Origin: an uncultured virus (IMG/VR IMGVR_UViG_3300028610_002615)
Taxonomy: Duplodnaviria; Heunggongvirae; Uroviricota; Caudoviricetes
Direction: 5' to 3' (one strand)
Virus record (IMG/VR): IMGVR_UViG_3300028610_002615
Length of the DNA stretch: 20,000 nucleotides
Shown: positions 1 through 20,000 of the stretch, in pieces
Layout: each line of letters starts with the position of its first letter
Numbering within the stretch: the stretch's first letter is position 1
Notes under the pieces: generated by a model
Database searches by the model: none
What the model was told of the DNA's origin: nothing
Seen by the model: the letters and a program-made list of their open reading frames with translations, nothing else
Translations under genes and position numbers: made by a program

Positions 1-220
1 ACGAACAGAACCTGAAAATAGGACCAACAGAGAACAGGATAAAATTCCTATGGAATACGTCCATACTCTTATTGATTTGGCAGATGTAATGTGTCATATG
101 ATTCATTCAACCAGTTGGGACATAGGAACTCTTAAAGAATTTGACAGATTAGAATTATATAATCGACTTGATAAACTCAAGCGTTGGTTATGTTACAAAA
201 CAGAACATAAAGTTAATTAG
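1..220 (+). CDS. hypothetical protein, 5'-truncated by window edge
   Basis: Open frame from nt 2 (RTEPENRTN...TEHKVN) to TAG 218-220, whose G is the first base of the tRNA. Confidence 0.6.
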   Translation, partial: RTEPENRTNREQDKIPMEYVHTLIDLADVMCHMIHSTSWDIGTLKEFDRLELYNRLDKLKRWLCYKTEHKVN

Positions 221-305
221 CCACCGTCGCTTAGTGGTTGATAGCACCGGATTTGTAATCCGGCGGTGTAAGCCCACGCAGGTTCGAATCCTGCCGGTGG
301 CTCCA
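220..305 (+). tRNA. tRNA-Thr(UGU) with long variable arm
   Basis: Acceptor GCCACCG/CGGTGGC, anticodon arm CCGGA-TTTGTAA-TCCGG, T arm GCAGG-TTCGAAT-CCTGC, encoded CCA, 14-nt variable region. Confidence 0.9.
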
Positions 306-332
306 CTCTCTTAGTCAGAAAGGAATTATCAT

Positions 333-896
333 ATGAATCCAGGTGACAATCACAAAAAATTAACAATCGCTCTCTTTGGAACATGTGATAACATTCCATG
401 GAGAGAAGAGAAATTCATTCCAGTTTATGAAGAAAAAGGAATTGCATGGTACAATCCAGCCCTTGAAAACTGGGATGAATTACTCGAATTAAGCAGACAA
501 GGCAAATGTGCCAATCCAACTGAGGAAGAAAATTACTATCTCAACAATGCAGAGATCATTGTCTTCCCTATATTAAAAGATTCTTTAGGTCAAGGTAGTC
601 TTGCTGAAATGGGATTTAGCGTTCAGCGTGTTATTCGCAATATTATGAACGGAAAACAACAATTCCTTGTTACGCTAATTGATGATAAGTGTGAAGATAT
701 GAGGAAAACTCCAGAAGAACGAATGGATTCAGAAAGAAATCGAGTTCTGGTAAAATCAAAACTGATTGAAAATGTTTCTTATCCTATTATCACACTTGTT
801 GAAGACCTTAATCAGATGTTAGACATGAGTTTAACTATATATGACATTTTGAAAAAAGAAGGATGTCGAACCGAAGACCAGAAGAAATCAGCGTAA
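333..896 (+). CDS. nucleoside 2-deoxyribosyltransferase-like domain protein
   Basis: Motifs LFGTC..WR, YNP..NW, EE..L..A.IIVF, GSLAEMG resemble the Nuc_deoxyri_tr2 family; RBS AAGGA. Confidence 0.65.
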   Translation: MNPGDNHKKLTIALFGTCDNIPWREEKFIPVYEEKGIAWYNPALENWDELLELSRQGKCANPTEEENYYLNNAEIIVFPILKDSLGQGSLAEMGFSVQRVIRNIMNGKQQFLVTLIDDKCEDMRKTPEERMDSERNRVLVKSKLIENVSYPIITLVEDLNQMLDMSLTIYDILKKEGCRTEDQKKSA

Positions 897-903
897 CGTA
901 TTG

Positions 904-981
904 GCCCCCGTAGCTCAGCGGAATTAGAGCATAGCACTTCTAATGCTAGGGTCGCTGGTTCGAATCCAGTCGGGGGTTCCA
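904..981 (+). tRNA. tRNA-Arg(UCU)
   Basis: GCCCCCG/CGGGGGT acceptor, TAGCA-CTTCTAA-TGCTA anticodon arm, TTCGAAT T loop, CCA. Confidence 0.95.
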
Positions 982-1002
982 TATCTTGACTGAAAGGATG
1001 CC

Positions 1003-1236
1003 ATGATAAAAACATTCTTTAAGGATTTATTAATACAATTATATTTGACGTTATCTACTCCGGATCCATGCAAAAGATGTGTGGTCAGAGCATGTTGTTC
1101 TGAAGAATGTAACCAAAGAGCGAACTATAATATCTTATATGGCCCAAACCCGTATACTCAAAAATTCTGTGCTGTTAGTGTCATCTTTGGTATGATAACA
1201 TTCATCTTTGGTGTGGTAACATTCATCTTTAAATAG
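1003..1236 (+). CDS. small Cys-rich protein (PCxxCxxxxxC family) with C-terminal hydrophobic segment
   Basis: DPCKRCVVRACCSEEC motif; RBS GAAAGGA. Confidence 0.7.
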   Translation: MIKTFFKDLLIQLYLTLSTPDPCKRCVVRACCSEECNQRANYNILYGPNPYTQKFCAVSVIFGMITFIFGVVTFIFK

Positions 1237-1316
1237 ACCCGTGGTGAAGTCTGGCTCAACACGCAGGGCCTTGGACCCTGTATTTATCCTTGGTTCGAAT
1301 CCAAGCGGGTCTTCCA
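1235..1316 (+). tRNA. tRNA-Gln(UUG), atypical C33
   Basis: AGACCCG/CGGGTCT acceptor, CAGGG-CCTTGGA-CCCTG anticodon arm, CTTGG-TTCGAAT-CCAAG T arm, CCA. Confidence 0.8.
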
Positions 1317-1332
1317 AATTAGGAAGGTAACA

Positions 1333-1527
1333 ATGGCATTAGGAATTGGTTCAACAATGAAAGAAGATCTCAAAAGAGATCGAGACAGACTCAACGATGA
1401 TTCAATGGCAATCAGTTCAACAATGAAAGAAGATCTCAAAAGAGACCGAGACACACTCGAAGACTCTTCTCTTGCTGTCGGATCTGCTATGAAGGAAGAT
1501 CTAAAAAAAGATCTTGAAAGGGGATGA
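1333..1527 (+). CDS. small protein of three 22-aa tandem repeats
   Basis: S(T/A)MKEDLK(R/K)D repeated at 66-nt period; RBS-like GGAAGG. Confidence 0.7.
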   Translation: MALGIGSTMKEDLKRDRDRLNDDSMAISSTMKEDLKRDRDTLEDSSLAVGSAMKEDLKKDLERG

Positions 1528-1528
1528 A

Positions 1529-1762
1529 ATGATATCTCTTCTATTCGGCGTTGGTTATGGCGAAGTAGTTTGGTGGCTTATTAAAGAAGAAAAAAATACA
1601 CTTTCCAGCGCCAAATCTTGGGGTTGGGGTATGATCATATTTAATTTCATGGTGGCGATGGTTGAAGGATCGTTAGTTAACTTGGAGATAAGTATTATCA
1701 TCTTGATTTACGTGTTGGTTATCTTTAATCTGAGGTCAAATGATGGAAAATCAAAAACATAA
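1529..1762 (+). CDS. small membrane protein
   Basis: Hydrophobic segments; ATG 1529 follows AAGGGG. Confidence 0.55.
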   Translation: MISLLFGVGYGEVVWWLIKEEKNTLSSAKSWGWGMIIFNFMVAMVEGSLVNLEISIIILIYVLVIFNLRSNDGKSKT

Positions 1763-1922
1763 TATTAACTGGAGCCCGAGTATCTCAGTTCCAATAACTC
1801 TATTTAAAACTATACCCATATGTATTACAATAATTATTATTCTAATTCTCGGAGAGCCAGATCTAATTGATGGAACTATAAAGGTTTTGGAAGCTTTAGC
1901 CGAATTTCTTAAATGTAAATAA
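1740..1922 (+). CDS. small membrane protein
   Basis: Ile-rich hydrophobic stretch then GEPDLID; RBS GAGG. Confidence 0.6.
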   Translation: MMENQKHNINWSPSISVPITLFKTIPICITIIIILILGEPDLIDGTIKVLEALAEFLKCK

Positions 1923-1923
1923 T

Positions 1924-2013
1924 GGCCCGGTGTTGGAATATGGTAGACATCACAGACTTAAAATCTGTGGCCCCTTAGTGGGCGTGTGGGTTCGATGCCC
2001 TCCCGGGCTACCA
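1924..2013 (+). tRNA. tRNA-Leu(UAA)
   Basis: GGCCCGG/CCGGGCT acceptor, ACAGA-CTTAAAA-TCTGT anticodon arm, long variable arm, ACCA end. Confidence 0.93.
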
Positions 2014-2036
2014 AACTATAATGAAAGGATGATGTT

Positions 2037-2711
2037 ATGTTAACCCAAGAAAAACTTGCGGAAGGAATCAAGATCATCGCTAAAGACTCTTTGGAGGATG
2101 AGAATGAGGCAATAAAAAAATTTCAAGAATACTTCAAAGACAACTTTTGGCCACCAACAATGAGCAAAACGAAAACTCTTAAAGGTTTGCAGATGTTAAT
2201 GGATGAAGAATTACCCACACCCGATCCCGGAGAAGCAATGGTCGATATGATGGCGATGCAAACTAGGAAGCCGCTCAAGATTTCTAAGAGGAGGAAAGGT
2301 CTTTTGAAAAAGCTTAAGAAGCTTATTGAAGATTCAAAAGATAACGACTGTTCACATCCACATGAAGATCTGGGGATTGCAGCATTCATGCACGGAGGTG
2401 GGTTTACTCCAAATATTGGCGTCCCTGAGTTAATTTGTAAAACATGTGGACTGAATATTTCATTGTTCCGTGGTATCGTTCCGAAGAAATACGGGATCAA
2501 AATTTCAAAAACAAATCTCAAAAAATTAAGTGAGTGGGCAAATCATTGTCTTAACAATCAGAACTATGAGGATAAAAGTACTCATGTCCTGAGTGCAAAC
2601 GATATTACCAAAAACCCACTCATGGCATACAAGAACACAGTGAAATGGGAAAAAGAAGTTCCGGTTGAAATTGTCAACCCGGGTAAAGCAACACTTAATA
2701 CGGGTGTTTAA
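2037..2711 (+). CDS. hypothetical protein (CxH and CxxC motifs)
   Basis: 224-aa ORF with RBS GAAAGGA. Confidence 0.75.
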   Translation: MLTQEKLAEGIKIIAKDSLEDENEAIKKFQEYFKDNFWPPTMSKTKTLKGLQMLMDEELPTPDPGEAMVDMMAMQTRKPLKISKRRKGLLKKLKKLIEDSKDNDCSHPHEDLGIAAFMHGGGFTPNIGVPELICKTCGLNISLFRGIVPKKYGIKISKTNLKKLSEWANHCLNNQNYEDKSTHVLSANDITKNPLMAYKNTVKWEKEVPVEIVNPGKATLNTGV

Positions 2712-2753
2712 CCCAAAACAGATCCTTAGGATCACTCTTGAAAGGAGCGAAAT

Positions 2754-3239
2754 ATGAAAGTAGCAAAACAATTACTGGTATTGATGATGGCAATAGGACT
2801 TTTATCCGGATGTGGTACCTATTACGGAGCCGCTGGAGGAAAACTGGTTGATGCGGTTCTCATCGAAGATCCCGAAGTCGAAGTTGTCAAAGCAGATCCC
2901 ATAATAACAGTCAAAATCAAAGATAAAGTCCTCTTTGACTTCGATTCTTACAAACTGGATGCCAAAGCGCAGGGAGTAGTTCAGGTAGTTGCCGGCTTGA
3001 TGAAAAGATATCCAGGCACATTACTGGCCTTGGAAGGTCACACCGACAAGTATGGATCAAATGTATACAATGACCAATTATCAATGAATCGCGCTGAAGC
3101 TGTTAAATCTGCCCTGATCAATGAGGGTGTTACTAAAGATCGTATTGATGCAGTTGGTTTCGGAAAAACACAATTCATTCCGGATCTGACCAACCGGCAA
3201 AATCGTCGTGTTATTATTCTATCCATCGGCGATGAGTAA
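2754..3239 (+). CDS. OmpA-like peptidoglycan-binding domain lipoprotein
   Basis: Signal peptide with lipobox LSGC; VLFDFDSYKL, EGHTD, YNDQLSMNRAEAV, GFG and NRRV motifs of the OmpA C-terminal domain. Confidence 0.92.
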   Translation: MKVAKQLLVLMMAIGLLSGCGTYYGAAGGKLVDAVLIEDPEVEVVKADPIITVKIKDKVLFDFDSYKLDAKAQGVVQVVAGLMKRYPGTLLALEGHTDKYGSNVYNDQLSMNRAEAVKSALINEGVTKDRIDAVGFGKTQFIPDLTNRQNRRVIILSIGDE

Positions 3240-3246
3240 AATTTGA

Positions 3247-3332
3247 TGCGGTGTCGAGAAGCCTGGACCATCTCGCTGGGCTCATAACCCAGTGGTCATT
3301 TGACCCCGGGGGTTCGAATCCCCCCACCGCTA
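3247..3332 (+). tRNA. initiator tRNA-fMet(CAU) with long variable arm, CCA not directly encoded
   Basis: Unpaired 1:72 (T:T), three G-C pairs in CTGGG-CTCATAA-CCCAG, T arm GGGGG-TTCGAAT-CCCCC, 15-nt variable region. Confidence 0.88.
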
Positions 3333-3348
3333 CTTTGACCCCGCTACC

Positions 3349-3367
3349 ATAGAACAAAATATAAAAA
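3349..3367 (+). promoter_or_regulatory. putative phage promoter motif ATAGAACAAAATATAAAAA
   Basis: Identical 19-mer at 18333-18351; both copies end 13 nt before a start codon. Confidence 0.5.
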
Positions 3368-3380
3368 GGAGTAATCTTTT

Positions 3381-3992
3381 ATGCTTTGTTCCTATGGTTG
3401 CGGGGCTCCTTCTTTATTTAAATTGAAAAATGGTAAAGAATGCTGCTCTGAAAGTTATAATTCATGCCCAGTTAATAGATCAAAAAATTCATTGGCTAGT
3501 CTTGGACATGAAGATAGAAATCCAACACATAAAGAAAATATAAAAAGCGTTCATTGTCAATACTGCAATGGTCTTTATGGTAGTGCAGGATTAAAATCTC
3601 ATAAACTTTATTGTTATTTAAATCCAATAAATAAAAGAGACTGCCCAGTTTGTAATCAGGCAATAAAAAATTATAACCAAAATAAAACCTGTTCTCGAAA
3701 ATGTGGTGCAGTTTTAAGCGCTCAAACTGTTGCTTCTGGAGAAGCAAAAGTAAATTATAGATTTATTTGTTTTAAACATCATGGACATAAATGTCTCGTT
3801 TGTGATGAAGATTTATTTATAGTTGCTCATCATGTGAATGGGGATAGGACAAACAACGAACCATCAAATCTATTACCATTTTGCCATACACATCATTTAT
3901 ATATTCATCATAAAGAATATATGTATATCCTAAAAGAATGTGTAGATGAATATTTAATGAACTATAATGGGGGAGGCAGTCGAGACAATTGA
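3381..3992 (+). CDS. free-standing HNH endonuclease with N-terminal Cys/Zn modules
   Basis: CLVC...AHHVNGDRTNNEPSNLLPFCHTHH HNH motif; several CxxC pairs; RBS AAGGAG. Confidence 0.88.
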   Translation: MLCSYGCGAPSLFKLKNGKECCSESYNSCPVNRSKNSLASLGHEDRNPTHKENIKSVHCQYCNGLYGSAGLKSHKLYCYLNPINKRDCPVCNQAIKNYNQNKTCSRKCGAVLSAQTVASGEAKVNYRFICFKHHGHKCLVCDEDLFIVAHHVNGDRTNNEPSNLLPFCHTHHLYIHHKEYMYILKECVDEYLMNYNGGGSRDN

Positions 3993-4047
3993 GCTTTACT
4001 GAGCTAACTGCAGGGCTCAGTATCCTCTACGGTATCCTCCCCCCATT
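3965..4047 (+). ncRNA. candidate structured RNA (long hairpin)
   Basis: 12-bp perfect outer stem TAATGGGGGAGG/CCTCCCCCATTA and 8-bp inner stem TACTGAGC/GCTCAGTA. Confidence 0.45.
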
Positions 4048-4060
4048 ACTTTACCACTGT

Positions 4061-4137
4061 GGCGACGTAGCTCAGTCTGGTAGAGTAGCAGTCTCATACG
4101 CTGCGAGTCGTGGGTTCGAATCCCATCGTCGTCACCA
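4061..4137 (+). tRNA. tRNA-Met(CAU), elongator type (Ile2 not excluded)
   Basis: GGCGACG/CGTCGTC acceptor, GCAGT-CTCATAC-GCTGC anticodon arm, ACCA end. Confidence 0.9.
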
Positions 4138-4165
4138 ATTAATTTTTTTTGAGAAAGGAATACTA

Positions 4166-4432
4166 ATGAAATACTATCACTACATCCCATTTGCTTTCAC
4201 ATACTGTTTAGTTAAGATGCTTGAATTTTGTTCAGATGACCCAGATCCAAAAGTAAGATGGAAAGTATATTTCTCAAATGGTTGCACGAAAGAAAATTTT
4301 TGCCGCTTTATAGACGATATGAAAAATAATGATCTACACACATATTCGATAATGATCGCTGGTCCAAATATAGTAGGCTGTACATTGATATTAATCATAT
4401 TAACCATATTGTTCATAGGCATTTTTAAATAA
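4166..4432 (+). CDS. small membrane protein
   Basis: ATG 4166 after GAAAGGA; C-terminal hydrophobic helix. Confidence 0.65.
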   Translation: MKYYHYIPFAFTYCLVKMLEFCSDDPDPKVRWKVYFSNGCTKENFCRFIDDMKNNDLHTYSIMIAGPNIVGCTLILIILTILFIGIFK

Positions 4433-4462
4433 TCAGTTTAATCTTTTAATGAAAGGAAGATC

Positions 4463-4756
4463 ATGAAAAATATCTTTATGAAAATATGTGCTTTTTTCCT
4501 TAGAAGACTAGCAATCATATATAATAACTATGATGTGATGAAAGAACCCAAAAGATTTTATGTAGCAATGGGTTTTGGAATGGGCCCATTTCTTTTGCTT
4601 GAACTTCTTGCAGTAATTACAAACAATAAAGGATTTGAAATTTCTGCATGGGTATGGATCTTATTAATGATCGGCTTGAGATTCTGGTGGGTAAAAGGAC
4701 AATTATATCTTTGGCTACCAGGAACACATGAACATCATTACTTGCATTTTAAATAA
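4463..4756 (+). CDS. small membrane protein
   Basis: Two hydrophobic segments; RBS GAAAGGA. Confidence 0.7.
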   Translation: MKNIFMKICAFFLRRLAIIYNNYDVMKEPKRFYVAMGFGMGPFLLLELLAVITNNKGFEISAWVWILLMIGLRFWWVKGQLYLWLPGTHEHHYLHFK

Positions 4757-4762
4757 TAATTT

Positions 4763-4852
4763 GGTGGGATAACCATAATTTGGTACTGGAGCTGGTTGCT
4801 ACCCAGTTCAGGTTCATAGCCTGTGCAGGTTCAAGTCCTGTTCCCACCGCCA
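4763..4852 (+). tRNA. tRNA-Ser(GCU)
   Basis: GGTGGGA/TCCCACC acceptor, G73, GCTGG-TTGCTAC-CCAGT anticodon arm, long variable arm CAGGT/GCCTG. Confidence 0.92.
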
Positions 4853-4872
4853 TACTTTTGAAAGGATTAATC

Positions 4873-5052
4873 ATGAGTAAAAAATGTTCTTCTTGCGGAG
4901 AAGGAAGTGAAAAACTTTATATGCACTCAAGATGCCACATCGAAGAACCAACATGGGCAATCTTGGACGAGGAAAAAAATGAGCTTGAAATTATTTGTGC
5001 TAAATGTAGACAATCAATTACAACATTTAAAATTTTGAGGGTTGTAAAATGA
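4873..5052 (+). CDS. small zinc-finger-like protein
   Basis: CSSC, HSRCH and CAKC motifs; ATG after GAAAGGA. Confidence 0.65.
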   Translation: MSKKCSSCGEGSEKLYMHSRCHIEEPTWAILDEEKNELEIICAKCRQSITTFKILRVVK

Positions 5053-5100
5053 AGAAGCTCTTAATGAAGGAAAGCAATTGATGAGAAAGAAAGGAAAATC

Positions 5101-5412
5101 ATGCTCCCAATATATACCATAACAACAATACCACGTGAGTTTCCTCATAAGGATTCACGTTGTATAGGATGGCTTGAAAGTTGTCATGCAGCATTTCAAG
5201 AAGTTAGAAACAACTCCGGAGATATGTATGAAGAAGGTTATTATCACTATGCAGTCATTGAAGAAGTTACACCAGGAATATACACATTTCCAAGGAAAGA
5301 ATTTTGGTTTGAGTGGAGCAGGGGAAAGGACGGGATTATATCTCCTGGCTATGTCATACTAGAGAAAAAACCAAACAGATTCAACAATGTTGTCTGCTTT
5401 AGCATGGGGTGA
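5101..5412 (+). CDS. hypothetical phage protein
   Basis: ORF with RBS AAAGGA; DMYEEGYYHYAVIEEV..GIY segment. Confidence 0.75.
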   Translation: MLPIYTITTIPREFPHKDSRCIGWLESCHAAFQEVRNNSGDMYEEGYYHYAVIEEVTPGIYTFPRKEFWFEWSRGKDGIISPGYVILEKKPNRFNNVVCFSMG

Positions 5413-5415
5413 AGA

Positions 5416-5724
5416 ATGTATAAAATTGAAATTAAGTGGGACTTTAGAAGTCCAACTATGGCAGTATTGACTGGAGAAGCCAGGATAGGTCACATAGATA
5501 TGGGAATGTTGACTGACATAGATTCTACTCCATTCTCAATCAAAAAAGAGAGACATAGTCTTGGTTACGAGGGATGTCCAGCAATATTCCAAAGAGCTAA
5601 ACCATTACTGGATATAATGGTTCATTCATATTATGATGGAATGCTTATGAGAAATGAATCTATAATATGGTTCAAAGAATGCTATAGAAAGAATAACGAA
5701 GTGTTCTTAACTATACCAGATTAA
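5416..5724 (+). CDS. hypothetical protein
   Basis: Tightly packed ORF in the gene run. Confidence 0.7.
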   Translation: MYKIEIKWDFRSPTMAVLTGEARIGHIDMGMLTDIDSTPFSIKKERHSLGYEGCPAIFQRAKPLLDIMVHSYYDGMLMRNESIIWFKECYRKNNEVFLTIPD

Positions 5725-5725
5725 G

Positions 5726-5941
5726 GTGAATAAAATGGCTGACAAGATAATATTTAATTGGTCACTATTTTCCGATGTAGAGCTCCAATTATCAAAAACT
5801 GAGGAAATAGTCATAAAAGAACATTTTAATATTTGGGTCGAAGGTAACTCAGGCATTGAAGATTGCTCAGCTCCAGAGATGAAAGAGAAGTTTAATACAT
5901 TTAAATCTGCCTGGATTATGTCTCAAATGTTTACAAATTAA
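5726..5941 (+). CDS. hypothetical protein
   Basis: Tightly packed ORF; ATG 5735 is an alternative start. Confidence 0.65.
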   Translation: MNKMADKIIFNWSLFSDVELQLSKTEEIVIKEHFNIWVEGNSGIEDCSAPEMKEKFNTFKSAWIMSQMFTN

Positions 5942-5951
5942 GGAGGGTAAT

Positions 5952-6257
5952 TTGAACTATAGAATAGAGAAAGTTGGTGAGGTTGAGTCGGGTATACAAT
6001 GGGAAAACCTCCCACCTGAAACAAAAACAAAACATGTTGCATTAAAAGTTATTTCTAATAGTGGACTTTTCAAAAAAGATCTTGGAACAGCTCTCATTTC
6101 ACATAAATTCTATAATGCAATAAATGAAGATTTAGATTTAAGAAATGATATCCTAATTACAATTTCTTTTGCATTCCAAGATCCAGAAAAGACTTTTAAT
6201 CAATTAATGACAGAGATGGAAAAACAATGGAAGAGAGAAGACGAAAAGGAAGTTTGA
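5952..6257 (+). CDS. hypothetical protein
   Basis: TTG start after strong SD AGGAGG. Confidence 0.7.
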   Translation: MNYRIEKVGEVESGIQWENLPPETKTKHVALKVISNSGLFKKDLGTALISHKFYNAINEDLDLRNDILITISFAFQDPEKTFNQLMTEMEKQWKREDEKEV

Positions 6258-6574
6258 CTGAATTAGCAGTTGCTAAAGCGCTATTAGCAAAAGGCTATTC
6301 TGTATCATTTCCATATGGAGAAAATCAACGATATGATCTAGTTGTTGAGATGAATAATGGATTGAAAAAAGTTCAATGTAAACATGCTAGATATTCAGAA
6401 GGAAAAATAGTATTTCAATGTTCAGGAACAATAGGTCCGTATACCAATGATGCCGATTTCTTTGGAGTCTATTCATCTGAAATTGATAAAGCTTATTTAA
6501 TTCCAGTATCAAATGTTGGGATTAATCAATGTACTTTATTAGTTGAGAGCACTGCTAAACAATACGAAATTTAA
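6227..6574 (+). CDS. PD-(D/E)XK endonuclease, I-Ssp6803I-like (PDDEXK_5)
   Basis: KG...E..V...L..KGY.VS.P.GENQRYDLVVE...KVQCK and DFFGVY...YLIPV motifs. Confidence 0.88.
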   Translation: MEERRRKGSLTELAVAKALLAKGYSVSFPYGENQRYDLVVEMNNGLKKVQCKHARYSEGKIVFQCSGTIGPYTNDADFFGVYSSEIDKAYLIPVSNVGINQCTLLVESTAKQYEI

Positions 6575-6576
6575 AC

Positions 6577-6665
6577 GGAGGGGTGGTCAAGTATGGTGTG
6601 ACAACGCTCTTGAAAAGCGTCGGGTGTCAAAAGCCTTGTAGGTTCGAATCCTATCCCCTCCGCCA
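6577..6665 (+). tRNA. tRNA-Ser(UGA)
   Basis: GGAGGGG/CCCCTCC acceptor, G73, ACGCT-CTTGAAA-AGCGT anticodon arm, long variable arm. Confidence 0.93.
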
Positions 6666-6681
6666 CTTTGAAAGGAACAAA

Positions 6682-6855
6682 ATGGTTAAAATAACAGAGC
6701 CATGTGTTGATTGCATATGTTTTCCAATGTGTGTAAATCAATCTATAATCAGATGCAGCATATTATATAAATATGTATCAACCAAAATAAATATGCGTGG
6801 TGAATTTCTTAAACCGGAACATTTTCCCAATGTTGTGTCAGTATGGGAAGGTTAA
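6682..6855 (+). CDS. small Cys-rich protein (PCxxCxxxxxC family)
   Basis: EPCVDCICFPMC motif; ATG after GAAAGGA. Confidence 0.65.
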   Translation: MVKITEPCVDCICFPMCVNQSIIRCSILYKYVSTKINMRGEFLKPEHFPNVVSVWEG

Positions 6856-6876
6856 CCAAAAAAGGATAATGTTACT

Positions 6877-7317
6877 ATGAAGACCAAAATACATACGGAT
6901 TTTGATCAATGGTACGCTGAACAGGCAGCTCAGATCAATCAGCTGCCGATTAGCTCTGTACATACGAGGCGCGACGAGCTCAAGGTCCAGCTAGAAAACT
7001 TACACAATTTAATGCGTGAAGGAAATCTCACCGACGAGAGACGAAAATATTACAAAGGACGTCGCAAATTCATTACCCGGTTAATCTCACACACCAACGA
7101 GCGCATCAAGCTGTTTAACATCGTCGCTCACAATGGAGTGGCCAAAAATCTGGCTCTTAGATTCGTCCAGATAGCCGCTGAGGAACTGCCACAAGGACTT
7201 TTTCAACGGATTTATGCTATAAGTGCCATGGAAGAAGAACAGGAAGAAAGTAGCATTGAAGACATCCGACGATTTATTGCTGAATTTAAAGATCGCTTTG
7301 AACTGGAGGGCATATGA
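6877..7317 (+). CDS. hypothetical helical protein
   Basis: 146-aa ORF with RBS AAGGA; visibly more GC-rich than neighbours. Confidence 0.75.
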   Translation: MKTKIHTDFDQWYAEQAAQINQLPISSVHTRRDELKVQLENLHNLMREGNLTDERRKYYKGRRKFITRLISHTNERIKLFNIVAHNGVAKNLALRFVQIAAEELPQGLFQRIYAISAMEEEQEESSIEDIRRFIAEFKDRFELEGI

Positions 7318-7319
7318 CA

Positions 7320-7342
7320 TTCGAATCCTGTCCCTTCCGCCA
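7320..7342 (+). repeat. displaced copy of tRNA-Ser(UGA) 3' end
   Basis: TTCGAATCCTGTCCCTTCCGCCA matches 6643-6665 at 21/23 positions. Confidence 0.85.
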
Positions 7343-7362
7343 ACTTTTGAAAGGCAATCATA

Positions 7363-7665
7363 ATGTCAGAAGGATATGAAAAATTTAAAGATTTTATTTC
7401 CAGTATAAATCTAAAGGCAATCGGTGGAGGTAATTTTAAGATTGGAAAAAAGTATGATGTATACTTTGAAGAATTATTTCTGGGTTTAACTTTAGATGAT
7501 AATCTTCTTTATGTTTATTATGAAAATTGTCCAGGTAGAGACTACTCTATTTTTAAATGGAATAAATCAAAAGAAGACTTTGACGATTTTGTTACAATCA
7601 TTGAAGAGTTGATGGATCGAACTACTATGGTCGGTTTAGCTTTTCATTTTATCAACAATAAATAA
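7363..7665 (+). CDS. hypothetical protein
   Basis: ORF with RBS GAAAGG. Confidence 0.7.
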   Translation: MSEGYEKFKDFISSINLKAIGGGNFKIGKKYDVYFEELFLGLTLDDNLLYVYYENCPGRDYSIFKWNKSKEDFDDFVTIIEELMDRTTMVGLAFHFINNK

Positions 7666-7682
7666 TCAAAGGATATGTTGCT

Positions 7683-8042
7683 ATGGGAATCGAAGTCTAT
7701 ACCGAAATACCAACTCCATTCAGAATAGCTGGACCATCTTATTCTCCACTCAAAACTGAAATTGAAGAATATGAAAGAGTTCATATAGGTGAAGGATACT
7801 ATGGCATTTTATTCCACAATGATCATGTAAACCTATGGCATATGGCTCTGGAAGATTGCGGTGCTTTGATAGGAACTGATCACTCGAAGATGAAATTAGT
7901 TAGAAAAGTCAAAGCTGATGTTTCAGGCGGTAACACAGAACTTATGAAAAAGCAGATTGAAATGGGAAAGAAACAACTGGCTATAGCAGATTATATTAGC
8001 CCAGAAGGATGGTTCAACCGCTTTCGGAAGGAGAAGAAATGA
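7683..8042 (+). CDS. hypothetical protein
   Basis: ORF with RBS AAAGGA. Confidence 0.75.
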   Translation: MGIEVYTEIPTPFRIAGPSYSPLKTEIEEYERVHIGEGYYGILFHNDHVNLWHMALEDCGALIGTDHSKMKLVRKVKADVSGGNTELMKKQIEMGKKQLAIADYISPEGWFNRFRKEKK

Positions 8043-8446
8043 GAAAAGCAAGACTCATAAAAGAGTTTATTGAACGAGATAACCAAGGAGACAGAACTCT
8101 CTGTGGGTTTCACAAAACAATTCAAGTTGATGATGTTCCTCCTATTGGTTATACAGTTACATTTCCAGAAGATGGCAGACTTGGCAGATTTTATATAGAA
8201 CGTGCTGATATTCAGAGTGAGAGTGGGAACGTTACTCTATACAGTACCAAGGAAATACAACGATATGAAAATTGGAACTATGAGCAATCTATATACATTA
8301 TGTTAAGCATGAGAACACAAGGATGGACAATCAAAAAACCTCATAAGAGAATTAAAGAAAAATGGAAAGAAGCCCAAGAAAAATTCAAAGTAAAAACATC
8401 ATCACGAAGCATCTTCACAGATACGAAGTTAAACATGGTCCTATAA
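8039..8446 (+). CDS. hypothetical protein
   Basis: ATGA overlap with upstream stop; SD AAGGAG. Confidence 0.7.
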   Translation: MRKARLIKEFIERDNQGDRTLCGFHKTIQVDDVPPIGYTVTFPEDGRLGRFYIERADIQSESGNVTLYSTKEIQRYENWNYEQSIYIMLSMRTQGWTIKKPHKRIKEKWKEAQEKFKVKTSSRSIFTDTKLNMVL

Positions 8447-8814
8447 CAGTTTTTGTTCATGACAATACAAACAGTAAAGATTGGAGAACAATAACTGCGT
8501 TTACAAAAAATGCTTCGGTTGCAGAATTATCTGACTTTGGTTCAATAATTCATATTGAAGGGTTAGATAACCCAGTTTATTACTTTAATCGAATCAAAGC
8601 TAAACTAAAGTTTGAAGGGACTGGAGAAGGAAAAGCTCTGATGATTGAAGTCTGTAAATTAGCTGATAAGCGTGGAATTACAATTCTTAATGAACTCAAT
8701 CCCTATGGTAAACGAGATATGGAAAGTCTCAAGGAATTCTTCGAAGCCTCTGGATTTAAAGAATTCAATGACAATAACACGATGGTAAGAAAACCAAAGG
8801 TGAAGAATGAATAA
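8362..8814 (+). CDS. GNAT-family N-acetyltransferase
   Basis: Acetyl-CoA motif FEGTGEGKALM and L..FFE.SGF ending; start uncertain. Confidence 0.7.
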   Translation: MERSPRKIQSKNIITKHLHRYEVKHGPITVFVHDNTNSKDWRTITAFTKNASVAELSDFGSIIHIEGLDNPVYYFNRIKAKLKFEGTGEGKALMIEVCKLADKRGITILNELNPYGKRDMESLKEFFEASGFKEFNDNNTMVRKPKVKNE

Positions 8815-9196
8815 ACTAATTCTAACAGTCGGATTGCCAAAAAGTGGAAAGACAACATGGGCATTAAAACAAGGGCATCCAGTTGTAAGTAGGGATGCAA
8901 TTCGATTAGCCCTACATGGTGAAGCATATTTACAATCGGCAGAGAATATGGTCAGCACAATTGAAGCATATATGGTTGCATCTCTATTCTATGCTGGTCA
9001 TGAAACTGTTATTATTGACGCCGCTCATTTAAGAAAAAGATATGTAGACAGATGGGAAAGCTCACTATGGGAACTTGAATTAAAGTTCTTTTCAACTCCA
9101 GCAGATATTTGCATCGAGAGAGCAGTGGCTGACGAAAAACCTGAATTAATTCCCATTATTAAAGCAATGGACAAACCTGAATACTATAACGGGTAA
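8807..9196 (+). CDS. P-loop kinase (AAA_33 / polynucleotide-kinase-like)
   Basis: GLPKSGKTTWA Walker A, SRDAIR, VIIDA, CIER. Confidence 0.85.
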   Translation: MNKLILTVGLPKSGKTTWALKQGHPVVSRDAIRLALHGEAYLQSAENMVSTIEAYMVASLFYAGHETVIIDAAHLRKRYVDRWESSLWELELKFFSTPADICIERAVADEKPELIPIIKAMDKPEYYNG

Positions 9197-9214
9197 AGTG
9201 AAAGGATAATAAAC

Positions 9215-9376
9215 ATGCCACCAATGGATGTAATCATAGGAAAAAGTGTTGCTATAATCTTAGTTGTGCTATTTATAGGAATCATATTTGCTGATTTATT
9301 TGCAAGTAAGAAATCTATCATCATAACTATGTGGAAGCAAATAGCGGCTCGCATATCTAAAAATCGGAAGAAATAG
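9215..9376 (+). CDS. small membrane protein (53 aa)
   Basis: MPPMDVIIGK...MWKQIAARISKNRKK-TAG; RBS GAAAGGA; below ORF-track cutoff. Confidence 0.65.
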   Translation: MPPMDVIIGKSVAIILVVLFIGIIFADLFASKKSIIITMWKQIAARISKNRKK

Positions 9377-9378
9377 AT

Positions 9379-9449
9379 ACCACGTGTAGCTCACCGGTAG
9401 AGCCTGAAAAGTTCGGTAGAAAGCAGTTCAATTTTGCTCCGTGGCACCA
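9379..9449 (+). pseudogene. degenerate tRNA-Phe(GAA)
   Basis: D arm GCTC/GAGC, loop CTGAAAA, T arm AGCAG-TTCAATT-TTGCT and ACCA end retained; 5' strand of anticodon stem missing, acceptor mispaired. Confidence 0.7.
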
Positions 9450-9467
9450 AATTTGAAAGGAATTGTT

Positions 9468-9848
9468 ATGTCTAGAGAAGCTGCTATATTTGTACTCGTC
9501 AGTGATGAAGATCAAACCATAAAACAATTGATATTGAAACACAAAGAACAGATCATGTCACTCATTAGATTTCATCAGCATGTAAATGAACTCAAAGAGA
9601 TGTCTGATTTTGAAGACACTCCTAATGAATATTTTGATAAAGTATTTCTCGATTATGATACATGCTACACCGAGTATGATCCTGACTATAAGAAAATATT
9701 CGACGTAAAAAAGGCAGAGTCTCTAATCGTTATTCTTACAGTCAACAGTGCTGGTTGTTGGGAAGGTCTTCAACCAATTCCATTAATCTATGGAAGAGGA
9801 ACTATGAGATACTATACAAAACTAAGAACTATTCATATGCCCAGTTAA
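9468..9848 (+). CDS. hypothetical protein
   Basis: ATG after GAAAGGA. Confidence 0.7.
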   Translation: MSREAAIFVLVSDEDQTIKQLILKHKEQIMSLIRFHQHVNELKEMSDFEDTPNEYFDKVFLDYDTCYTEYDPDYKKIFDVKKAESLIVILTVNSAGCWEGLQPIPLIYGRGTMRYYTKLRTIHMPS

Positions 9849-9937
9849 AATGAATCTCCATAATCCCATAATTTTAAGGGCGTGTGGAAGCAAATAACGG
9901 CTCGCATATCTGAAAATCGACAGAAGTAAAATGCCAC
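9847..9937 (+). repeat. composite junction scar (copy of 10445-10476 fused to copy of 9330-9383)
   Basis: Two imperfect direct repeats joined through a shared TGTG. Confidence 0.85.
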
Positions 9938-9941
9938 ACGT

Positions 9942-10020
9942 GGAGAGATAGCTCAGTCCGGTAGTAGCGCGAGGGTGAAGACCTCGGTCGTCACAGGTTC
10001 AATTCCTGTTCTCTCCACCA
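9942..10020 (+). tRNA. tRNA-Phe(GAA)
   Basis: GGAGAGA/TCTCTCC acceptor, CGAGG-GTGAAGA-CCTCG anticodon arm, ACCA end. Confidence 0.92.
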
Positions 10021-10040
10021 TAAATTAGAAAGGATTCTAA

Positions 10041-10274
10041 ATGAATGATAAACTATACAAAATTCTAACAAAGCTTCCAAGAAAAAATCTGATTCATTTA
10101 ATGTGGGAAGCTTTAGATGAAATGCAAGCACATAATGCACGCTCAAGAATGGAATGTATAATGTTAGCCCTTGAAGGTGCCACAGAAAGTAAAGAAAAGA
10201 AAGATGGTAGTATGTCATACAAAATTAAATCTTTAGCAGAAGTCAAACGGATAACCGAAAACATGGGACTTTGA
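10041..10274 (+). CDS. hypothetical protein
   Basis: ORF with RBS GAAAGGA. Confidence 0.7.
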   Translation: MNDKLYKILTKLPRKNLIHLMWEALDEMQAHNARSRMECIMLALEGATESKEKKDGSMSYKIKSLAEVKRITENMGL

Positions 10275-10278
10275 AATA

Positions 10279-10461
10279 ATGACAATAATTGAATTTTTAG
10301 AAGAAGATAGACATAAGAAACTATCATATGCATTAACCGATGGTTATGAGGTTATTATATGTGAACCTGGTATTGATGGAGAAACACTACTTACTACAGA
10401 TATTCACTCAATTCTAGAGGAGTTAATGGAGCACTATGGGCTGGAAAATGAATCTCCATAA
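10279..10461 (+). CDS. small acidic hypothetical protein
   Basis: Packed ORF ending just before tRNA-Val. Confidence 0.6.
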   Translation: MTIIEFLEEDRHKKLSYALTDGYEVIICEPGIDGETLLTTDIHSILEELMEHYGLENESP

Positions 10462-10467
10462 TTTTAA

Positions 10468-10544
10468 GGGCGTGTGAAGGCGAGAGGCTAGCCGTCATCC
10501 TTACAAGGTGAAATACGTAGGTTCGACTCCTACCGCGCCTACCA
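10468..10544 (+). tRNA. tRNA-Val(UAC)
   Basis: GGGCGTG/CGCGCCT acceptor, TCATC-CTTACAA-GGTGA anticodon arm, GTAGG-TTCGACT-CCTAC T arm, ACCA end. Confidence 0.88.
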
Positions 10545-10616
10545 TTACATTTCATTTGCAAAACATTACATAAAACGTAACATTTTGCAATTACTGCATC
10601 ATTGAAAGGATCATCC

Positions 10617-10859
10617 ATGGCACAAAAAGGTGGTTACTGGGTCCAAGCTGATATAGAAGATGAAGAAATTACATACTCATTTGAAGCTCACAAACCAAGA
10701 AAGTTAAGCAAACGTCTTCCTTGGTTGTATTGTGCTTATTGTGGATTGTTATTCTTAAGGAATCCGATAACTAAATGGTGTATAAAGATGGGATGTAATC
10801 ATTCTTATCATAATCAATATCAATACATGCTCAATAAAATGACAAAAAGGAGGGCTTGA
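10617..10859 (+). CDS. small Cys/His-containing protein
   Basis: H...CAYCG...C...GC; ATG after GAAAGGA. Confidence 0.7.
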   Translation: MAQKGGYWVQADIEDEEITYSFEAHKPRKLSKRLPWLYCAYCGLLFLRNPITKWCIKMGCNHSYHNQYQYMLNKMTKRRA

Positions 10860-11047
10860 ATCATGGGGCGGTGTCACATAAAAATTCCAAACGAAACTTC
10901 CATATAGTTGAACTTGGCGGTAATAAGTATAAACTTCAAATTAAAAAATTCGGAATATGGTTCTATGTTAGAAAGAATTTCAAACCAGTAGTGTTTGAAA
11001 GTTTTTCTAGTGTGGTTCATGAAGTCCAAAGAAGAACAAAAAAATGA
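10856..11047 (+). CDS. small basic hypothetical protein
   Basis: TTG start overlapping upstream TGA, SD AGGAGG. Confidence 0.6.
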   Translation: MNHGAVSHKNSKRNFHIVELGGNKYKLQIKKFGIWFYVRKNFKPVVFESFSSVVHEVQRRTKK

Positions 11048-11051
11048 ATAA

Positions 11052-11139
11052 GCGTGGGCTGGGCATGGTTGGCGAGCCCAAGAGATTGTAAATCTCCCGT
11101 CCTCGGACTGTGGCGGTTCGATCCCGTCCCTGCGCACCA
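11052..11139 (+). tRNA. tRNA-Tyr(GUA)
   Basis: GCGTGGG/CCTGCGC acceptor, GAGA-TTGTAAA-TCTC anticodon arm, variable arm GTCC/GGAC, ACCA end. Confidence 0.9.
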
Positions 11140-11149
11140 AAGGCGAATA

Positions 11150-11443
11150 ATGAAAAAGATACGAAACATAATAAATTATTTCAAAAACGTTGATCCATGT
11201 GGACCAGAGTCAAATTGTTTAGTTAAAGCAGCGTGTCATATTCGTCAACTGACACCTTGGATGAGAACTACACATTGTCCTGACTATACAAAATACAGTA
11301 AACGAAAAGCAAAATTCTCTGAAATAAAAGTTGAAACAATAGATTGGTTTTGGATTATTGTCATGTTAAGTAGTTTCTTGTTCATAGCCTTTATCTTTGG
11401 TTTGGGAATAATGAAATTTATCGAAATAATCAAGTGGTGGTAA
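11150..11443 (+). CDS. Cys-rich membrane-anchored protein (PC..CLVKxxC variant)
   Basis: DPCGPESNCLVKAAC; C-terminal hydrophobic helix. Confidence 0.65.
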   Translation: MKKIRNIINYFKNVDPCGPESNCLVKAACHIRQLTPWMRTTHCPDYTKYSKRKAKFSEIKVETIDWFWIIVMLSSFLFIAFIFGLGIMKFIEIIKWW

Positions 11444-11445
11444 AA

Positions 11446-11685
11446 ATGCAAAATCCATGTGATCTATGTATTATCAAAGTTAATTGTACTCAAGTGTGTT
11501 TCGCAAAACATAATAATAACAACTTAATTAAAACTGCTCTTGCGCAAACAATGAGAAGAGGAAGAGTTCACCCCAATCATGTTACAGAATGGACGAAATA
11601 TCACGGTTTGTATAACCAGTGTTTAACTGACATAGCAAATATACAATGTAGAGCAAGAGATGCTAAAGAGCAATCACCAATTTAA
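11446..11685 (+). CDS. small Cys-rich protein (PCxxCxxxxxC family)
   Basis: NPCDLCIIKVNCTQVC. Confidence 0.7.
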   Translation: MQNPCDLCIIKVNCTQVCFAKHNNNNLIKTALAQTMRRGRVHPNHVTEWTKYHGLYNQCLTDIANIQCRARDAKEQSPI

Positions 11686-11727
11686 TTTAGAACATATATC
11701 AAATTCCATTTATAAAGGAGACTTAGT

Positions 11728-11880
11728 ATGGAAAAAGAATGTAAAGATCCTACTGACTACAGCGAGGAAAAAAGCAGCATTCATGAAGAAACTGACTGCA
11801 TAGACGGCGCCTGCAATTGGTGTGACAATACCCCCGCACAGTCCGAAGATCGAGAATATAGTGACAAAGAAGGTGGATAG
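11728..11880 (+). CDS. acidic 50-aa leader-like peptide ending Gly-Gly-amber
   Basis: SD AAAGGAG, ATG 11728, MEKECKDPTDY...DKEGG-TAG; the frame has one more TAG (11893) and then stays open to TAA 11962-11964. Confidence 0.65.
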   Translation: MEKECKDPTDYSEEKSSIHEETDCIDGACNWCDNTPAQSEDREYSDKEGG

Positions 11881-11976
11881 GTAACCCCGCCATAGGGTCG
11901 TTCAAGAGACCCTCCTGTTGTTTTAAAACGACATATAACCGTTTTTAATGTTGATTTAAAATAACATCAAGGAGGG
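11872..11976 (+). promoter_or_regulatory. putative translational attenuator (anti-SD/SD switch)
   Basis: CCCTCCT 11910-11916 is complementary to SD AGGAGGG 11970-11976 and overlaps hairpin AGGGTC/GACCCT 11894-11913. Confidence 0.55.
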
Positions 11977-11984
11977 AATTTAGA

Positions 11985-12305
11985 ATGACTTTCAAAGAGC
12001 TTAAAAAGAAAATCAAGGAAGAGCAGAAGTTTTTAGCACAACAAATTAAACTCGGCAAGCCTTTAAGGAAACCGAAGGTTTATGATGAAGCGGAACCTGA
12101 TTCAATCACTGCTTATCATAACTTAGATTGGAATGTGAAAGAGTTTAGACATACTCATATCATGTATTGTCAATTCTTTAATAACACTCCATATGCTTTA
12201 ATTGAGCAACCCAGAGATGAGAACAAACCAAGTTCTTATATGCTCGACGCCATCAAATCTGAGTGGTTGGGGTTGCTTGATGAAGCTCTACGTGATTGTG
12301 CGTAA
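11985..12305 (+). CDS. hypothetical protein overlapping the PTH2-like gene
   Basis: Strong SD; FRHTHIMYC motif; 26-nt overlap with next gene. Confidence 0.8.
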   Translation: MTFKELKKKIKEEQKFLAQQIKLGKPLRKPKVYDEAEPDSITAYHNLDWNVKEFRHTHIMYCQFFNNTPYALIEQPRDENKPSSYMLDAIKSEWLGLLDEALRDCA

Positions 12306-12570
12306 GGACTTAACTCATTCACAACGGGCTGTGCAGGCAGGTCATGCGTTAGCAGAATACTTGCTTCACAGCCCTTATTTCCGTTGGAAAAATGAAACCC
12401 TCATCTATCTGGGTGTTAAGGGTCTCAAACAGTTAGAAAATCTAAAACGGAAATTAGAGCTACACGGTATCAACTATGTTGAATTTCGTGAACCTGATCT
12501 TAATAATGAAGTGACAGCAATTGCTTCAGATGAGGATTGTAAAATCTTCAGAAAGATGAACTTATTATGA
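12280..12570 (+). CDS. PTH2-family peptidyl-tRNA hydrolase-like protein
   Basis: KLYVIVRKDL, AVQAGHA and FREPDL..EVTAIA motifs. Confidence 0.85.
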   Translation: MKLYVIVRKDLTHSQRAVQAGHALAEYLLHSPYFRWKNETLIYLGVKGLKQLENLKRKLELHGINYVEFREPDLNNEVTAIASDEDCKIFRKMNLL

Positions 12571-12804
12571 GCACACTAGCTGAATCATTCGGTAAATTAT
12601 GCTGTGATATTTGTCCTCTTCTAAACTGTTATGAAAGGGGGAACTTGTTATAAATGCAATTGTTTCATAGATGATTCTATAAAAGTAAGAGAGCATTGTG
12701 ATCACAAAACATTGCCTTCAAACTGTCCTTTGAAAAATGGACTTATAGTCAAAGTATATATGTCAGATGAAGGTAATTTGTTAATTGGTCATGATCACAT
12801 TTAA
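12567..12804 (+). pseudogene. Cys-rich small gene apparently split by a +1 frameshift
   Basis: MSTLAESFGKLCCDICPLLNCYE stops early; the +1 frame across GAAAGGGGGAA continues GGTCYKCNC...CPL to TAA. Confidence 0.45.
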
Positions 12805-12860
12805 CTTGGTGGACTAGATATGAAGATTGTAAAATCTTCAGAAGGATGAATTTATTATGA
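12800..12860 (+). repeat. composite junction scar (copy of 13224-13236 next to copy of 12530-12570)
   Basis: 13/13 and 38/41 direct repeats. Confidence 0.85.
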
Positions 12861-13228
12861 ATGAAGAGTCCATAAGAATTGCACAAAAAATTGCTCAACA
12901 AAAACCGACTACAATTACTATTCTGGGAAATACTGACCCAACATATTCAACTACCTGTTTCTTTGAAGTGCTTATGATTAGTTCAATTAATCCTGAACGA
13001 ATGATTACTTTAGGTCATAAAAGAAAAACTTCAATATGGGTAGATAGAGTAGACCTTTGGATAATAGACACAATTAAAATTATTCACCCTGATTATGAAA
13101 TAGTTAAATTTCATGATATGTATGTTGTGGGAGAATATTCTATAGAAGAACCTCCATACTATTCTGAAGAGCATGGAGTTTGTGTCGACTATGGTGGAAA
13201 TATTGAAGTCAGGTCTTTAAACTTTTAA
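12857..13228 (+). CDS. hypothetical protein
   Basis: ATG lies in the duplicated PTH2 end (ATGA). Confidence 0.65.
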   Translation: MNEESIRIAQKIAQQKPTTITILGNTDPTYSTTCFFEVLMISSINPERMITLGHKRKTSIWVDRVDLWIIDTIKIIHPDYEIVKFHDMYVVGEYSIEEPPYYSEEHGVCVDYGGNIEVRSLNF

Positions 13229-13234
13229 CTTGGT

Positions 13235-13310
13235 GGGCCGGTAGTTCAGATGGCGGAACGAAGGACTCTAAATCCTTGCTACGTGGGTTCGAGCCCCATC
13301 CGGCCCTCCA
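13235..13310 (+). tRNA. amber suppressor tRNA(CUA)
   Basis: 76-nt cloverleaf: GGGCCGG/CCGGCCC, D stem GTTC/GAAC, AAGGA-CTCTAAA-TCCTT, GTGGG-TTCGAGC-CCCAT, T73, CCA. Confidence 0.93.
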
Positions 13311-13326
13311 TACAAAGGAGTGGAGA

Positions 13327-13920
13327 ATGAAAAAAATTTTTGAAATCCTTAAAGAATCATTTTTGAAAGGGTTTAAGGGAGGATTCAATCTATCTCGTTA
13401 CGGCAAATTAAAAGATCCTAAACCTGAGATGCTCATAAACAAAAATCACAAATCTTTAGCTGAAAGTATATTCGATACTTCTTGCATGACTTTAAATGAA
13501 ACTGGTATAATGTATCCATCATTTTTCCTGATCAAAAAAAATCAATTTACACCGGTCATTCTTGATCCAGAGTCGTTAGAAGAAACCGATATTCAAGGGT
13601 ATGCAAGTATGGTCACAAACATTGCAGACGATCAAGACGCTGACGCTATGTTTTTCATATCTGAACAATGGAGGGTTAAAAGAAAACTAACTGACGAAGA
13701 AATAAAAGAATTTGATGAAGGTAAAAAAATTCCAAGTCTAGATCCCGACAGACAAGAGATTTTATGCCTCGTTTATCTAACTTCTAAAGGTGAAATGAGA
13801 AGTCTTATAGGAGCAATTGAAAGAGGTATTGATAATACTCCTTTTGTTAGAGAGTCAAAATGGAGTAATTACCAAGGAATGAATGCCAACAATCCCACTT
13901 TATTTCAACCTTGGAGATAG
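13327..13920 (+). CDS. hypothetical protein
   Basis: ATG after AGGAGTGGAG; FISEQW and PSLDPDRQEIL segments; ends TAG TGA. Confidence 0.75.
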   Translation: MKKIFEILKESFLKGFKGGFNLSRYGKLKDPKPEMLINKNHKSLAESIFDTSCMTLNETGIMYPSFFLIKKNQFTPVILDPESLEETDIQGYASMVTNIADDQDADAMFFISEQWRVKRKLTDEEIKEFDEGKKIPSLDPDRQEILCLVYLTSKGEMRSLIGAIERGIDNTPFVRESKWSNYQGMNANNPTLFQPWR

Positions 13921-13922
13921 TG

Positions 13923-14147
13923 ATGCATATTAAAGAGGGTCATAGATGTAAGGGTTGTGTTGCATATGACAATCTAGAATCAAAAAGTTGTAAAATATAT
14001 ATAAGTGGAAAATCTAAAGAATGCCCATGCATAACTTGTATAGTTAAAGTAATGTGTAATAAGGCATGTGAACCTTATTACCACTTAAGACGAATTGTAA
14101 ACAAACAACTATATAAACACCACCATAAAAGAGGTGAATATGTCTGA
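13923..14147 (+). CDS. small Cys-rich protein (PCxxCxxxxxC family)
   Basis: CKGC...CPCITCIVKVMCNKAC; SD GGAG. Confidence 0.7.
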   Translation: MHIKEGHRCKGCVAYDNLESKSCKIYISGKSKECPCITCIVKVMCNKACEPYYHLRRIVNKQLYKHHHKRGEYV

Positions 14148-14700
14148 AATATTGAAACAAATAAGAGCTAACCTTAAAATAGCTATGTTGGCTGAAATTG
14201 AAATTAGAAAAACTGAGTCTTCTGGAGATTTAGATTTTATAACTTCACAACAATCATTGCTTGAAAAAAGTCAGAATCAAAAAACTGTCTCCAGATCTAT
14301 CATTAGCATGTTCCCACAGATCGGAAAAAAACCTGCTGATGCAACTGACGACGATGTTATCAAGTTGCTCAAGAGGTATATTAGTCAGGAGAAAGAAAGA
14401 CAGTTATATATTGACAAACACCTAACTGAAGTTGATGTTCGCGGTCTTAATCTTGGACAACTGAAAGAAGTAGTCAATAAGAAAATCCAAGAGTTAAAAG
14501 ATTCATTAACTTCTCCAGTAATTGAAATTGCACAATCCTATCTTCCCAAACAGGCAACAAAGTATGAAGTTACTTTATGGATAGCAGAAAATATTGATCT
14601 GGCCAGCTACAAAAACAAAATGCAGGCAATGGGTCCCATCATGAAGCAATTCAAAGGTTGCGATGGAAACTTTATAAGAAGCATTTTAATGAATCTATAA
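14140..14700 (+). CDS. GatB/YqeY-like domain protein
   Basis: Helical protein with TDDDVIKLLKRYI, YLPKQ and MQAMGPIMKQFKG.DG motifs. Confidence 0.7.
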   Translation: MSEILKQIRANLKIAMLAEIEIRKTESSGDLDFITSQQSLLEKSQNQKTVSRSIISMFPQIGKKPADATDDDVIKLLKRYISQEKERQLYIDKHLTEVDVRGLNLGQLKEVVNKKIQELKDSLTSPVIEIAQSYLPKQATKYEVTLWIAENIDLASYKNKMQAMGPIMKQFKGCDGNFIRSILMNL

Positions 14701-15051
14701 GGGGGCGAAAAGGTATCGACGTGGAAGAAGAGATGATGGTTGCACTCCGGGGATGGCATTCTACCCCGAATTAACATGCCAAACTAAATATAATCGCAGA
14801 TGATTATCACACTGATCTTGCCCTAGCGGCATAATCCGTTCCACCCAATTATTCTCTCGGATTGGGATGGGGCGACGACTAGAGAGATAGATCTCAACGC
14901 GCTCCTGCCGAGCCAATGAGATCGAAATTTAGGCAGGACCCTGGCAGGGAGTTGTCGCTTACCACCCTGTCAGTATAAGAAAGCGACTATGAGTGTAGAT
15001 GCTTAATTTGAACTTTTACGGACGCGAGTTCGACTCTCGCCGCCTCCACCA
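14701..15051 (+). ncRNA. ssrA: tmRNA
   Basis: 5' GGGGGCGAAAAGGTATCGAC, G3-U70 acceptor, T arm GCGAG-TTCGACT-CTCGC, ACCA end; tag ORF 14796-14834 ADDYHTDLALAA-TAA. Confidence 0.96.
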
Positions 15052-15060
15052 CAATTCTCA

Positions 15061-15104
15061 TGACCTCCACTTTTATCGAGATTGAATAATAAAAGTGGAG
15101 GTTA
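15061..15104. repeat. strong inverted repeat after tmRNA
   Basis: ACCTCCACTTTTAT 15063-15076 / ATAAAAGTGGAGGT 15089-15102, 14 bp perfect. Confidence 0.8.
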
Positions 15105-15126
15105 TAAATTAAGAAAGGATATATTA

Positions 15127-16287
15127 ATGAGTCAAGAAATTGAACATTCTGAAGAACCCAAACGTTCTGATAATCAGGATGTTACTCCTCCGGAAGATTC
15201 TGACGGTGATCATGAAAATTTTATTACACCAATAAAATCTCATAGAAGTCGATCAGATATAATAAACTATGTAAAATCTACTCATGGATCTTTTCAAATA
15301 ATTCAAAATATAGTAGAACTTAAAAATCAAAAAGTAATAATGTCAATCTTCGATAATTATGACTTAAGATTTTCTACCAGAGATGATATAAACATTATTA
15401 AAACACCGCTTAAAAATGTTCTACCATATCTTGCCGAAGTAGGCGAAATTATCATTCTTGAAAGAGACATATGCTTAATTCAAAAGGATAACACATTCTT
15501 TCTAGTATCAATAGGTGAAACACAATTAACGGTTGAAGTATTTTCAAACTCCATTGAATTAGCGAGCTCTTATTTCGAATTCTTTAAAAAGCAAATTGAA
15601 CATATCTCTGCTAAAAATAAAATCAACATGGAACTAAGTTGGTTTTATTATAGTCCACCCAAAATATCGAGTGCATACATCACTGAGGAGATAAACGATA
15701 CTTTTATAAAAGAGGCATATCCATATTTAGATGTTGATCAACTATTTGATAAATATTTAGAAAGTGATGAGCCAGTAATACTTTTTATAGGACCTCCAGG
15801 TACTGGTAAAACAAGACTTATAAGATATTTACTAAAAAAGAGATATGAACAAGATCGATTTGTCAAAGTGGCATTTACATCTGACCAACATGTAATAGAA
15901 AGTAGCGAAATATTCATAGAGTTTCTTCTTGGAGACTTTTCAACTTTAGTCATTGAAGATATTGATTATCATCTTCGTCCAAGAAAAGAAGGAAATACAT
16001 CTATGTATAATTTTCTAACTTCCTCAAATAGTATTATCATTAACTATTTAGAGAAAAAGAAAATGATTCTCTCAACTAATTTACCAGATGTAAAAAATAT
16101 TGACGACGCTCTTTTGAGACCTGGAAGATGTTTTGATGTTGTTGAAACTCGCCCTTTAGTAAATGAAGAAACAAAAAGCTTACTAAAAGCCCTTGGAAAA
16201 AGTGATGATCTACCTGAGAAGAGATATACTATAGCTGAAATTTTCAACTCAAGAAGTAGTAAAAATATAAAGAAAGCAGGATTCTAA
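15127..16287 (+). CDS. AAA+ ATPase with N-terminal domain
   Basis: GPPGTGKT Walker A, LVIEDID Walker B, STN sensor 1, DDALLRPGRCF arginine fingers; ATG after GAAAGGA. Confidence 0.9.
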   Translation: MSQEIEHSEEPKRSDNQDVTPPEDSDGDHENFITPIKSHRSRSDIINYVKSTHGSFQIIQNIVELKNQKVIMSIFDNYDLRFSTRDDINIIKTPLKNVLPYLAEVGEIIILERDICLIQKDNTFFLVSIGETQLTVEVFSNSIELASSYFEFFKKQIEHISAKNKINMELSWFYYSPPKISSAYITEEINDTFIKEAYPYLDVDQLFDKYLESDEPVILFIGPPGTGKTRLIRYLLKKRYEQDRFVKVAFTSDQHVIESSEIFIEFLLGDFSTLVIEDIDYHLRPRKEGNTSMYNFLTSSNSIIINYLEKKKMILSTNLPDVKNIDDALLRPGRCFDVVETRPLVNEETKSLLKALGKSDDLPEKRYTIAEIFNSRSSKNIKKAGF

Positions 16288-16296
16288 TCGAAAGGA

Positions 16297-16319
16297 TTCG
16301 ACTCTCGCCGCCTCCACCA
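16297..16319 (+). repeat. displaced copy of tmRNA 3' end
   Basis: TTCGACTCTCGCCGCCTCCACCA identical to 15029-15051. Confidence 0.92.
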
Positions 16320-16324
16320 ATTAT

Positions 16325-16395
16325 GGCCCAATATCAAGTGCGCGCGCTAAATCTCCGTCATAGGAGATTTAAACATCTTCTTGTGCGGGCCGCCA
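16325..16395 (+). ncRNA. candidate CCA-ended rod-shaped RNA
   Basis: GGCCC/GGGCC terminal stem plus GCCA; 9-bp hairpin TAAATCTCC/GGAGATTTA. Confidence 0.5.
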
Positions 16396-16400
16396 ATTAT

Positions 16401-16466
16401 GGGCTGGACCGTACTGAAACAGATCGGTTGAAATATCTTGGCCATAGGAACCAGGCCAGTCCACCA
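16401..16466 (+). ncRNA. candidate minimal tRNA-like RNA with Ala acceptor identity
   Basis: 7-bp GGGCTGG/CCAGTCC with G3-U70, A73, CCA; abutting 5-bp stem CTTGG/CCAGG. Confidence 0.6.
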
Positions 16467-16468
16467 AT

Positions 16469-16645
16469 TTTGTGCGTGCATCGAGGGCATTTATGTTTCC
16501 GGTGGGACTCCGGAATTAACCAATTTCGACAGAGTCGGGTTAGTCCATGATAGACCACTATTAGCATCTTCGAATGGCGGCAAAGTTTTAGTGGTGAACC
16601 CTTGGATGCAGGATTGGGTTTATGAGCGACCTGGACACGCACAAA
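16469..16645 (+). ncRNA. candidate multi-stem structured RNA
   Basis: 10-bp closing stem plus four internal stems, GC-rich relative to flanks. Confidence 0.55.
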
Positions 16646-16689
16646 TGCTTTCTATTTTGGTCTCAAACCAATTTTGAAAGGATCATATA

Positions 16690-16998
16690 ATGAAACTAAA
16701 AATGTACATATTGATATTAGATTGGGTTGATCTTGGTCATGCAATAAACTCTGTTGGTCATGCTGGTCTTATGGGTTATCTTAAATGGAAAGACGATCCA
16801 ATAATGGAAGAATGGTTAGAAACCTCATTCAAAAAAGCAACATGTAAAATTACTCCAGCTGAGTGTGAATGGGCAAAGAAGTTTGATGATTATGAAATTA
16901 TAACCGAACTTGCATTTGATGGAAAAGAAGTTGGGTTGGTGTTTAAACCACGATATGAATGGCCAACATTTTTCAAGTATTTAAAACTTTATAATTAA
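16690..16998 (+). CDS. second PTH2-family peptidyl-tRNA hydrolase-like protein
   Basis: KMYILI, GHA...GHA, W...SFKK..C and E.GLVFKPR..WP motifs. Confidence 0.75.
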   Translation: MKLKMYILILDWVDLGHAINSVGHAGLMGYLKWKDDPIMEEWLETSFKKATCKITPAECEWAKKFDDYEIITELAFDGKEVGLVFKPRYEWPTFFKYLKLYN

Positions 16999-17150
16999 TA
17001 GGTGTGTTGATATTTGGTTCGTAACTGATAATCCTTAACCAGGAGTAAGGCGAAGTTTCCAAGGGTGAAATTGATGCATACAGGGCTGCTGTGGTGGTAG
17101 TCAATGTGCTGACAAAGTAGCCCGAAAACATTCTTAAGAAAGGAGAAGTC

Positions 17151-17468
17151 ATGGCAATTGGATTACCATTAAGAAAATATTTAGATGATGATGGAGAATT
17201 AGATATTTACCCTGATATTCGGGATCCTCATTCTAAACCAAGACCAGTTAAAAGAAATGATATATATCATATGCTTGGTCATATATTAAGAGTAACAACA
17301 GTAAAAGAGACTCCATTATTTTTTAATGACGTTCGTGAAAGAAGAGTTTTTCTAACCTGTCATGATGACTGTAATTGTGGACGTAGATTTGTTGATCAAC
17401 TTATATGGCCTGTTAAACTTCAAATATTAGAAAGACATTTGGAAGACCTCACATTGGATAAACTATAA
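17151..17468 (+). CDS. hypothetical protein
   Basis: SD AAAGGAG. Confidence 0.75.
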   Translation: MAIGLPLRKYLDDDGELDIYPDIRDPHSKPRPVKRNDIYHMLGHILRVTTVKETPLFFNDVRERRVFLTCHDDCNCGRRFVDQLIWPVKLQILERHLEDLTLDKL

Positions 17469-17478
17469 AAGGAAACAA

Positions 17479-18018
17479 ATGATAGTAATTGAAAAAAATG
17501 ATTACCCAGTACAGTATGAAGACATACTTGTATTTCCAGAATACTTTCTTGATTATAAAAATACATATTCATTACATTCGAAATTGTCTAAGTATAAAGA
17601 TAATCAAATTAACCACTATGTAGTTGGTGTTGGGAAATCTTATGATCCCGGATATACATCTGTTCTCCTTCTTGATAAAGATTTAAAGATTATAGGAGTC
17701 AGACAAAAGATAAGTATTTTCTGGAAAGAAGAGGTATCTCAATCTTTAAAATTGCAAGCATTCCCCATTTCTGAAAATAGAAGAATTGGTATCGTTATTT
17801 GCAAAGAGGTTCTTCATACAGCAATAGCTGAAATTTATAGAATGATGAATGTTAATGTTGTAGCTGTAACACTCGGCAGTGGAGATTTTTGGGGTCTTCA
17901 AAGACATTCTTGGATAGATCAGATGACTTTATTTAGCGATATTACTCAATCTCCATTAATATGCTCATGCGGGGCAACAAAGAGTGAGGGTGGAATAAAT
18001 CTTATAATTGAAAGGTGA
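17479..18018 (+). CDS. carbon-nitrogen hydrolase (nitrilase) fold protein, compact
   Basis: DILVFPEY, RQK and IGIVICKE match Glu-Lys-Cys triad motifs. Confidence 0.7.
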   Translation: MIVIEKNDYPVQYEDILVFPEYFLDYKNTYSLHSKLSKYKDNQINHYVVGVGKSYDPGYTSVLLLDKDLKIIGVRQKISIFWKEEVSQSLKLQAFPISENRRIGIVICKEVLHTAIAEIYRMMNVNVVAVTLGSGDFWGLQRHSWIDQMTLFSDITQSPLICSCGATKSEGGINLIIER

Positions 18019-18365
18019 TTGAAATGAACTTTCTAGACATGAAAGCTGATTTAAATCCAAAAAATAATGAATGGTATCGCGGCGTATCAGGCACCTGGCA
18101 CCACTGGCAAAAGAATGTACTCAATGGACAAATGTCTCTTGTTGTCCAAGGAGGAGATCACGTTGGTGGATATTGGGGTAATATTGTACTTGGTACAGAT
18201 CTTCATAGAGATAAAATCATTTATACAGCTGTGCCCGAAGAAGGATCACGTGTAACATTTAAAACTCCAGAACTCTGTGCTTCGACCATAGATAATGTTT
18301 GGAAGAAAATGGTTAATGGAGAAGTAAAAATAATAGAACAAAATATAAAAACGAGGTTCTTGTAA
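18015..18365 (+). CDS. hypothetical protein
   Basis: Packed ORF; ATG 18024 after AGGTGA is an alternative start. Confidence 0.7.
   Translation: MIEMNFLDMKADLNPKNNEWYRGVSGTWHHWQKNVLNGQMSLVVQGGDHVGGYWGNIVLGTDLHRDKIIYTAVPEEGSRVTFKTPELCASTIDNVWKKMVNGEVKIIEQNIKTRFL
18333..18351 (+). promoter_or_regulatory. putative phage promoter motif ATAGAACAAAATATAAAAA
   Basis: Identical to 3349-3367. Confidence 0.5.
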
Positions 18366-19087
18366 TGGACTTAAGGGAAGAAATATTACTTGATTTGATT
18401 CTTGAAAGTGAGATACCAGTTAGTGAAATGGCAGCATTTGTCACACCTGGCATTAAAAAACATTTACGGTCAACTCCAAAGGTTACCAAAAAAGAGTTTT
18501 TAAATGCAGTTAAACCAGGTGATATTATGGTTACATTTACACCCAAGAGGAAGATTCAAAAGTCTGGATTTACAAAGTTCAAAGCTAAAATGATGACTTT
18601 GTTTCAGGCAAGTCCATACACTTCTTCTAAATTTGTATATGATCAAAAAACTATAGCTGGTTATGATGCTGATCCAACTGCTGGAGTAAACTACTTACAA
18701 AAAGGAAGTTTGAGCAATTTTGTTAACCGATGGATACAAGAAGCTATGTTACTTAGACCAATCGGAACTACTCCAGAACAAATCAGAGCAGCTCAACAAT
18801 ATTTCAAGAAAAGAATCGGTCTTCCCTATAATTATGATCAAGTAATGAAAAGTGCTTGGAAAAGATTTTATAAAAAAGTATTACCATTTCTAAGAAAAGA
18901 TGATAGTCCACCTCCAAAGAAATTAGGTGAAATGGTTGAACCTCTATTTTGCAGTAATATAATTGCAGTTGCATATAAATCAGCAGGATATCGAAAACCA
19001 TTCGGTAAAGTCATACTCGACACATGGCCAAGAGATTTCATACTCTCACCGAATACTGAAAAAATCTGTCGTATTGAATACACATAA
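18365..19087 (+). CDS. permuted papain-like NlpC/P60 (YiiX/YebB-like) protein
   Basis: KPGDIMV, IGLPYNY, LFCSNII..AY and WPRDF motifs. Confidence 0.75.
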   Translation: MDLREEILLDLILESEIPVSEMAAFVTPGIKKHLRSTPKVTKKEFLNAVKPGDIMVTFTPKRKIQKSGFTKFKAKMMTLFQASPYTSSKFVYDQKTIAGYDADPTAGVNYLQKGSLSNFVNRWIQEAMLLRPIGTTPEQIRAAQQYFKKRIGLPYNYDQVMKSAWKRFYKKVLPFLRKDDSPPPKKLGEMVEPLFCSNIIAVAYKSAGYRKPFGKVILDTWPRDFILSPNTEKICRIEYT

Positions 19088-19097
19088 GGAGTGAATA

Positions 19098-19667
19098 ATG
19101 CATAAAATTCTTGAAATCGTTCTTGTGAAAAAGTATCCCAAAATATTCAAAGATTATGGCGGAGATATGAGAAAAACTTGTATGGCGTGGGGACTTGCTT
19201 GCGGCAGAGGATGGTTCCTTCTCCTTGATGAGCTATGTAGTAAACTGAAAGGACATGATGTTACTGCCAGACAAGTTAAAGAAAAGTTTGGTGGTCTTAG
19301 ATTCTATCTATCTGGTGATGATAAAGCTCACGATATTGTTTCTGAATATGAAAGTAAGTCTACAGAAACATGTGAAAATTGTGGTGAACCTGCTAAGGTA
19401 GAGAGTGATCATGGTTGGTTAAAAACCATCTGCAGTAGTTGCAAGGAAAAAGGAAAACTGGCTGCTAAAATCAGAGAAGGACAATATGCTTATTGCTTTG
19501 ATGAACCAGGACATATAGTTATATATGATCCAATTGATGACCCAGAAGGTAATGTATTCTCTGGAACTTTCAGCGAGTTCATGGAACTTATGTCTCCTTA
19601 TCTGAGTCTTTTAGAGGATCCAATGTCCATACAAGCTATGCCCTTATGGGAGCAAATTGATGAGTAG
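19098..19667 (+). CDS. conserved phage-type protein with QxKEKFGGLRFY motif and C4 zinc finger
   Basis: CGRGW..LL..L, QVKEKFGGLRFY, TCENCG and TICSSC. Confidence 0.8.
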   Translation: MHKILEIVLVKKYPKIFKDYGGDMRKTCMAWGLACGRGWFLLLDELCSKLKGHDVTARQVKEKFGGLRFYLSGDDKAHDIVSEYESKSTETCENCGEPAKVESDHGWLKTICSSCKEKGKLAAKIREGQYAYCFDEPGHIVIYDPIDDPEGNVFSGTFSEFMELMSPYLSLLEDPMSIQAMPLWEQIDE

Positions 19668-19827
19668 AGAACTGACTTGGAAAGAGCAACAACATATTAA
19701 CCGTCTTTCTGTTACTAGTCCACAACTTGCTATAGATCTTTCAAAAACGCTTAAAGAAAACAGTTATAGGAAAGATGGAAAAGTATATTATTTTCAAACT
19801 CCTAAAAAGAACAAAGAAAAGGATTAA
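19660..19827 (+). CDS. small hypothetical protein (55 aa)
   Basis: ATG 19660 after GGGAG, open to TAA. Confidence 0.55.
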   Translation: MSRELTWKEQQHINRLSVTSPQLAIDLSKTLKENSYRKDGKVYYFQTPKKNKEKD

Positions 19828-19830
19828 GTT

Positions 19831-20000
19831 ATGACACCCGAAGAAATTAAACAGTTGGCCACTGATACCTTTAAGGAGAAGGTTTTCTTCTCAACAATGA
19901 TACGAGACATTGATAATTATCTTCTTAGTTCTATCTTTATGCCCATAATATATATGGATAACCTTCAAATCAAACAATTGGAAAAAGATAGAGTTTCTGC
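19831..20000 (+). CDS. hypothetical protein, 3'-truncated by window edge
   Basis: ATG after AAAGGA, open to end of window. Confidence 0.6.
   Translation, partial: MTPEEIKQLATDTFKEKVFFSTMIRDIDNYLLSSIFMPIIYMDNLQIKQLEKDRVS

Follow-up and report, generated by a model that had tools for sequence, protein, structure and literature searches.

A conserved amber-bearing leader linked to a PTH2-like gene and a suppressor tRNA: a candidate read-through-gated arrest element of phages

The window, i.e. the whole 20,000-nt stretch of uncultured Caudoviricetes DNA that was analyzed (IMG/VR record IMGVR_UViG_3300028610_002615), carries on its plus strand a short leader ORF, the gene orf106, a PTH2-like gene, and a tRNA with the anticodon CUA. 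The leader is preceded by the Shine-Dalgarno (SD) sequence AAGGAG (11715–11720), 7 nt 5′ of its ATG at 11728; the first part of the ORF (11728–11880) runs for 50 codons to an in-frame amber codon, TAG1 (11878–11880, codon 51), and encodes an acidic, Cys-containing to Cys-rich peptide with a long-type N-terminus that is homologous in 27 of 84 leaders. The frame then continues with V-T-P-P (GTA ACC CCG CCA) and a second amber codon (11881–11895, TAG2 being 11893–11895), followed by G-R-S-R-D-P-P (GGT CGT TCA AGA GAC CCT CCT; 11896–11916), of which R-D-P-P (11905–11916) resembles the RAPP arrest core; the arrangement stop-G-[R/H]-S-R-D-P-P is common to the window leader and its nearest relatives. 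The rest of the read-through frame (V-V-L-K-R-H-I-T-V-F-N-V-D-L-K; 11917–11964) crosses an inner stem-loop and closes with a TAA (11962–11964), 5 nt short of the orf106 SD AGGAGGG (11970–11976). Two leader segments are complementary to the start region of orf106: the Pro-Pro codons form an anti-SD, CCCTCCT (11910–11916), which pairs with and sequesters the SD, and an anti-start segment (11894–11903) pairs with the orf106 AUG and its flanks (11983–11992) in the minimum-energy fold, while doubling as the 5′ arm of an alternative local hairpin (11894–11913). The coordinates given in an initial annotation of this DNA for the TAA, anti-SD, orf106 SD, and orf106 start all hold; its claim of a perfect SD complement within the Asp-Pro-Pro codons is borne out exactly, and the tRNA-CUA that it placed downstream is found at 13235–13310.

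The protein encoded by orf106 (11985–12305, plus strand, ATG at 11985) is all-helical and conserved, and displays the motif Y/F-R-H-x-H-I-A-Y-C; in 47 of 52 loci its gene immediately precedes that of the PTH2-like protein. The family has no match in Pfam, PHROG, or NCBIfam; no structure matched in Foldseek at E ≤ 0.001, VIA-align returned generic helical matches only (best Z 6.2), and the ESM Atlas yielded nothing usable. A tblastn search with orf106 against 50,697 phage records gave no match and hence no cultured phage carrying the full module; none of these records is near-identical to the window. The PTH2-like gene (12280–12570) overlaps orf106 by 26 nt and encodes a 96 aa protein, the assignment of which was already proposed in the initial annotation and is upheld by a Pfam Pth2 (PF01981) score of 26.6 bits (cut-off 23), covering profile positions 1–81 of 115, and by a structural model (pLDDT 92.8) for which the first 12 Foldseek matches all belong to Pth2/Bit1 (E 2e-6 to 2e-4, TMq 0.72–0.81). 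The archaeal Pth2 equivalogs are not reached (TIGR00283, 17.4 bits with a cut-off of 82; NF003314, 14.3 with a cut-off of 126), and the protein is therefore considered a distant, shorter relative of Pth2. Residues Q19, H22, D73, and T79 are invariant in PTH2-like set A1 and are candidate catalytic residues; prediction of a complex between the PTH2-like protein and orf106 gave no answer (score 0.00). It is hypothesized that the pair handles peptidyl-tRNA or stalled ribosomes arising under suppression. Two small ORFs (12631–12804 and 12857–13228, together 12631–13228) separate the PTH2-like gene from the tRNA (13235–13310), which is of the amber suppressor type and has its CCA encoded; a phage tmRNA (14701–15051) further along the same strand places the locus in a context of ribosome rescue.

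Loci were collected around relatives of the PTH2-like gene, and conservation of the amber-bearing leader among them is strong and confirmed. Within the 42 unique viral loci, the pattern SD-ATG, TAG, 1–14 codons, and CCN-CCN 5′ of an orf106 homologue occurs in 33 with TAG, compared to 1/42 with TAA and 0/42 with TGA, the background for the TAG/Pro-Pro pattern being 1 site per 260,780 nt, a frequency that chance does not remotely explain. Among the 92 unique loci of the enlarged set, which come from related phages and are not independent samples, so that all counts are to be read accordingly, 84 have an SD-preceded mini-ORF interrupted by a single in-frame TAG or by two, and a Pro-Pro 4–10 codons further on; the same pattern is seen with TAA in 1/92 and with TGA in 0/92. 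The eight loci outside this pattern still contain the TAG, after 2–7 codons, and end in R-A-S-P-TAG, R-S-P-TAA, N-T-S-TAA, or a fusion, apart from one (L164) that has neither Pro-Pro nor any of these endings. The Pro-Pro after the TAG usually lies within R-G/D/S/A-P-P, the final motif of the 84 leaders being RGPP in 44, RDPP in nine, RSPP in nine, and RAPP in four; since every one of the six Arg and four Pro codons occurs in the motif, conservation acts on the peptide itself. The stall previously ascribed to D-P-P is retained insofar as a stalling-type motif is conserved, with the correction that the conserved element is an R-x-P-P core of the RAPP/RGPP class and not merely D-P-P.

The positions of the amber codons are equally constrained. 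At least 4 codons always separate the last TAG and the first Pro codon, and the anti-SD consequently stays just outside a ribosome waiting at the TAG. The first TAG is codon 3 in 27/84 leaders, and another 27/84 have at least 30 codons ahead of TAG1; a purine follows the TAG in 129 of 140 cases, compared to 56% purines regionally, and Pro-Pro directly precedes the last TAG in 30 of the 56 two-TAG leaders. The initial annotation had proposed looking for conserved in-frame GG-TAG, PP-TAG, and anti-SD elements in homologous loci: the in-frame TAG, PP-TAG, and anti-SD are indeed conserved (84/92; 30/56), whereas Gly-Gly before TAG1 is found in just 1 of the 27 long-type leaders. In the shortest leaders (e.g. 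M-H-stop-V-H-K-P-P-stop) the nascent chain would be only 7–8 residues long at the motif, which is shorter than the RAPP arrest peptides characterized in the available passages of the literature; this counts against an arrest model. A complete 314,837-bp relative (G004) carries the element once only, 5′ of this module, and a scan of that genome returned no further amber-gated leader with a Pro-Pro motif; the three long-ORF matches of the scan have the appearance of chance frames.

A tRNA-CUA lies downstream of the PTH2-like gene in 15/15, 43/52, and 53/57 loci of three sets, so the co-occurrence proposed in the initial annotation is found, and in the 4 viral loci that have no leader and orf106 the tRNA is absent as well. 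Three Lak phages (Lak-A2, Lak-B5, and Lak-C1) instead have a TAA-bearing leader (W-TAA-V-T- followed by R-G-(S)-P) adjoining a tRNA-UUA; this match between stop and anticodon points to the phage's own suppressor, and not to RF1 alone, as what is sensed. It is presumed that the tRNA-CUA is charged and suppresses, and the element may measure the balance of RF1 and suppressor; the 94 unique tRNA-CUA sequences vary in the acceptor stem and discriminator base and so give no clue to the identity of the tRNA. A degenerate tRNA at 11860–11930, suggested by a GTTCAAGA loop, was rejected, as Rfam and ARAGORN were negative and the segment is conserved as codons.

The genetic code of the carriers is relevant to what a suppressor might do. 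G004, the complete carrier, uses the standard code with 86% ORF coverage; TAG terminates 71 of its 418 long ORFs (17% of its genes), and TAG-joined ORF pairs are not in excess (16, compared to 20 for TGA). The window ORFs are intact under table 11, and no internal stops occur in TerL of 3 relatives. In-frame TAGs within coding regions are seen in the Lak phages, described as TAG-recoded (passages of bioRxiv 10.1101/2021.08.26.457843), and in LR756501. Global TAG recoding is rejected as an explanation for the standard-code carriers on the basis of ORF coverage, ORF ends, and TerL. With the standard code of G004, the suppressor has no evident task and the module no evident reason to react to suppression, which counts against an amber gate.

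Folding places the start region of orf106 in a stable, specific structure. The window hairpin holding the orf106 SD has a free energy of -40.6 kcal/mol (z -6.43; 0/200 shuffles equally stable), and its minimum-energy fold pairs 11894–11903 with the start-codon region 11983–11992 and 11910–11927 with the SD region. Across 40 loci the pairing probability of the SD is 0.85, compared to 0.61 in shuffles; 0.72 of this is directed to nucleotides in a 28-nt footprint centered on the motif, where 0.21 would be expected from length, and in 35/40 loci at least half of the SD pairing falls under this footprint. The SD pairing is locus-specific: in a partner-swap control (n=84) cognate 5′ and 3′ arms pair at -17.5 kcal/mol, compared to -10.6 kcal/mol for non-cognate arms (p 4e-35). 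RNAalifold on 8 RDPP-type leaders recovered just the two constrained helices with few compensatory changes, owing to the inability of MAFFT to align the variable inner stem, and the partner-swap test was used in its place. The SD lies, as judged in silico, in a structure that a motif-stalled ribosome would disrupt, as is expected of RAPP-like leaders. When the footprint is blocked in silico the mean SD pairing falls only to 0.52, and that of the window is still 0.80; this residual pairing is a point against opening of the ribosome-binding site (RBS) by arrest. The small competing hairpin AGGGTC/GACCCT (11894–11913) described in the initial annotation exists and does compete, with a two-part clamp on the SD and AUG as its opponent; it lies outside the minimum-energy fold and is restricted to the RDPP subfamily.

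The leader can be compared to the arrest peptides ApdA, ApdP, ApcA, and SecM, which, in the passages available, are likewise small upstream ORFs in the orientation of the regulated gene, have an R-[A/G]-P-P type core at their end, and enclose the SD of the regulated gene in a stem that ribosome stalling would open. Such a core is present near the C-terminus of the upstream ORF in the window (RDPP). The cores RGPP, RAPP, RDPP, and RSPP have been shown or inferred to arrest ribosomes (PMC12992588 and PMC10951233, in part); among the arrest cores in passages of PMC12992588, RGPP ranks as the most potent and is also avoided more than any other tetrapeptide; RDPP and RSPP permit arrest, and EF-P gives no rescue of it. 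The known peptides use secretion pulling force as their input and lie upstream of sec/yidC, whereas the core of the window leader is reachable only by suppressing one or two stops and lies upstream of orf106 and the PTH2-like hydrolase; unlike them, it is also phage-borne and linked to a suppressor tRNA. Traits of Sec/YidC substrates are absent from the leaders, which show no signal or transmembrane segment, no downstream sec/yidC, and an N-terminus that is either acidic and Cys-rich or only 2–10 residues long.

The prfB gene for RF2 is autoregulated through an in-frame UGA that is escaped by +1 frameshifting, and controls the release factor itself. The phage leader shares with prfB an early in-frame stop that would sense the balance of decoding and termination at that codon; it differs in that escape would depend on a suppressor tRNA and the output would be exposure of the SD of a separate cistron. 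Engineered amber switches, in which a TAG in a leader peptide such as tnaC controls downstream genes, employ multiplexed UAGs, poly-Pro before the stop, and the base after the UAG as levers on read-through (passages of PMC6412442); conditional UAG read-through in a leader and the same levers are found in the phage element, but the engineered switches are synthetic and act mostly via Rho/transcription, whereas the phage leader is natural, conserved, and apparently acts via an arrest core and anti-SD. The 'code change module' of recoded phages combines a suppressor tRNA, an aaRS, and a release factor (bioRxiv 10.1101/2021.08.26.457843, in part); it resembles the present module in clustering a phage suppressor tRNA with translation-related genes, and Lak has both. 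The passages available of that preprint describe no PTH2-like gene ('hydrolase' occurs 0 times) and no stop-bearing leader, and the code change module belongs to recoded phages, whereas most module carriers here, including the complete 315-kb genome, use the standard code.

The initial annotation interpreted the locus as an amber/stall leader controlling a PTH2 operon, and with refinements this reading is supported by conservation and tRNA-CUA linkage at the sequence level. It is considered probable that amber suppression lets ribosomes reach an arrest motif and thereby unmasks the RBS of orf106 and the PTH2-like gene. In the resting mRNA the orf106 SD and AUG would be held within a long hairpin whose 5′ arm would be the leader stretch from TAG2 to slightly past the Pro-Pro codons; ribosomes starting at ATG 11728 would normally end at TAG1 or TAG2, 5′ of the arm, and the hairpin would stay shut. 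If tRNA-CUA decodes both TAGs, the ribosome would arrive at R-D-P-P and pause or arrest there with its footprint covering the anti-SD and anti-start segments, which would open the orf106 RBS and allow translation of orf106 and the overlapping PTH2-like gene. Serial TAGs, Pro-Pro before TAG2, and a purine after each TAG may give a sharper response to the cognate suppressor with less leak. Both central steps are assumed from comparison: that R-x-P-P arrests ribosomes in this leader context, and that read-through corresponds to the ON state of the downstream genes. The latter is indicated by natural variants with fused or coupled frames: the TAG leader of L057/L059 continues in frame into an orf106 that has no SD of its own, and in L019, L020, and L063 the read-through frame closes in ATGA on the orf106 start. 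Furthermore, in LR756501, LR756500, and LR756511 the PTH2-like ORF itself opens with M-x(-x)-TAG and has no alternative start.

The fusion and the ATGA overlaps also suit an explanation in which read-through couples translation to orf106 with no true arrest, which is thought to be unlikely: ribosomes would cross the stem and terminate near or on the orf106 start, opening the site or reinitiating, and Pro-Pro would be kept mainly since CCUCC is the anti-SD. The motif is followed by a sense codon in 52 of the 66 R-x-P-P leaders and the window TAA sits close before the SD, so that translation of the stem or termination-reinitiation could activate orf106 without arrest; 48 of the 66 have CCT as their first Pro codon. 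However, Arg is kept two residues before Pro-Pro through six codons and is followed by G, A, D, or S; the anti-SD needs neither, and the pattern fits the published arrest cores (PMC12992588, in part). Many leaders, e.g. M-T-stop-I-Q-I-P-P-stop-I-R-G-P-P-stop, end right after the motif, 50–80 nt from the orf106 start and too far for coupling, and in the R-S-P-stop and K-P-P-stop leaders the anti-SD is located 3′ of the stop.

The direction of control could also be reversed, such that a ribosome waiting or terminating at the TAG opens the site while read-through closes it or triggers mRNA decay; this negative feedback, with the module off when suppression is high, is judged decidedly improbable. 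Homeostasis of a potentially harmful suppressor would be sensible in a phage ending 17% of its genes with TAG, and in the shortest leaders a ribosome with the TAG in its A site comes within ~0–3 nt of the anti-SD, but the SD partner lies under the motif-bound and not the TAG-bound ribosome, the 4-codon minimum leaves it beyond the TAG footprint, and expression requires read-through in the variants with a fusion, with coupling, or with a direct in-frame TAG.

Transcription attenuation, with the 11894–11913 hairpin and a U-rich tract as an intrinsic terminator blocked by a ribosome passing TAG2, is regarded as highly improbable. The hairpin recurs in 7/9 RDPP-type loci and AGGGTCGTTCAAGAGACCCT followed by CCTGTTGTTT was scored terminator-like by the scan (one weak site); against this, two terminator-like sites were found compared to 1.3 expected in shuffles, the stem has only 6 pairs and the tail is interrupted, the RGPP, KPP, and RSP leaders show no comparable hairpin, and the full-length fold prefers the long-range clamp.

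Two-codon minigenes are known from the lambda bar type, and the M-x-TAG leaders could be a sensor of this class in which TAG is a true stop, the downstream frame is untranslated, and peptidyl-tRNA drop-off reports Pth capacity. The leaders with TAG at codon 3 and the predicted peptidyl-tRNA hydrolase fold of the regulated gene suit this proposal, which nevertheless has very little probability given the peptide conservation in the frame beyond the TAG, the equally numerous leaders with long first parts, and a stop that is only ever TAG beside tRNA-CUA and TAA beside tRNA-UUA, where a minigene would accept any stop. That TAG is a plain sense codon (code 15) in an ordinary arrest leader sensing something else, e.g. 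EF-P or Pro-tRNA supply, would agree with the in-frame TAGs of Lak and LR756501 but is scarcely credible, as G004 is a complete module carrier on the standard code, the window genes are intact under table 11, TAG occurs at set positions (codon 3; after PP) and is not scattered, and the TAG-recoded Lak has TAA in its leader and a UUA tRNA.

If the amber-gated arrest reading is correct, the leader would be the first natural cis-element known to report nonsense suppression or stop-codon read-through; the full-text literature searched and the available passages of the phage-recoding preprint describe no natural cis-element that reads out nonsense suppression. It would connect the RAPP/RGPP arrest peptides, hitherto tied mainly to protein export, with the question of how stop-codon reassignment is established and regulated by phages within a host of standard code, and with peptidyl-tRNA and ribosome rescue. 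A further proposal, possible though doubtful, is that the leader serves as a 'monitoring substrate' that reports on ribosome-rescue capacity once the genetic code is switched. The induced PTH2-like hydrolase, guided by orf106, would resolve arrested or dropped-off peptidyl-tRNA, and the phage would thus keep suppression and rescue in one closed feedback loop; tRNA-CUA, orf106, and the PTH2-like gene would form a portable core that gave rise to the recoding of TAG and, in Lak, of TAA. The leader offers a testable handle on the timing and strength of a phage suppressor tRNA, and orf106 and the short PTH2-like enzyme are unstudied candidate parts of the code-switch machinery. As a compact natural part of ~100 nt, the element would also be of use in amber-dependent gene switches, and its principles match those of the engineers' independent designs in the passages available.

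One variation of the locus concerns its 3′ end: the two small ORFs ahead of the window tRNA are missing from relatives whose tRNA comes ~10–40 nt after the PTH2-like gene, and in the window they are flanked by direct repeats of the junction between the PTH2 3′ end and the tRNA 5′ end.

The leader of orf106, a gene of no known family, is an SD-preceded mini-ORF on the + strand; its SD (AAGGAG, 11715-20) precedes an ATG at 11728, and 50 codons lead up to the first in-frame stop, TAG1 (11878-80). Beyond TAG1 the frame encodes V-T-P-P (GTA ACC CCG CCA) up to a second in-frame stop, TAG2 (11893-95), which is directly followed by G-R-S-R-D-P-P (GGT CGT TCA AGA GAC CCT CCT, last base 11916); the frame then stays open until a TAA at 11962-64. 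The SD of orf106 (AGGAGGG, 11970-76) and its ATG at 11985 come next, and orf106 (11985-12305, +) overlaps the 96 aa PTH2-like gene (12280-12570, +) by 26 nt. The initial annotation proposed an amber-readthrough/ribosome-stalling sensor for this region; its coordinates for the leader, TAGs, SDs and ATGs proved exact on re-reading of the window, its observation is confirmed, and its interpretation is supported in essentials by conservation, pairing and linkage to a tRNA-CUA. The full mechanism, in which an amber-gated arrest leader switches on orf106 and the PTH2-like gene, is considered reasonably probable, and there is greater confidence that the leader is regulatory, conserved, translated and amber-dependent.

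Conservation of the leader was assessed in loci gathered around PTH2-like relatives: 15 viral loci, a profile-search set of 51 viral loci that contains these 15, and 80 metagenome loci. By HMM, an orf106 homologue immediately precedes the PTH2-like gene in 47 of 52 loci including the window (fragmented in L044) and in 72/80 metagenome loci; among metagenome loci with at least 420 nt upstream it is missing from only 2 of 64. After removal of duplicates with the same upstream region and of loci whose upstream sequence fell short of 300 nt, 92 unique loci remained, and a symmetric test was applied to the region up to 300 nt upstream of orf106 for an SD and ATG, an in-frame stop, and Pro-Pro at most 14 codons on. 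The in-frame TAG followed by Pro-Pro that was expected at homologous loci is conserved in 84 of 92; the same pattern with TAA is present once, in another frame of a locus also bearing a TAG leader, and with TGA in none of the 92. A stricter SD rule in the viral subset gives 33/42 for TAG, 1/42 for TAA and 0/42 for TGA, and a search of both strands over 260,780 flanking nt finds the TAG pattern once. The eight exceptions still have the M-x(-x…)-TAG beginning and continue as R-A-S-P-TAG, R-S-P-TAA, …N-T-S-TAA or an in-frame fusion, save for L164, which has two TAGs and none of these endings.

The predicted co-occurrence of the module with a tRNA-CUA, an amber-suppressor-type tRNA, is borne out: the tRNA lies downstream of the PTH2-like gene in 15/15 loci with 3-kb flanks, in 43/52 with 1.5-kb flanks (one of the loci without it stops at a contig end, and in another the tRNA is 2.2 kb off), and in 53/57 metagenome loci with at least 700 nt downstream. 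Four viral loci in which the PTH2-like gene lacks leader and orf106 (L058, L060, L062, L066) have no tRNA-CUA. In the Prevotella phages Lak-A2, Lak-B5 and Lak-C1 (L090, L092, L094), a distant PTH2-like gene is preceded by a mini-ORF and an orf106-like gene; the internal stop of this leader is TAA (M-K/E-L-Q-H/F-W-TAA-V-T-…-R-G-(S)-P) and the neighbouring tRNA has the anticodon UUA, so that the leader stop codon follows the anticodon of the adjacent tRNA. The order there, tRNA-UUA, TAA mini-ORF, orf106-like gene and PTH2-like gene, is different from that of the TAG module.

Plain recoding of TAG as a sense codon is rejected for the standard-code carriers on the figures from G004, a complete 314,837-bp carrier with terminal repeats, together with intact TerL and window genes. 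Under the standard code, ORFs of at least 100 aa cover 86% of G004, TAG terminates 71 of its 418 long ORFs, and TAG-joined ORF pairs (16) show no excess over TGA-joined pairs (20); the amber/Pro-Pro leader occurs a single time, in front of the orf106/PTH2-like module. The TerL genes of three relatives are free of internal stops, and the window genes are unbroken under table 11. The Lak regions look TAG-recoded, with coverage of 0.62-0.66 under the standard code versus 0.87-0.88 with TAG as sense, and the Lak phages are described as such in the text of a preprint (bioRxiv 10.1101/2021.08.26.457843); the module is thus present in both standard-code and recoded phages.

The final motif of the 84 leaders is RGPP in 44, RDPP in 9, RSPP in 9 and RAPP in 4, the remainder being mostly x-K-P-P-stop. 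The 66 R-[GDSA]-P-P leaders draw on all six codons for Arg (AGA 37, CGT 12, CGG 5, AGG 4, CGC 4, CGA 4) and on all four for the second Pro, while the first Pro is skewed to CCT (48/66), as expected if this codon doubles as anti-SD; this codon usage shows that the peptide, and not the RNA alone, is conserved. One TAG precedes the motif in 28 leaders and two in 56; Ile or Val comes next after TAG in 98 of 140 cases, a purine is directly 3' of TAG in 129/140 (versus 56% purines locally), and the last TAG stands a minimum of 4 codons from the first Pro codon in all leaders. The Pro-Pro noted before TAG2 recurs ahead of the last TAG in 30 of 56 two-TAG leaders; the Gly-Gly ahead of TAG1 is a feature of the window without conservation among leaders. 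The window form, stop-V-x-P-P-stop-G-[R/H]-S-R-D-P-P, is common to its closest relatives (e.g. L097, L099, L104, L135). Ahead of TAG1, 27/84 leaders including the window share a homologous peptide, 30-60 residues long, that is acidic and contains Cys (…CC-E/D-x-x-E-C…E-W-x-D-D); the remaining leaders have 1-24 residues there, most commonly two. This long-type peptide (window 11728-11877 and 26 relatives) has 28% D+E, a CC-x-x-x-x-C cluster and an E-W-x-D-D end, and may be a small protein of its own or a modulator of the putative arrest.

Mechanistically, the element would work as a RAPP-type arrest-peptide leader with an added stop-codon gate. A Sec/YidC monitoring substrate is ruled out, as the leader lacks a targeting segment and the genes behind it are different ones. 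Conceptually, the amber-gated leader resembles prfB, which is an in-frame UGA sensor. A similar likeness exists to engineered amber switches with a TAG in a leader peptide, multiplied UAGs and prolines ahead of the stop, as outlined in PMC6412442. According to passages on arrest motifs in a recent study (EMBO J 2025, PMC12992588), arrest by RGPP and RAPP tolerates varied N-terminal contexts and EF-P gives no relief of this class; RGPP arrests most stably and, of all tetrapeptides, is the one most under-represented in many phyla, and RDPP and RSPP are arrest-permissive variants that are likewise avoided. A full-text literature search found neither a natural stop-codon-gated leader nor a PTH2-like/suppressor-tRNA module described; the word 'hydrolase' is absent from the text of the phage-recoding preprint (bioRxiv 10.1101/2021.08.26.457843), whose supplementary tables might list such genes.

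The RNA from 11878-11999 folds as a single long hairpin of -40.6 kcal/mol (z -6.43; as stable in 0 of 200 dinucleotide shuffles), the 5' arm of which is the leader stretch from within TAG2 to about 12 nt beyond the Pro-Pro codons. Positions 11894-11903 pair with 11983-92, including the orf106 AUG; CCCUCCU (11910-16) pairs with the orf106 SD, and 11917-27 extend the stem. Without the 5' arm, 11927-11999 folds weakly (-9.1 kcal/mol, z -0.9). The small hairpin at 11894-11913, put forward as a competing structure, is a real alternative that recurs in RDPP-type relatives, but it is absent from the minimum-energy fold. The 40 loci of the viral set in which an SD can be recognised have a mean fold z of -1.9 and a pairing probability for the orf106 SD of 0.85, versus 0.61 with the upstream part shuffled. 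Of this 0.85, 0.72 falls within a 28-nt ribosome footprint (-12 to +15 around the first Pro codon, geometry taken from published arrest work), with 0.21 expected from length, and at least half of the pairing lies there in 35/40 loci. In silico blocking of the footprint brings mean SD pairing down to 0.52, yet in the window only to 0.80, which is a weakness of the model. Since CCUCC:GGAGG pairing is generic, a partner-swap control was run; cognate arms pair at -17.5 kcal/mol versus -10.6 for non-cognate arms (Mann-Whitney p 3.6e-35, n=84), and the cognate arm is among the best 5% of partners in 50/84 loci. Stem sequences beyond the SD are wholly different from locus to locus, and RNAalifold on eight RDPP-type leaders retains the anti-start and anti-SD helices, the variable inner stem not being alignable; SD pairing with the leader is both general and locus-specific.

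It is proposed that a ribosome reaching the R-x-P-P motif after TAG read-through would open the stem that sequesters the orf106 SD. A number of natural variants tie expression to read-through. In L057 and L059 the frame M-K-TAG-S-I-R-S-P… continues into an orf106 without its own SD, and in L019, L020 and L063 the read-through frame closes at ATGA on the orf106 start. The huge-phage genomes LR756501, LR756500 and LR756511 have no orf106; their PTH2-like ORFs begin M-S-TAG, M-K-TAG and M-T-H-TAG respectively, with no alternative start before the conserved N-terminus, and tRNA-CUA genes are nearby in two of the three. Together with the four-codon minimum and the location of the anti-SD beneath a ribosome at the motif, these variants favour a direction in which amber suppression would switch the genes on. 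LR756501 also has a second in-frame TAG within its PTH2-like gene and, 2.2 kb downstream, a tandem pair of tRNA-CUA genes.

The orf106 protein is confidently modeled as all-helical (pLDDT 92.2). Its N-terminal helix is basic, and it contains the invariant-like stretch Y/F-R-H-x-H-I-A-Y-C; no family or fold match above noise was found in Pfam, PHROG, NCBIfam, Foldseek, VIA-align or ESM Atlas. The PTH2-like protein matches Pfam PF01981 (26.6 bits, cut-off 23), scores far under NCBIfam equivalog cut-offs, and has a confident structure model whose top Foldseek matches are all Pth2/Bit1; it is a short, distant Pth2. In the cultured jumbo phages RAS14 (Stenotrophomonas, L086) and Xoo-sp13 (Xanthomonas, L087) the domain is C-terminal in a 261-280-aa protein with an HD-domain-like N-terminus (FHDIGKP motif), orf106 is absent and no suppressor tRNA lies within 1.5 kb; in RaK2 the domain is placed between tRNA genes. 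The pair would handle peptidyl-tRNA or stalled ribosomes arising from stop read-through, a putative role with which a phage-type tmRNA (14701-15051, +) 1.4 kb downstream and a YqeY/GatB-like gene are compatible. The latter (14134-14700; YqeY/GatB-C-terminal-like, Pfam 27.2 bits, cut-off 27; PHROG 'tRNA amidotransferase') adjoins the tmRNA; a tmRNA likewise adjoins the module in L003 and L005.

Two small ORFs on the + strand, one Cys-rich (12631-12804, 57 aa) and one of 123 aa (12857-13228), separate the PTH2-like gene from the tRNA-CUA (13235-13310, +); in close relatives (L097) this tRNA lies within ~10 nt of the PTH2-like gene. They are flanked by direct repeats (12530-12570/12820-12860, 41 nt, 93% identity; 12797-12812/13221-13236, 16 nt, 94%), both copies of the junction between the PTH2-like 3' end and the tRNA-CUA 5' end, and look like serial cassette insertion at that junction. 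The gene at 13327-13920 ends in TAG with an immediate second in-frame stop (13918-13923), which would restrict read-through if the amber suppressor is active; TAG terminates just 2 of the window's 35 long ORFs. The window is a phage-type tRNA array (12 tRNAs and a tmRNA by ARAGORN) with nearly every gene on the + strand; the Thr (220-305, 86 nt), Gln (1235-1316, 82 nt), Met (3247-3333, 87 nt) and Tyr (11052-11139, 88 nt) tRNAs are unusually long for their type, and Rfam at gathering threshold leaves four of the 12 unreported (Gln, Leu, Ser-GCU, Tyr); these may be intron-bearing, unusual tRNAs, or over-calls. In L024, L030 and others the leader SD starts no more than ~20 nt from the 3' end of a preceding tRNA gene, so the leader probably belongs to a long tRNA-mRNA co-transcript that needs processing.
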